Shown: positions 1 to 64,000 of the stretch, one piece after another | How the letters are laid out: every line of letters begins with the position of its first letter | How positions within the stretch are numbered: the first letter of the stretch is position 1 | Source: Promethearchaeota archaeon | GTDB taxonomy: Archaea > Asgardarchaeota > Lokiarchaeia > Sigyniarchaeales > SOKP01 | Reading direction: 5' to 3' | DNA length: 64,000 nt | Assembly (NCBI GenBank): GCA_016839555.1 | Contig: JAEOUA010000004.1 | Location: 23,894 to 87,893 of the forward strand | Notes under the pieces: generated by a model | What the model saw: the letters and a program-made list of their open reading frames with translations, nothing else | Database searches by the model: none | Told to the model about the DNA's origin: nothing | Made by a program: the position numbers and the translations under genes

Positions 1-69
1 AAAAGATAAAATAAAAAAAAATTTATTTTATAATTCATTCCTTTTTATATACACTATTTTTAAGAGTAA

Positions 70-777
70 GTGATTAATATTCCTCGTAGAAAAAGAAAAT
101 TAAAATATTCAAGAAAATACGCTTGTAAATATTTAGAACCAATGGGAGATATTTCGAGTAGTCGACAACCTTTATGTTATTGTACAGAAAGAGACTTAGT
201 TCTTGGGACAAAGGCTTATATATGCCAAGTGTGTTCGCTTTATTCAAAAACAAATACGAAAATTACGGAAGTTTATCAAGAAAGTAAAGCGGAGGCAGAC
301 AAATTAATTGAGGAAGAGGAAGTAGAAGAAATAGAAATTGAAGAATTAGAAGAGGAAGAAGAAATAGATTTGTCTGTTGAAGAATTTGAAGAGGAAGAAA
401 TAATAATAGAAAGATATGAACAAAAAAGAGCGGGTAAAGCAATAGAAGAAGCTGAGGAATTTGCTGAGATGGAATGCCCTTTTTGCGGAGAGCTTTTTGA
501 TAATCTCGCCACTCATATTAGGGAGTGTGAGTTCGCACCTGATGATGTTGATATAGAGGATTATCTTCCTTCTCGAAAACCTAAAAAGGAAAAAAAAGAA
601 GAGAAAGCAATTGAGAAAGATGAAGATAAACTTAAGTGTCCTTATTGTGGAAAAACGTATGCACGCTTAGGAAGGCATTTACCTTATTGTGAAGAAAGAC
701 CTGATGACGCTGATGAAGAGCTTGAAGAAAAATACAAAGATGGTAAAATTGATTTAACTGAATTTAAAAAAGATTAA
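70..777 (+). CDS. Acidic protein with two C2HC zinc-finger-like repeats and an N-terminal Cys cluster
   Basis: GTG start. Glu-rich central tract. Repeats CPFCGELFDNLATHIREC and CPYCGKTYARLGRHLPYC (C-x2-C-x9-H-x3-C), each followed by PDD. Confidence 0.75.
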   Translation: MINIPRRKRKLKYSRKYACKYLEPMGDISSSRQPLCYCTERDLVLGTKAYICQVCSLYSKTNTKITEVYQESKAEADKLIEEEEVEEIEIEELEEEEEIDLSVEEFEEEEIIIERYEQKRAGKAIEEAEEFAEMECPFCGELFDNLATHIRECEFAPDDVDIEDYLPSRKPKKEKKEEKAIEKDEDKLKCPYCGKTYARLGRHLPYCEERPDDADEELEEKYKDGKIDLTEFKKD

Positions 778-783
778 TAATTT

Positions 784-1701
784 ATGTCTAATCAAATTTA
801 TTATTGCAAACCTGTATTTAGACCCCCATCTGAAGCAAGATCATTATTAATTCAACTTACAGAAGGATGTACTTACCAATGCGATTTTTGCATGTCTAAT
901 TTGAGAAAAGAATTTAGAATTAGATCAGTTGATGCTGTTAAAAAAGATTTAGATAACGCTCGTAAAATATATGGAATGAATGTAAATAGAATCTTTTTTT
1001 TAGACGGGAATGCAATGGTAACTCCCACAAATAAACTATTAGAAGTGACTAACTACGCGTTTGAATTATTTCCGAACCTTGAAAGATGTGGTGTATATGC
1101 TCATTCAAAAGATATTTTGAAGAAATCAGATGAACAACTTGCTAAGCTTTCAAAAGCAGGATTGAAAATTGCATATGTGGGATTCGAATCAGGTTATGAT
1201 GCATTACTCAACGCAGTGAATAAACATGCAACCAAACAAGATCATATAGAAGCTTCTAAAAAGTTAATGAACGCAAATATTACATTATCAGCAACCTTAA
1301 TTAACGGGCTTGGAGGTGCGAATAATCCTGAAATTAGTGAAAAGCATGCAATCGAATCTGCAGATCTTGTAAATACAATTTGCCCAGATGATGAAAGGCT
1401 CTGGTATGTTGCTTTTTTAACTTTAATGGTTCCACCTGGAACAGAAGTGTTTAAAAAAAAGGTCACTGGAAGGTTTCAGGAAATGAATTCCACTCAAATC
1501 CTTCAAGAGCTCAAAATTTTTATTAGTAATATTGGTTTTAAGAATAAAAATGCTAATTGTATTTTTAGATCGAATCATGCTTCAAATTATTTACCTCTAA
1601 AAGGCATATTAGAGCGTGATAAAAAAAAAATTTTAAATGTGATCGATTATGGTCTTTCTCATCAAGAAAGTTTAAGACCAGAATTTTACCGTGCTCTTTA
1701 A
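784..1701 (+). CDS. Radical SAM protein of unknown substrate
   Basis: CxxxCxxC motif CTYQCDFC; family-typical RPPSEARSL and FRSNHASNYL motifs. Confidence 0.9.
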   Translation: MSNQIYYCKPVFRPPSEARSLLIQLTEGCTYQCDFCMSNLRKEFRIRSVDAVKKDLDNARKIYGMNVNRIFFLDGNAMVTPTNKLLEVTNYAFELFPNLERCGVYAHSKDILKKSDEQLAKLSKAGLKIAYVGFESGYDALLNAVNKHATKQDHIEASKKLMNANITLSATLINGLGGANNPEISEKHAIESADLVNTICPDDERLWYVAFLTLMVPPGTEVFKKKVTGRFQEMNSTQILQELKIFISNIGFKNKNANCIFRSNHASNYLPLKGILERDKKKILNVIDYGLSHQESLRPEFYRAL

Positions 1702-1853
1702 TCTTAATATTTCTCTAATCTGTTTTCTAACCTTAGGGTGTAGTATTTATAAACAACAGAAAAATTTTTAATTTATAAATGAAGTTATCTTAAAAATTAT
1801 CTAGTATTATACATATTATTCTTAATTCAAAATTCTTAATGAAATGAAAAAAA

Positions 1854-2486
1854 ATGGAAAATAAAAAAATTACTTTACTCGTGGGCTCACCGCGTAAAAA
1901 TCAAAGCTGCAATTTTTTAATTGATAAAGCGATTGAAGGAATTAAATCCATTTCAGAGAATATAATTATTAATAAGATTTATGTTACCGATTTCAATATA
2001 ACCCCTTGTAATGGATGCAATAATTGCTTAAGGGACCCTTATGAATGCCCATTAGCAGAGAAAGATGATACTAAAAAATTAGAATCATTTATACTTAATT
2101 CGGATGCACTTTTAATCGCCTCGCCTAGTTATTTTGGAAGTGTTTCTGCACAAATAAAAATAATTATTGATAGATCTCGTCCATGGAAGATGAATAATTA
2201 TCAATTAAAAAACGTAATATTCGCGCCTTTAGTTGCTACGGGGACAAGAAATGATGCTGCAGGTGGTGTTATTTCAGATTTAATTAATTTTGCTCTTATT
2301 CAGGGTATGATTGTTGTCGGAGCTTTAGGAAATCCTGTCATTGATCAAAATATACCCATTACTAGTCTTCAGAAATATAACAGAAAAGAATTTTTAGGTA
2401 AGGACGAAATTGACGAATTAGGTGGAATAATAGCTATTAATTTGGGGAAAAGAGTAGCAGAATTACTGAATTATATCAAAAAATAA
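1854..2486 (+). CDS. Iron-sulfur flavoprotein / flavodoxin-fold FMN reductase family protein
   Basis: GSPRK FMN-binding loop, compact CNGCNNC-x6-C cluster, ASPSYFGSVSAQIK. Confidence 0.88.
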   Translation: MENKKITLLVGSPRKNQSCNFLIDKAIEGIKSISENIIINKIYVTDFNITPCNGCNNCLRDPYECPLAEKDDTKKLESFILNSDALLIASPSYFGSVSAQIKIIIDRSRPWKMNNYQLKNVIFAPLVATGTRNDAAGGVISDLINFALIQGMIVVGALGNPVIDQNIPITSLQKYNRKEFLGKDEIDELGGIIAINLGKRVAELLNYIKK

Positions 2487-2540
2487 GTAATAAAAAATAA
2501 AAAATTTTAATTATTTTATTTTTTCATCATATTTCAATAT

Positions 2541-2864
2541 TTATAATGGGTCTTCTTCTTTATCACTTTGGAGATCTAAAGAATTAGAAGAGCTCTCTTC
2601 GAATAAATCCTCATCGTATTTAGATTTTCCTCCTATTGGTTTATCTCCTGGCCAATAACTATTAATAATAATCCCAGCAATGATAAGAATAACACAGATC
2701 ACTATATAGAATATTATATTAAATTGTGGAGCAATACTCAAAACAGCGGTAATCCAAGCCACCATGAAAAATCCTATAGGACTAAGGAAAGGAAAAAAGA
2801 AGAGCATTATACCACCCATGGCGTTAACAAAATTTTGTAATGCATCAAATAATAGAAAGAACAT
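2541..2864 (-). CDS. Hypothetical membrane protein
   Basis: Hydrophobic helices plus an acidic tail; last gene of a tightly spaced three-gene run. Confidence 0.65.
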   Translation of the reverse strand: MFFLLFDALQNFVNAMGGIMLFFFPFLSPIGFFMVAWITAVLSIAPQFNIIFYIVICVILIIAGIIINSYWPGDKPIGGKSKYDEDLFEESSSNSLDLQSDKEEDPL

Positions 2865-2866
2865 TT

Positions 2867-3412
2867 TTATTTCATCAACCTCTCTGCTCTAATTTTTTCT
2901 CTATTTAATGTAAAATCTACAAGATCATAAGTCTTTATAATTATTGTAAGGAAATAAATACCCATGTATAACATTAAAAAGTCTGCTAAGAACACATTTA
3001 CAATTGCTTTAAAGAAATCATCGAAACCTATAGATCCTCCTCCTAGAATTATTTCATAAGGTGTTTTAAATGGTTGGAAAATAAATAATTGTACATCTGT
3101 TCCTCCACTAAACTTATAGCTCCATATATATAAGCAATTTACTAGAATTTGAACTAAAGCAAACACTCCTTTTCTAATTGACTGTTTTGGACTTGAATAA
3201 TTAAGAAAAGCGAATCCACTGACCAAAAGGCCAAAAGCGGTGAGCCAATAAACAATTCTCTCATATTGATATTGAGAAAGTCCAACTGGTATTCCTTGAA
3301 ATTCTATATTTTTGATTGCTGTGAATACGATGGCAGGCACAACAATGGTAATAACTATATATGCCCCAAATCCTCCAAATCCTTTTAATATATTTTTAAT
3401 TGCTGTTTTCAT
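2867..3412 (-). CDS. Hypothetical membrane protein (about 4 TM)
   Basis: Four hydrophobic segments; G-rich SD-like AGAGGGGGG just upstream of the ATG. Confidence 0.75.
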   Translation of the reverse strand: MKTAIKNILKGFGGFGAYIVITIVVPAIVFTAIKNIEFQGIPVGLSQYQYERIVYWLTAFGLLVSGFAFLNYSSPKQSIRKGVFALVQILVNCLYIWSYKFSGGTDVQLFIFQPFKTPYEIILGGGSIGFDDFFKAIVNVFLADFLMLYMGIYFLTIIIKTYDLVDFTLNREKIRAERLMK

Positions 3413-3432
3413 GTTTTAAAACCCCCCTCTCT

Positions 3433-4068
3433 TTAAAATAATCCCTCCAGTGGATATTGAAATACAAGCACATTAAAATGGATGAGATCTAAAGAATAGG
3501 ACGCTGAAAAATAGACATCTATATAGAATTTAACTGTCGGATTAGTAACAGTAACAGGAGCAAAATTCGTTATATTATATTTCGCAATAAACGTTTGTTG
3601 AGGAGCTATTGCACCATATAACAATCCAAAAGGGATAAAACTTATATGAATGACACCTCTATCACCAACTCCTGTGCCATTAAACATAGTTATAGCTATT
3701 CCAAGTGTAAATTCACTTAAGTCAAAATATCCTGCATTTCTTATTTTAAAAGGTATTGAGATATATAAATCAGATAAATTCCCGGCAATAAGGGCATCAA
3801 CAATATTTTCCTCTATATCTATATTAAAAGGTAGACCATATTCTGTTAAATTTAAAATATAAGGAAATGCAATATTATTTCGATTATTTTGGGCACCTGC
3901 AGGATCAAAAGGATCTCCTATCCCTGTGATGGTTGTATCTTGTCCCCCCAGTATTTGAACCGCTGATAAACCTCCTAAAATTGAAACGGCTGACATGGAC
4001 AGTGTAAGAAATAGTACGAAAATTCTAACAATCCATCGAAAGATTCTCGATTTTCTAATTTTAATCAA
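3433..4068 (-). CDS. Hypothetical N-terminally anchored protein with a beta-rich exterior domain
   Basis: Basic N-terminus followed by one TM helix, then alternating beta-strand patterns and NxS/T sequons. Confidence 0.7.
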   Translation of the reverse strand: MIKIRKSRIFRWIVRIFVLFLTLSMSAVSILGGLSAVQILGGQDTTITGIGDPFDPAGAQNNRNNIAFPYILNLTEYGLPFNIDIEENIVDALIAGNLSDLYISIPFKIRNAGYFDLSEFTLGIAITMFNGTGVGDRGVIHISFIPFGLLYGAIAPQQTFIAKYNITNFAPVTVTNPTVKFYIDVYFSASYSLDLIHFNVLVFQYPLEGLF

Positions 4069-4248
4069 CTACTTTTTTGATTAGATTTGATTTAAATAAA
4101 TATTTTTAATAATTATATTTATAATTTTCTTATTTATATTTTTTATATTTTTTCTATTTATTTAAACAATTAAATTTCTAAGCAATTAAAAACAATTTAA
4201 ACTAAATATTTGTAAATGCAATATATCAAATTTAATAAGACTAAATAG

Positions 4249-6177
4249 TTGTTGAATATGGGACATACTCTAACAGAAAAAATCATAACTAAGCATTTAC
4301 TTGAAGGAAAATTAATCAAAGGAGAAAATATAGGAATTAAAATAGATCAAACGCTTACTCAAGATGCAACGGGCACGCTGGCATATCTTCAATTCGAAAG
4401 TATGGGCGTATCTAAGGCAAAGACCGAGTTATCAGTGAGCTACGTAGATCATAATACATTACAAACAGATTATAGAAATGCGGATGATCATCGATATCTT
4501 AAAAGTATAGCTGCGAAATATGGACTATATTTTTCAAAACCTGGAAATGGGATTTGTCATCAACTTCATTTGGAACGATTTTCAATACCCGGAAAAACTC
4601 TATTAGGAAGTGATAGTCATACCCCAACTTGTGGAGGAATTGGAATGCTTGCTATTGGTGCGGGTGGTTTGGATGTTGCTGCAGCAATGGCAGGCGAACT
4701 TTTTTATTTTAAAATGCCTCAAATCATTAATATGCATTTAATCGGTGAACTTTCCAAATTTATTTCAGCTAAAGATATTATATTAGAAATATTGAAAAGA
4801 TTAGATGTTAAAGGCGCTGTAAATAGGATTTTAGAATATACAGGTCCCGGGATTAAGAGCTTATCAGTTCCAGAGCGAGCAACAATAACAAATATGGGAA
4901 CTGAAACAGGTGCTACAACCTCAATATTTCCTTCAGATGAAAATACAAAAAAGTTCCTATATGCTCAACAAAGAGTAAATGATTGGAAGGAATTAAAATC
5001 TGATGAAGATGCTACTTATGATGGAAAAATAGAGATGGAATTGAACGAGATTGAGCCTATGATTGCCTTACCTCATAGCCCAGGTAATGTAAAGCCTGTA
5101 AAGGAAGTTGAGGGGGTTCCTATTGATCAAATTTGCATAGGAAGTTGTACAAATTCCAGTTTAAGAGACTTGAAAATAGTCGCAAATATCTTTAAAAATC
5201 GAAAAATAAAAGATGATGTAAGTGTCACAATTTCTCCAGGTTCAAGACAAGTTGTGAACCATTTAATTAAATCTGGGGAGATGTCTTACTTGATAAAAGC
5301 AGGAGCAAGGATTTTAGAAAATGCATGCGGACCTTGTATAGGTATGGGGCAAGCCCCCTCCACCGATTCAGTTTCTCTACGAACCTTTAATAGAAATTTT
5401 ATCGGAAGATCCGGTACAAAAAGTGCGAGTGTTTATCTTGTAAGTCCCGAAACCGCAGCAGTTTCCGCTTTAATGGGAAAAATTACGGATCCTCGAACTT
5501 TCGATCATTCAATAGAAATTACTATGCCAGAAAAATTTATTATTAATGATAATATGATTGTTCCCCCTTCAAGCACTCCTGAAAAAGTTAAAATAATTCG
5601 TGGTCCAAATATAAAACCCTTACCTTCTTTTCCTCCATTAAAAGATAAATTAAAGGGGGAAATCCTGCTTAAAGTGGGCGATAATATTACTACTGATCAT
5701 ATTATGCCTGCTGGGGCTAAAATTTTACCATTGAGGAGTAATATTCCAGCGATTAGTGAGTATGTATTTAATATTATTGATTCGAGTTTTTCAAATCGAG
5801 CCTTAAATAGAAACGGGGGATTTATTGTTGGGGGAGATAATTACGGTCAAGGATCAAGTCGAGAGCATGCCGCTATAGCTCCTAAATATTTAGGAATTAA
5901 AGCTATTATCGCAAAATCCTTTGCTCGCATCCATTTAGATAATTTAATTAATTTCGGAATTGTCCCACTTACATTTAACAATCTAAAAGATTATCAATCC
6001 CTTGATCAAGGTGATATTATAGAAATTGATTTAACTTCGTTAGAATTGGATAAAGTTGTAATTCATAACCTTACTAAAAATAATAAAATAACAACAAAAC
6101 ATAACTTAGATAAAAGATCCCTTCAAATTCTTAAAGTAGGGGGAAAATTACCCTATATTAGACAAAAACAAAATTAA
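4249..6177 (+). CDS. Aconitate hydratase (short, about 640-aa single-chain type)
   Basis: QDATG, DHN, GSDSHT, IGSCTNSS, CGPCIGMG, TTDHIMPAG and YGQGSSREHA motifs. Alternative ATG at 4258. Confidence 0.93.
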   Translation: MLNMGHTLTEKIITKHLLEGKLIKGENIGIKIDQTLTQDATGTLAYLQFESMGVSKAKTELSVSYVDHNTLQTDYRNADDHRYLKSIAAKYGLYFSKPGNGICHQLHLERFSIPGKTLLGSDSHTPTCGGIGMLAIGAGGLDVAAAMAGELFYFKMPQIINMHLIGELSKFISAKDIILEILKRLDVKGAVNRILEYTGPGIKSLSVPERATITNMGTETGATTSIFPSDENTKKFLYAQQRVNDWKELKSDEDATYDGKIEMELNEIEPMIALPHSPGNVKPVKEVEGVPIDQICIGSCTNSSLRDLKIVANIFKNRKIKDDVSVTISPGSRQVVNHLIKSGEMSYLIKAGARILENACGPCIGMGQAPSTDSVSLRTFNRNFIGRSGTKSASVYLVSPETAAVSALMGKITDPRTFDHSIEITMPEKFIINDNMIVPPSSTPEKVKIIRGPNIKPLPSFPPLKDKLKGEILLKVGDNITTDHIMPAGAKILPLRSNIPAISEYVFNIIDSSFSNRALNRNGGFIVGGDNYGQGSSREHAAIAPKYLGIKAIIAKSFARIHLDNLINFGIVPLTFNNLKDYQSLDQGDIIEIDLTSLELDKVVIHNLTKNNKITTKHNLDKRSLQILKVGGKLPYIRQKQN

Positions 6178-6296
6178 AAATAAACTATTTAATTTTGAAG
6201 ATTTTAATAGTTTAAAAATAGTGAAGTGTAAAATATTTAAAAAAAGATTATTTTTTTAATTTTTTATTTTTATTGGTCACACTCACGCAGAGTGAA

Positions 6297-6331
6297 TCCC
6301 CAATCTTCTACCATTTATAAGATTGAGTCAT
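6297..6331 (-). promoter_or_regulatory. Eukaryote-type SECIS element in the 3' UTR
   Basis: Minus strand reads AUGA-CUCAAUCUU-AUAAAUGGUAG-AAGAUUGGG-GA: AUGA/GA core, 9-bp stem (8 Watson-Crick pairs plus 1 G-U), apical AAA. It lies 4 nt after the TAA of a gene carrying an in-frame TGA. Confidence 0.85.
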
Positions 6332-6335
6332 TTTT

Positions 6336-6707
6336 TTACCCATACACATCCGATTCTTTTTTTATAAATAACATGCCAACTGTTTTTCCTTTGACTTCAC
6401 CGAGTGCTGCATCGATAAGCATTGTAGGCTTTTCTTCGAATTCAGATACTAATGGGTTTTCAATATAGACTTCGACATCATAATCTTCATTAAATTCATC
6501 CCATTTAACGAAGCCTTTTTTATCTTTGAGAACCTTATGTTTTTGGACAAGTTCTACCACATTTCCGCAAAATGCCATTGTTCATGTTTCAGATGAATAG
6601 AAAAAAATTGCAAGTATTAGTTCAGAGGAGTTATTTTGTTTTTTTTTAGTTTCTTTTTGTTCTTTAATATAATTCAGTGCTTTATTTGATATTGTTATCT
6701 TAAAAAA
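6336..6707 (-). CDS. Predicted selenoprotein, HesB-like / CC-Se-motif-like, about 120-123 aa (extends the 6336-6578 ORF; exact start uncertain)
   Basis: The frame is open from 6707 except for one TGA at 6582-6584: (FF)KITISNKALNYIKEQKETKKKQNNSSELILAIFFYSSET-U-TMAFCGNVVELV...DVEVYIENPLV. SECIS downstream; GGTGA SD at 6711-6715. Confidence 0.78.
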
Positions 6708-6830
6708 TTATCACCACTTTCTATATTTTATATGCAACAATCTTTTAAAAATTTAAAATATTTATATAATTGTTTTAAAAACTTTTTTTGTATAATATGA
6801 AAAAAAATTTGTAAAAATATCGACTAAAAT

Positions 6831-9752
6831 ATGACACAAGAAGAATTACAAGTACATAATTTAGAAGTAGAGAAAGTGGCTGACGAATTAAAGACATCCA
6901 TAGATATAGGCCTTACTGAGGAGGAAGCTGAAAGGCGTCTTGAGCAATATGGATTAAATGAAATACAAAAAACTGGGGGAGTGTCTCCTATACAAATATT
7001 CATTAATCAATTTAAAGATTTCTTAGTTTATTTATTGTTTTTTGCCATAGGAATTTCTATCGTTGTTGGATTTTATGAATTATCGATTGGCGGTGATCCA
7101 TCTGAATTTTTAGATGCTATCGTGATATTTATTATCCTCGTTGCAAATGCCATTTTAGGTTTTTATCAGGAATACAAAGCGGAAAAGGCTATTGAGAGTC
7201 TGAGAGAGATGGCTCCACATTTTGCCGTTGTAATACGTGATGGAAAAACCAAACAAATTGATGTCAAAGGGGTTGTACCAGGAGATATCTTGAAGCTTGA
7301 TGAGGGAGATAAAATTCCCGCAGACGCTCGGCTATTTGAAAATTATTCATTATATGTGGATGAGGCAATCCTCACCGGTGAATCTCAACCAGTTGAAAAA
7401 GATTTAAACCTATATGACGTAAAGACCATGTTAGCAGATAGGAAAAATATGGTATTTAGTAATACAGTCATTACTCGTGGAAATGCAAAAGCTATTGCGG
7501 TAAGAACGGCTATGAAAACAGAGGTTGGTAAAATAGCTGAAAAAATACAAGAGGAAGAACCGGAAAAAACTCCCTTTCAAAAAGAGGTTGATCGTTTTGG
7601 AAAACAAATAGGAATTATAACTTTGATTGTATGCGCCATGGTATTCGTAATAGAGTTGGTAATAATTATTGCAACAGAAGGATTCGGATTTGAAAAAGCT
7701 GAAATCGAAGAAATAATAGAGGCTTTAACAATTGCGATAAGTTTAGCTGTATCGGCTGTACCAGAAGGATTGGTAGTTGTAATTACGGTTGTAATGAGTA
7801 TCGGAATGCGAAAAATGGCGGAACGAGACGCCTTAGTTAAAACTTTAACAGCTGTGGAAACCTTGGGGAGAGTGAACATCATTTGTTCTGATAAAACTGG
7901 AACTCTCACCAAAAACGAAATGACGGTTAAAAAAGTATATCTTGGAGGAGAGGAATATGATGTGGATGGTGTTGGTTATATTCTTGAAGGGAAAATACTG
8001 GATAATTCTGGGAATCCAATTCAACTTGATGATAACAAAAATTTAAAAAGATACTTGGAAGTGTGTAAATTTTGTAATAACTCAACAGTTTCACCTAAAG
8101 ATGATAACCCAGTAAAGACTAATGTTATTGGAGATCCTACAGAAATCTCTTTAAAAGTTCTCGCAATGAAAATGAATCTCGATACGGAATCTAAAAAACT
8201 TGATGAGATACCATTTAGTTCTGACAGAAAAATGATGTCGGTTGTTGTAAAAATGAATGGAGAACTTTATTCTCTCATTAAAGGAGCTCCTGATGTGATC
8301 ATGAAAAAGGCGGGAAAAGCATTATATAATGGAGAAATAAAACCAATTGATGAAGTCAGAGATATATATCTTTCAAAAAATAACGAATTTGCTGAGAATG
8401 CATTAAGAGTCCTAGGGATTGCCTACAAGCCTCTAAATGAAGGATTTAATAAGGATGAAATTGAACAAGATTTTACCTATCTTGGATTAGCAGGAATTAT
8501 AGATCCCGCGAGGGATGAAGTAAAAGACTCAATAGAAGAAGCAAGAATGGCTGGTATTAGAACTATTATGATAACAGGCGATCATAAAATTACCGCTATT
8601 GCCATAGCAAAACAAATCGGATTAACTGACATAGACGACGCGATTACTGGTGCTGAAATGGAAGAGATGTCTGATGAGACATTAAATGAGCGAGTTGAAG
8701 AAGTAGATGTGTTTGCAAGAGTAACATCTGGGCACAAACTTAGAATTCTTAAAGCCTTGAAATCAAAAGAATATGTTGTTTCCATGACAGGTGATGGAGT
8801 AAATGATGCTCCAGCAGTGAAAGGGGCAAATGTAGGCGTGGCAATGGGGATAAAAGGAACGGAAGTAACTCGCGAAGCTTCCGATATGATCCTATTGGAC
8901 GATGATTATTCAACAATCGTAGATGCTATTGAAGAGGGTCGCGGAATTTTTGAAACTACAAAGGGTTTTTTCAGGTATATGCTTGCTGCAAATTTTGATG
9001 AAATATTTATGATCTTAACGGCATATATTTTGATGAAAGTCGCAGTGAATATCTATTTAGCACCACCTATACAAGCTATTCAGATATTATGGTTAAACAT
9101 CGCCACAGATGGTATTCCAGCAATGGTTCTTGGATTAACTCCAACAGATCCGGATGTTATGAAACTTAAACCGCGAAAAGGATTTAATATGATACATGAT
9201 ATTAGAAATGCGATAATTTTCGCAGCAGTTTTTGCTGCAATCACCGATGTTTTATTATATATAATTTGTTGGGGAGTCCTTATTCCCGCATGGTCTACTC
9301 CAGGAGGGCTTGTATTTGATCCGCGCTTACAAAATTATCACATAATAGAAACTTCAATTCTAGGAGTTAAAATAGATCTTGGAACTGATGCCTATGAATA
9401 TGCTATAGCTGTCGCTCAGAGCATCGTCTTTACAAATGTGGTATTTTTTGAATTATTTTTTGTCTTTTCATGCACTTCCGAGTGGAAACCTTTATGGGAA
9501 TTTCCCAACAAACATCTATTCTGGGCAACAGGGATTTCATTTGTATTACATCTATTGATTCTCTTCACACCGCTAAACATTGCCTTCCATGCCGTACCGA
9601 TGGACAGGTGGTACCATTGGGTAGCCATATTTCTAGGATCCATTGGAATTGTTCCCGCAGAGGAATTCAGAAAATATCTCATTCGTCGCAGACAGCATAA
9701 ATCAAAAAGATATCAACGACGATTAAGCAGTTATCATAGAAATAACAACTAA
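6831..9752 (+). CDS. Cation-transporting P-type ATPase, type IIA (Ca2+, SERCA-like)
   Basis: TGES, VPEGL, CSDKTGTLT phosphorylation site, KGAP, MITGD, TGDGVNDAPA, LWLNIATDG. Confidence 0.95.
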   Translation: MTQEELQVHNLEVEKVADELKTSIDIGLTEEEAERRLEQYGLNEIQKTGGVSPIQIFINQFKDFLVYLLFFAIGISIVVGFYELSIGGDPSEFLDAIVIFIILVANAILGFYQEYKAEKAIESLREMAPHFAVVIRDGKTKQIDVKGVVPGDILKLDEGDKIPADARLFENYSLYVDEAILTGESQPVEKDLNLYDVKTMLADRKNMVFSNTVITRGNAKAIAVRTAMKTEVGKIAEKIQEEEPEKTPFQKEVDRFGKQIGIITLIVCAMVFVIELVIIIATEGFGFEKAEIEEIIEALTIAISLAVSAVPEGLVVVITVVMSIGMRKMAERDALVKTLTAVETLGRVNIICSDKTGTLTKNEMTVKKVYLGGEEYDVDGVGYILEGKILDNSGNPIQLDDNKNLKRYLEVCKFCNNSTVSPKDDNPVKTNVIGDPTEISLKVLAMKMNLDTESKKLDEIPFSSDRKMMSVVVKMNGELYSLIKGAPDVIMKKAGKALYNGEIKPIDEVRDIYLSKNNEFAENALRVLGIAYKPLNEGFNKDEIEQDFTYLGLAGIIDPARDEVKDSIEEARMAGIRTIMITGDHKITAIAIAKQIGLTDIDDAITGAEMEEMSDETLNERVEEVDVFARVTSGHKLRILKALKSKEYVVSMTGDGVNDAPAVKGANVGVAMGIKGTEVTREASDMILLDDDYSTIVDAIEEGRGIFETTKGFFRYMLAANFDEIFMILTAYILMKVAVNIYLAPPIQAIQILWLNIATDGIPAMVLGLTPTDPDVMKLKPRKGFNMIHDIRNAIIFAAVFAAITDVLLYIICWGVLIPAWSTPGGLVFDPRLQNYHIIETSILGVKIDLGTDAYEYAIAVAQSIVFTNVVFFELFFVFSCTSEWKPLWEFPNKHLFWATGISFVLHLLILFTPLNIAFHAVPMDRWYHWVAIFLGSIGIVPAEEFRKYLIRRRQHKSKRYQRRLSSYHRNNN

Positions 9753-9915
9753 ATTTCAAAATTTATTTTATTTTTTCTATATTTTTTTTACCTTTATTTT
9801 TTTCAAAGAACGATTTAAAACTCATTGAGTTTAAATAATTTTATATTCTTACCATAATTTTATTAAATATTCAGAATAACTATTATCATTTTAATTAAGA
9901 TATAAGAATATAACA

Positions 9916-10608
9916 ATGAGCATTTCAGATATTTTAAAACAAAAGGCAGGTGCAGGACAAAAAGTCCTCACAGAATATGAATCCAAAGAGATCTTAAGAA
10001 AGATCGGTATTCCTATTACTGATCAAAAATTAACCTCTAATAAAGAGGAAACCATTTCTGTAGCAGAAGAAATTGGGTTTCCTGTGGTTATGAAATTAAT
10101 GGCAGAAGATGTGGTACATAAATCCGATATGGGCGCAGTGAAACTAAATATTAAAACTAATGAAGAAGTCGAACAGGCATTTGATGATTTAATGAAAATT
10201 CCCTCAGAAGCAGAAAAAAAGATTTCTGTGCAAAAAATGGCTAAAGAACCAATTACGGAATTAATTATTGGTATGACCACTGATCCACAATTTGGTCCTG
10301 CACTAATGTTTGGGATTGGAGGGATATTGGTGGAACTTTTGGAAGATGTGAGCTTTCGAATTGCTCCCATTACTGAATACGATGCAAAAGAAATGATTCG
10401 CGAAATTAAAGGCTTCCCTCTTTTAGATGGATTTCGCGGAAAACCAAAGGCTGATATAGATGCCATTGTAGATACTCTCATGAAAATTTCTGAATTTGTT
10501 ATCGAAAATGAGGAAATCTATGAGATGGACCTAAATCCTGTGTTTATATATGAAGATGGGTTAGTTTGCGTTGACGCAAGAATAATATTAAAGTCCGAAA
10601 ATAAGTAA
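9916..10608 (+). CDS. acdB: Acetate/acyl-CoA ligase (ADP-forming) beta subunit, ATP-grasp fold
   Basis: LTEYESKEIL, GFPVVMK, HKSDMGAV, DPQFGPALMFGIGG, EMDLNPV, VDARII. Confidence 0.88.
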   Translation: MSISDILKQKAGAGQKVLTEYESKEILRKIGIPITDQKLTSNKEETISVAEEIGFPVVMKLMAEDVVHKSDMGAVKLNIKTNEEVEQAFDDLMKIPSEAEKKISVQKMAKEPITELIIGMTTDPQFGPALMFGIGGILVELLEDVSFRIAPITEYDAKEMIREIKGFPLLDGFRGKPKADIDAIVDTLMKISEFVIENEEIYEMDLNPVFIYEDGLVCVDARIILKSENK

Positions 10609-10651
10609 AATGGTTATTTGACCAATTTTTTTAAAGCATATAAAATTTAAT

Positions 10652-11152
10652 TTAAAATTCAATTTTTTCGCCAAAATACTTTATTGGCCACTGCCAATAT
10701 AAGTTAGTCTTAATAACCCCTTTTTCTGTCAAATTCTTGAATAATTGTTTTTTCAAACGATGAAGCAACCCCTCTGGATCATAGAGGATCTTTCCCTCAT
10801 CTAGTGCATCTAAAATCAAATAGAATTTGTGTTTTACATGGTTTTTAATTTCTTTAGGTGTCCACCAGAGCGCTTGAATCCCCCCAATTACTGGTTTAGT
10901 CAATTTAAGAGTTTTTTTTCTTCTCTCCCATAGACTGTCCGGTAAATCTTCACTTATAATAATTAAATCTATATCACTCACATAATCATCAGTAATTCTT
11001 CCTTTCCCCTTCGCAACAGAACCGAATAGTAAAAGTCCTTTTATATTTATTTCTTGTCTAAAAAGATAGTCCGTAAATAATCGTAATTTTTTTTTAAAAT
11101 AATTTTGCTTAATATAAGATAAATCTATTTCATGGATTTTATTTTTAGTCAA
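10652..11152 (-). CDS. Minimal nucleotidyltransferase (MNT), putative antitoxin
   Basis: LLFGSVAKG...SDIDLIII (GS...DxD) motif; EGKILYD tail; overlaps the HEPN gene by 8 nt. Confidence 0.88.
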   Translation of the reverse strand: MTKNKIHEIDLSYIKQNYFKKKLRLFTDYLFRQEINIKGLLLFGSVAKGKGRITDDYVSDIDLIIISEDLPDSLWERRKKTLKLTKPVIGGIQALWWTPKEIKNHVKHKFYLILDALDEGKILYDPEGLLHRLKKQLFKNLTEKGVIKTNLYWQWPIKYFGEKIEF

Positions 11153-11657
11153 AATTTATCACCTTTTTAATCATATTTTTGAAATACCTTAATTTTTTTC
11201 TCTCTACATTAAATTCTTGTAAATTTTTTAATAATTCTAAAATTTCTATTAATATTTCAATTACATTTTTGAGGTAAACTTTTGTCTTGATTATATCATA
11301 TTCTTCCTCAGGTGGGATTAAATTCTCACCTTTCATGATCCCATATCTCGTTTTGGTCTCCTCTTGTTCTAAATCCTTTGCTAAATTGGCAATATTTAAA
11401 AGACTATTGCGTTTATCTTCTTCTATATTACTATTTTCGCTTGATAAGAAGGATTCTATAATAATAGAAGGTTCATAAGTTTTCTTAAATTGTAACCCTA
11501 GTAAAAATAATAATGCTTTTTGAAGTTGTTCAATTGAAAGTTGAATTCGAAATACACAGTCAGCATAATCCTTTACCTTATAATTTCTAATTACCCTGTC
11601 AAGATTATTAAAAGCGAGTTTAAACCAATCTTTCGTTTTTTTGTAATTTATTACCAT
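11145..11657 (-). CDS. HEPN domain protein, putative toxin of a HEPN-MNT module
   Basis: All-helical; YADCVFRIQLSIEQLQKALL and TRYG match HEPN patterns; adjacent to MNT. Confidence 0.8.
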   Translation of the reverse strand: MVINYKKTKDWFKLAFNNLDRVIRNYKVKDYADCVFRIQLSIEQLQKALLFLLGLQFKKTYEPSIIIESFLSSENSNIEEDKRNSLLNIANLAKDLEQEETKTRYGIMKGENLIPPEEEYDIIKTKVYLKNVIEILIEILELLKNLQEFNVERKKLRYFKNMIKKVINFD

Positions 11658-11789
11658 TTGTTACATTTATTATAAACAATTATTCATTAACTATAATTCT
11701 ATTTCATTTAATCTCCTATTAAATATTTATTATGTCTAAAATTTAATTTTATAGATTATGCTCCTTTAGCCTATACAAAAGCAAATGAT

Positions 11790-12077
11790 ATTTTAGTAGA
11801 ACTTTTAGAGGATGTGAGCTTTCGAATTGCTCCAATTATAGAATACGATGCAAAAAAAATGATTCGCGAAATTAAAGGCTTCCCTCTTTTAGATGGATTT
11901 CGCGGAAAATCAAAAGCTGATATTGATGCCATCGTAGATGCTCTCATGAAAATTTCTGATTTTATCATCGATAATGAGGAAATCTATGATATGAATCTAA
12001 ATCCTGTATTTATTTGCGAAGATGGGTTAGTTTGCGTGGATGCAAGAATTATTTTAAAATCTAAGGAAAAAGAATAG
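11790..12077 (+). pseudogene. 5'-truncated duplicate of acdB (last ~95 codons)
   Basis: Homology to acdB starts abruptly at ILVELLEDVSFR. Substitutions occur at conserved sites (MDLNP to MNLNP, KPKAD to KSKAD, IY to IC). Confidence 0.85.
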
Positions 12078-12336
12078 CTCTTTTTTATTTATTATACTTT
12101 TTCAAAAAAATCAAATTTTTTAATATTATTCATATCTATTTTGATTTTTTAAAAAATCTAGGAACAATGAATAATTTTTAAAAGATTTATTAATAATTTC
12201 CTTCTTAAACCCTTAATTCTCTTTCGATGATATTAAATATCTAAAGGTTTATTTATAGAAAACACCATATTTATAAATATATAAATTACTATTTTTTTAT
12301 ACAATTAATTAGGAAATTAAGATAATTGTAGAAATT

Positions 12337-15300
12337 ATGATAAAATTTACCATAAAAAAAAGAAAAACTAAAAGATGCATTTTTCTGATTATATTAACTT
12401 TTGGTTTACTTTTCAGTGGATTCTTAGACTTAATTGCAAATCCTAATCTATTACAATCAAACAATTCAAATCTATATTATTATAATAATTTTCCAACTTC
12501 TCTACCTCATAGCTCTAATGGTTATTCCACATCATTTAATAATACAGGAAATCCATTGAATATAACATTACACCAATCTAAAATAGAGATGGGAACCCCC
12601 CTGTTTGAAATTTTAAATACTTCAGATAGTTCAAATAGTACAATTAGCACATCTACACCAAGTGACACGTTATTTAATTCAACCACATCTCAAATATTTA
12701 TTGAAAATATTACAGCACCAGATAAGATATTACAATTAGAAAATGATACAGATCATTATAGTGATTTGAGTACAGCTCGCTTATTTTCATTTGAAATACC
12801 AATAAATTGCACCCTAGACAGTGTTACTATTTATTTAAATAATACATCCAGTGTAAATCCTACTGCTGTTGGGATATTTTTATGGGGTTCACAATCGGGA
12901 TTACCATATAATTATATTACACAATTAGGAACCTCGAAAACAATACCAGCAGATGGTGAGGGATATTATACTTATAATAATCTTAATATTTTATTGAATG
13001 ACACTGACACTACAAATAAAATTTTCTTTATAAGAGTTATTGATACAGGTATAGGCAGCGCAAGAATATTTGGAAAAAATGATGGGGCGGATGGTGATCC
13101 AGATGATTCAGATGTTTATTATTACCTTGTTGATCATTATGAATCAATAGCTATAGATTATTTTGCAAATATTACACTTAAGGCTAATAGTAATCCCTCA
13201 AGACCTTCTGATATAGGGCTTAAAATAAATGGCACACTTGTTGATAATGGTGGAGCTAGTGGTACTGGAAATCTAACAATTTTAAAAGAATATTCTACTT
13301 TACCAGACCAAATAGAATATAATATCACGGCAGATTGGTGGGATGTCTCTTGCAATATTACAAAAATAATTGTAAATTATACTCGATCGGATTTAACTGC
13401 AATAACTGAATATAGCATTTCGGGTAGTAATCAAACAGTCCAATGGAATGCCACATTAGGTAACTTTAATAACTTTGACATTGCTTTTAATAATTATTGG
13501 ATTAATTATACTGTTCCTGAAAGTTGGCTAAATTTTAATGCCTATAATGCTTCAAATTCTATTCCATCAGAGAATATTACCGTAGGATCACCTTCGAATG
13601 GCTATAAAGAAGTACAAATCTATCCAGCGGGAAACAGTACAAATTGGTATATTTCCGCCGAATCTCCAAATTTAGTGAATGATATACTCGTATTTTTAGC
13701 AGGTGAAACTAATGAAATATACAGCGTGAATCATTCAGACACTATAGATATTAATGTCACATTTTCTGATACAATTTGGAATGGAAATATCACCTTAAAT
13801 ATCTATAGTCCTTCTGATACAGGAAACTATCTTAATCATACGTATTCTCTCAATACTTCGTCTTTAAGCCCCAATACGGAATTTTATTTAAACAATTGGA
13901 CAATAGATAATATTAAAGATTACGGGATATTTAAAGTTCAAGTAGATTGGACTAATGGAACTGATGCAGGTTTCGTTGAGATAAACCTAACTATAAATGC
14001 AGTTACAGATCTAATTGTTCAAGGACCATCAACTACTATATATGATGCTGGTGATATCTTTGATGTGCAAGTGCTTTATAATGATACGGGACAGGGTCTG
14101 GATATTGACAATGCGAATATATCATATAAAATCAATACCGGGAGTTATCGACCAATCGATCAAAACGTAACGAAACTGGGAAGCGGACTCTATAATATAT
14201 CAGTTGATTGTAATGATACCGATTTAATTTATGGTCAAAACACAATTACAATAAACGCAAGCAAACAATATTATAATGAAGCGACTACTAGCTTTAATTT
14301 TACGGTATTCGCAGAAACCGCCCTAAGTATTAAATATCCTCCATTAGATTCCTTCTATAACTCAAGTGATACATTTGAAGTTCGGGTGTTTTTCAATGAT
14401 ACAATAAAAGATGCAGGTATTGATAATGCTATCATTAACTATAGTCTTGATGGTGGAAGCTCGTATAGGGGTGATAATGTTGAGAATTTCCATAATGGAT
14501 ATTACAATATCACAGTTAATTGTAATGATACGCAATTCAATGATTATGGCGACATTACTCTAATAGTTAATGCTAGTAAAGCTTATCATCATAATCAGAG
14601 TCAACAAGTTAATATATCAGTAAAAGGAGAGACATTACTTACGATAATCAGCCCATCGCCTTTAGATTCCTTCAATTCTGGAGATACTTTCAATATAACT
14701 GTGCAATATAATGACACTTCGAGAAATCAAGGTATATCTGGAGCAAGTTTTACTGTGAAAGTAAACGGGACGGCTTATACAGAAGTAATTTATCACGATT
14801 TGTTAAATGGAACTTATGATATTACTCTAAATGCTAGCGATAATGAGTTTTTCCCATATGGAATTGTAACTATTGAACTTAATTTCAGTAAAGATGTCTA
14901 CTATTCAAGTAATAACTCGGTTCAAGTTCAAATAATTGGTGAATCAACTTTTGACAGACTTTCACCTGAGATGTATGCAATCTATCTATCGGGAGAACAA
15001 TTCAATATTATTTTACAATACAATGATTCTGTAAGAAATATTGGTATAGATGATGCAACTATTGAATACACATTGAACGGAACGGGATATAAATCAATCA
15101 ATTGGGCATATGAAGGTAATGGAATTTATAATATTACAATTGATGTGGATGATTCAGATTTTGGATCTACATATGGATATCGAAATATTATTGTTAATGT
15201 TTCAAGAGCCTTCTACGTGAATCATTCACTCACCTACACGTTCCATCGTCAGATTCCAACCTCAATTGATCCCTCCAATTTTCAGGATTTAGGATCAGTA

Positions 15301-18000
15301 TTAAGAGGATTAAATGTATCATATACTTTTAATTACTCTGATACCCTTTCCAATCCAATATCGAGAGCTAATTATTCAGTAATTGGTGATGATTATAATT
15401 TCAATTATTTCTTACAAGATTTTGGAAATGGTACATATACAATGCATCTCGATACCGATAATGTGGTTGCGGGATTCACTTATCAATTTCAATTTAATGT
15501 ATCAGCAACTGGAAATGAAACCCAAATAATAACCTTAAATATCACAGTGACTATCACTCAAACAGCTATCGTGAATGTATCATTTAATGATACCATCGCC
15601 AGAAATTCTGGATTAAATCAAACCATTGAGTTTTACTTCAATGATACTACTAATAACCAACCAATAACAGGATTAACTAGTAATGATATTGTTGTATATG
15701 ATAACTCGACGGGTTCAATTTGGGATACGAATGATTTTAATTGGACTTTGATTAATATTGCTGGAGCTGGGAATTATCGTTTAAATGTTAGTATGAATAC
15801 TAAAAATTCTGGATGGTATACTTTAAGGATTGAAGTGTCGAAATTACCAAACTATGATACGAGTATTGAGTATATTACCTTTTACTTGAGAGGAAATTAT
15901 ACTCTAATAGGTATGCAGACCGTAGAGGGCCCACAAACCAATCCTCTAGGTCCAATAGACGGAAATTATACAATATATCTCGGAAGCGATATGTATGTAG
16001 AATTTAATATCACGGATACAGAGAATAGCAATAAACTTGTAACTGGGCCGGTTCTCAATTATGAAATATGGTATATAAACTTGGATGACTCAAGCGATAA
16101 TGGAACAATTTCAGAATCACTTTATTTTGATTCTATTGTTGATAATAGATTTGAAGGATCTATTTCAATTTCCCAAATTACAAACAATGGTACATATCAA
16201 ATAACAATAACAGTTGTGAAATTAAATTACGAAAATAGTACATATAGCTTTAACCTTACAATAGTTAATAGGCTCAATGTAAATCTACAAGTAATAAATC
16301 CGCCCAGTCAAATAATAGCAGGAGAAACATTCAATTTAACTTTTTATACCACATTATATAATGGAACTAATTGGATTCCGATTGAGAATGCGAGTATTTC
16401 AGTTATTACCTATATTAATGGTCTATACTTTGACACTTTTCCAGGTACAACTAACAGCTCTGGATACGTGGTAATTCAGATGACTATTCCAAATACTGCA
16501 AAAACCATGAATTTAACAGTTCAATTAACCGGAGATTATTATCATAAAGATACATCAATTATCATCGATTATATATCAGTAAAGTCAACAATTGCTCCTA
16601 TTTTCCCTCCTGGTGAAGAAGGATTTACTTTGGAAGATATACTCCTTTACTTAATAATCGGGATTGTTGGAATCGTTGTCATTATATCTGCGGTTGCAGT
16701 GCATAGAAAAGTTATTGTACCAAAAAAGGAAGCGAAACAAAAGATTCTAAAAGAAGTTAAAACCATATTTGACGATGCGATTAATTTAGAACATCTTTTA
16801 GTATTATATAAAGGTATGGGGGCATGTATCTTTTTCAAATCGTTTGCTTCAGAAAAGATTGATCCCGATTTAATTAGTGGATTTATCTCCGCTGTTTCTT
16901 CATTTGGAAAAGAAATCGAATCACAAAAAGCATTAAATGAGATGAAGTACGGCGATAAAACATTACTTCTTTCTGATGGAGAATATATTAGAGTAGCATT
17001 AGTTTTAGATAAAAAAGCATCCTTACCTTTAAGAAGAAATCTTAGAGAATTCGTTATAGAGTTTGAGGAGAAATATGGAGATCAATGTGAAGAATGGAGA
17101 GGAAAACTAGATGTATTTAAAGGTGCTGAGCCTTTAGTAGATAAACACTTTAATACCTCAATAATTCTCCCCCACAGAATTTACTATAAACCTGCAGTTG
17201 TAAAAAGTCTTAAAAATACACATAGCAAGGATATTTTAAAAATTACAGAAAAATTACTAAAAGAAACCGGAAGAGAGTTCTTTTTCATTTCAAAATTACT
17301 TGATAAGACAAAACAAGAAAGTAATAAAGATATTGCAGAAATTTTCATGGGAATTAAAGATTTGAGGGAGCGGGGATTACTTGCTCCCATAGATATCAGT
17401 AAACTTGAAGAAATACCAATATCTCCAGAAGAACGAAGAGAAATTGAGCAAAAAGTATATCAATTTTTAAAGCTTCCTGAAGCACAAAAACAAGAAATTA
17501 TCGAGCAGCTATTAAAAACAAGTCCAGAAGAAAGGCGAGCTTATATCGCCAGTTTAGAAAAACAAGAAGAGATTATATCCGCTCCAGTGAAATCGAAAAT
17601 AGGTGAAAAGGTGATTGAAAATAAAAAAGAAGCCAAAAATGAGCTAAAAAAGCTTAGGAAAAGAGCAGATAAAGAGAGAGCAATTCATAATTATCAAAAA
17701 GCGATTGATATATATGAACAGGCAGCAATTATTGCTAATAATTGGGATATGAAAGATTTATTTGCAGAATATCAAGAAGAAATACGGCTTACACAAATAG
17801 GCGAAAATGAGCTTAATATGAAAGAACATGTACAAAAAGCTGAAAAATTTGAAAAACGGGAAGATTATAAAAATGCAGCTGAAGAATATGAGCAAGCATC
17901 GAAATTTGCTTCACAAATATTTAAGTTGGGAGAAAATAAAATGCAAGATTTAGTGAAAGAATATACTAGAAAAGCAAAGAAATTTCAAAAAATGAGTTAA
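12337..18000 (+). CDS. Giant cell-surface glycoprotein / receptor-like protein: Ig-like repeats, TM helix, cytoplasmic longin-like domain, C-terminal helical (TPR/MIT-like) region
   Basis: N-terminal signal/TM; dense NxS/T sequons; ~100-aa repeats (YNDT...I..A...G.Y.I.....D....NASK); TM ILLYLIIGIVGIVVIISAVAV; IDPDLISGFISAVSSFGKEI longin-like motif; YQKAIDIYEQAA and YKNAAEEYEQAS helices. Confidence 0.8.
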   Translation: MIKFTIKKRKTKRCIFLIILTFGLLFSGFLDLIANPNLLQSNNSNLYYYNNFPTSLPHSSNGYSTSFNNTGNPLNITLHQSKIEMGTPLFEILNTSDSSNSTISTSTPSDTLFNSTTSQIFIENITAPDKILQLENDTDHYSDLSTARLFSFEIPINCTLDSVTIYLNNTSSVNPTAVGIFLWGSQSGLPYNYITQLGTSKTIPADGEGYYTYNNLNILLNDTDTTNKIFFIRVIDTGIGSARIFGKNDGADGDPDDSDVYYYLVDHYESIAIDYFANITLKANSNPSRPSDIGLKINGTLVDNGGASGTGNLTILKEYSTLPDQIEYNITADWWDVSCNITKIIVNYTRSDLTAITEYSISGSNQTVQWNATLGNFNNFDIAFNNYWINYTVPESWLNFNAYNASNSIPSENITVGSPSNGYKEVQIYPAGNSTNWYISAESPNLVNDILVFLAGETNEIYSVNHSDTIDINVTFSDTIWNGNITLNIYSPSDTGNYLNHTYSLNTSSLSPNTEFYLNNWTIDNIKDYGIFKVQVDWTNGTDAGFVEINLTINAVTDLIVQGPSTTIYDAGDIFDVQVLYNDTGQGLDIDNANISYKINTGSYRPIDQNVTKLGSGLYNISVDCNDTDLIYGQNTITINASKQYYNEATTSFNFTVFAETALSIKYPPLDSFYNSSDTFEVRVFFNDTIKDAGIDNAIINYSLDGGSSYRGDNVENFHNGYYNITVNCNDTQFNDYGDITLIVNASKAYHHNQSQQVNISVKGETLLTIISPSPLDSFNSGDTFNITVQYNDTSRNQGISGASFTVKVNGTAYTEVIYHDLLNGTYDITLNASDNEFFPYGIVTIELNFSKDVYYSSNNSVQVQIIGESTFDRLSPEMYAIYLSGEQFNIILQYNDSVRNIGIDDATIEYTLNGTGYKSINWAYEGNGIYNITIDVDDSDFGSTYGYRNIIVNVSRAFYVNHSLTYTFHRQIPTSIDPSNFQDLGSVLRGLNVSYTFNYSDTLSNPISRANYSVIGDDYNFNYFLQDFGNGTYTMHLDTDNVVAGFTYQFQFNVSATGNETQIITLNITVTITQTAIVNVSFNDTIARNSGLNQTIEFYFNDTTNNQPITGLTSNDIVVYDNSTGSIWDTNDFNWTLINIAGAGNYRLNVSMNTKNSGWYTLRIEVSKLPNYDTSIEYITFYLRGNYTLIGMQTVEGPQTNPLGPIDGNYTIYLGSDMYVEFNITDTENSNKLVTGPVLNYEIWYINLDDSSDNGTISESLYFDSIVDNRFEGSISISQITNNGTYQITITVVKLNYENSTYSFNLTIVNRLNVNLQVINPPSQIIAGETFNLTFYTTLYNGTNWIPIENASISVITYINGLYFDTFPGTTNSSGYVVIQMTIPNTAKTMNLTVQLTGDYYHKDTSIIIDYISVKSTIAPIFPPGEEGFTLEDILLYLIIGIVGIVVIISAVAVHRKVIVPKKEAKQKILKEVKTIFDDAINLEHLLVLYKGMGACIFFKSFASEKIDPDLISGFISAVSSFGKEIESQKALNEMKYGDKTLLLSDGEYIRVALVLDKKASLPLRRNLREFVIEFEEKYGDQCEEWRGKLDVFKGAEPLVDKHFNTSIILPHRIYYKPAVVKSLKNTHSKDILKITEKLLKETGREFFFISKLLDKTKQESNKDIAEIFMGIKDLRERGLLAPIDISKLEEIPISPEERREIEQKVYQFLKLPEAQKQEIIEQLLKTSPEERRAYIASLEKQEEIISAPVKSKIGEKVIENKKEAKNELKKLRKRADKERAIHNYQKAIDIYEQAAIIANNWDMKDLFAEYQEEIRLTQIGENELNMKEHVQKAEKFEKREDYKNAAEEYEQASKFASQIFKLGENKMQDLVKEYTRKAKKFQKMS

Positions 18001-18147
18001 ATTTTTATTTTATTTTTTTAAAATTTTTTTATATTTTAAATTATAATCTATATCAAATTCACAGTTTAATTCTAGAATCAATTCAAATCTAGTTTTTTTT
18101 ATTTTTTAAGTTTCTCTAAAAATGTATTTTAAAAAAATAATAGATTA

Positions 18148-19443
18148 TTAGTCCGAAATACCATCCTCTGTTATTGAAAATACCGCTTCTGCAACGGGTA
18201 AATGGGGTGCATCAACCACCTTAGCTACGCGCTGTTCTCCTTTGCCTTTTCGCAGATAAATCCGAATTGTAGAGCCGTGAGCGATTATATTACCTCCTGT
18301 AGCTTGAATTGGATTGCCATAAAATACATTTGGTTTCGCTTGGACTTGATTAGTGACACATATACTTAAATCTGGATAGATATCCGTGAGTCTTAGTAAA
18401 TCATGTAAATGTTGATTAATACGCTGTTGACGATCTGCCAAAGTTCCCCTTCCTATATATTCCGATCGAAAGTGTCCGATTAACGAATCAACCACGATCA
18501 ATTTGATATTTTTTTCTTTGATTATATTTGTTGCTTCTTTTACAAGAAGGATTTGATGATCTGAATTGTAGGCTCTTCCATATATAATATTTTTAAGAAC
18601 TTTTTTATGGTCTAAATCTAGGGCTTCAGACATTTGAATTATTCTTTCTGGTCGAAAAGTTCCTTCTGTATCAATATATAATGCGGCTCCCTCAATTCCT
18701 CCTTTTTCTTTTGGTAATTGGACATTCACACATAATTGATGCATTATTTGCGTTTTTCCTGTTCTAAATTCTCCAAAAAATTCTAATACCGCTCCGGTTT
18801 CTATTCCCCCTAATAATAAATTATCCAATTCTTGGCTTCCTGAGGTTATTCGACTTATATTTTTTCTATGATTCCATACTTCTTTAGCAGATTTAAATCC
18901 GATATTTAATTTTTTCATCGCAGATTGAATAATTTTCGCAGTGGTTTTTTCACCTAGTCCACTATCCTCTTGAATAATAGAAGGAGGTGTAAATGCTATT
19001 GATTCAAGGCTTGAAAATCCAGCCTCCACTAATTTTACAAGAGTTGCTTCCCCAACCCCAGGGAGAGTCTTTACTCTTTCGATACATTCTTGCATTGTAA
19101 GATCTTTTTCTTTTGTATCTTCTTTTTCTGAATCTTTTTCCTCTAAAAATTCTTCATCTTCTAACTCTTCGTTTTCTTCTAACTCTTCGAATTCTTCTTC
19201 ATCTTTGAAATCTTCTTCATCTTTGAAATCCTCTTCATCTTCTAAACCCTCTTCATCCTCGAAATCTTCTTTTTCCACTAAATTTTCTTCGCTTTCGGGA
19301 TCCTCTTCATCAATAATTTCTTGAGCATACTTAAGATGTTCTTTATAAATCTTTCCCTTCACATGAGTTCGCTCACACTCTGAGCAATAATATGGATCTC
19401 CCATCTTAAAACCTTCATCGCCATTCTTTTCAGCAATAGTCAA
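18148..19443 (-). CDS. radA: DNA repair/recombination protein RadA with a long acidic N-terminal extension
   Basis: HhH LPGVGEAT; Walker [10 protein letters not shown]; [12 protein letters not shown]; LIVVDS; [17 protein letters not shown]; TNQV. Confidence 0.95.
19195..19230. repeat. Exact 18-nt tandem duplication (DFKDEE twice) in the acidic RadA linker, within a longer degenerate array
   Basis: ttcttcatctttgaaatc at 19195-19212 and 19213-19230; degenerate units on both sides. Confidence 0.85.
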
Positions 19444-19748
19444 TAATTATCACTTATTTTTAGTGTGATTTTTATAGTTTTTTCTAAATATATTAAAGCG
19501 ATATGTATTTTAAAATAAAATACACTAATTATTTTCTAATTTATTAATTAATGAATAACTTAATTAACCCCAATTTTTCTAAAAAATTAAATTACTTTTA
19601 ACTATTTTATTATTAAATAACCCTATTTCCCATATTTTTCTAAAATTTCGTCCTGAGTGGTTAAACTATTCGATTACATCTTTTTATGAAGATTTGTATT
19701 CTAAAGAAAAAGAAAATAATTATAAGATACTAATTATAAGTAATAATT

Positions 19749-21002
19749 ATGCCTCAAACTAATTCATTAGATTCGTTTGAATTAGAATATTATCCAAAAG
19801 TCTCTGAAAATCTTATAAGAAAAAGTATAAAATTTATTAATGAAAAAAAGGAAAAGTGGCAAGATCCTTTTTTCACAGACACAAAATCTTACTTAAACTT
19901 AAATGAAATTAGAAAGGTTTCATCTAAATACTTAACTCCAGAGATTCAAAATGTGATAATTCTTGCTACAGGCGGCTCAATTCAAACACTTTTTGCTTTA
20001 AAGCATTTATCAAAAAAAAATATCATTCCAATAATGAGTGCAAGGTCTATAGAATTAAAAAATTGTCTAGAAAATACCAACTCTCAAAATAGTATTGTGA
20101 TTCCTATTTCTCGAAGCGGCGAAACACTCGATGTTAATTCTACCATTGGTACTTTTGTAGAACATAATTATCCTTTTTTAGGACTTTCTTCTCGTGGAAG
20201 AATGAGAGAATTATTAGAAGAAATTAATGCACCCATTTTGGAGGTTCCCGATCTATCAGGTCGCTTTGCTGCCTCTATTACGAATGTCGCTATACTCCCT
20301 GCTTATATTTCTGGGATTGAAATATATAATTTTTTAGAAGGATTAAAAATAGGCTATAATATCTTTATGAATACTCAAAACAATTCCTCTTTAGAATTTG
20401 CCTCTTATTTGTATAATTTACATAAAAAAGGATACAAAATAATTTTTTCAATGCCCTATTCTAAAAATCTTGACGGGAGCATTGGTTTATTTGTTCAAGA
20501 AATTTCTGAAAGCACCGGAAAGGTGGGAAGAGGCTTAATGGGAGCATATCAAGAAGCTCCACTCTGTCAACATTCTGTCCTAGAATTCTTATTGGGAGGA
20601 ACTAAAGGCATAGTAATACCAATAATTTTTATAGTGAATGAAGAATTTCCTGATCTTAAATTAAACTCATCAATTACATATCTTAATGGAAAAAATGCAA
20701 ATAAAGTTATAAATTATCAAGCAGATGCTACATTTCAAGCACTAATCAAGCAAGAAGTTCCGACAGCTAAAATATCTATTCAAACACCTGATGAAAAAAA
20801 TATTGGGATTTTAATAGCGTTTATTCAATCTTGCATTTATTATCTATGTTTATTGCTTGATGTAAACTGGGCAAATAATCCAATGGTAAATATTGGTAAA
20901 GAAATTTGCAATGAAGCTCTTAAAAATGAGTTTACGTTTTTAAAAATGAAAGAATCAAGAAATAAATTAGCTAAAGAGAAGTATAAGAATTTTTTTGATT
21001 AA
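19749..21002 (+). CDS. Glucose-6-phosphate isomerase-like SIS-domain protein
   Basis: ATGGS, ISRSGETLD, SGRFA, QEISESTGK, CQHS, NPMVNIGK correspond to PGI signature motifs (divergent). Confidence 0.75.
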   Translation: MPQTNSLDSFELEYYPKVSENLIRKSIKFINEKKEKWQDPFFTDTKSYLNLNEIRKVSSKYLTPEIQNVIILATGGSIQTLFALKHLSKKNIIPIMSARSIELKNCLENTNSQNSIVIPISRSGETLDVNSTIGTFVEHNYPFLGLSSRGRMRELLEEINAPILEVPDLSGRFAASITNVAILPAYISGIEIYNFLEGLKIGYNIFMNTQNNSSLEFASYLYNLHKKGYKIIFSMPYSKNLDGSIGLFVQEISESTGKVGRGLMGAYQEAPLCQHSVLEFLLGGTKGIVIPIIFIVNEEFPDLKLNSSITYLNGKNANKVINYQADATFQALIKQEVPTAKISIQTPDEKNIGILIAFIQSCIYYLCLLLDVNWANNPMVNIGKEICNEALKNEFTFLKMKESRNKLAKEKYKNFFD

Positions 21003-21005
21003 TGA

Positions 21006-22475
21006 TTAATTTTGCATTAATTTTTTATTTATAAAGGCATCATATAATACATTTACCGCTCTCACACAATCTTCCCTCTTAATAATAATGGTAATATTTA
21101 GCTCAGAACTTCCTTGTGCTATTGCCCTTACATTAATTCCATTATTACCTAAAGTTGTGAATACTTTTCCAGCAATTCCTGGGGTATGAAGCATTCCAGC
21201 ACCAATAACTGCGATTAGGGAAATATCATTATCTATCTTGATAGAAAACCATTGTTTACCAAACCAATCGGAATTTCTAAGAAGACAACTAACTTTCATA
21301 GAATCTTCCAAATCTATTCCAAATGTAATATTATTTTCTGAGGAACTTTGTGAAATAAATTTTATATTTATGTTATTTTCTCCTAAAAGATTAAAAAGTT
21401 TTGCTGCGGTTCCTGGTAGAGAAACCATCGTTCCGCTTTCAATTTTAACCATTGATAATCTTTTAATTGAAGTTATAGCTTTTATCAAAGTGGCTCCTTT
21501 TTGTACTTCCTTAGTAATTGTAGTATATTTTTCCGAATAAGGATCAGCAAAGGGGTGTATTTCTGAGGGCACATTCCTTTTTTCATTTACATCCAAACAT
21601 AATGGATGAAGTACTTTCGATCCAAAAAAGGCTAATTCTTTTGCTTCTATGTAAGAAATTTGAGTAAGAAGTGAGGTCTGTTGAGCAATTTTAGGATCAG
21701 CGTTTAAAAATCCTTCAACATCTTTCCAATATATTACTTTACAGTCAAAATTAGGTTCTAATCCATAAGCCAATATTGCCGCTGTTAAATCAGTCCCACC
21801 CCGACCAAGGGTTGTGATTTTTTTATCTCTCGTGGAACCATAAAAACCAGTAACACATACCAAATCACATTTATTAGATTTGATGAGATTAGATATTCGT
21901 TGCTGAATTTTTTGTTCTGTTTCATCTAATAATGGTAAAGCCCTTCCGAAATTATCATCAGTGAGTATTATTTCATCTGAAGAGATAAATTCTGAATTTA
22001 AACCTATGGAATTGAAATATTTAGATACAATAAAAGTGCTGAGCTTTTCTCCATAGCTCATGATAAGATCTAATATATCTAAACTGGGGCGTAATAATCT
22101 AACAACTCTACCTAATTGCACAAGTTCATTAATATTTGATTCTAAAAAGTCTATAACATCTTGATATTCCACAGATTCTTTATTTATGTTCTCATCAATG
22201 AATTCTTTATGTTTTTTTCTTATAGATTCAATTAGATAACGACATTCACGGTAATTCTCATTATCTTTTTCTCCATCTCCACACGATTTATTATAAAAGT
22301 TGATCAGCTGGTCTGTAATCCCCTTGAATGCGGAGGTAACAATAATTATATTTGCTTGTTTCATATATTTTTTAACAATTTCGGTGGTCTGGGAAAAAGA
22401 TTCCACGTTTTTCAGACAAGACCCACCGAATTTCATAATGATAATCTTTTGTTTCTTTTTCATCAATCTGATCAC
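21006..22475 (-). CDS. lysC: Aspartate kinase with two ACT domains
   Basis: MKFGGS, SYGEKLS, TTLGRGGTD, KDVEGFLNADP, EAKELAFFGSKVLHP, QGSSELNI. Confidence 0.93.
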   Translation of the reverse strand: MIRLMKKKQKIIIMKFGGSCLKNVESFSQTTEIVKKYMKQANIIIVTSAFKGITDQLINFYNKSCGDGEKDNENYRECRYLIESIRKKHKEFIDENINKESVEYQDVIDFLESNINELVQLGRVVRLLRPSLDILDLIMSYGEKLSTFIVSKYFNSIGLNSEFISSDEIILTDDNFGRALPLLDETEQKIQQRISNLIKSNKCDLVCVTGFYGSTRDKKITTLGRGGTDLTAAILAYGLEPNFDCKVIYWKDVEGFLNADPKIAQQTSLLTQISYIEAKELAFFGSKVLHPLCLDVNEKRNVPSEIHPFADPYSEKYTTITKEVQKGATLIKAITSIKRLSMVKIESGTMVSLPGTAAKLFNLLGENNINIKFISQSSSENNITFGIDLEDSMKVSCLLRNSDWFGKQWFSIKIDNDISLIAVIGAGMLHTPGIAGKVFTTLGNNGINVRAIAQGSSELNITIIIKREDCVRAVNVLYDAFINKKLMQN

Positions 22476-22660
22476 TAATGAACTTTTATTTTTCTATCTT
22501 ATTATCATAAAATTAAACAATTTTAAGATTTTTACTAAAATAATCATCAGATTATGAAAATACAGATTAGTTTGGTTTTCTCCTTATGAATAAAATAAAT
22601 CGAATTATAAAATTTGAATATTCTATATTTGAAAAATAAGATCTTTTTCAGAATTATAGT

Positions 22661-23122
22661 TTAACTATATTTTTGTATTATAATATCTGATTCTTTTAAC
22701 AAATTTTCTTTTATTTTATTTTCCATATTATACCCTTCTTTATAAACAAGTCGTTTAATCCCCGCATTTATTAACACTTTTAAGCAACTCATACAAGGAA
22801 AAGTTGTAGAATATAAAGTGGTATAACCTTTTAATGATGTTCCATGTAGAGCGGCTTGAATTATGCAATTTAATTCAGCGTGGACTCCTCGACAGAGTTC
22901 TGGTTTTTCTCCGGGTTTTAAGTTTGTTCTAACACACGTTTTTTTAGTGCAATGCTTAAATCCCGATGGGGCGCCATTATAACCTGTTGATATTATATGT
23001 GAATCTTTAACTAATACGGCCCCCACTTTTCTTTTAATACAAGTGGATCTCTGAGATACCACTTGTGCAATACTCATAAAATATTCATCCTTAGAGATTC
23101 TTTTTGTACTTTTTTGGTCCAT
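22661..23122 (-). CDS. dCMP deaminase family protein
   Basis: RSTC..RKVGAV, TGYNGAP, HAELN and PCMSC zinc motifs. Confidence 0.92.
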
Positions 23123-23309
23123 TTTTAAAACATTATTTTTATTTTTTATAATTATGAATAGAAATAATATTTTTATACTCTTCTATTTGTTTAATGATAT
23201 AAAATCCTCAGAATTTTTACTGGCAAGTTCCACCACATAAAAATAAATAAAAGCAGTATGATTTTATATATCAAATATAAAATATTCAAAAATTTTAATA
23301 ATAATTTAA

Positions 23310-23903
23310 ATGCTGAGAGCAACTCGTGGATTTGGCATATTAGAAAACTTTTTGTCTATTCAGAGGATGAAATTAGCTCAAAAATTTATCAAAAAGTATA
23401 ATAAGAACGGCAAGATTTTAGATATTGGATGCGGGGCTTATCCTTTATTTCTCATTAATTCTGACTTTCAAGAAAAAGTGGGTATTGATCAAATAATTAC
23501 TCCAATTAAGATTAAGAATTTAAATCTCTCACTGAATAATTATGATTTAACTGAAAAAAATGCGCTTTCCTTTCAAAAAAATACATTTGAGACCATTACA
23601 ATGTTGGCATTTATTGAACATATTGATCCCAAGAAAGTAGACTCTTTGTTTAAGAATTGTTATAACTTATTAAAAAAAGGAGGGATTTTATTCTTAACAA
23701 CTCCAGCTAAATGGAGTCATTTACCATTAAAAATAATGTCAAAATTTCGTTTAGTAAGTCCAGATGAGATTAAAGAACATAAATACGCTTATTATCTTCA
23801 AGAACTCGTGAATAAACTAAAGAAATCAGGATTTAAGCAGGAAAATATAGAAAAAGGCTATTTTGAATTTTTTCTTAATTTATGGATATGTGCTAAAAAA
23901 TAA
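23310..23903 (+). CDS. Class I SAM-dependent methyltransferase
   Basis: ILDIGCG motif I; FIEHI; LLKKGGILFLTTP. Confidence 0.88.
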   Translation: MLRATRGFGILENFLSIQRMKLAQKFIKKYNKNGKILDIGCGAYPLFLINSDFQEKVGIDQIITPIKIKNLNLSLNNYDLTEKNALSFQKNTFETITMLAFIEHIDPKKVDSLFKNCYNLLKKGGILFLTTPAKWSHLPLKIMSKFRLVSPDEIKEHKYAYYLQELVNKLKKSGFKQENIEKGYFEFFLNLWICAKK

Positions 23904-24072
23904 AATTCAATAAATCCAACTTTTTATGAATATGATAGTTTTTATGGAGAATATGAGTTTTTAAATATAAAAATTTTGAAAATTAGATATCTCTTCCTTT
24001 TTATAAGTGATTTTGTAATAATCTAATTATTTAAACTCATATAAAAAATTTTTTTTCCTTTATTGATTAAAC

Positions 24073-25362
24073 ATGCCCTCTACCTTAGAGAAAATAAAGA
24101 TACTCGGAGCAAACTCAAAATACGATATCTGCGCTAGTACAGCCTCAAGCCGGACGGAAAAATACCCACAATTGTTTGGAGATTCTAATTATTGGATCGG
24201 AGCGACTGAAAGAGCTGGAATTTGTCATAGTTATACGCCTGATGGTAAATGTATGAGCTTATTTAAAACTCTCTATACTAATAATTGTATTTATAACTGT
24301 AAATATTGTTTTTCCAATAATTGTAAAAAAAGAGTAAGTTTTACTCCAGAAGAATATGCTAAAACATTTATAAAGCTATATTCGATGAATGTGGTTGAGG
24401 GAATTTTTATTTCATCCGGCGTTTGTGGAAGTGCAGATACTACAACAGAAAAGATGTTAGATGCTATAAAATTGATTAGATTGAAATATCATTTTCAAGG
24501 CTATATTCACTTTAAATGCCTACCTGGCGTAAGCCAATATCTTATTAAAGAAGCTATAAGACTTTCTGACCGTATTTCTATTAATACAGAGGCTTCTACT
24601 AAAGATTATTTGGCTGAAATTGCAGAACAAAAAGATTTTAAAAATGATATTGAAATGCGTCAAAGATGGATCAAAAAAATAAGAATTCGCCATAATGAGC
24701 AAGCTCTAAAAAAATTACAGGATATAAAAGATGATAAAGATATTGAAGTCCAGAGAAAAATGATTAATGGAAGGCGAGAAGATGGATATAAGAAATTTCG
24801 CTGGGATGGTGCACCCATACTAAATGGAGGTCAAACCACTCAATTTGTTGTAGGAGCAGCCGACAATGAAACTGATTTAGATTTATTGAAGAGAATAGAT
24901 TGGCAATATAAAAATGTAGATCTTCGGAGAGCATATTTTTCTTCTTTTATTCCGATTAAGGGAACACCATTAGCTTATAAAAAAAGAGCTCCTTTAGAAA
25001 GGGAGCATCAACTATATCAAAGTGACTGGCTCCTTCGCATTTATCAATATCAGCTAAAAGATTTAAAAGAAATTATTAATGAAGATGGAAATTTACCGAA
25101 GGGTGATCCTAAAATTCATTTTGCACGCCATTATTTCAACGACCATAGCTTAGTGGATCCAAATCAAGCTTCCTATAAAGAATTACTTCGTGTACCTGGT
25201 ATTGGTTCTATTTCTGCGAAACGAATAATCAATTTAAGGACACAAAAATTTAAATTTAACAGACGTCAAGATTTAAAAGCAGTAGGTGTGGTATTAAAAA
25301 GAGCAGATCCTTTTCTTTCTATAAATGGTCAAAAACAAGCAACAATTACAAGTTTTGTTTAG
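24073..25362 (+). CDS. Putative DNA modification/repair radical SAM protein with a C-terminal HhH (TIGR03916-like)
   Basis: KYDICAS, GICHSYTPDGKC, CIYNCKYC, REHQLYQSDWLLRIY, ELLRVPGIG. Confidence 0.88.
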   Translation: MPSTLEKIKILGANSKYDICASTASSRTEKYPQLFGDSNYWIGATERAGICHSYTPDGKCMSLFKTLYTNNCIYNCKYCFSNNCKKRVSFTPEEYAKTFIKLYSMNVVEGIFISSGVCGSADTTTEKMLDAIKLIRLKYHFQGYIHFKCLPGVSQYLIKEAIRLSDRISINTEASTKDYLAEIAEQKDFKNDIEMRQRWIKKIRIRHNEQALKKLQDIKDDKDIEVQRKMINGRREDGYKKFRWDGAPILNGGQTTQFVVGAADNETDLDLLKRIDWQYKNVDLRRAYFSSFIPIKGTPLAYKKRAPLEREHQLYQSDWLLRIYQYQLKDLKEIINEDGNLPKGDPKIHFARHYFNDHSLVDPNQASYKELLRVPGIGSISAKRIINLRTQKFKFNRRQDLKAVGVVLKRADPFLSINGQKQATITSFV

Positions 25363-25371
25363 AGGTTTAAA

Positions 25372-26058
25372 ATGAATAACAAGAAAAATCAAAATGATCC
25401 ACTAAGAGTAGTCGGACGTGCTAGAGGATATTCTCATAAAGAATTAGTCCAAAATTTACCCCGCCATAAAGATTTTACTACAGATCTCATCCAAAAGATG
25501 AAAAAAATTCCTGAAGTTGTGCTTCGGAATTCTGGGACTATCTTAGCAAAAAAACTTATAAGAATGATGAAAGAACTTAATACAGAAGCCTATCGAGCAA
25601 AACAATTTACACGCACAAAATTGAATGATCGCGGGGTCTTATACGGGATAGTCTTACTGAAACATAAAATAATGGATATAGTTTTGAATTACTTTCATAA
25701 AAGATGGCCACAATGCATAATATGTCTTTATAATGAATATACTCATAAAACATCAATAATTAACGAGAAGGGAAGTATTCAAGAAACTGAGAATCCTCTC
25801 AATGAAATTATTGAACAAATCAGTAAAAACAGAAAATCTATTCCATATTTTAAGGATATTCAATTTTCGGGAAATAAAATATATGAGATCCTATATAAAT
25901 CCCAAATTATTGAAGAGCGAGATAATCCCAATTATTTTAAACAAATGATACCAGAAAGTTGTTATAAACTTCCTGGAATGAGAGGAGGGGTTGAAATAAG
26001 GTTCAATTACCAAAAAAAAATTTTAGATCATTTCTTAAAATCCCCTGAAGATGTTTAA
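25372..26058 (+). CDS. DUF4130-like partner of the radical SAM protein (TIGR03915-like)
   Basis: EAYRAKQFTR, YFHKRWP and IEERDNP..FKQMIPESCYKLP resemble DUF4130; starts 9 nt downstream of the radical SAM gene. Confidence 0.7.
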   Translation: MNNKKNQNDPLRVVGRARGYSHKELVQNLPRHKDFTTDLIQKMKKIPEVVLRNSGTILAKKLIRMMKELNTEAYRAKQFTRTKLNDRGVLYGIVLLKHKIMDIVLNYFHKRWPQCIICLYNEYTHKTSIINEKGSIQETENPLNEIIEQISKNRKSIPYFKDIQFSGNKIYEILYKSQIIEERDNPNYFKQMIPESCYKLPGMRGGVEIRFNYQKKILDHFLKSPEDV

Positions 26059-26101
26059 GTAATATTGAGACATTATAAAAGTATAAAAATCGTATCAAAA
26101 C

Positions 26102-26605
26102 CTATGAATATACAATTTTCACTTGATCCCCTTCTTTAAGAATGGAAGCTAAATCTTTAGACCTATTTTCATTAACAAAAATCTGTAATCTATTAAAATC
26201 ATCTAAGATATTAAGTTTTTTAAGTAAATATCTAAGATTGCTACCCATTGGTATACTTAAGAATGCTTCTGATCTATTAAATTTTTCTTCTATATTCTTA
26301 GGTAATTGAATGCGAATTCGAATTGAATTATTTTTTTCTATCTCCGCGAAAATTAAACCCATATTTTTAGGGAAAATTCCGACTCGATCACCTTCATGAA
26401 GTATTGTTCCCATACCGCAATATTTTCCATTCACGAAAATATGACTGATTTCATTCTCCTCTAAACCAAATTTCTTTAAGATATCATAAATTGTATAAAT
26501 TTTTTCCTCTGTATTCAGATTTATTTTGACTGGGCTTCCAGGAGTAATATTATTTGATCTTATTTTAGTTTTTAAATTTCCAAATAAAAGTAAATTAATA
26601 TTCAT
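26102..26605 (-). CDS. Tandem MoaD/ThiS-type ubiquitin-like (beta-grasp) domain protein
   Basis: Two copies of IFVN....IL.EGD.V.I (IFVNGKYCGMGTILHEGDRVGIFP; IFVNENRSKDLASILKEGDQVKIV); GGTGA SD upstream. Confidence 0.8.
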   Translation of the reverse strand: MNINLLLFGNLKTKIRSNNITPGSPVKINLNTEEKIYTIYDILKKFGLEENEISHIFVNGKYCGMGTILHEGDRVGIFPKNMGLIFAEIEKNNSIRIRIQLPKNIEEKFNRSEAFLSIPMGSNLRYLLKKLNILDDFNRLQIFVNENRSKDLASILKEGDQVKIVYS

Positions 26606-26842
26606 TTAATTCACCTAATAAGAGTATATTATACTAAATCAAATAATAGCAATTGAAATTACCTTATAAAAATTTAGCTTAACATGTTCAAAAGTTAAAA
26701 AAAACGGTTCTCTCTTGATTCCTCCTATAGAGAAGATCATCAAAAGAATTAATTTAAAAAAAATAGATAAAATATTTCTTAAATTATTAAGTATTAAGAA
26801 TTCTTTATTAGACTTGAAATTTATATAAGATATCTTTTTAAA

Positions 26843-28105
26843 ATGAAAAGAGTAGAGCTTTTAGCCCCAGCGAAAAACTTTAAAGCAATAAAAGCTGCTT
26901 CGGAATATGCGGATTCTGTCTATTTTGGGCTGGAAAACTATAATATGAGAATGAGATCCGAAAATATTCATATTAAAGATTTATGGAAAATCATGGATTT
27001 TTGTGAATATCATAATCTTAAAGCATATCTTGCAACTAATATCCTTCTCTATGATGAAGAATTGCATGAAACAGAAAAAATAATTAAAATTTCTTATGAA
27101 GCAGGAGTGAATGCCGTAATTGTACATGATTTAGCAGCTATGGAGATCGCGAAACGGATCGGAATCCCATTTCATGTGTCTACTCAATGTAATGTATCAA
27201 ATTCTCTTTCAGCTCGATTTTACGAAAGATTGGGGGCAGAACGTATCATTTTAGCTCGCGAGTTATCTTTAGAAAAAATTAAAGAAATTAAAAGAAATTT
27301 AGTCTCAACAGAAATAGAAACATTTATACATGGTGCGATGTGTACCTCCATAAGTGGAAGATGTTATTTTTCCCAGGATATATGTGAGACCCCAGAAAAA
27401 TCTGCCAATAGGGGAAATTGCATTCAACCTTGTAGAAGGAGATGGTGGGTAAAGGACGCGGAAAGTCATGAATATATATATGATGGAGTCCGTTTTATGA
27501 ATTCTCGTGATTTATGTACTATTGCTTATATACCCGATTTAATTGAAGCTAATATTGATGCTTTTAAGATTGAAGGTCGCATGCGGCACCCCCATTATGT
27601 AGAAATCGTAAGTAAAATATATCGGGAAGCTATTGATGCCTATTATGAGGGAACGTTTAATAAAGATAAAGTTGGTAAATGGATTACTGAGTTAAAAAGA
27701 GTATATAATCGTGGTTTCACGCCTGGGTTTTATTTTAAAAGAATGACCGAAGAAGATCATCAACACAATTATCCCTATAATCTCTCTCATTATCGGTATA
27801 TAAAAGTAGGAGAAATAATAAATTATGATGATAAATCTAGATTAGCAACTATAAAAATAAATAATGGTTATATAGAAAGAGGAGCAGACGTTATTATCAT
27901 GGGAAGAAAAACAGATACATATATTCATCAGAATGCTTTACATATTTTATATAATAATAAAAAGGTGAAAAAAAGCCCGCGCGGAACACATAATGATCCT
28001 ATTTTAATAGAAATGAGATTAGAAAAACCTCTAAATCAAAATGGAAAAAATAATGTGTATGTCTTTACTAATAGGACTTATTCCAAACAAAAATATTCTT
28101 TATAA
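26843..28105 (+). CDS. Peptidase U32 family Fe-S protein (TrhP/RlhA-type, probable RNA hydroxylation)
   Basis: ELLAPA, HVSTQ, ILARELSL, FIHGAMCTSISGRC, NRGNCIQPCR, FKIEGRMR. Confidence 0.9.
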   Translation: MKRVELLAPAKNFKAIKAASEYADSVYFGLENYNMRMRSENIHIKDLWKIMDFCEYHNLKAYLATNILLYDEELHETEKIIKISYEAGVNAVIVHDLAAMEIAKRIGIPFHVSTQCNVSNSLSARFYERLGAERIILARELSLEKIKEIKRNLVSTEIETFIHGAMCTSISGRCYFSQDICETPEKSANRGNCIQPCRRRWWVKDAESHEYIYDGVRFMNSRDLCTIAYIPDLIEANIDAFKIEGRMRHPHYVEIVSKIYREAIDAYYEGTFNKDKVGKWITELKRVYNRGFTPGFYFKRMTEEDHQHNYPYNLSHYRYIKVGEIINYDDKSRLATIKINNGYIERGADVIIMGRKTDTYIHQNALHILYNNKKVKKSPRGTHNDPILIEMRLEKPLNQNGKNNVYVFTNRTYSKQKYSL

Positions 28106-28114
28106 GCATTAAAA

Positions 28115-29848
28115 TTAAATAATGATTTTCACATCTTTTTCTTCTAATTTTTTCAAAATTTTGGGTTTTTCAACAAAAGTATTTTTTTGAATATCAAGAT
28201 GTTTTAAATTATCAATTTCTTTTATAGATTGGGGAATATTAGTTAATTTATTGGATTTAAGAAGGAGATATTCAAGAGAATTAAGTGAACCAATAGAATT
28301 TGGAATATTTTCTAATTTATTATTACTCAAATTTAAATATTCTAAATTTTTAAGTAAGCCAAATGTTTCTGGAATTTCTATAAAATCATTATAATAAAGA
28401 TATAAAAACTTTAATGATTTTAATTCCCCAATAGAATCTGGTATTCTAGATAAAGCATTTTTCCCTAAATCCAAAGTATTTAAATTATTTAATTGACCTA
28501 TAGACTCCGGAATTTTAACCAATCGATTAAATCCTAAGATTAAATATCTAAGAGAGCGTAAATTCCCGATACATTCTGGAATTGTTTCTAATTTATTAGT
28601 AGATAGATCTAATTCCTTTAAACTTTCAAGCTCACAAAGAGAATCAGGTAATTCTTCAATATTATTACTACTTAAGTCTAATATTTCTAATCCCTTCATA
28701 TTTCCAATTGATTGGGGGACAGTTTTTAGTCTATTATCATATAAAAATAATTCCTTTAAGGAGCTCAAATTTCTAATTGCATTTGGTAGTTCTGTGATAT
28801 TATTTTGTGTTAGTTTCAAAGATAATAATTTCTGTAGTGATCCTATAGAATTTGGTAAAGAGGCAAGTTCATTATTATCTATCAATAAATATTGCAAATC
28901 TTTCAGATTTCCAATAGTTTCTGGTAGCTGCATTAATTGATTTCGTTGAAGATCAAATCTTATTAGGGATTTTAGATTCCCTATCGAATTTGGTAAATTT
29001 TTAAGATGATTATTTCCCAAACTTAAATTATCCAAATCATATAATTTCCCAATAGAATCTGGAAGCTCTCTTAAATAATTAGAATTTAGTCCTAAATAAT
29101 TTAAATTCTCTAATAAACCAATTGAGTTTGGAAGTTCTTGAAGATAATTACCCTTCAGAAAGCATGAAGATAAAGATTCTAAGGAACCAAATGAAGAGGG
29201 AAGTGCAGTCAAGTTATTATTTCTAATGTTCAACCGTTTAAGACATTTAAGAGAACCAATTGTGTCTGGAAGAGTTTTTAAATTGTTATTTCCCAAGTAT
29301 AAAAACTGGAGAGCATCTAAAGAACCTATGGATTTGGGTAAACTATTAATCTCGTTATTACTTAAATCAAGAAATTTTAAGCTTTTTAAACCTCCAATAG
29401 ATTCAGGGATTTGGTTAATTTTATTACCGCTAAGATCTAAAAATTCAAGTTGTTCACACTCTCCAATAGTTTCTGGAATGGTTTTTATTTCATTAGTTTC
29501 AAGATGTAATTCTTTAAGCGATTTTAACAAATATATCTCATCTAAAATGTAATTTAATCGATTTTCACTCAAATCTAGAAATTGAAGTTCTTTTAGAGAA
29601 AATATTTCTTGAGAAAGGGTTGTTATATTATTTCCCCTTAAATACAATCTTTTAAGATGTTGGAATTCTTCAATGTTTTTTGGAATATTTTCAAAACTAC
29701 AAGAAAATAGACTTAATCTCGTTATATGGTTTTCAATTGCTTTATATCCGATTAAATAAGGTCTTAGCTCCGTTACATTTGGTATAGACCCACCAATTTT
29801 TATCTCAAGATTTCTTAAATTTTTTCTTTCTTCAATTGATAAATCCAT
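28115..29848 (-). CDS. Leucine-rich repeat protein (about 22 repeats of 23 aa)
   Basis: LxxLxLxxNxLxxLPxSIGxLxx repeated over nearly the whole length; no effector domain seen. Confidence 0.95.
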   Translation of the reverse strand: MDLSIEERKNLRNLEIKIGGSIPNVTELRPYLIGYKAIENHITRLSLFSCSFENIPKNIEEFQHLKRLYLRGNNITTLSQEIFSLKELQFLDLSENRLNYILDEIYLLKSLKELHLETNEIKTIPETIGECEQLEFLDLSGNKINQIPESIGGLKSLKFLDLSNNEINSLPKSIGSLDALQFLYLGNNNLKTLPDTIGSLKCLKRLNIRNNNLTALPSSFGSLESLSSCFLKGNYLQELPNSIGLLENLNYLGLNSNYLRELPDSIGKLYDLDNLSLGNNHLKNLPNSIGNLKSLIRFDLQRNQLMQLPETIGNLKDLQYLLIDNNELASLPNSIGSLQKLLSLKLTQNNITELPNAIRNLSSLKELFLYDNRLKTVPQSIGNMKGLEILDLSSNNIEELPDSLCELESLKELDLSTNKLETIPECIGNLRSLRYLILGFNRLVKIPESIGQLNNLNTLDLGKNALSRIPDSIGELKSLKFLYLYYNDFIEIPETFGLLKNLEYLNLSNNKLENIPNSIGSLNSLEYLLLKSNKLTNIPQSIKEIDNLKHLDIQKNTFVEKPKILKKLEEKDVKIII

Positions 29849-29970
29849 TTTAGTAATCAGAAGGTATTATTGATAATTTTTAATAATTCGCTATTTATCA
29901 ATAAATAATATTTAATATTTAAATATATTAAGCTTTAGAAAATAGAAAAGAATAAAAAAAAAGAATTAAC

Positions 29971-31167
29971 TTAGAAATCTATATCCTTTCCTTCAAAGGC
30001 ATATCTATAGATCTTTTTAATTTGTTCAGCATTAATTGAGCGAGGTGCCATAGTAATGGTTGGGTCTTGAAAACTTAATTCCACCATCATATCTAGGTTT
30101 GTCTCCATATCTTCCTTAGATACTCCTGTCTCAGCAAAATTTTTAGGAAAATCTACCTTATCTTGTAATTCTTTAATTTTTCTTACAACTGAATATGCCG
30201 CATCATCAATAGAATCTGCCCATTCAGACCATCCTAATTGCCTTGCCATTTTAGCATAAATATTTTTTACTTCATCACTTTCAGGATTATTTAAAAGATA
30301 TTGGACTATATAACTAGTTAAAATTCCAACTGCTTCTCCATGGGCACATTTAAAGATACTTCCCCAACTATGGGCAAGAGAGTGACCAATATGAACGCTA
30401 GAATTACCCATTGCTATTCCTGCTATTGTTGCTGCTTGATGGAGCATATCTCTTGCTTCCATATTATCATTTTTGTTATATACTTTGGGAAGATATTCAA
30501 ATATTAATTCTATTGCTTTTAAACCTAAAGCATTCGAGAACTCATTACGCCAAGTATTTGCGAAGTTCTCAAACGAATGAGCTAGCGCATCAAAGGCAGT
30601 GTTAAGAGTTAATCTAGGAGGCATTCCCGCTGGAAAAATGGGATCTAAAATGGTATATGAAGATACTAAACCTTTATGTGCATGAATTAATTTTTTCCAA
30701 ATTCCCTCTTCTTTTTTAGAGATAATTATCGCAAATGTATTATCGGCACCAGTTCCCGAAGTCGTAGGTATGGAAATAAGCTGGGTTTTTTTGCCTAAAT
30801 TATACAATTCGGAATTCATTGGATATAGATCATCTAGAGTATATTCTGGATAATCATATAACGCTAATACAGCTTTAGCAACATCCATGACCGAACCACC
30901 ACCCAAAGCAATAATTAAATCCGGTTGATAGGAAAGACATTGTTCTCTCGCTTCTAATACATCTTCTTCATGGGGATCTGGGTGAACGCCCGTATAGATC
31001 TCATATTCTCTTCCAAGACTTTTTAATTTTTTAGTTAAAATATCGACATATCCCAAATCTTTCATAACGTCATCAGTAACTATAAAACATTTTTTTCCAG
31101 CAATATTTTCTAAAAAATCTAAGGCATTTTCCCCATAAATTACTTTTGAAGGCCAAAAATACCACAA
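29971..31167 (-). CDS. Iron-containing alcohol dehydrogenase
   Basis: ALGGGSVMDVAK, IPTTSGTG, DALAHSFE, GHSLAH, HGEA; TTG start with GGTGA SD. Confidence 0.93.
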   Translation of the reverse strand: MWYFWPSKVIYGENALDFLENIAGKKCFIVTDDVMKDLGYVDILTKKLKSLGREYEIYTGVHPDPHEEDVLEAREQCLSYQPDLIIALGGGSVMDVAKAVLALYDYPEYTLDDLYPMNSELYNLGKKTQLISIPTTSGTGADNTFAIIISKKEEGIWKKLIHAHKGLVSSYTILDPIFPAGMPPRLTLNTAFDALAHSFENFANTWRNEFSNALGLKAIELIFEYLPKVYNKNDNMEARDMLHQAATIAGIAMGNSSVHIGHSLAHSWGSIFKCAHGEAVGILTSYIVQYLLNNPESDEVKNIYAKMARQLGWSEWADSIDDAAYSVVRKIKELQDKVDFPKNFAETGVSKEDMETNLDMMVELSFQDPTITMAPRSINAEQIKKIYRYAFEGKDIDF

Positions 31168-31366
31168 AAATTATTCACCTTAAAAATTTTTTAATTATTG
31201 TTATTTGTAATTTGTTATAGATATAACTTATATAATTAAATTTTTCTCACCTTAAATAATTCAGATTGGAAATAAAAAGTATAATAGATGTCAAAACTTT
31301 AAAGGTTCTATAAGATTCATTTTTCAGTTTTAAAGTAATATTTAATTATTAGTAGAAAGTATAAAA

Positions 31367-32218
31367 TTATTTAAGGAATTTTAAATGGATTATGCGTGCT
31401 GTTTTTAACCAATTAGAAATTCTATTCATAAGCTTTGTTTTGAATTTCCAATTTTTATTAATTGATGTACGATCCCCGATAACATAACAATCTTTTATCT
31501 CAATTTTATTTGACCATTTAGGAATTGAGTTATATGGATCATCAATCGCAAATTTAAATCTTAATTCACTTTTAGCTCTCTTAGCTCTTTTATTCGCAAC
31601 TTTTAACGCTAAGTTCGAGACCGCATCAAATATTATTTCTCTAGCTGGGAATCGATTTGCTAACTTTTTCAAGAAAGCGGATATCTCTTCTTCATTAAAA
31701 TAATAAATAAAGCCTCCTGCGATAAGAAATATACCCTTGTTCTCTGAAAAATTAATTTCATCCATCCAATCATTATTAAATACTGATCGCGCAATGTTTC
31801 GATTTCTTTCAGTTTCTTCAATTAATTTTTCTCGAAAGTTAATTACATTATGCAAATCTATGTTATACATTGTAATTTTGCCATTATCAACTCGAAAAAA
31901 TGTAGTATCGAGTCCAGCTCCTATATTTATAACTGTCGAATAAGGATAATTCTTTAAATAATTCTTTAAAGCATCATCAAAACTTCGTGCTCTTATCATT
32001 AATCCAATAGAACGCCATTCTCCTAAGATTTGATCCATTTCTGAAAAATTATAATCAATTTTTTTAATAATTTCAATCGCTTTTTGGTCATTTAACAAAC
32101 TGGGATATAATTGAGAATAGATTGCGCGAGCCCATAAAGGACCAAGCATTGTTTCTTCAATACTCCCTTTTTTAATATCAAATTCATTGATATATTTTTC
32201 TTTACGTGCCATTTTCAA
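31367..32218 (-). CDS. SAM-dependent methyltransferase, LCM/TcmP O-methyltransferase family
   Basis: ETMLGPLWARA, RARSFD, VINIGAGLDT, IDL..VI.FR. Confidence 0.87.
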   Translation of the reverse strand: MKMARKEKYINEFDIKKGSIEETMLGPLWARAIYSQLYPSLLNDQKAIEIIKKIDYNFSEMDQILGEWRSIGLMIRARSFDDALKNYLKNYPYSTVINIGAGLDTTFFRVDNGKITMYNIDLHNVINFREKLIEETERNRNIARSVFNNDWMDEINFSENKGIFLIAGGFIYYFNEEEISAFLKKLANRFPAREIIFDAVSNLALKVANKRAKRAKSELRFKFAIDDPYNSIPKWSNKIEIKDCYVIGDRTSINKNWKFKTKLMNRISNWLKTARIIHLKFLK

Positions 32219-32410
32219 ACTTTATACACTATTTTCTATTTACAATTTATTTCAACTTTTAATCACTATAAATATTTTAAATGATTTTTATTAGAATTGA
32301 ATTTTACTATAATTATATTTTTAGTAATTTGAAAAAACTTTAATAAAATAAATAAAAAATATCAATATTAAAATAAGTGTTATTTTATTATTGTTATGAG
32401 CTAAGCATAT

Positions 32411-33454
32411 ATGACACGGTTAATTAAAGGGTTGGTGTATATAGAATTCCTTGATATTAAAGGCGTCACCCCTACTGTTTGGCTCCCCGAAGAATTAGAT
32501 GAACAATTAAGAGTACTATGCGGAATTAAAGCGGTTTCCTTACTCACGGGAGAAGACAATCATATTCCGAAGTCACTAATTACTATACCCTTTCCTTCTC
32601 GGAATTTAAAAGCAATCATTAAATTCATAAAATGGAAGGATCAAGATAGGCGAGGAGAAATTGGCCAATCTTCACTTTTTTTACTGTTTAATGAAGCTGA
32701 TGATGCGATCTTTTATAAAGCACAAAAATATCTTGAAGAAGTTTTTAATGAGCTTATAGAAGAAATCATATATATTGAAAAACACTCATCAGATAAATTA
32801 AAATTAGCTCACATTATTTCAGAATTTCAAACTCAAATTGATTTTATTCTAACAGATTTAAAACAAAAAGAAATTTCTAAGAGAAAGATTGAAGAATTTC
32901 CTTCTTTAAGAAAAGAAGGTGCTTTAACAACAGAAAATATTGATCTAAAATTAAAAACAATAGTTTGTGGAGATCCAATGGTTGGCAAGACTTCTATCAT
33001 ATTAAGATTAACGGATGATGCGTTTACAAGAACATATTTACCTACATTGGGTGTAAATATATCTGAAAAGATGATAAAAATTGATGGAAACTACATTCAA
33101 TTAGTATTTTGGGATTTAGCAGGGCAATCAAAATTCAATTCTATGCGCATTCACTATTATCAAGGAGCAGAAGTAGTATTATTGGTTTTTGATCTGACAA
33201 ATAAGGACAGTTTTAAGAATATTAATAAATGGTATGAAGATATTCAGAAGAATTTTAAAAATAAAAAGGAATTAATTGGATTTCTGATTGGAAATAAAAA
33301 TGACTTAAATGAAAAAAGATTAATTGAACAAAATAATGCTTTAGAACTTGCAGAGAAGTTAAATCTGCAATATTTCGAAACTTCTGCATTAACCGGTGAA
33401 AATATTCAAGACATGTTTGAGATTATAGGAAAAAAGTTTCTGGAAATTATTTAA
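32411..33454 (+). CDS. Rab-like small GTPase fused to an N-terminal longin/uDENN-like domain
   Basis: G1 GDPMVGKTS, G2 YLPTLG, G3 WDLAGQ, G4 NKND, G5 ETSAL; ~175-aa N-terminal alpha/beta domain starting LVYIEFLDIKGVTP. Confidence 0.88.
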   Translation: MTRLIKGLVYIEFLDIKGVTPTVWLPEELDEQLRVLCGIKAVSLLTGEDNHIPKSLITIPFPSRNLKAIIKFIKWKDQDRRGEIGQSSLFLLFNEADDAIFYKAQKYLEEVFNELIEEIIYIEKHSSDKLKLAHIISEFQTQIDFILTDLKQKEISKRKIEEFPSLRKEGALTTENIDLKLKTIVCGDPMVGKTSIILRLTDDAFTRTYLPTLGVNISEKMIKIDGNYIQLVFWDLAGQSKFNSMRIHYYQGAEVVLLVFDLTNKDSFKNINKWYEDIQKNFKNKKELIGFLIGNKNDLNEKRLIEQNNALELAEKLNLQYFETSALTGENIQDMFEIIGKKFLEII

Positions 33455-33505
33455 AAACTAAAAAATAAACCTTTATACTTAAAAAATAAAAAATAAATGG
33501 ACTAT

Positions 33506-34639
33506 TTAATTAGTGGAAATTTTATTTAATCTTTGAGCAGATATTACATCTGTAAGGGTTTCTAACATTTCTTCCAAATCTTTTATTGTTATTTCACCCA
33601 TATGACCAATTCTAAATGTTTTATTTGCAAGATCACCGTATCCATTCACAATTCTATATCCTTTTGAGAGCATTTCATTAACCATCTTTCCGCAATCTAA
33701 ATTGATTGAATTTCTCATCGTTGATACCGTATTGGATTCATATCCCTTTTCAGGGAACATCTCTAAATTCATATCTCGTGCCCAAATTCGCGTTCGTTTT
33801 CCTAACCGTGTATGGCGTATAAATCTATTTTCGATCCCCTCTTCATTTAAAATATAATCTAATTGCGCAACTAATGCGCGTATTTGTGGTATAGGAGGCG
33901 TGGTGGGTGTTTCATTTGAATTGCTCTTCTTTTTAAAATACACAAAATCAAAATAAAACCCTCTATTTTCTACTTTTTCCGCTTTTTCTAATGCATGTTG
34001 TGATATCGATGCTATGGCTAATCCAGGAGGTAAGGCTAAGCATTTTTGAACGGATGCCAGACATACATCAATCCTTAATTTATCGATTTCAATTTTAACT
34101 CCAGCAATAGAAGAAGTTGTATCAACGCACACTAAAGCGCCAGAATCTTTAATTATTGGTATAATTTCTTCCATAGGATTATATACTCCTGTTGAAGTTT
34201 CATTCGACTGCAGAAAAACAGCGCTGTAATGATCTTTTGAGAGAATATCTTTTACAATTTCTGGTTTTAATGCTTTACCCCATTCAACACCTTCCTTAAT
34301 CGCGTTCTTTCCATTTTTTACCCCTATTTCATACCATCTATCCCCAAATGCTCCTATTGAGAGAAATAACGCTTTTTCATCCTTATTAACAAGATTCCTT
34401 ACACATGCTTCCATAATCCCTGTTGCGCTAGAAGTGAAAATAAAACAGTCATTCTCAGTATATAAAAGCTTTTGAATGCCTTCTCTTGCTTGTTTATGCA
34501 TTTCTTGATAGGGAACAGAACGATGAGTGTCATTTGGTTTTGATAATTCTTTTAAAACCCACTCTGGCACAAATACGGGTCCAGGTGTAAATAATTTTAG
34601 TTTTGACCCTTGATCTTTATTAAAATGAATATCAGCCAT
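33506..34639 (-). CDS. Class V PLP aminotransferase (alanine-glyoxylate / serine-pyruvate family)
   Basis: LFTPGPV, NETSTGV, VDTTSS, SVQKCLALPPGL, FRIGHMG. Confidence 0.92.
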   Translation of the reverse strand: MADIHFNKDQGSKLKLFTPGPVFVPEWVLKELSKPNDTHRSVPYQEMHKQAREGIQKLLYTENDCFIFTSSATGIMEACVRNLVNKDEKALFLSIGAFGDRWYEIGVKNGKNAIKEGVEWGKALKPEIVKDILSKDHYSAVFLQSNETSTGVYNPMEEIIPIIKDSGALVCVDTTSSIAGVKIEIDKLRIDVCLASVQKCLALPPGLAIASISQHALEKAEKVENRGFYFDFVYFKKKSNSNETPTTPPIPQIRALVAQLDYILNEEGIENRFIRHTRLGKRTRIWARDMNLEMFPEKGYESNTVSTMRNSINLDCGKMVNEMLSKGYRIVNGYGDLANKTFRIGHMGEITIKDLEEMLETLTDVISAQRLNKISTN

Positions 34640-34739
34640 AATTGTTTCATAAAAGAAAAATTAGCAAGGAATAAATACTTTTTCTAATACCACTCTAATA
34701 ATGAGATATTGTATGAGGTTTTCAAATTATTATTTTAGT

Positions 34740-35387
34740 TTAATATTTTTGCTTAATTTGATTATTTTCAAACACAAAATAAGATTTAATTTTATTAATT
34801 TGTCCATTTTTTTGTTCTAATTGATTTAGCTCAACTTTTATATCGCCATTCTTTGAGTTCAAAATAAGGTGAATGAAAGAGGGTATCCCACTTGCTATAA
34901 ATGACCATGCGCCTGTAATACTTCCGGGATTTAGCAATAAAATACCACTTTTTCTGAGCACAACTTCCTCCTGATGAGTATGCCCCGATATTAAGATATT
35001 ATATCCTTTATTTCTTGCTAAAGCTTCTAGTTCTGCATGATTACCCCTATTTCTAATTTCTGAACCATGAGTCATTCCAATAATTACTTTTTCTTGATTA
35101 ATTTCATTTATAGAAATTTCTAAGTTTTGATAAATAGGATAATCTCTCTTTCCTGCATAATAATCCATGTTTCCCATAACTCTAAATAGAGGCTTTTTAG
35201 TTTTTGACTCAAGAAAACTAATAAATTCTTCATAATTAATTAAATCTCCGGTAAAAAATGTATAATCAAATAATTCTTGATTTGCTAAATTGCTGATATC
35301 ATCTAATATAGCTTTTGGAATTTCTCTAGCCCTGTTAGGTATATGAGAATCACCAAGTATCAATATATGATATTCGGTCATAAGCAA
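34740..35387 (-). CDS. Metallophosphoesterase, Vps29/YfcE (MJ0936) family
   Basis: GDSHIPNRA, TGDL, GNMD, THG, ISGHTH, NPGSITGA. Confidence 0.88.
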   Translation of the reverse strand: MLMTEYHILILGDSHIPNRAREIPKAILDDISNLANQELFDYTFFTGDLINYEEFISFLESKTKKPLFRVMGNMDYYAGKRDYPIYQNLEISINEINQEKVIIGMTHGSEIRNRGNHAELEALARNKGYNILISGHTHQEEVVLRKSGILLLNPGSITGAWSFIASGIPSFIHLILNSKNGDIKVELNQLEQKNGQINKIKSYFVFENNQIKQKY

Positions 35388-35407
35388 TTTAACACTTCCA
35401 AAATAAT

Positions 35408-36517
35408 TTAAGCATGTGCTTTATTATATTCTTTTTGCACAAAATGATATAATTCTTTGGCTTTTTTATTCGTTTCAAAATGTTTTCTTACAGGCTCAAG
35501 AAAGTTATTAATGTATTTTGCCACAGCAGGCTTAAGATCAGGTGGATTTAGCTTACCTTCTTTATAGTCTTTTTCTAAATCTTTATAGGAGGTGTATTCA
35601 ACATCTCCACCATATTTTTCGGGTCTCTCAATATAGAAACTTTCAGCTAATTCAAAAATGATATATTTACAATATTCTAAAATAGGATTATCTGAAATTT
35701 GTTCTGGTGGACAATATGCTTTATTAATCTTTCTTTTAACATCTTTTGGAGAATCAAGCATAAAAATTGCTGAATCGGGATTTGATTTGGACATCTTTAA
35801 TTCAATCTCTCTATCAACTCCCTTACCAGTGATTTCCGCTGGAGGCAATAATCCCATCAGCATATGATGATGAATAGCTATTGGTTTTGGTCGATTAAAG
35901 AGGTCTGAAACCTCTCGAGCGAGCATATTAACTTTTCTCTGGTCTAATCCTAGTTGACAAATATCAACATCCATATAAAAAATATCTGCTGCTTGCATTA
36001 GTGGATAGAGAATTTGAGATGCGGAAAGGGTATCGCTCTCACTTCTTCCCATTATTTGGGTACACCGAATGATTCTATTGAGAGTGTTATTAATCCCAAT
36101 TTTAAGAACCATTTCCCAATATTTAGAATCTTTCACTATATTAGACGCGTATTTAAACTCTACCTTTTCCAAATCCATACCGCAAACTTCCCAGACTTCC
36201 TTAAAAAAGTCTCCTACCTTTCTAATAACCTCTAAATCGCCACTAAATTTTTGATTTGCAGCCGCATGCCAGTCTGCTATAAGAAAAATGAATTTAATAC
36301 CACATTTTGTAATTTTATTGACATTAATCGCCCTTAATAATCCTTGAGCAATATGAATATTGCCAGAAGGTTCAAATCCATCGTACGCAGATATTTCTTT
36401 TCCATGTTCCATCTTCCATTGGATCATTTCCCGCAATTCATCTAATTCAATGATCTCTTCGCCTACTTCTTGAAGTAATTCTATTTTCTCATCTAAACTA
36501 AGACTCATAATATTCAT
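35408..36517 (-). CDS. tyrS: Tyrosine--tRNA ligase (archaeal/eukaryotic type)
   Basis: YDGFEPSG, HIAQ (HIGH variant), YPLMQAAD, GLDQRK, KMSKS. Confidence 0.95.
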   Translation of the reverse strand: MNIMSLSLDEKIELLQEVGEEIIELDELREMIQWKMEHGKEISAYDGFEPSGNIHIAQGLLRAINVNKITKCGIKFIFLIADWHAAANQKFSGDLEVIRKVGDFFKEVWEVCGMDLEKVEFKYASNIVKDSKYWEMVLKIGINNTLNRIIRCTQIMGRSESDTLSASQILYPLMQAADIFYMDVDICQLGLDQRKVNMLAREVSDLFNRPKPIAIHHHMLMGLLPPAEITGKGVDREIELKMSKSNPDSAIFMLDSPKDVKRKINKAYCPPEQISDNPILEYCKYIIFELAESFYIERPEKYGGDVEYTSYKDLEKDYKEGKLNPPDLKPAVAKYINNFLEPVRKHFETNKKAKELYHFVQKEYNKAHA

Positions 36518-36646
36518 TCTCCGTTCATATTATTTAATGCAAATATTAAAAATGATAAAATTTTTGCGCCTCAGAATCGAAATAATATCAAAATAAATTT
36601 TTAATAAGTAAAAATAGTTTTTGATATTCAAGATAAAAATAAAAAA

Positions 36647-39337
36647 TTATTTCCTGTTTTGAATAGCTGCTTGTGCTGCTGCAACTCGTGCAATAGGGAT
36701 TCGGTAAGGTGAACAAGAAACATAATCTAATCCGATCTTATGGAAGAAATGTATCGAATCTGGCTCGCCGCCATGTTCACCGCATACACCCAACTTAAGA
36801 TTAGGGTTGGCACTTCTCCCTTTTTTTATAGCTATTTTAACCAATTCGCCTACCCCAATTTGGTCAATCGTATCAAAGGGATTTTGCTCCAAAATTTGTT
36901 TATTTAAATAAATTGGGAGAAATTTACTCTCCGCATCATCTCGAGAAAATCCATATGTCATTTGAGTTAAATCATTAGTCCCAAAGCTAAAAAATTCTGC
37001 TTCTTGCGCAATTTCATCAGCAGTAAGGGCTGCTCTGGGTATTTCGATCATTGTTCCAAATTTATATTCTAAATTAACCCCACATTTTTCAATTACTTCT
37101 TGAGCGACTTGTACTAATTGATTTTTTACTAATTTTAGTTCTGAGACCATACCGACTAGTGGTATCATAATTTCAGGAATTATGTCTATTCCTTCTTTTT
37201 TAAGTTCGCATGCCGCTTGGAATATTGCTCGTACTTGCATTTCATTAATTTCAGGCCAAGTAACACCCAATCGACACCCTCTTAATCCCATCATTGGATT
37301 TTCCTCGGATAATGATCTGATTAGAGTAATATAATCTTTCTTTTCATTTAATTGCTCATCTAAAGGACTTGCATGTAATAAGGACTTCGATAATTCATTC
37401 GTCATCATCAATTGTTGTCTTTCTAATAAGACCTCTGAAAGATCTGGTAAAAATTCATGAAGTGGAGGATCAAGTAATCTAATTGTCACAGCCTTTCCTT
37501 TCATGATTTTAAAAATTTCATAGAAGTCATTCTGCTGCCAAGGTAATATCTCTTCTAAGGCTTCCATTCGTTCCTTTTTTGTTCGTGCCATAATCATCTT
37601 ACGTACTACAGGTAAACGCTCTTGTGCCATAAACATATGTTCTGTACGGCATAAGCCAATTCCCTCCGCTCCAAAATCTAATGCTTTTTGAGCATCGACA
37701 GGAGTATCTGCGTTGGCTCTTACTCCAATTTCTCTTATATCATCAGCCATTTCTAATAGTTCGAGAAATTCTCCCTTAATTTCGGGTTCTATTAAGGGAA
37801 CTTTACCTTCAATAACTCTACCTGTTGTTCCATCAATTGTGACATAGTCCCCTTCTTTAACTACTGTTTCTGCAACTGTGAACAGTCTATTTTCTAAATC
37901 TATTTCTATATCTTGAGCACCAACAACAGCTGGCTTACCCATCCCTCTTGCTACTACCGCAGCATGAGAAGTTTTGCCTCCAAAACGAGTTAATACCCCA
38001 GAGGAAGCATATAATCCATGAATATCTTCTGGTTTAGTTTGAGGTCTAACTAAAATTATATCACTATCACTTTCATTTGCCATTTTTTCTGCCTTATCAG
38101 CATCAAAAATTGCGATTCCTGATACAGCCCCTGGAGACGCATTTATCCCATGTGCTAATACATGGACGATTCCAGATTCATCAATACTTTTAAATAACAA
38201 TTTAGAAATTTTGTTAGCATTCAGACTCATTATGGCATTCTCCTTAGAAATCAATCCTTCTTTTACCATATCTACAGAGATCTTAACAGCTGCAGAAGGA
38301 GTCCGTTTGCCGTCTCTGGTTTGTAAAATAAAGAGTTCTCCATCTTCTATAGTAAATTCAATGTCCTGCATGTCCTTGTAATGTTGCTCCAGTTTTTCTA
38401 AAGTATTTATTAGTTCAGTATAGATTTCTGGGAAATCATCTTTCATCTCTTCAATTTTTCTTGGTGTCCTTATTCCCGCTACCACATCCTCACCCTGTGC
38501 ATTCTTTAGATACTCTCCAAAACGGATTTTTTCTCCCGTTGATGGATCTCTTGAAAATGCAACACCCGTGGCAGAATCCCACCCTTTATTTCCAAACACC
38601 ATGGTTTGAATGTTTACAGCAGTTCCAAAATTGGGAATGTCATTAATTTTTCGATAAGTAATTGCTCTTTTATTATTCCATGATTTAAATACTGCTTCAA
38701 TGGCGAGAAATAATTGTTCAAAAGGATCTTGAGGGAATGGTGAGCCCATCTCCTTTTCATATAATTTTTTATAGTCCGCGATAATATCTTGTAGATCTTT
38801 TAATTCTAAATCAGTATCTTTTGCATTTCTCCCCTTTTCTCTTTTATATATCTCTAAGATTCTCTCGAATTTTTCATCGCTAATTCCCATTACAACATCA
38901 CCGAACATCTGAATAAATCTTCTATAGGAATCATAAGCAAAACGCGGATTATTAGTCTGTTCTGATAATCCTAAAACACTTTGGTCATTTAATCCCAAAT
39001 TGAGAACCGTATCCATCATTCCCGGCATACTCATTGGAGCTCCACTTCGAACACTCACTAATAATGGATTATTTGTATCTCCAAATTTTTTTCCAGTTTT
39101 TTGCTCCAGATTTTTAAGATGTTCTAATACTTTTGGTTTTAATTCATTCATAATAGCTTCCGGATTCTTAAAATATTTTAAGCAAGCTTCGGTAGTTATC
39201 GTAAAACCGGGAGGGATATTGAGCCCTAAATTAGTCATTTCCCCCAAATTTGCTCCCTTTCCGCCAAGCAGGCTTTTTAACTCTTTCTTTCCCTCTTTAA
39301 AATCGTAAATATATTTTTTATTTTCTATATCTGACAT
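36647..39337 (-). CDS. ppdK: Pyruvate, phosphate dikinase
   Basis: LGGKGANL, VSVRSGA, GGKTSHAAVVARG (phospho-His), GIGLCRTEHMF, SFGTNDLTQ, CGEHGG. Confidence 0.97.
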   Translation of the reverse strand: MSDIENKKYIYDFKEGKKELKSLLGGKGANLGEMTNLGLNIPPGFTITTEACLKYFKNPEAIMNELKPKVLEHLKNLEQKTGKKFGDTNNPLLVSVRSGAPMSMPGMMDTVLNLGLNDQSVLGLSEQTNNPRFAYDSYRRFIQMFGDVVMGISDEKFERILEIYKREKGRNAKDTDLELKDLQDIIADYKKLYEKEMGSPFPQDPFEQLFLAIEAVFKSWNNKRAITYRKINDIPNFGTAVNIQTMVFGNKGWDSATGVAFSRDPSTGEKIRFGEYLKNAQGEDVVAGIRTPRKIEEMKDDFPEIYTELINTLEKLEQHYKDMQDIEFTIEDGELFILQTRDGKRTPSAAVKISVDMVKEGLISKENAIMSLNANKISKLLFKSIDESGIVHVLAHGINASPGAVSGIAIFDADKAEKMANESDSDIILVRPQTKPEDIHGLYASSGVLTRFGGKTSHAAVVARGMGKPAVVGAQDIEIDLENRLFTVAETVVKEGDYVTIDGTTGRVIEGKVPLIEPEIKGEFLELLEMADDIREIGVRANADTPVDAQKALDFGAEGIGLCRTEHMFMAQERLPVVRKMIMARTKKERMEALEEILPWQQNDFYEIFKIMKGKAVTIRLLDPPLHEFLPDLSEVLLERQQLMMTNELSKSLLHASPLDEQLNEKKDYITLIRSLSEENPMMGLRGCRLGVTWPEINEMQVRAIFQAACELKKEGIDIIPEIMIPLVGMVSELKLVKNQLVQVAQEVIEKCGVNLEYKFGTMIEIPRAALTADEIAQEAEFFSFGTNDLTQMTYGFSRDDAESKFLPIYLNKQILEQNPFDTIDQIGVGELVKIAIKKGRSANPNLKLGVCGEHGGEPDSIHFFHKIGLDYVSCSPYRIPIARVAAAQAAIQNRK

Positions 39338-39537
39338 TTAGTTAAACCTCTTCGTAATATGGGGTAAATTAAATTGATGAGTCTATAATATATATAATAT
39401 AGATCGTCAAATTTTGATTTAATATTTAGTATTTATAAATTCTAGGTTTTAAAAAAAATTATCCTATATTGAGATATATATAATAAAGCTAAAAAGTTTC
39501 TTAAAGGAGATTTTTATAGATTATTGATATATATCTT

Positions 39538-40353
39538 TTATTTTAAAATATCTATTAGTTCCCAAATTCCATTTATAATAAAATCTGGCTTGTTCTTGCT
39601 TTGCTCAATCATATCTAATGTCGTCTCACCAGAAAGTACGCAACATGTTGTAATCCCAGAATTTAATCCCATCTTAATATCAGTATATAATCTATCTCCA
39701 AATATTACCGCATTTTCTGGAGATATCCCTATTTGTTGTAGCTTAAATAATAGCATTTCTTTATTTGGTTTTCCGAATACCCTAGGCATGCGACCCGTTG
39801 CTTTTTCTAAAAGAGCTGCGATACCTCCCGCATCAGGTATATAGCCTTTCTCCGTAGGACATCGATTATCTAAATGAGTAGCAATATAAGGGATACCTTT
39901 TTGAAGAAGGTAAGAGGCTTTAACAAGGCGTTCATAGGTTAATTCTTGATCAAAGGCTAAAACTAAGATTTCTGGACTTTCTTCTGTAAGATTAAATCCT
40001 TCTTCTATAAATTCTTTCTTCAATGATGATGTTCCCATTAAAAAAATAGTATGATATCCCTTATTTTTTAGATAAAAAATTGTAGGATGTTGAGATAAAA
40101 TGATATTATGCTCTTCTATATTCAATTTTAGTCGTTTTAATTTCTTTAAATAATCTGATGTGCTTTTACTTGAATTATTTGAAAGAAAAAAGAGTTGTTT
40201 ATCATTTCTCTCTTTTAATAATTGAATTAATTCGAGCACTCCCTCAAACAATTTATCTCCGAGATACACAGTCCCATCTAAATCAAAGAAAAAAACTTTT
40301 TTTTCTTTCAATTTCATTAATTCTAATTTACTCGAAATCATCATTTTCAACAA
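39538..40353 (-). CDS. HAD-IIA hydrolase (NagD family)
   Basis: FDLDGT, LSNNS, GKP, GDRLYTDI, VLSGET. Confidence 0.92.
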   Translation of the reverse strand: MLKMMISSKLELMKLKEKKVFFFDLDGTVYLGDKLFEGVLELIQLLKERNDKQLFFLSNNSSKSTSDYLKKLKRLKLNIEEHNIILSQHPTIFYLKNKGYHTIFLMGTSSLKKEFIEEGFNLTEESPEILVLAFDQELTYERLVKASYLLQKGIPYIATHLDNRCPTEKGYIPDAGGIAALLEKATGRMPRVFGKPNKEMLLFKLQQIGISPENAVIFGDRLYTDIKMGLNSGITTCCVLSGETTLDMIEQSKNKPDFIINGIWELIDILK

Positions 40354-40593
40354 AGAAAAAATAAAATTAAACTAAATCTAATTTACTTTTTTTTATTTTA
40401 ATTGCTTATTAACGTGTTGGTATTATAATTAAAGATATTATATGAATTTAGTGAAAACTTTAACAATAATATATAAGGTTGGTATTAGAATAATTGAATT
40501 TTATATTATAGAGAATAAATTAAAGAAAGAATTAGAAAGGTAAATTAAAAAAGCTTTAAATTCAGAGTTTAGGAGAGAAAAATTTGGATTCTT

Positions 40594-41745
40594 TTAAATC
40601 CCTATACCAATTGTATTTCCTATTCCAGCTATTATTACTTTTGATCCCTTTTCAGTTCGGCTTCTTATTGTATCTTTGATTTTCTCTACAATATTAGGTA
40701 CAGAAGACGTAATTGATTTTGACATTGTTGTTATAGCATTTTCTAGAGATTCTTTACATATGAATGCATCAATAGGAATTTTTTTCCCCGTTGATGATTC
40801 TTCTATAAAATATTTTTCTATTCCAATTCCTCCTATCGCCGCACCTACTCCAGGGGCAATTGACCCTGTTTTTTCTCCTTCCAATTTTAATCCAGCATCA
40901 ATCATAACAATTCGAGAAATAGAATCTCCATGTTTTTCAACCAAATCTTTAATGGCTTTACCGGGTTTTCCCACACATCCACCTGGACCTTTTGCCCTAA
41001 CTACAAAGATAATTCTTTCTTCAAAAGTTAATTCTTGATAAATGGTATCCTTCTCTATTTCCACAGCTTCAGTTTGACCATTGCCTAATATATTTCGAAC
41101 GAGACTCCCTGCTACCATTGCTCCTAAACCATCTCCAATGGGACTTCCCTCTGAAAAAGCTTTTGTTGCATAATAATATGATTTTGCCATTGCCATGATC
41201 AATGATAATTGCATTGCAATCTGCATTAATAAGAGCATCGATTTGGATTTTTTACCTAAAATTAGATAATGTTTTATTAAACGATATACAAAATCGACAG
41301 CCATAGTTGCTTCTAATAGATTTTCTAAATTCTGTCTTTGTACATTATCGGCATTAGGAGCTAATTTAGAAACTTCTTCTTCATAGCGATTATCCCTCAC
41401 ATTTACAATGTGGTCAAATTTGGGAATGATCCCGCTAGGATCAAGATCCACAGGACCAATTGTAATAAAATTTATAAAGTCCTCAATCTTAAGCATTAAA
41501 TCTTTGTCTGTTTCTTCCTTACTGGTAAATTGTTTAAATTTATTTAAAAGGATTTGTTTGCTTTCATCTCGCCAAGTCTTTAGCTTTTCTAATGCTGCCT
41601 CAATATCTTTACTGGCTTTCCACGCCTGAATCTTCTGCCCATAAAACATAGAAATGAAAATTAGAACAAAAAACAGAATATTAAAAATTAAACTGAAAGG
41701 ATCTGTTCCTTCTTGTCCAAACAATTGGGCTAATTGCAAAATCAT
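40594..41745 (-). CDS. DUF1512-like conserved archaeal membrane-anchored protein
   Basis: PVDLDPSGI, PIGDGLG, IDAGLKLEGEKTG, GVGAAIGGIG.EK, GIGNTIGIG. Confidence 0.78.
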   Translation of the reverse strand: MILQLAQLFGQEGTDPFSLIFNILFFVLIFISMFYGQKIQAWKASKDIEAALEKLKTWRDESKQILLNKFKQFTSKEETDKDLMLKIEDFINFITIGPVDLDPSGIIPKFDHIVNVRDNRYEEEVSKLAPNADNVQRQNLENLLEATMAVDFVYRLIKHYLILGKKSKSMLLLMQIAMQLSLIMAMAKSYYYATKAFSEGSPIGDGLGAMVAGSLVRNILGNGQTEAVEIEKDTIYQELTFEERIIFVVRAKGPGGCVGKPGKAIKDLVEKHGDSISRIVMIDAGLKLEGEKTGSIAPGVGAAIGGIGIEKYFIEESSTGKKIPIDAFICKESLENAITTMSKSITSSVPNIVEKIKDTIRSRTEKGSKVIIAGIGNTIGIGI

Positions 41746-41975
41746 AATTATTTTTTTAATCTCTTTTTACAAATAATAGAGTTATTTTAATTATTTATTT
41801 ACCTATAAAAATTAATTAAAATTAAAAATTTTGTTGTTATAATTATTTTGTCTTTTTATTAATGACCTTTAATACATCTTTTCGATTAAAAATGTCGTCA
41901 AATAAAATAAATGGAAATAATTTATTTATAATTAAAAGCTATCTATAATTAGCATAATAAAAATTGATATATTGA

Positions 41976-42407
41976 ATGATAGAAGAAGAAGACGAAGAAG
42001 AAGAGCTGAAGAAGGGGACTTCTTGGAAAAAAATTATCAAGAATATAATAGTGATTGCTCTTTTAATCTTAGGGATTGTTATTATGTATGGTGGATTAGA
42101 TTTAGGGTTAGATTCTTCTTATACTAATTTTTTTATTGGAATAACCCTTGTATGTTTTGCCTCATTTATTTTACAATATAAAAAAGAACCAGGAGAGCCA
42201 CTAAGAAGGACACTAACAATTTTAAAATGTAATAATTGTGATATAACTGAAGTTCGTCATTATAAAGAAGGAGATTTTGTATATAAACAATCAGATGAAT
42301 GTAGGCAATGTAGAGGAAACATGTTTATTACAAAGATCTATTCTGTTAAGCTAAAAAAGGACACAGTTCCTTCTCAAGGTAAAAGAGTTGCTATCAATAA
42401 ACATTAA
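41976..42407 (+). CDS. Two-TM membrane protein with a C-terminal zinc ribbon
   Basis: Two hydrophobic helices followed by CNNC...EGDFVYK...CRQC. Confidence 0.75.
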   Translation: MIEEEDEEEELKKGTSWKKIIKNIIVIALLILGIVIMYGGLDLGLDSSYTNFFIGITLVCFASFILQYKKEPGEPLRRTLTILKCNNCDITEVRHYKEGDFVYKQSDECRQCRGNMFITKIYSVKLKKDTVPSQGKRVAINKH

Positions 42408-42438
42408 TTCTTTTTGATTTTTAAAATGGAGTGAAAAT

Positions 42439-42879
42439 ATGTTTAAATTAGCAGGATTAGGGGGAACTTTTGATCATCTCCATGAAGGTCATAAGCTACT
42501 TATAAATACCGCTTTAAAAGTCGCAGAAAAAATTGTAATTGGATTAACTACAGATCAATTGTTAAAAAATAAAAAATATGCTTCAAAATTAGAAAATTAT
42601 AAAGTTCGTAAAAAATACATTGAAGAATACATAAAATCGATTTCAAATTTGAATAGAGTGTCTATTGTGGAACTAAATGATCCCTATGGACCTCCTGCCC
42701 ATGAAAAAAAATATGAAGTTTTAGTTGCAAGTCATGAAACTTATACCAATGCTATAGAAATAAATAACCTCAGAATGGAGAGAGGTCTAAGTCCATTAAT
42801 TATTGTTTTAATACCTATTCTTAAAGATAATAATAAAAAAATTAGTTCTACTAATATTAGGAGAAATCTTCGAGAATAA
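42439..42879 (+). CDS. coaD: Phosphopantetheine adenylyltransferase (archaeal/eukaryotic type)
   Basis: GGTFDHLHEGH, DPYGP, S.ET, KISSTNIR. Confidence 0.92.
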   Translation: MFKLAGLGGTFDHLHEGHKLLINTALKVAEKIVIGLTTDQLLKNKKYASKLENYKVRKKYIEEYIKSISNLNRVSIVELNDPYGPPAHEKKYEVLVASHETYTNAIEINNLRMERGLSPLIIVLIPILKDNNKKISSTNIRRNLRE

Positions 42880-43095
42880 AAGAATTTTCTAAGCTAAGAT
42901 ATTAGTAAAGAATAATTATTGTTTAGATTTAAGAGAGATAAATTTGAATAAAAAACTATAAATATTTTTTAGATATAAAATATTTTATTTTTTAAGTATG
43001 AATTGGAATGAATTGAGCAAAATTTTGAAACTAAATAGACTTAGTATTTTAAAAAATTCAATTCCATACTTTGCTTTTTTTAATTTCTTTATTCC

Positions 43096-43138
43096 GCCAA
43101 GAGAATAATTTTATATAATTTAAGGATATTCTCTTGGC
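43096..43138. repeat. Perfect 12-bp inverted repeat (hairpin) in the coaD-pheS intergenic region
   Basis: gccaagagaata (43096-43107) pairs with tattctcttggc (43127-43138); 19-nt spacer. Confidence 0.7.
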
Positions 43139-43325
43139 TGCGGATTATTTATGATTACCAAAATTTATAAATCTATGTCAATAAGTAAAAAAGATATTTA
43201 ATTAAAGATAGAGTAATTTAAGTTAAATCTAATTAAAGATAAGTATACTTAAATCAAAAAACTTAAATAAAACAATAATTTAGAAAGAATATAATAAAAT
43301 TTAGAACAATTGAAATTTTTTCATC

Positions 43326-44864
43326 ATGACTATAAAATTACACAAAAGAACAATTGAAGTCTTAAAAAATCTTAGAAAGTTCAATAAAGACACATATATT
43401 GCCTCAAATTTAGCAGGAGATTTAGATATTGATTATATTGTGTTAATGTCAGCAATAAATGAGTTACAAGAGAAAAGTTTGGGAGGATTTAATGAAAAAG
43501 AGATAGATCAAGTATCATTAAATGATGAAGGTTTATTATATTTAAAAAAAGGGCTTCCTGAAAGACAGCTACTTAATATACTATTAGAAAAGAATATTAA
43601 AGAAATTCCTTTAAAAGATTTCCAAAAGTTTTCAGAATTGAATGAAAAGTTATTTTTTATTGGAATATCTTATATGAAAAAAAATCGATGGATAGCTCAA
43701 AGTAAAGCGACTGGTGAAAATAAAATTTTTCTTATTGAAGAGAAGTTTCCTGAGACGGACCTTGAGAAATGTTTAAAAAAATTTAAAGCCAACCCTAATT
43801 TGGATTATTCAGAATTATCAAAAAAAGATAAAAAATCTCTTGATTTATTGAATAAGAGACAATTAATTAAAAAAAAAAGAAAAACTCAGAGATTAATATA
43901 TTTAACAGAAAAAGGAAAAACTATAAAAATTTCTGATATTGAAGAATTGGATCAAATAAGTAAATTAACCTCAGAAATGATAACTTCCCGAACATGGGAA
44001 AAATATGAACTAAAACCTTTTGATGTCAATAAACCCGGCCCATTATTAAAAGGAGGAAAAATACATCCTATGATTAACCTAATCAATAAAATCCGTGAAA
44101 TCTTTCTCTCTTTGGGATTTACTGAGATTAGAGGACCCATAATAGAAAGTGCTTTTTTCAATTTTGATGCATTATTTCAACCTCAAGATCATCCTGCACG
44201 AGAGTTGCATGATACTTTTTATCTTGAAAATCCAAAAGTTGCTAAATTACCCGAAAAAGATCGCGTGGAAGCCGTAAAAACCACTCATACAAACGGAGGA
44301 GATTCTGGTTCAATCGGATGGGGTTATAATTGGGATGAAGACATTGCGAAGCAAACTATTCTAAGAACGCATACAACGGCGACTACAATTAGAAGATTAG
44401 CACAATATTATAGAAATAATGATAAGCCCCCTATTAAGGTCTTTTCGATTGATCGAGTCTTTAGAAATGAAAAAGTGGACAAATCTCATTTAGCAGAATT
44501 TACTCAAATAGAAGGTATTATAATAGATGAGAATGTGACATTATGTGATTTAATCGGAGTTATTTCAGAATTTTATAAAAAAATAGGGTTCGAAAAAATT
44601 ATTACTCGACCTGGTTTCTTTCCCTATACAGAACCTAGCATGGAAGTAGCGGTATATTATGATAAATTAGGGGAATGGTTAGAGATGGGCGGTTCTGGAA
44701 TTTTTAGACCTGAAGTGACCTATCCATGGGGTATTAAAAATCCTACGAGAGTATTAGCATGGGGCTTAGGATTAGAGCGGTTAGCGATGTTAATGTTTGA
44801 AAGAGAGGATATTAGAGATTTATATATTAATCCAATTAAATGGTTAAGAGAGGAATCTTATTAA
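43326..44864 (+). CDS. pheS: Phenylalanine--tRNA ligase alpha subunit (archaeal/eukaryotic type)
   Basis: NFDALFQPQDHPARELHDTF, LRTHTT, VFRNE..D.SHLAEF.Q.EG, FPYTEPS, GLGLERLAM. Confidence 0.96.
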   Translation: MTIKLHKRTIEVLKNLRKFNKDTYIASNLAGDLDIDYIVLMSAINELQEKSLGGFNEKEIDQVSLNDEGLLYLKKGLPERQLLNILLEKNIKEIPLKDFQKFSELNEKLFFIGISYMKKNRWIAQSKATGENKIFLIEEKFPETDLEKCLKKFKANPNLDYSELSKKDKKSLDLLNKRQLIKKKRKTQRLIYLTEKGKTIKISDIEELDQISKLTSEMITSRTWEKYELKPFDVNKPGPLLKGGKIHPMINLINKIREIFLSLGFTEIRGPIIESAFFNFDALFQPQDHPARELHDTFYLENPKVAKLPEKDRVEAVKTTHTNGGDSGSIGWGYNWDEDIAKQTILRTHTTATTIRRLAQYYRNNDKPPIKVFSIDRVFRNEKVDKSHLAEFTQIEGIIIDENVTLCDLIGVISEFYKKIGFEKIITRPGFFPYTEPSMEVAVYYDKLGEWLEMGGSGIFRPEVTYPWGIKNPTRVLAWGLGLERLAMLMFEREDIRDLYINPIKWLREESY

Positions 44865-44883
44865 TAGGTGGAAGTGAGGAAAA

Positions 44884-46560
44884 TTGCCGACATTAGAATT
44901 AAAAATTGAAAGACTAGAAAAGCTATTAAATAAGGAATTAAATCTAGAAGATTTAGAGTACGACCTCCAATGGATTTCATTAGATATGGAGGATGTTAAC
45001 AAAGAAGACCAAACATTAAAAGTAGAATATAATCCAAACCGACCGGATTTTGCTAGTCCTGAAGGGATAGCAAGGGCACTTAAAGGATATTATGAGCTTG
45101 AGATGGGGATCCCAGACTATGAAATAAAATCAGGTAACGTTGTTGTTAACGTAGATCCAAGTGTTAAGAGAGTGAGACCATTTATAGTATGTGGAGTTAT
45201 TAGAGATGTATTTTTAGATGAAGATGAAGTAGCCACCTTAATGAATATTCAAGAACAACTTCATTGGGCAATAGGTAGAGATAGAAGAAAAGTGGCAATA
45301 GGAGTTCATGATATTGATAAAATTGAACCGCCATTTAGGTATACCGCTGTAAAACCAGAATCGGTTAGTTTTGTCCCATTACATGGAGATGGAGATCCCA
45401 TGAATTTAAAAGAGATCCTTCAATATCACGATAAAGGAATTGAATATGCTCATATATTAGAAGGAAAAGAAGTTTATCCAATAATATTTGATAAAAAGGA
45501 TCAAGTCCTTTCATTTCCCCCCATCATTAATGGTGTTATCACTACAGTTACCGATGAAACAGAGAATCTGTTTCTTGATATTACTGGTACAGATTTAGAA
45601 GCTATTAATCTAACTTTAAATATTCTATCAACCACATTAGCAGATATGGGTGCTAAAATTGAAAGTGTGAAAGTGGATTATCAAGATGAAGAAAATTTAA
45701 TAACACCTAACTTGGAACCGAAAAAATGGAATGTGTCAATTGATTATATTAATGATTATATTGGATTAAATTTGTCTGTGAATGAAATGATAAAATGTTT
45801 TGAAAAAGTGAGAATGAATGCCAAGAAATCAAATAAAAAAGACCAATTAGATATTTGGGTACCTGCATATCGGGGTGATATTATGCATCCCGTTGATTTC
45901 ACAGAAGAATGTGCAATTGGATACGGATATTATAATTTAGAAAAAACAATCCCTCAAGGAGCGATTGGAGAATTTCATCCTCAAGAAAACCTGGCAAATA
46001 AGGTAAGACATATAATGATCGGAGCAGGATATCTTGAAGTTCTGAATTTTATTTTATCCAATAAAACAAGACATTATGATTTCATGCGAATTAAGAAAAA
46101 AGATTCAGAATTAGTGCAAATAAAAAACCCCGTTTCAAAGGAATATAATACCACCAGAACATCATTATTACATAAATTAATGGAAACTCTGCAATTTAAC
46201 CGATCTGAGGAAAAACCAATAAGAATCTTTGAAGTAGGCGATGTAATTTTATTATCCAAGAAAGAAGAAACAGGAGCAAAAAGAGAATTACATTTGGCAG
46301 CCACTTCTTATCATGAAAATGCTGATTACACAGAAATTAAATCTACCCTTGATTTCGTTATGACTTCCTTAGGCCATCCTAATGAATTCACGGTTAAAAA
46401 AAGCAAAAGTCCTCAATATTTAGAGGAGAGATGTGGGGATATCTATCTTGGAAAGAAAAAGATAGGAGAAATAGGAGAAATTCATCCAGGAATTTTGCTC
46501 AATTTCAAATTAGAATTTCCTGTGGGGGCACTAGAACTCAATTTACAAAATTTTCTTTAA
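44884..46560 (+). CDS. pheT: Phenylalanine--tRNA ligase beta subunit
   Basis: NPNRPD, RRKVAIGVHD, SFPPIING, YRGDIMHPVDF.E, GEIHP. Confidence 0.95.
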   Translation: MPTLELKIERLEKLLNKELNLEDLEYDLQWISLDMEDVNKEDQTLKVEYNPNRPDFASPEGIARALKGYYELEMGIPDYEIKSGNVVVNVDPSVKRVRPFIVCGVIRDVFLDEDEVATLMNIQEQLHWAIGRDRRKVAIGVHDIDKIEPPFRYTAVKPESVSFVPLHGDGDPMNLKEILQYHDKGIEYAHILEGKEVYPIIFDKKDQVLSFPPIINGVITTVTDETENLFLDITGTDLEAINLTLNILSTTLADMGAKIESVKVDYQDEENLITPNLEPKKWNVSIDYINDYIGLNLSVNEMIKCFEKVRMNAKKSNKKDQLDIWVPAYRGDIMHPVDFTEECAIGYGYYNLEKTIPQGAIGEFHPQENLANKVRHIMIGAGYLEVLNFILSNKTRHYDFMRIKKKDSELVQIKNPVSKEYNTTRTSLLHKLMETLQFNRSEEKPIRIFEVGDVILLSKKEETGAKRELHLAATSYHENADYTEIKSTLDFVMTSLGHPNEFTVKKSKSPQYLEERCGDIYLGKKKIGEIGEIHPGILLNFKLEFPVGALELNLQNFL

Positions 46561-46601
46561 TATATTCTTTATAAAAATTAAGTTTTAGCAAGGAAAAGCA
46601 T

Positions 46602-47702
46602 ATGAAAGAAAATCAAGAATATCAAAAAAAATTGGATAAATTAAGAAGTCAAATTAATAAAGTTGATGATGAAATCTTAAATCTTCTTAATGAACGTGCT
46701 AAAATAGTTATAGATATTGGGAAAATTAAAAAGAGTAAACATTTAGAGATATCTCAGCCAGAAAGAGAAGAGTCCATAATTAAAAGAGTAGTTGATAAAT
46801 CTGAAATATTGCCTAAAGAAAGTATTAAAGCAATATGGAAAGAAATTTTTAGCGCTTCAAAATTAATACAAGGACAAATTGATAAAATCGGTTATTTAGG
46901 ACCTAAAGGAACTTTCACCCATCAAGCTGCGTTAGAATTTTTTCCTAAAGCAGGCTCTAAATTTATTCCTTATAAGACCATTATTGAAATTTTTGAAAAT
47001 ATCCAAAAAAAGAATCTCGATTATGGAGTAATTCCTATCGAAAATAGTTTACAAGGAACTGTAAGAGAAACCGTGGATTTACTAATTGAAAAAGATTTAA
47101 TTATTTATGGGGAAATTGAACTAAGAATCATTCAAAACTTAATTTCTACAAAAAACTCTGATATTTCCAAAATTAAAAAGATTTATTCTCATCCGCAAGC
47201 ATTTGCTCAAACATCATCTTGGTTAAAAGCAAATTTACCCGCATCAGAACTAATAAATGTCAATTCCACGGCAGAAGCGGTTAAGATTGTGAAGGAAAAA
47301 AACCAAAATGATCTTGCCGCCATAGGAACTAATTTTGCAAGTGAAGTCTATGGATTAAAAGTTTTAAGTTCGCATATAGAAGACATTCCATCGAATTTTA
47401 CCAGGTTTTTAATAATTTCTAATAAAGAAAATAAGATAAAAAAAGGGAATATAAAAACTACAATTGTTTACGTCGTAAAAGATATTCCAGGAGCATTATA
47501 TAGAGTTTTGGAAATATTTGCCAAAGCAAACATAAATTTATCAAAAATAGAATCGAGGCCTCGCAGAAAAGGGAGGTGGGAATATATTTTCTATATGGAT
47601 TTTGAGGGAGATAAAGATGACCCGAAAATTCAAGATGTATTTAAAAAAGTAGAGCAAAATGTAATCTGGTATAAGATCTTAGGCTCTTATCCAAGATCAT
47701 AA
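46602..47702 (+). CDS. pheA: Bifunctional chorismate mutase / prephenate dehydratase
   Basis: LRSQINKVDDEIL.LLNERA (chorismate mutase); YLGPKGTF, PIENS, SHPQA, NFTRF, KIESRP (dehydratase plus ACT). Confidence 0.95.
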   Translation: MKENQEYQKKLDKLRSQINKVDDEILNLLNERAKIVIDIGKIKKSKHLEISQPEREESIIKRVVDKSEILPKESIKAIWKEIFSASKLIQGQIDKIGYLGPKGTFTHQAALEFFPKAGSKFIPYKTIIEIFENIQKKNLDYGVIPIENSLQGTVRETVDLLIEKDLIIYGEIELRIIQNLISTKNSDISKIKKIYSHPQAFAQTSSWLKANLPASELINVNSTAEAVKIVKEKNQNDLAAIGTNFASEVYGLKVLSSHIEDIPSNFTRFLIISNKENKIKKGNIKTTIVYVVKDIPGALYRVLEIFAKANINLSKIESRPRRKGRWEYIFYMDFEGDKDDPKIQDVFKKVEQNVIWYKILGSYPRS

Positions 47703-47785
47703 ATATTAGTGATGGAATTTAATTATTTTTTCAGTTTTTACCAAAAATATTAATTTTAAAAAGAATTATATTAGAATTTGGATTT

Positions 47786-48511
47786 TTAAGAAGAAAACAA
47801 TTTATTTGCAGTTCTTAAATCCTTTAAATTGTCTATCTCAATCCACTTCTTATCTTTAATATCATAAGCTCTCATTTTTAATTCCTGATTTTTAATTAAT
47901 GATTGAATTGCTACTTCCGTCCATAAATTCTTTTCATTTTTATCGTTAATGAATTCGCTAATTTTATTGAATAATAAATTTTTACCCACTTCTGAAAATT
48001 TATAAAAATCTATAGAGCATCCTAAGGCATCTTTTTGATTAATTTTTTTCGAAATATCAATAAGATGCTTTTTCTTTTGAATTACTTTCATAGATTCTCT
48101 ATTATATTTACCTATATCAACAGCAATCGCATCTTTAAATGGAAAATTGATAAGCCCATTAATAATTTCCTTTTCAAGAATAACGTCTCCATTCAATAAT
48201 AAAAATGATTTATTGATGTAATCTTTTGCTAAATACAGAGAAAACATATTATTTGTGGTATTGTAATGTTTATTAACTAATAATTTAATTTTAGGATTTG
48301 AGTTATAGTGGGATTGAATATAATTTTTAATTAAATTTGCTTTATAACCTATAATTATAAAGATCTCTTCAATTTGGTTGTGTTCTATGAATAAATCAAG
48401 TTGATGTTGTAAAATAGTTTTATTAGAAACCTTAATGAGGCATTTTGGTATTTTATTAGTTAATGGTTTTAATCTTATTCCTTTACCTGCTGATAAAATA
48501 ACTATTTTCAT
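47786..48511 (-). CDS. Sugar/alcohol-phosphate nucleotidyltransferase (LicC / phosphocholine cytidylyltransferase-like)
   Basis: ILSAGKGIRL.P.T..PKCL, YNTTNNMFSL, LNGDV, WIEIDN..DL. Confidence 0.85.
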   Translation of the reverse strand: MKIVILSAGKGIRLKPLTNKIPKCLIKVSNKTILQHQLDLFIEHNQIEEIFIIIGYKANLIKNYIQSHYNSNPKIKLLVNKHYNTTNNMFSLYLAKDYINKSFLLLNGDVILEKEIINGLINFPFKDAIAVDIGKYNRESMKVIQKKKHLIDISKKINQKDALGCSIDFYKFSEVGKNLLFNKISEFINDKNEKNLWTEVAIQSLIKNQELKMRAYDIKDKKWIEIDNLKDLRTANKLFSS

Positions 48512-48584
48512 AGAAATATAGGAGGTTTATAATATATGATTATTAATAATAATTTTAGATAATATAGAGATTTTATCTAATTAA

Positions 48585-49823
48585 TCATTTATTGTATTTT
48601 ATATTTAAGAAATCTAATAATCGTTCCGTTGATTTTCCGTCATGATATTTTAAAAATCGATCTCTCATCTTTTTCCTTTCTTCAAAAAAATCTTTATCAA
48701 TTTTGTTAATATCTTTCAAAAGAAGTAATAAATCTTTTCCATTATACACAATTGGACCCGGCGTTACATCTCTATAGTTATAATAGAAACCCCATTTTGC
48801 CTTATATTTTCGAAAATCATATGGAAAGAATATAATAGGCTTCATTGTTAATAAATAGTCAAAGCAAATCGAAGAATAATCTGTAACAAGGAGGTCAGAT
48901 ATTAATGCTAATTCTTGAATATCTGCTGTTTTTTCTACTATTTTTATATTCTCATAATCGCTTAAATTAACAAAATCTTGCAAAATATGAATTTTTAACA
49001 GCATGATTGAATTTGAATCTTTTAATAATTTGTTTAATTCAAATAAAATTTTTTGAGAAAAAGGAAATCCTGATTGTTTATCTTTTCTCCAAGTCGGTGC
49101 ATATAATATAATTTTATTAGTTTTTTCTGGAACATTGTATCTAGTTTTTAATTTATTGATGAACTTTCTATTATCTTTCTTATTTATTAAAATATCATTT
49201 CTCGGATATCCTAACTCTATAATTCTTTCAACAGGAAAACTAAAAGTTGACGCGAGAATCTTTTTTTCTAAATTTCTTTTTGTGGGAGTTAATAAATAAT
49301 TAACGTATTGATGGTATTTTAAATTTAATCGAAAAAAATCTGCCCATTTGCTAAATATTAAAGTATCCGACCTGTGAAGCTTCTTAATTGGAATACCATG
49401 CCATGTTAAAATAATCTTCGTTTTTGGAGAGAAATCAATAGGTAAAATATCATAAAAACCATGGGTTAAAAAGATATAGTTTGCTTTTCTTAAGGTTTTT
49501 ATAGTTTGAAGTGAAAATTGTGGTAAAACTATATATCCCTTTTTCTTTAATTCATTTAAAATTTTATCAAATTTAGTAATCCAAACAAGTTTATAATTTG
49601 ATTTCTTATACAGAAATTGGAATATGTATTTTGTATTACCAAAAAATCCACCCCCTTTTTGTCCACCCATAACTATTAATTTTTCATCTATCGCATCTTT
49701 AAAAAATTTGGAAATAATTTTTATTAGAAAAGAAAAGATGATCTCTTTTCCAAAATCATAGATTTTAAATTTTTTAATAAAGGATATCTTTTGAATAAAT
49801 TTATAAACTAATTCACTAAGCAT
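48585..49823 (-). CDS. CDP-glycerol/ribitol glycerophosphotransferase (TagF/TagB family)
   Basis: TWHGIPIKK, GYPRND, ILYAPTWR, LVTDYSS..FDY. Confidence 0.92.
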   Translation of the reverse strand: MLSELVYKFIQKISFIKKFKIYDFGKEIIFSFLIKIISKFFKDAIDEKLIVMGGQKGGGFFGNTKYIFQFLYKKSNYKLVWITKFDKILNELKKKGYIVLPQFSLQTIKTLRKANYIFLTHGFYDILPIDFSPKTKIILTWHGIPIKKLHRSDTLIFSKWADFFRLNLKYHQYVNYLLTPTKRNLEKKILASTFSFPVERIIELGYPRNDILINKKDNRKFINKLKTRYNVPEKTNKIILYAPTWRKDKQSGFPFSQKILFELNKLLKDSNSIMLLKIHILQDFVNLSDYENIKIVEKTADIQELALISDLLVTDYSSICFDYLLTMKPIIFFPYDFRKYKAKWGFYYNYRDVTPGPIVYNGKDLLLLLKDINKIDKDFFEERKKMRDRFLKYHDGKSTERLLDFLNIKYNK

Positions 49824-50222
49824 TTCTACTAATTTTATAAGAGTATTTATTTGGCTTATTTGAAGTTAGTAATTTATCAATATAAGACAAATATTTAAAA
49901 AATTTAATGAAACAATGATTTTTATAATACACTATTTTTATTAAGTATATCTAAGGGAAATATATCTAAAGCTAATCATAAATAAGAAAGATTTATATTA
50001 ATAACCATCTAATTTTTTTCTTATCCATAATTTCGTTTAAATTAAAGTTTTCCCTTAAAAAATCATTATATAGATTTATTTTTGATTTATTATTAATTAT
50101 CGTTTAGTTGATTCTATATTAAAAAAATATATTTAATATTACTAATTTCACTATTCATATTATTTTTTAATGAAGTGAAAAAATTTACTATAAAGCATTA
50201 ATTCGAAAATTGGTAAAAAATT

Positions 50223-50942
50223 ATGGAAAGAATCGATGGAAGAAAATTCGATGAGATTAGAAAAACTACTATTCAAAGAAATTATTTAAAATATCCCGAA
50301 GGTTCCGTCCTTATTAGTCAAGGAGATACAAAAGTTATCGTTTCTGCAACCGTTTTAGATTATGTGCCGCGATTTTTAGTGGATACGGGTACAGGTTGGA
50401 TAACAGCAGAATATAATATGCTACCGCGAGCTACTCAACACAGAAATAGAAGGGAACGGGATAGACTAAGGATAAGGGGGAGGACTCACGAAATTCAAAG
50501 ATTAATAGGAAGAAGTATTCGAGCGGCATTTAATTATAAAAGAATTGGTGAACGAACTATTAAAATTGATTGCGATGTTATACAAGCAGATGGTGGAACA
50601 CGATGTGTTTCGATAACTGGAGCCTTTATTGCGGTATTTGACGCTTTAAGATATATGTATGAGGAAAAAATGATTTACAATTTTCCGGATTATAAAATTA
50701 CCGCTGCCATTTCTTTAGGGATTAGAAATAACAATTTCTTACTGGATTTGAATTATGAAGAAGATTCTTCCGTTGATGTGGATTTAAATATAGTAATGAA
50801 TGAAGATTTAGAATTTATTGAAGTCCAAGGTACTGCTGAGGGGGATCCATTTAAAAAGACTCAACTGATTGAATTATTAGACCTCGGAGAGAAAGGGATT
50901 AAAAAATTAATAGACATTCAAAAGAAAATTCTTAATTTATAG
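50223..50942 (+). CDS. rph: Ribonuclease PH, bacterial type
   Basis: GWITAEYNMLPRAT..R..RE, GRTHEIQRLIGRS, DCDVIQADGGTR, LDLNYEEDS, IEVQGTAEG. Confidence 0.93.
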   Translation: MERIDGRKFDEIRKTTIQRNYLKYPEGSVLISQGDTKVIVSATVLDYVPRFLVDTGTGWITAEYNMLPRATQHRNRRERDRLRIRGRTHEIQRLIGRSIRAAFNYKRIGERTIKIDCDVIQADGGTRCVSITGAFIAVFDALRYMYEEKMIYNFPDYKITAAISLGIRNNNFLLDLNYEEDSSVDVDLNIVMNEDLEFIEVQGTAEGDPFKKTQLIELLDLGEKGIKKLIDIQKKILNL

Positions 50943-51065
50943 TTTAAATCTTATTATTTTTTTATGAGTATTAATAAATCTTATAGATTTTATCGCTCAT
51001 CCAAAATATTTTAAATTTTAAAATATATTTTAAACAAAAAATAAGTCTCAAATAATTTTATTAAT

Positions 51066-52265
51066 ATGATTAAATATTTTAAAAAATGGTTTCATTTAAT
51101 TTTACCCTCAATTTGCATTACATTATGGGTATTATTGCACCTACTCTTTTTTTATGAAGGATTCAATATTGATTTTTCAATTTATTATAATGCTGGAAAA
51201 CGTTTATTAAGAGATCCTACTGACTTATATACTAGTGGATATCTTTACACTCCATTTTTAGCAATGATATTTTCAATATCACTTTCTTTATTACATCCGA
51301 TTGTTGCTTACTTTATATGATATATTTTTAATTATATTTTAGCGATAGTTATGTTATTAGAATTCAATAAAATTTTAGCTCTTAAAGGGATAAATGAAAA
51401 ACTATATAAATTTTTCTTTTTAATGATTTTATCAAATGGATGGAGTATTTACTATCAATTTTATTTGAATCAAAATAAACTAATAATCATATATTTATTA
51501 TTACTTATTTTAAGGATGGAGGTAGAAATTAGAGAAAATATTAGAAAAAAATATTTAAAATATAGAATAACTATTTACACATATTTTATTATTATTGTCA
51601 GTTTAGCTCCGTATTTTATCTTCATTATATTTATTTATCTCTTCTATGATATCAGCCTAAAAGAATTATTTAAAAGGAAAAGTGCAAAATTATATTTTAT
51701 TATAATAAGCCTTTTTTTTAGTTTTAATATACTTTTTATTATCTTTCCAACTTTGGTAATAGATTTTGTAATATATGGACTCTCTTTGTCCGGTAATTTG
51801 GATCCATTGAATTTTTTCTTTTATTTCAGACAATTTATTCCTAATGAATGGGATTTTATATTAACAATAATATCAACACATCTGATTTCTTTAACAACAA
51901 TAATATTAATCTTAAATTATAATTTAAAATTAGAAGATAAATTTGGGTATTTTATGTTTTTTTATTTACTTTTTAGTATTTTTATGAGGACTACAATAAT
52001 TATTATAATTATTGCTTGCATATTGATACTCTATATTAATCATTTATCTATAGAAAAAAAATTTAAAACATTCATAAAAAATAATTTCTGGGTTATTTTA
52101 GGATTTATTGCGATAATTGGAATATGCTTTAATTATGATTATGAAAAATTCTTTATATTTGTCCCGCTAAAAATTATATTATATCTTAGACATGCGATTA
52201 TACTTTCTATACTTTCATTATCTCTATTCTTTCTTAAATATAAAAAGAAAAAGCAAATTCTTTAA
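51066..52265 (+). pseudogene. GT-C fold membrane glycosyltransferase (GT87/DUF2029-like) interrupted by one in-frame TGA
   Basis: ORFs 51066-51320 and 51351-52265 share a frame and are separated only by TGA 51318-51320 (AYFI*YIFNY). IDFSIYYNAG...LY...YLYTPF motif; multi-TM. Confidence 0.7.
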
Positions 52266-52277
52266 ATTTTTAATTAT

Positions 52278-53267
52278 CTAATTTAACTTTATTGAATAAT
52301 CTAAATTTTCACATACTTCTTTTAATCCATCGATTAACATCTCGATATCTTTTTTTTTATTCTTAAAAAATCCATTATAAGCGGTTTTCCAATTTTCAAA
52401 TATTCGTGCTTGTGATTCATCAATCTCATTACCATATCTTATTTTCTGGTATTTATGTGGAGTATTTTTAAATGATAAGAGATAATTATAATCATATGGG
52501 ACATTTAGAAATTCACAGATTTCTTTAAGTTGGTTTTTTGAATTCAAAATTAAATCTTCTACTTTTACACTTAAAACCCGATTAGGAAATTTCGATTTAA
52601 AATAAGAAAATAGATTAAATGATTTTTTCACAGCAATTATTGATGTTTCTAGTGTAGCATCTGATGCTAAAAATGAATTTTCAAAATCCCCTCCTTTGAA
52701 AATGGGTCGTCCTCGTACAATCTTTGCCATTGCATTAGCTACAGGATGTTTAAAACACCAAATAATTTTTAAATCCTTATAAAATTGCAATTTTTTTTCA
52801 AGCATTTTTTTAATAAAACCAATTTTTTCTGTAGCAATCTTGCTACCATATTTAGGTTTTAAAATTATCCTCCAAGGAAAAAGAGTATCTTCATGTTTAA
52901 TTTGGAAATCAAAGACTCCTGTAGAGTAGCAAATCTGAGCTACCCATGTGGTGCAACTTCTCCCTGCACCAGTTACTAATATCTTTATATGTTTCTGATT
53001 TGTTAAATGATTTATATTAAAAGTAAATTCAATTTTATTTTTGATATGATTTATTATCGTTTTTATAATTGAGTATATATTCAAATTTTTAGAATTAATC
53101 TTATTTAATAAAATTCTAGGAGTGTTAAACAAGCCTGCTATAAAAAAATCTAATCTGTTTTGACCCCATTTATTTTTGAAAAATTTATAGATATATTTTG
53201 ATTTTTTTTTCAATTTAGTAAATTTTGTAAAAAAAAGGGATAAATTCAAATTTAATTCCTCTCTCAA
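52278..53267 (-). CDS. Sulfotransferase family protein
   Basis: PAPS-binding-loop-like LVTGAGRSCTTWV; VKVEDLI...LKEICEFLNVPYD tail typical of sulfotransferases. Confidence 0.72.
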   Translation of the reverse strand: MREELNLNLSLFFTKFTKLKKKSKYIYKFFKNKWGQNRLDFFIAGLFNTPRILLNKINSKNLNIYSIIKTIINHIKNKIEFTFNINHLTNQKHIKILVTGAGRSCTTWVAQICYSTGVFDFQIKHEDTLFPWRIILKPKYGSKIATEKIGFIKKMLEKKLQFYKDLKIIWCFKHPVANAMAKIVRGRPIFKGGDFENSFLASDATLETSIIAVKKSFNLFSYFKSKFPNRVLSVKVEDLILNSKNQLKEICEFLNVPYDYNYLLSFKNTPHKYQKIRYGNEIDESQARIFENWKTAYNGFFKNKKKDIEMLIDGLKEVCENLDYSIKLN

Positions 53268-53450
53268 ATAAACATTTTTTAAAAAAAATATGATTGAGAT
53301 TCTATTTTTATAAATAATTTTTATATATATAAAAATTAATTGTTTCTTTTAATTATATTTCACGTGGCATACATAACGTATGTTTCCCAAAATTTATTGT
53401 ACTATAGATTAATTCAGAGTTATAATAAATATACCTCTAAATACTCTTAA

Positions 53451-54149
53451 TTATGAATTAGAATTAAGGAATAATACATTAGAAGTTTGTTTCAATTTAC
53501 AAATATCTAATTTATATTCCTTGTTTAGGCTAAATGCTCTGTATCCATGTTGAATCATAAAGTCTTGAAAGTCTTTCAAACTCGAATTCATTATTGGATA
53601 GCTCCCCGCAGCAATTTCTACAATTATTGGGGGAAGTTTTTCTATTTTATTTAAAAATTTAGTCATTCCTTTTAACACGGGATATTCAAATCCTTCTACA
53701 TCAATTTTTATTAGACCAATATTTTCTTGATCTAAATTATTTATAAAGATATAATCATCTAATCTCTTTATTTTGACTATTATTTTTTCTTTAATTTTTT
53801 CTGGATTATTTAAAAATTTCGGAACAATAGTATTCCAACCAATATTATAATTGCTACATTTAATTTCAGTTGTACGAGGTTTTTCACCCAAAGCAAAATT
53901 ATTAGGAAAAATCTGATATTCCTGATTAAGTAATTTAAATTCCAAAAGTTTTATAAAATAAGAGGGGACAGGTTCAAAACAATGAACTTCCCCTTTTTTT
54001 CCCACCAAACCAGCCCCAACTAATGACATTGTGCCAATATTAGCGCCTATATCAATAAAAATTTCTGCTTTTTTTAAATTATTTAATATTACTCCTATAA
54101 CATTTTTCTGATTTAATCCAAGATATTTTCTTCGCATTGATGGATCCAT
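53451..54149 (-). CDS. FkbM-family methyltransferase (probably the 3' part of a frameshifted gene starting at 54394)
   Basis: FIDIGANIG, CFEPVP, LDDY, IKIDVEGFE..VLKG. Confidence 0.9.
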   Translation of the reverse strand: MDPSMRRKYLGLNQKNVIGVILNNLKKAEIFIDIGANIGTMSLVGAGLVGKKGEVHCFEPVPSYFIKLLEFKLLNQEYQIFPNNFALGEKPRTTEIKCSNYNIGWNTIVPKFLNNPEKIKEKIIVKIKRLDDYIFINNLDQENIGLIKIDVEGFEYPVLKGMTKFLNKIEKLPPIIVEIAAGSYPIMNSSLKDFQDFMIQHGYRAFSLNKEYKLDICKLKQTSNVLFLNSNS

Positions 54150-54151
54150 TT

Positions 54152-54394
54152 TTAAGTTGTAATTGAAATAAACCCCATATATTTTCTAATTAAATTAGAT
54201 GGATCAAATCCTAAAAAAAAATTATACATGATATATATTATTATATTAAAAATCTCTTTAATATAATAAAAAGGATATTTAATAATTAATAAGGTAAATT
54301 CCCTTAGAATATTGAGGATTCGGGGAATAAAATTTGCTTTCCTAATCAATTTTATTATAATGCTTAGATCTTTAACCTTCTGCATTAATTTCAT
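54152..54394 (-). other. Probable 5' segment of the FkbM gene, separated by a 1-nt frameshift
   Basis: Adding one A to the A4 run at 54182-54185 fuses this ORF to the FkbM frame (...PSNLIRK-IYGVYFNYNLKMDPSMRRKY...). Confidence 0.55.
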
Positions 54395-54870
54395 AATTTT
54401 ATTTATATAAATAGAGCTTTTAAGATAAGTTAATCTATATTAATGATAAATTCTTCCAGTTCTAAAATTAAAATGAAATTAAAATTTAATAATTCATCTT
54501 TTTTTAAAACCTTCCTTAAAAAGTTTCCATAATCCATCTCTTTATTAGAAATAAAAAAAAAAAATTTTTAATTTACAAATGTTTTTAAAGATTTCAAATT
54601 TGTTAAAATTCAGATTCTGTTGTATAAAAAAAAATACATTTAAACCTAGCAACTATTAAAATTATTGGATTGAAATTAAAAAGGTATTAAGATATTATAA
54701 TAATTTAAAATTAAGGTCTTAATATATAAAATATTAATTCATTAATATTAAATAAAAATTGATATAATTCCGATAAAATTTATATTTTGAAAAAGCATAT
54801 TAGATACATTTTAATAATTAATTTTAATTAACAAAAGATTATAAACTAAAACTTTAATAAGAAATCCCAT

Positions 54871-56031
54871 ATGAATATCTTAATATTTTCTCCCCTTTCA
54901 TTAGAGTATGGAAGAGGAGGCGAGATATCTTCGATAGAATTAGCATCTGGATTAAATAAATTTTATAATATAATACTTATTGACACCAATATTTTACCGG
55001 GAGAAAAATCATTACAAAGGAATAAAATATTAAAAAAATTAAGCTCCCTTGATAAAATTGATAATATTAAATTTGCAACTTTTAAATTTTTGGGAAAATT
55101 ATTTAGTTTTCCATATCCTTGGGAAGTAATTAAATTATATAAGAGGATTAGGGATTCTCAAATTGTTTATTTATCAATTTCTGCTATAAAAACTAATCTA
55201 ATTTTTTTATTATCCAAGTTATTATTTAGAAATACTAAGTTTATAATTGGGTATAGAAAACCGTTTACAATAAATAAATTCTCACTTGTTCATTTTAAAT
55301 ACAGAATTAATATTTTCCTATTTGCATTATTCAAAAATAGGATTTTCCATCATACAATATCATGGCATGCTAAAAATTTCTTAGAAAATTTTTATAATCC
55401 AGAAAAAATAATTCATATTACTCATGGTATAGATTTACAACAATTTCTAAAACCAAAAATTACTAAAAATGGTAATACGCTCAAATTTATATATATTGGT
55501 CATTTAGATAAAGTCCATAAAGGGGTAGATGTTCTCTTAGATGCTATTGACCTCCTATTTAAAGATAAATTAAACTTAGAAATAGAATTTGAGTTTTGTG
55601 GAAAAGGACCTTTGGAAAAAAGATTAAAAAAGCTAATAATAAAATATCCAAATAAAATTCAATATAATGAATATATTGAACATAATCTTATTCATAAATA
55701 TTACTCTAAAAATGATGTTTTTTTGTTCACCTCAAGAAGAGAGCCATTTGGAAGGGTTATTATTGAAGCATTAGCGGCAGGTCTAATAGTCATTTGCACA
55801 AAAACCATTGGTTCTTTTGAGATATTAAAAGGAAAAGATTTTGCTTTTTTTATCAATAAATTAACGAGCCAAAATATTAAAAAAGAAATTTTGAAGGTTT
55901 ATAATCTATGGAAAGAAAATCCTGAAAAAATAAAAACCTTACAAGATTCGGCAAAAAAATTTGCTTATAATAATTATTCTATTGAAAATGAAATAAAACA
56001 CTTTAAGGAATTTATAAATAAAATTATTTAA
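54871..56031 (+). CDS. Glycosyltransferase family 4 (GT-B)
   Basis: GRGGE, THGID, KGVD.LL, SRREPFGRVIIEALAAG (E-x7-E). Confidence 0.92.
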   Translation: MNILIFSPLSLEYGRGGEISSIELASGLNKFYNIILIDTNILPGEKSLQRNKILKKLSSLDKIDNIKFATFKFLGKLFSFPYPWEVIKLYKRIRDSQIVYLSISAIKTNLIFLLSKLLFRNTKFIIGYRKPFTINKFSLVHFKYRINIFLFALFKNRIFHHTISWHAKNFLENFYNPEKIIHITHGIDLQQFLKPKITKNGNTLKFIYIGHLDKVHKGVDVLLDAIDLLFKDKLNLEIEFEFCGKGPLEKRLKKLIIKYPNKIQYNEYIEHNLIHKYYSKNDVFLFTSRREPFGRVIIEALAAGLIVICTKTIGSFEILKGKDFAFFINKLTSQNIKKEILKVYNLWKENPEKIKTLQDSAKKFAYNNYSIENEIKHFKEFINKII

Positions 56032-56189
56032 TAATTTAAAAATTTTTTTCACATTAATTTTATATAAAAATTCATAATAGTAATTATTAAGTTAAGAGAT
56101 TTAAAGAATAATTAAAATTAGTTAGCACAATTAATAATTTGGAAGAAAAGAAATTAATCATTTTTAAAATAAAATATCTATACTTTAAA

Positions 56190-57395
56190 TCATATAAGAT
56201 TTTTCCGCTTTTTATATCGTTTCCTATAAAACAAAACTTCAAAAAACACAATAATTATCATTAACTCATCAATAATGATGTAAAAAAACATTTTAAGAAA
56301 AAATGTTAACCCAAATTTGAAATTTGTAAATTTATCTAAGCTTAAACGATAAAATATAATTTTCCTAATTTTTTTTAAATAGATACTAAAAAAGATTAAA
56401 AATCCAAAGAAGGGATAGTAAATATTAATTACAATTAAAAAAGGAGATATAATAAAATAAATAGAAATTATTAGATTAATTAAAAATCTAATAATAAGAA
56501 AATATTTTTTTTGGTTTATTTTTGTAAAAAGATAATTTTCGAGCCATCGTAGATTTTGGTTAATATAGTCTTTAATTGTAGTAGGATAAGTAAGAGAAGG
56601 TACTTTTGTATCTATTATGGCATAGATTTTATATCCACTATCAATTAAAACAGATCCTATTGCTGCTCCATCATCTAAACTTTTTCCTTCTGGAAATTTT
56701 TTTACTTTCTTAATCGCTTCATATTTAATAGCAGTATTAGCACTCACTTTTTCAAAATATTTATTATATTTCCTTCTAAATTTTGCATTTCGATTAACAT
56801 CAATATATTTGACTAGATCAATATTTTCAATGGATTTATGGGGTTTAACTGTTGATGTCGTAATGAATTCATTTTTATTTATTAAATGATAAATCATTTG
56901 AAAAAAATTTAATTTAGTGAGAAAGATATCGGCATCAATCAAATACACAATTCCCTCTTTTATATATTTCACACAATCATTAATAGCTTTTACTTTTCCC
57001 TCTCCTATTCTCTGATAGAGTATCCGAAAATTTTGTTTGTTTTTGTATAAATTGGCTATTTTAATTGTTTCTTCATTTCCACCAGCATTAATAATTATTT
57101 TAATATTTGGATATTTTAATTCCAAAATTGATTTAATGCATTTTTCTAAATATTGTTCTTCCTTCCAAGCAGGTATAATAAAATTAATTAATGGTAATGA
57201 ATCAAGATCTTCAAGTTTATATGTAGTTTTATGGTTAAACTTAGCAAGATGTTTAATATGATTAATATCTCTAATTAAAAAGACAATTATATGATATAAT
57301 ATTATAAAAACGGTTATTATTACTATAAATTCAATAGAAAATATAATGTCTTTTATAGTCTTTATTATATTTGAATATTTAGCGATTTCTAGCAT
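56190..57395 (-). CDS. Glycosyltransferase family 2, membrane-bound processive type
   Basis: IIPAWKEE, GKVKAIN, IDAD (DxD), QNLRW (QxxRW); N- and C-terminal TM helices. Confidence 0.88.
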   Translation of the reverse strand: MLEIAKYSNIIKTIKDIIFSIEFIVIITVFIILYHIIVFLIRDINHIKHLAKFNHKTTYKLEDLDSLPLINFIIPAWKEEQYLEKCIKSILELKYPNIKIIINAGGNEETIKIANLYKNKQNFRILYQRIGEGKVKAINDCVKYIKEGIVYLIDADIFLTKLNFFQMIYHLINKNEFITTSTVKPHKSIENIDLVKYIDVNRNAKFRRKYNKYFEKVSANTAIKYEAIKKVKKFPEGKSLDDGAAIGSVLIDSGYKIYAIIDTKVPSLTYPTTIKDYINQNLRWLENYLFTKINQKKYFLIIRFLINLIISIYFIISPFLIVINIYYPFFGFLIFFSIYLKKIRKIIFYRLSLDKFTNFKFGLTFFLKMFFYIIIDELMIIIVFFEVLFYRKRYKKRKNLI

Positions 57396-57713
57396 ATTAT
57401 TTCAAGATAGGATATAAAAAAACTAAAAAATTATTAGATTTTATTATTTAGAACTTTTTTTTTGATTTTAATAAATATATTCTCTCAAAAATAATTTTAC
57501 ATTTTTCATAGTTCTATTTGATTTATTTTATAAATCTAAAAGATAATTCAGGTTAAATTTTTGTATAAAGAATATAAAACTTATTGATTTACGAATTAAT
57601 ATTAATTTATACAATTTTATATATTTTTTCATTATTTAACCTTTAAAATATTGAATTTTTATCCCATTGCGGAGAAATTTCAATAAAGGTTTTGATTTGA
57701 AGAGTGCTCAAAA

Positions 57714-58553
57714 TTAATAACCAACAATTCCATATTTTTTGAAGACTTTATTAAATATAAAAACTGTAATAATTGGAATGATTATGGCAGCAACCAATAT
57801 TATTATAAAGTGAAACCAATAGTCGGTTATTGTCAAAATAAAATTATCTTGAATCCAAGCCATTCGCAAAATAGTAAATATATAATAAAATGGATTTAAA
57901 GCAATTAAAAATTGAACCGATTCTGGAAAAATTTCAAAAGGATATGATATGCAACTTGCCCAAAAAATTAATTTCAAAGCAATACTTAGAAATCTCCAAA
58001 TGCTCTCGTTGGATAAAGCAAACACTCCGAGAAATAGACCAATTCCACTAAAAATTAATGCTATTAGCATATAAATAAATATAACAAAGAAAAAAGTCCA
58101 TAGAGATATGGGGTATATAATTAGAGTCATAATAAAAAAGAGTATAAATGGAAGAGAAATAATAATCAAATGAGATAAATAAATGCCAAATAATAAATCA
58201 TAGCGGTTAAAAGGTGCAATTAATAAAGCAGGAATAGTTTTCCAAAACTTCTCTTGTCTTAAATTTACTGGAAAATCAGTAATTATTTGTTTAAGCAGAT
58301 ATAAATTATAGGTACTCAGAACAAAAACAGCATAATTTTCGGGAGTCCATGGACCAAACGTTTCATTAAAGCTAAATAATTTATTAAAAATAATAAGGGG
58401 CATAAGAATAGTAATAATGGGATTAATAAATCCATATACTAAATGAAATTTAAACCGTGTTTCTAGCTTTATATTTTTTTCAGTAAGGGCTAATACTTGT
58501 GAGACATTATGCTTTAAAGTATTCTTTATTAATCTATATCGTTTTCCAAACAT
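57714..58553 (-). CDS. ABC-2 type transporter permease
   Basis: Six TM helices; ISYPFEIFP....ALNPFYY...R; adjacent to an ABC ATPase. Confidence 0.85.
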   Translation of the reverse strand: MFGKRYRLIKNTLKHNVSQVLALTEKNIKLETRFKFHLVYGFINPIITILMPLIIFNKLFSFNETFGPWTPENYAVFVLSTYNLYLLKQIITDFPVNLRQEKFWKTIPALLIAPFNRYDLLFGIYLSHLIIISLPFILFFIMTLIIYPISLWTFFFVIFIYMLIALIFSGIGLFLGVFALSNESIWRFLSIALKLIFWASCISYPFEIFPESVQFLIALNPFYYIFTILRMAWIQDNFILTITDYWFHFIIILVAAIIIPIITVFIFNKVFKKYGIVGY

Positions 58554-58569
58554 ATTTTATCATTAATTA

Positions 58570-59490
58570 TTAAACTAATTTTAAAAATAAATCTTCTAAG
58601 GATTGTTTTACTTCACGGATTTTTAAAATATCATAATTGCTTAAAATGGAAATAAAAAGTGGATAAGCTTCTCTATTTTTTAAGTTGATATTCATTCCAA
58701 TATTACTAGCTTGTATTGAATTTATATAATTCTCATTTTTTAATTCAGCAATTAACTTCTTTTTTTGATTTTCTTCCACTTCAATATATATATCAATATC
58801 GGTTTTTAATAAATCATCGATTTGGGAAGTTTTTAATATTTGTAAGATCTTGCCATGATTGATAAAAGCTACTCGGTCGCATAATTTTTCGACAACACTC
58901 ATATCATGACTCGTTAGAAAGATGGTTTTATCTTGTTTTTTTAAAATATTGACGATAAAAGAAATTGATTTTACATCTAATCCTAAGGTAGGTTCATCTA
59001 AAAATAAAAGATCCCGTTCTAATAAAAGTGTTCTGCAGAGAGCTAATTTCATTTTCATACCGCTGGAAAAGTTTTCCACATATTCATAAAGCCATTTTTC
59101 TAAGCCAAATTCTTCAACATGCTTTTTAATCTTTTCTCTATAATTAGGAACATTATAGATCTTGCAAAAAAATTTTAGATTATCGTAAGCAGTTATTCGA
59201 TAATAGAGCATATCACTTTCTAACATTAAGGAGACTTTAGATTTCGCCTTTCTAGGCTCTCTAAGAACATTATATCCCTCTATTGTAGCATACCCCGAAG
59301 TGGGGGTTTTTAAAGTGGTGAGAATTGATATAAGGGTTGTTTTACCTGCTCCATTAGGACCTAATAACCCAAAAATTTCACCCATATCAATTGAAATGTT
59401 CACATTATCAAGAGCGGATATTGTGCTATTTTTTTCCTTTAAATGATAAATCTTTGTTAAATTGAAGGTTTCAATTATTTTCTCGGGCAT
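58570..59490 (-). CDS. ABC transporter ATP-binding protein
   Basis: GPNGAGKTT, FSSGM, FLDEPT, TSH. Confidence 0.94.
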   Translation of the reverse strand: MPEKIIETFNLTKIYHLKEKNSTISALDNVNISIDMGEIFGLLGPNGAGKTTLISILTTLKTPTSGYATIEGYNVLREPRKAKSKVSLMLESDMLYYRITAYDNLKFFCKIYNVPNYREKIKKHVEEFGLEKWLYEYVENFSSGMKMKLALCRTLLLERDLLFLDEPTLGLDVKSISFIVNILKKQDKTIFLTSHDMSVVEKLCDRVAFINHGKILQILKTSQIDDLLKTDIDIYIEVEENQKKKLIAELKNENYINSIQASNIGMNINLKNREAYPLFISILSNYDILKIREVKQSLEDLFLKLV

Positions 59491-59866
59491 TATTTATTAT
59501 ATATTGATTAGAAATTAATCAAATAATACGCAACTTAGTTATAGTTTTATAATTTTTAATAATAAATTAAATTTTTGTGAAATAGACAGACTAATCTAAA
59601 GTAAGGAAAATATTTTGTTTATTTTAAGTCTATAAAACCTTCATTAGTCTTAATAAAAAATTAAATTATTAAATAATAAATTTTTGAATATTTATAAGGA
59701 AATTTTATTATTCTTCAGCTCTTTAGCAATTTTGGAAGATTTTCAAGAAAAAATAAAGAAGAAAAGCATTTAACTTTTTAATTTTTTTAAAAGAAAATCC
59801 AAATAATAAATTATTTTAATTAAATATTATTAAATTTAATTATAAATAATTAAATACTGTTTAAAA

Positions 59867-60109
59867 ATGACTGAAGAAAATAATCATAAGGTAAAATATA
59901 CAACGGTTTCAATCCCTAAACCATTGGTTAAAAAAATTAAGGAAAGAATGAAAGGAACGGGATTCTCTTCTGTTTCTAGCTATGTGACCTATGTGCTTCG
60001 ACAAGTCTTATCCTCTATCGAAGAAGAAGAAAAATCAAGTCAAGCATTTTCAAAAGAAGAGGAAGAAATGGTAAAAAAACGATTAAGGGATCTTGGGTAT
60101 ATAGATTAA
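59867..60109 (+). CDS. Ribbon-helix-helix (CopG-family) regulator
   Basis: YTTVSIPKPLV.KI.....GFSSVSSYVTYVLR; tail EEEEMVKKRLRDLGYID. Confidence 0.82.
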   Translation: MTEENNHKVKYTTVSIPKPLVKKIKERMKGTGFSSVSSYVTYVLRQVLSSIEEEEKSSQAFSKEEEEMVKKRLRDLGYID

Positions 60110-60142
60110 TATCAATTTTCTATAATATTAGTTGAGTGAAAA

Positions 60143-61288
60143 ATGATTGAACCACATGGAGGAACATTAATCAATAAAGCCCTCCCAAAATTAGAAAAAG
60201 AAAAAATAATAGAAGAAGCACACGAATTTATTTCTATTAAAGTGAATAAATCTAAATGGAAAGAAATTAAAAATATATCATATGGCGTGTTCAGTCCATT
60301 AGAAGGATTTATGAATCAAAATGAGATGCTTAATGTATTAGAGCATATGTATTTAGAAAATAATATTGCGTGGCCAATTCCTATTATTTTAGATGTATCA
60401 ACAGCAGAAATAAAGGATTTAAAAATAGACGACAATTTGTTACTAATAAGTTTATCGGGAAAACCCCTAGCGTTACTAAATATTGAGGATATTTATGAAT
60501 ATGATAAGAAATATTTTGCGCAAAAAGTATATGGAACATTAAATTCTTCTCATCCAGGGGTAAAGAAGGTTATAAATCAAAAGGATTCATTAGTGGGTGG
60601 TGAAATTTTCTTAATCGATGAACTACCTTCAGAATTTCCTGAATTGGATTTGAAACCTATTGAAACGAGAGTTTTATTCAAAACAAAAAAATGGGACCAA
60701 GTTGTAGCATTTCAAACACGCAATCCTCCCCATTTAGGGCATGAGTATGTCCAGAAAGCAGCATTAACTTTCAAAGATGGTCTTTTTATAAACCCTGTAA
60801 TAGGCAAAAAAAAACCGGGAGATTTTCTCGATATAGTTATTATTGAGGCTTATAAAACGCTAATAGATAATTATTTTCCAGAAAATAGAGTAGTTATGAG
60901 CACTTTTGAAACAGAAATGAGATACGCAGGCCCGAAAGAAGCCATATTTCATGCAATAGCTCGAAAAAATTTTGGATGTGATTACATTATTATTGGACGA
61001 GACCATGCGGGAGTTGGAGATTTTTATGGCCCTTATGAAGCTCATGAAATATTTAGACATTTTCCAGATTTAGAAATTGAACCTTTGTTTTTCAGATCAT
61101 TTTCTCGTTGTAATATCTGCAATTCAGTAGTAAATGATAAAATATGTCCACATCCCCAAAAGGATCATACTTTTTTTAGTGGTACAAAAATAAGAGATCT
61201 AATAAAATCAGGAAAAAAACCCACTCCGGATATTATGAGACCTGAAGTAGCAGAAGTGATTTTAAAATATAAGAATCCTTTCTGTTAA
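60143..61288 (+). CDS. sat: Sulfate adenylyltransferase
   Basis: FSPLEGFM, AFQTRNPPHLGHE, MRYAGPKEA, GRDHAGVG, SGTKIR, MRPEV. Confidence 0.96.
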   Translation: MIEPHGGTLINKALPKLEKEKIIEEAHEFISIKVNKSKWKEIKNISYGVFSPLEGFMNQNEMLNVLEHMYLENNIAWPIPIILDVSTAEIKDLKIDDNLLLISLSGKPLALLNIEDIYEYDKKYFAQKVYGTLNSSHPGVKKVINQKDSLVGGEIFLIDELPSEFPELDLKPIETRVLFKTKKWDQVVAFQTRNPPHLGHEYVQKAALTFKDGLFINPVIGKKKPGDFLDIVIIEAYKTLIDNYFPENRVVMSTFETEMRYAGPKEAIFHAIARKNFGCDYIIIGRDHAGVGDFYGPYEAHEIFRHFPDLEIEPLFFRSFSRCNICNSVVNDKICPHPQKDHTFFSGTKIRDLIKSGKKPTPDIMRPEVAEVILKYKNPFC

Positions 61289-61348
61289 ATATTTAAAGAT
61301 TTAATTTCAATTGAATTGATAAATGAAAATAAAATTTGTGAATAATAA

Positions 61349-61879
61349 ATGGAACATAAAGGTTTCACACTATGGTTTACAGGGTTAGCATGTTCAGGAA
61401 AGACTGTACTTGCTGATGCCGTTGCTGAAGATTTAAAAAAGAGAGGAATGAAAGTAGAGCGCCTTGATGGAGATATAGTTCGAGAAAGTTTAACAAGCGA
61501 TTTAGGTTTTAGCGAAGAGGATAGAAATGAAAATATAAAAAGAGTAACCTTTGTTGCCAAATTATTATCTCGAAATGGTGTGGCGGTCTTGGCCTCTTTT
61601 ATATCTCCTTATAATAAAATTCGGGCTTATTCGAGAAATGAAATTGACGATTATATTTTAGTATATGTAAAATGTCCAATAAAAGTGTGCGAACAAAGAG
61701 ATGTAAAAGGGATGTATGCTAAAGCGAGAGCGGGTGAAATTAAAAACTTCACAGGTATTGACCATCCATTTGAGGAACCCAATCATGCAGATATAATTGT
61801 TGAAACAGATAAACAGAGTGTTGAGGAAAGCAAACAAATTATATTAAATGCTTTAGAAAAGATGGGATATTTACTTTAA
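61349..61879 (+). CDS. cysC: Adenylyl-sulfate kinase
   Basis: WFTGLACSGKT, LDGD.VR, RDVKGMY.KA..GEI.NFTGID.PFE.P. Confidence 0.96.
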   Translation: MEHKGFTLWFTGLACSGKTVLADAVAEDLKKRGMKVERLDGDIVRESLTSDLGFSEEDRNENIKRVTFVAKLLSRNGVAVLASFISPYNKIRAYSRNEIDDYILVYVKCPIKVCEQRDVKGMYAKARAGEIKNFTGIDHPFEEPNHADIIVETDKQSVEESKQIILNALEKMGYLL

Positions 61880-62037
61880 ATGAAAGAAAACATTTAAAGA
61901 AGTCTCATTTTCAATCATTCTCAGAATTTGAATAATAAATTTTATAATTTTTAATAATGTTAATCATAAATTAAAATTATAATTATATTATAAGATTGCC
62001 ATAATTTAGGAAAAAATAGAAAAATATAAAAAAAAAA

Positions 62038-62679
62038 TTAGTTTTTTAAAAAATATAGAGTTTTATCGGATCTTTTATCTTTTATAACAATATCTATATT
62101 TTGAAGTAATTTCAGATATTTAGCAACGGTATTGAAATGCATAGATAAATCGTCTGCTATTCTCGTTTTAGTAACTCCGATATTATTTCTTTTTAAATAA
62201 TGAATTATTTGTTTACTTTTTGGTTTATTGATGATAAACTGTTTTTCCATTTCTTTTGGAATTGTTTCTGAGGCAAAAAAGGCATCATGTCCTTGGATTT
62301 TTTCCTTTGATATAAAATCAAATTTCTTTAGCATTTTTAAATGCCAGAAAATTTCATAATTACTGATTTTCAATTCAGACATAATTTTGTTGGGAATTGA
62401 TCCAGGATGTTTCTTTATAAATTCATATATCGCCTTTCTTTTAGAATTTTTTAAGATTTCATTTTTGGTTAATTTTGAACCCTCTACAATTATTCTTCTA
62501 TTTAACAATATTGAGAGAATTTTTTTTATTCCATTTTGATTTAAATTTATACCTTTTTTAGAAAGTTTTGTTTTAATATAGGGAATGATTTTCTTGACTT
62601 TAAATGTTCTATTGTCTTCTAAATAACTATTAATTGTCTGAATAACCTCTTTTTTCATGGTTAATGAATTATTATCCAT
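62038..62679 (-). CDS. Multi-winged-helix DNA-binding protein
   Basis: R..IYEFIKKHPG...WHLKML..F and TKTRIADDLSMHFNTVAKYLKLL HTH motifs; GGAGG SD upstream. Confidence 0.82.
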   Translation of the reverse strand: MDNNSLTMKKEVIQTINSYLEDNRTFKVKKIIPYIKTKLSKKGINLNQNGIKKILSILLNRRIIVEGSKLTKNEILKNSKRKAIYEFIKKHPGSIPNKIMSELKISNYEIFWHLKMLKKFDFISKEKIQGHDAFFASETIPKEMEKQFIINKPKSKQIIHYLKRNNIGVTKTRIADDLSMHFNTVAKYLKLLQNIDIVIKDKRSDKTLYFLKN

Positions 62680-62714
62680 CTTATCAAAACCTCCTAAAAT
62701 TATAAGAACCTCTT

Positions 62715-64000
62715 TTATTTTAGTTGCTTTTTCTTCAGTTCAACCATCTTGTTCAGGAGATCTTCTCTTTCTTTACTTTCAAGAGATAATAATTCTCTAA
62801 CAAGATCTTTCTCATCCTTTTCTTCAAATTCGAGAAATTTTATTTTTTCCCAGAAATCTATTGGTAATGAAACTAAATTTGAATCTAACTCTATTTCTTT
62901 GAAAAGTTCTGCATTCTTATTTTCTTCTGTAATATTATTAGTTTCCCCTTTTTTATATATGTGTTTTTTATCATCTCCTTTGACTTCTCCTAGTTTTTTT
63001 GCTTCTCTTTTTGATTTTGCTTCTCTATCCTCAGAAATGCTTTTAACACTCCACTCTTTATTTAATTCTCCTCGTTTTATTTCTGCTCTTTTTACGAAAT
63101 CCTGGCCTTTAGTGGGTTTTGATAATTTTTGTTCCTTTTTTGATACTAATTTTTGCTCAGATTTTTTTTTTCGTATCATATATATCGTTGTTGGAATAGA
63201 TACTCCAATTGCCGCACCTATGATTATTATAATTATAATATTTTGTATGGATATGAGTGTCGTAGAACTTTCTTGATCACCTGGAATAATAAATGGAAAG
63301 TGAGATTCTAATTCTGCCAAGCAATAATAAGACAACGAGTCTGCTGAATATTCTACATAATTTCCTTCAGGATTTATTGTTATATCTTCTGACACCCAAA
63401 TCGAACTCTGAAGCGTTTCAGACCACTCATAATGAAATAATTTCAGATTTGATGGATTTGATACATTATTAGGATTATAAAAAAGTCGCATTTGCATATC
63501 AACTACACAACTTTCATCCTCCATTAAACTCTCATTATATACTTTAAAAGAATAAAAGTATAAAGAATTCAGATTACCCGTGAGATTGTCTATACCATAT
63601 AAATTAATTATGGCTCTGTCAACCTCTAAATAGGCGACAGCATTCGTTGTAATATTTATTTGTAACCCATATTCCGAAAACAAATCTATCTGTGTCAGTC
63701 CTGGATTTAATCGGTAATAATAATCATAACAAGAGAAATATCGTATATCGGAGGAATAAACATTTCCAAAGGAATCATTGCCGAATACTTGAATGAAGTG
63801 AGGTCCATTTTCAGGCATGGGAATAGTAGTATTCCCGTTAATGGTGATATTAGCTTGTACATCCAAGGAATAGCCCATCCACTCTAACTCGCTACTATTT
63901 GTAAAACTCAGTAATAAGCCTTCCTTGAGATTGTCTCCAATTTCATAATCAGGATCCCACGAGTATCCAACTGCGTCGACCCAAAAATTATGGGCACCTG
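62715..64000 (-). CDS. Large surface protein with a C-terminal TM and charged cytoplasmic tail (5' end lies beyond the window)
   Basis: The frame stays open from 63878 to the window edge (GAHNFWVDAVGYSWDPDYEIGDNLKEGLLLSF...WMGYSLD), so the listed ATG is internal. TM IIIIIIIGAAIGVSIPTTIYMI followed by RKKK. Confidence 0.8.
   Translation of the reverse strand, partial: GAHNFWVDAVGYSWDPDYEIGDNLKEGLLLSFTNSSELEWMGYSLDVQANITINGNTTIPMPENGPHFIQVFGNDSFGNVYSSDIRYFSCYDYYYRLNPGLTQIDLFSEYGLQINITTNAVAYLEVDRAIINLYGIDNLTGNLNSLYFYSFKVYNESLMEDESCVVDMQMRLFYNPNNVSNPSNLKLFHYEWSETLQSSIWVSEDITINPEGNYVEYSADSLSYYCLAELESHFPFIIPGDQESSTTLISIQNIIIIIIIGAAIGVSIPTTIYMIRKKKSEQKLVSKKEQKLSKPTKGQDFVKRAEIKRGELNKEWSVKSISEDREAKSKREAKKLGEVKGDDKKHIYKKGETNNITEENKNAELFKEIELDSNLVSLPIDFWEKIKFLEFEEKDEKDLVRELLSLESKEREDLLNKMVELKKKQLK

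Follow-up and report, generated by a model that had tools for sequence, protein, structure and literature searches.

A probable selenoprotein gene with its own lokiSECIS element and a predicted IscA/HesB-like fold in a Lokiarchaeial genome

The DNA analysed here, referred to as the window, is a stretch of 64,000 nucleotides, whose minus strand carries a small gene between a divergently transcribed gene for a cation-transporting ATPase and a convergent gene for aconitate hydratase. The reading frame of this gene (6707-6336) contains a single in-frame interruption, the TGA at 6584-6582, which stands in the context ACA-TGA-ACA-ATG. The locus consists of the following features:

6336 to 6707, minus strand: read-through coding sequence of the putative selenoprotein, 123 codons plus the stop codon TAA (6338-6336); 6707 is the first position past an upstream TAA, and the true first codon is uncertain
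6582 to 6584, minus strand: UGA codon, predicted to encode selenocysteine (Sec, U42); the column is invariant and is occupied by Cys in tandem paralogues
6567 to 6569, minus strand: TGC codon of Cys47, the partner residue in U-x4-C; invariant column in an alignment of 18 sequences (A1)
6711 to 6715, minus strand: GGTGA, a Shine-Dalgarno-like motif located 6 nt ahead of the conserved TTT-AAR (Phe-Lys) codons
6295 to 6331, minus strand: type I lokiSECIS element, which fits all published features (PMC4989117) and shows covariation
6328 to 6331, minus strand: AUGA of the SECIS element, followed by a 9-bp stem formed by 6327-6319 with 6307-6299 (sequence and RNAfold)
6308 to 6318, minus strand: 11-nt loop of the SECIS element, AUAAAUGGUAG; GA-UU follows the stem at 6298-6295 (sequence and RNAfold)
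6280 to 6294, minus strand: second small, G+C-rich hairpin, CACUC-UGCGU-GAGUG, directly 3' of the SECIS element
6831 to 9752, plus strand: P2-type (PMR1/SERCA-like) cation ATPase, divergent (Pfam and NCBIfam)
4249 to 6177, plus strand: aconitate hydratase, a 4Fe-4S enzyme, convergent (NF005558, 965.9 bits)

The UGA is codon 42 of the minus-strand gene. It is preceded by 41 in-frame sense codons (6707-6585), an extension which is closed on its 5' side by a TGA (6713-6711) and a TAA (6710-6708), and it is followed by an open reading frame of 80 amino acids (6578-6336), the only part of the gene that appears in an ordinary listing of open reading frames. The original prediction, which proposed that a selenoprotein gene with an in-frame TGA and 41 further sense codons is hidden at this position, described the sequence correctly, and the GGTGA motif is located ahead of the extension and not of the internal ATG, as it had stated. 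Its assumption that gene callers truncate the gene is borne out by public databases. When 1.8 billion representatives were searched exhaustively with a profile, 70 matches were returned, many of which are C-terminal fragments of 80 amino acids or N-terminal fragments of around 41 amino acids and are products of truncation. JGI/IMG and NCBI list these pieces under the name "hypothetical protein"; the entry at NCBI stems from a metagenome-assembled genome (MAG) of a Promethearchaeota archaeon, which is also the closest named relative and is consistent with the proposed Lokiarchaeial host. The split gene calls, together with the ATG two codons past the TGA, would suit a simpler reading, in which the TGA is a true stop codon, the gene is the 80-amino acid frame starting at Met44, and the 41 upstream codons are either a separate reading frame or a non-coding leader. 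The position of the Shine-Dalgarno-like motif, however, argues against this reading, and so does the conservation of the locus.

For a comparison with related genomes, the read-through protein was used in a six-frame search that covered 24 genomes from its own GTDB family and 16 from three sister families. Matches spanning residues 2-123 were found in 14 of the 24 genomes, each with one TGA at the same column, and no match was obtained in the 16 genomes of the sister families. In a wider sample comprising 301 genomes of the phylum, the family was present in 24 of the 68 genomes of that same GTDB family, and just one marginal match was found outside of it. More than 40 homologues span the whole 123 residues, all of them in one Asgard GTDB family, and in all strong homologues the TGA occupies the identical column with both flanks conserved; together with the covariation of the hairpin (described below), this goes well beyond anything that chance would produce. 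When translated, the homologues share the N-terminus F-K-x-x-x-S-x-x-A-L-x-Y-I-x-E-Q and the TGA context ...S-S-x-T-U-T-M-x-F-C-G-N.... Only four columns of the alignment A1 are invariant, two of which are U42 and C47; the atypical U-x4-C site of the original prediction is thus found in all 18 aligned sequences, as U-T-M-A-F-C in the window protein and as U-S-G-x-F-C in subfamily B. Two short, partial contigs (records 10 and 18), of which one stems from a further sample of the source study and the other from a different study, furthermore match the TGA region without any difference.

In comparison with the closest orthologue (L006), dN/dS is around 0.25 on the 5' side of the TGA and 0.12 on its 3' side, and the third codon positions are the most variable ones on both sides. 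Since the ratio of 0.25 and the variable third positions also apply to the upstream part, this part can be regarded as coding. Conservation and purifying selection hence cross the TGA, which is the opposite of what would be expected if homologues started at the internal Met behind an unconserved leader; the internal Met itself is not conserved, as other members have Ile, Leu, Thr, Ser or Gly at its column. The presence of Cys at the TGA column in paralogues, the strict co-occurrence of SECIS elements with the TGA and a predicted fold that needs the segment beta1-alpha1-beta2 from the extension (all described below) point in the same direction, and it is very improbable that the TGA acts as a true stop codon.

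Full-length database entries of the family contain W at the U column. A Trp at this position had been named as a sign against selenocysteine; in the one entry that was checked (P0001), however, the W is a TGA translated as Trp. True Cys homologues with the sequence ...S-K-Q-A-C-A-G-S-Y... were also identified, one of which was verified under translation table 11. Cys is found at the Sec column of P0028, P0029, P0038 and P0039 and of tandem paralogues in L051 and L052, which have a TGY codon at this position. As the original prediction had asked of Asgard genomes, the U column is thus TGA in strong homologues and Cys in paralogues, with conserved sequence on both sides. In two genomes, the paralogues are arranged in tandem clusters of the order A(Sec)-C(Cys)-B(Sec), in which only the two TGA genes are followed by SECIS elements; the Cys gene starts with ATG and has no SECIS element. 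These side-by-side Sec and Cys paralogues with and without SECIS elements provide a clean natural control for SECIS function. Cys47 is absent from the Cys-type paralogues, which carry a single Cys, and the (U/C)-(S/A)-G-x-(F/Y) motif of IscA/SufA is kept by subfamilies B and C.

The same data bear on the reading of UGA as an ordinary sense codon for Trp, Cys or Gly, caused either by an altered genetic code or by SECIS-independent read-through. It would be in line with the fact that some pipelines called family genes under a code with TGA=W and that TGA is rare as the closing codon of long frames in the window (2 of 40). However, rare TGA stops fit a genome with a G+C content of 29%, and frames in L006 and L014 do terminate at TGA. 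Moreover, each family gene contains exactly one TGA, which lies in an invariant column with Cys in paralogues, and both a canonical SECIS element and the Sec pathway are present. An ordinary sense codon is scarcely credible and is the least probable of the readings considered here.

Mariotti et al. described the lokiSECIS element in 2016 as a 9-bp stem with AUGA on its 5' side and an 11-nt loop, in which the first bases are A-rich and the final base is a G that is usually preceded by A; GA follows on the 3' side of the stem, and the element is located close behind the stop codon (PMC4989117). The original prediction had noticed a SECIS-shaped hairpin approximately 250 nt from the UGA. The element at this position begins at 6331, 253 nt past the UGA and 4 nt (AAAA) past the stop codon TAA, and it has all of these features: AUGA at 6331-6328, the 9-bp stem, the 11-nt loop with five A-rich first bases and a final G, and GA at 6298-6297. 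Among 19 elements of the family, AUGA is found in 17 and is replaced by GUGA and ACGA in the other two, and A26-A28 and G34 of the loop are invariant. The stem is 94% paired across the 19 family members, with compensatory changes in seven of the nine base pairs; none of 500 shuffled controls was as good, and controls with a slid stem were less than 50% paired. Twelve further matches of a covariance model, 11 of which are located behind family genes, have a stem that is 95% paired with double changes in all nine base pairs. Model R1 found the element behind ten Sec-type family genes absent from its training set, in addition to one sequence that was part of the training set (L053, which is L018), and it detected no element behind Cys homologues. 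In the host genome, this family-specific model, with 150 of 5167 candidates scored, returned just the element itself at E<=1.

A strict structural pattern, which was run over the 3.74-Mb genome, gave nine matches including the element of the window. One of the others is located behind a VhuU-like frame (D-C-U-L-S-C), four are located behind VhuD-like frames with two Sec each and one behind a Prx-like frame (W-U-H-A-U); of the remaining two, one lies behind a frame with two adjacent TGAs and one is likely false. Based on these genome-wide matches, the element of the window and the signals of the host's known selenoprotein genes form a single class. The VhuD, VhuU and PrxL genes, for which the lokiSECIS was described, likewise have, just past the stop codon, an element in which a 9-bp stem is flanked by AUGA and GA and closed by an A-rich loop of 11 nt that ends in AG, but their proteins are unrelated to the new family (PMC4989117).

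The Sec machinery is encoded in the same genome. SepSecS was identified with 494 bits, which is above the cut-off, and is adjoined by a tRNA-Sec of 88 nt with the anticodon UCA. This tRNA reaches 45.3 bits against an Rfam cut-off of 47, a candidate for EFSec located 6 kb away reaches 237 bits against 242, and a candidate for PSTK with an E-value of 7e-47 is also below its curated cut-off; the cut-offs for all three come from models built on other lineages. ARAGORN found nothing at the tRNA-Sec locus. SelD scored above the cut-off and contains an in-frame TGA of its own (...H-G-U-S-C-K...) together with a type II SECIS element. With regard to the genes the original prediction had proposed to look for, tRNA-Sec, SepSecS and a Sec-containing SelD are therefore clear, and EFSec and PSTK are represented by candidates below the cut-offs.

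The beginning of the gene is less straightforward. In the window copy, no ATG, GTG or TTG is present between the TAA at 6710-6708 and the TGA, and the nearest start codon permitted by translation table 11 is ATA at 6698-6696. Most orthologues possess GGTGA or GGTGG a few nucleotides ahead of the conserved Phe-Lys codons TTT-AAR. Phe is preceded by TTG or ATG in around half of the genes of subfamily A and by CTG in two of them; in approximately seven of around 21, including the gene of the window, the preceding codon is TTT, TAG, AAT, TCG or GAA. An apparent loss of the start codon through a homopolymer indel was ruled out by the conserved spacing: the distance from GGTGA to TTT-AAR is 6 nt, the same as in orthologues with an in-frame TTG, and the difference is thus a substitution. 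Translation must start at or just past 6707 at a codon other than ATG, GTG or TTG.

Because of the absent start codon, the copy of the window may be translated poorly or not at all, and a further reading was retained, in which the family is real and this copy is silent or decaying, with a TTG start that has been mutated to TTT and a TAA two codons upstream. Apart from the lack of a canonical start in the extension, it draws on seven orthologues (L007, L014, L017, L018, L032, L051 and L052) in which TTG stands at the very position of the TTT in the window, and on the extra in-frame TAA that is found in some family copies (L008 and G117). However, the reading frame, the U-x4-C site, the Shine-Dalgarno-like motif and the SECIS element of the window copy are all intact, and the dN/dS values given above were obtained with L006, an orthologue that itself has no canonical start codon. 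The startless genes, which come from different genera and stay under purifying selection, are also too many for independent recent deaths, and a second selenoprotein candidate of the genome likewise has no ATG, GTG or TTG after its Shine-Dalgarno motif. A silent copy is accordingly considered improbable.

The gene of the window is in all probability a genuine selenoprotein gene, in which UGA42 is decoded as Sec by means of its own lokiSECIS element and whose product has an IscA/HesB-like predicted fold with Sec42 as its putative reactive centre. An AlphaFold2 model, which was calculated with the family alignment, has a pLDDT of 86.7 and a pTM of 0.78, and its first two strands and first helix are formed by the extension. 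Confidence is lowest in the Sec/Cys loop (residues 38-47), with a pLDDT of around 68 at residues 41-50. When the predicted model was compared with solved structures by VIA-align, the best match was 1r94 (Z 8.2, rmsd 3.4, 96 of 97 residues aligned); the top seven matches are all of the IscA, SufA, DsrR or HesB type, and the next unrelated fold follows with a Z of 3.1. Foldseek likewise matched the predicted model to 1r94 (E 4e-4). The similarity of the predicted model to the IscA/HesB-like fold hence extends over the whole domain.

Sequence comparisons give a weaker picture of this relationship, and homology to HesB does not reach significance at this level. No significant match for the window protein was found in Pfam and NCBIfam, and no meaningful match emerged when the family profile was run against PDB sequences. 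Against PF01521, the window protein scores 12.7 bits (E 0.16, residues 3-38) and the best relative 19.4 bits, both of which are below the gathering cut-off of 26.3; Cys paralogues match this model at an E-value of 1.3e-3. For TIGR01911, no match to the window protein was obtained at E<=10; the best score of the family is 22.1 bits at a cut-off of 66.35, a Cys paralogue is matched at an E-value of 1.8e-4 and one Sec member at 2.6e-3, and a search of 25 genomes including carriers of the new family returned nothing. The best scores for NF041239 (16.1 bits, E 0.009, cut-off 40) and NF038090 (15 bits, E 0.023, cut-off 85) were both reached by the Cys paralogue P0028, and the sub-threshold matches of Cys paralogues are consistently to models of the HesB superfamily. 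An additional Pfam match to TIR (E 0.008), which is seen for 2 of 18 members, was taken as spurious. In an hhalign comparison of the family with 11 Asgard PF01521 proteins, the probability was 6%; U42 falls on the loop Cys of these proteins, which have G-G-C-A-G-F-S-Y at the motif that matches subfamilies B and C. Three Cys as in PF01521 are not present in the family: by this weak alignment the loop position is Sec, and in the alignment no member has a C-terminal Cys, the tail reading ...KKxxNVYG. From this weak alignment and the topology of the model, Sec42 can be placed, by inference, at the position of IscA Cys35.

The fold that the original prediction had assigned to the protein was therefore supported by AlphaFold, Foldseek and VIA-align, but membership in the HesB family was not, as the cut-offs of the curated models were not reached. 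Because of these cut-offs and the missing C-terminal Cys-x-Cys, the family is best filed as a probable divergent relative of the HesB-like selenoproteins, based on fold and weak profile matches, and not as a member. The HesB-like selenoproteins of Methanococcales and bacteria (TIGR01911, HesB_rel_seleno) are also small single-domain proteins of the HesB/IscA superfamily with one Sec in the loop past the second strand, and a weak profile link connects them to the new family. Their motif is UxGP (PMC13188914), not a "GCUG"-type motif as had been claimed, and it is not found in the new family, which has U-x4-C instead. The new family also differs in its Loki/eukaryote-like SECIS, as opposed to the euryarchaeal GAA_A type, in its restriction to one Asgard family and in scores far below the cut-off of 66.35 bits. 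With IscA, SufA and ErpA (PF01521), the new family shares the predicted fold (1r94, Z 8.2; 2d2a, Z 7.8), the N-terminal "I.I...A...I" helix start and probably a reactive chalcogen residue at the place of Cys35; in contrast to these proteins, it has no C-terminal Cys-x-Cys, carries Sec for Cys and possesses an extra Cys at +5. DsrR of the dsr cluster (PDB 2k4z, Z 6.7) is a further protein with an IscA-like fold that lacks the canonical three Cys. It is not known to have Cys or Sec at the loop position, and no dsr genes are located in the neighbourhood of the window gene.

According to the proposed mechanism, the SECIS element would recruit the complex of EFSec and Sec-tRNA, which would lead to the decoding of UGA42 as selenocysteine and, by read-through, to a protein of approximately 120-123 residues. 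This protein would adopt the alpha/beta fold of the A-type Fe-S carriers IscA, SufA and HesB, with Sec42 in the flexible beta2-beta3 loop, where the carriers have their first invariant Cys, and with Cys47 five residues further on. Sec42 could act as a reactive selenolate that carries or ligates sulfur, selenium, iron or an Fe-S species; alternatively, Sec42 and Cys47 might cycle through a selenenylsulfide. As Cys47 is confined to the Sec forms, a resolving or protecting role via a selenenylsulfide is suggested for this residue. A classical three-Cys Fe-S carrier is less likely since the protein lacks the remaining ligands and just one Cys is found in the Cys paralogue; the protein may instead function as a small redox relay or a relay for chalcogens or metals.

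In bacteria and mitochondria, 4Fe-4S enzymes of the aconitase type depend on A-type carriers. A closer link to this role would be given if the protein were a genuine A-type carrier of iron or Fe-S, which binds a cluster in a dimer via Sec42 and Cys47 of the two subunits, replaces the IscA/SufA missing from this lineage and serves the aconitase. In addition to the IscA-like predicted fold, such a carrier would be in line with the results of the PF01521 searches: no PF01521 protein was found in the host genome, which is 92% complete, and among 81 sampled genomes of the phylum just three possess a member. The convergence with an Fe-S aconitase, which had been noted before, was confirmed by the aconitate hydratase gene at 4249..6177, and aconitase is adjacent to the family in around 11 related loci; the ATPase adjoins it in around 15. 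However, the aconitase gene is convergent and not co-transcribed with the selenoprotein gene, and in some loci its place after the selenoprotein gene is taken by two genes for uncharacterised membrane proteins, homologues of which occupy 3433-4068 and 2867-3412 of the window. Because all of the loci belong to one taxonomic family, the synteny may merely be inherited. The ATPase is a conserved neighbour and the aconitase a frequent one, and a functional link of either to the selenoprotein gene would be hypothetical. The convergent arrangement and the possibly inherited synteny, together with the absent C-terminal Cys-x-Cys ligands and the single Cys of the Cys-type paralogue, render a true A-type carrier rather unlikely, if not as improbable as a silent gene copy.

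So far, the selenoproteins of Asgard archaea have been catalogued solely through their homology to families already known. Huang et al. surveyed more than 400 Asgard genomes in 2024 in this way and reported seven families, namely SelD, FrhA/VhuU, HdrA, FrhD/VhuD, Prx-like, AhpF-N and DsbA-like, none of which is HesB-like (PMC11227280). A review from 2026 lists HesB-like selenoproteins (TIGR01911, UxGP) among the archaeal families and does not name them for Asgard archaea (PMC13188914). In the literature searched, no publication joins selenoprotein, Asgard and IscA. Within the published surveys searched, the family is unreported, and it is absent from the seven Asgard families of 2024 and from those of 2026. 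A conserved TGA, pairs of Sec and Cys homologues and the lokiSECIS element have thus exposed a family that was missed by curated HMMs and split by gene callers; what is new is a selenoprotein with a predicted HesB fold and a U-x4-C site. A more far-reaching proposal combines three elements: the protein would be a selenium-ligated Fe or Fe-S relay for aconitase that replaces the A-type carriers, at least two families would have been missed by the surveys based on homology (the present one and the "CUU" family on contig C7), and translation would start at a codon other than AUG, GUG or UUG. In this combined form, the proposal is a long shot.

Two further observations concern the signals around the genes. 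In the unrelated selenoprotein candidate "CUU" of the host genome, ATC alone follows the Shine-Dalgarno motif. The second hairpin, directly 3' of the SECIS element, is conserved across the family with compensatory changes, and RNAfold predicts both hairpins. Similar hairpins follow the SECIS elements of other selenoprotein genes in the host genome, including that of SelD.

Judged from its sequence, an open reading frame (ORF) on contig C7 is a second selenoprotein candidate of the genome, and apparently one not described before.

G000:C7:6067-6537 (locus L055:668-1141), + strand, outside the window: 'CUU' selenoprotein candidate ORF

The 'CUU' ORF encodes 157 amino acids, for which no Pfam family was found. 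Two TGAs stand side by side in its frame (...D-A-G-C-U-U-D-K-F...), and a lokiSECIS is located 4 nt past its stop codon. Homologs in 15 of 25 related genomes, with two sister families represented, keep both TGAs. The ORF is preceded by the Shine-Dalgarno-like (SD) motif AGGAGTGA. ATC is the earliest candidate start after this motif; ATG, GTG and TTG are all missing there. The Sec-pathway genes of the same genome form a cluster on contig C5, where the tRNA-Sec gene lies directly upstream of SepSecS and the EFSec candidate is found approximately 6 kb away.

G000:C5:400755-408710: Sec-pathway cluster (SepSecS, tRNA-Sec, EFSec candidate)

Canonical start codons are also missing in subfamily A, a Sec-type branch of the HesB-like family: in around one third of its genes, none of the codons ATG, GTG and TTG occurs at the start defined by the SD motif or close to it, and purifying selection persists in these genes. 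Based on these sequences, it is possible that the lineage uses non-canonical initiation.

Window 6696-6715, - strand: SD/start region without canonical start
L006, L010, L011, L015, L019, L036: orthologous loci without canonical start

Two copies of the HesB-like family carry an extra in-frame TAA, which lies near the C-terminus or is present once in addition to the TGA. Such copies could be pseudogenes or reflect errors in the assembly.

L008 (G016:C60:21683-22045): copy with extra TAA
G117:C29:5294-5641: copy with extra TAA

A second hairpin is located 3' of the SECIS of the window gene and shows compensatory changes across the HesB-like family.

Window 6280-6294, - strand: second hairpin, 3' of the SECIS
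G000 C6:314148, C10:423555, C10:212455, C12:203634, C12:252536: same kind of hairpin
Locus L028: same kind of hairpin in the SelD 3' UTR

It is no part of the lokiSECIS in the published description consulted (PMC4989117); conceivable roles are those of a terminator, a third helix or a protein site.

The window further contains two uncharacterized genes for predicted membrane proteins, one with an N-terminal anchor and the other with about three TM segments, neither of which has a Pfam or NCBIfam match.

2867-3412, - strand: predicted membrane protein gene
3433-4068, - strand: predicted membrane protein gene

In the window, the aconitase gene separates both from the selenoprotein gene; at several related loci (L008, L012, L015, L020, L036), homologs of the two lie directly downstream of the selenoprotein gene.
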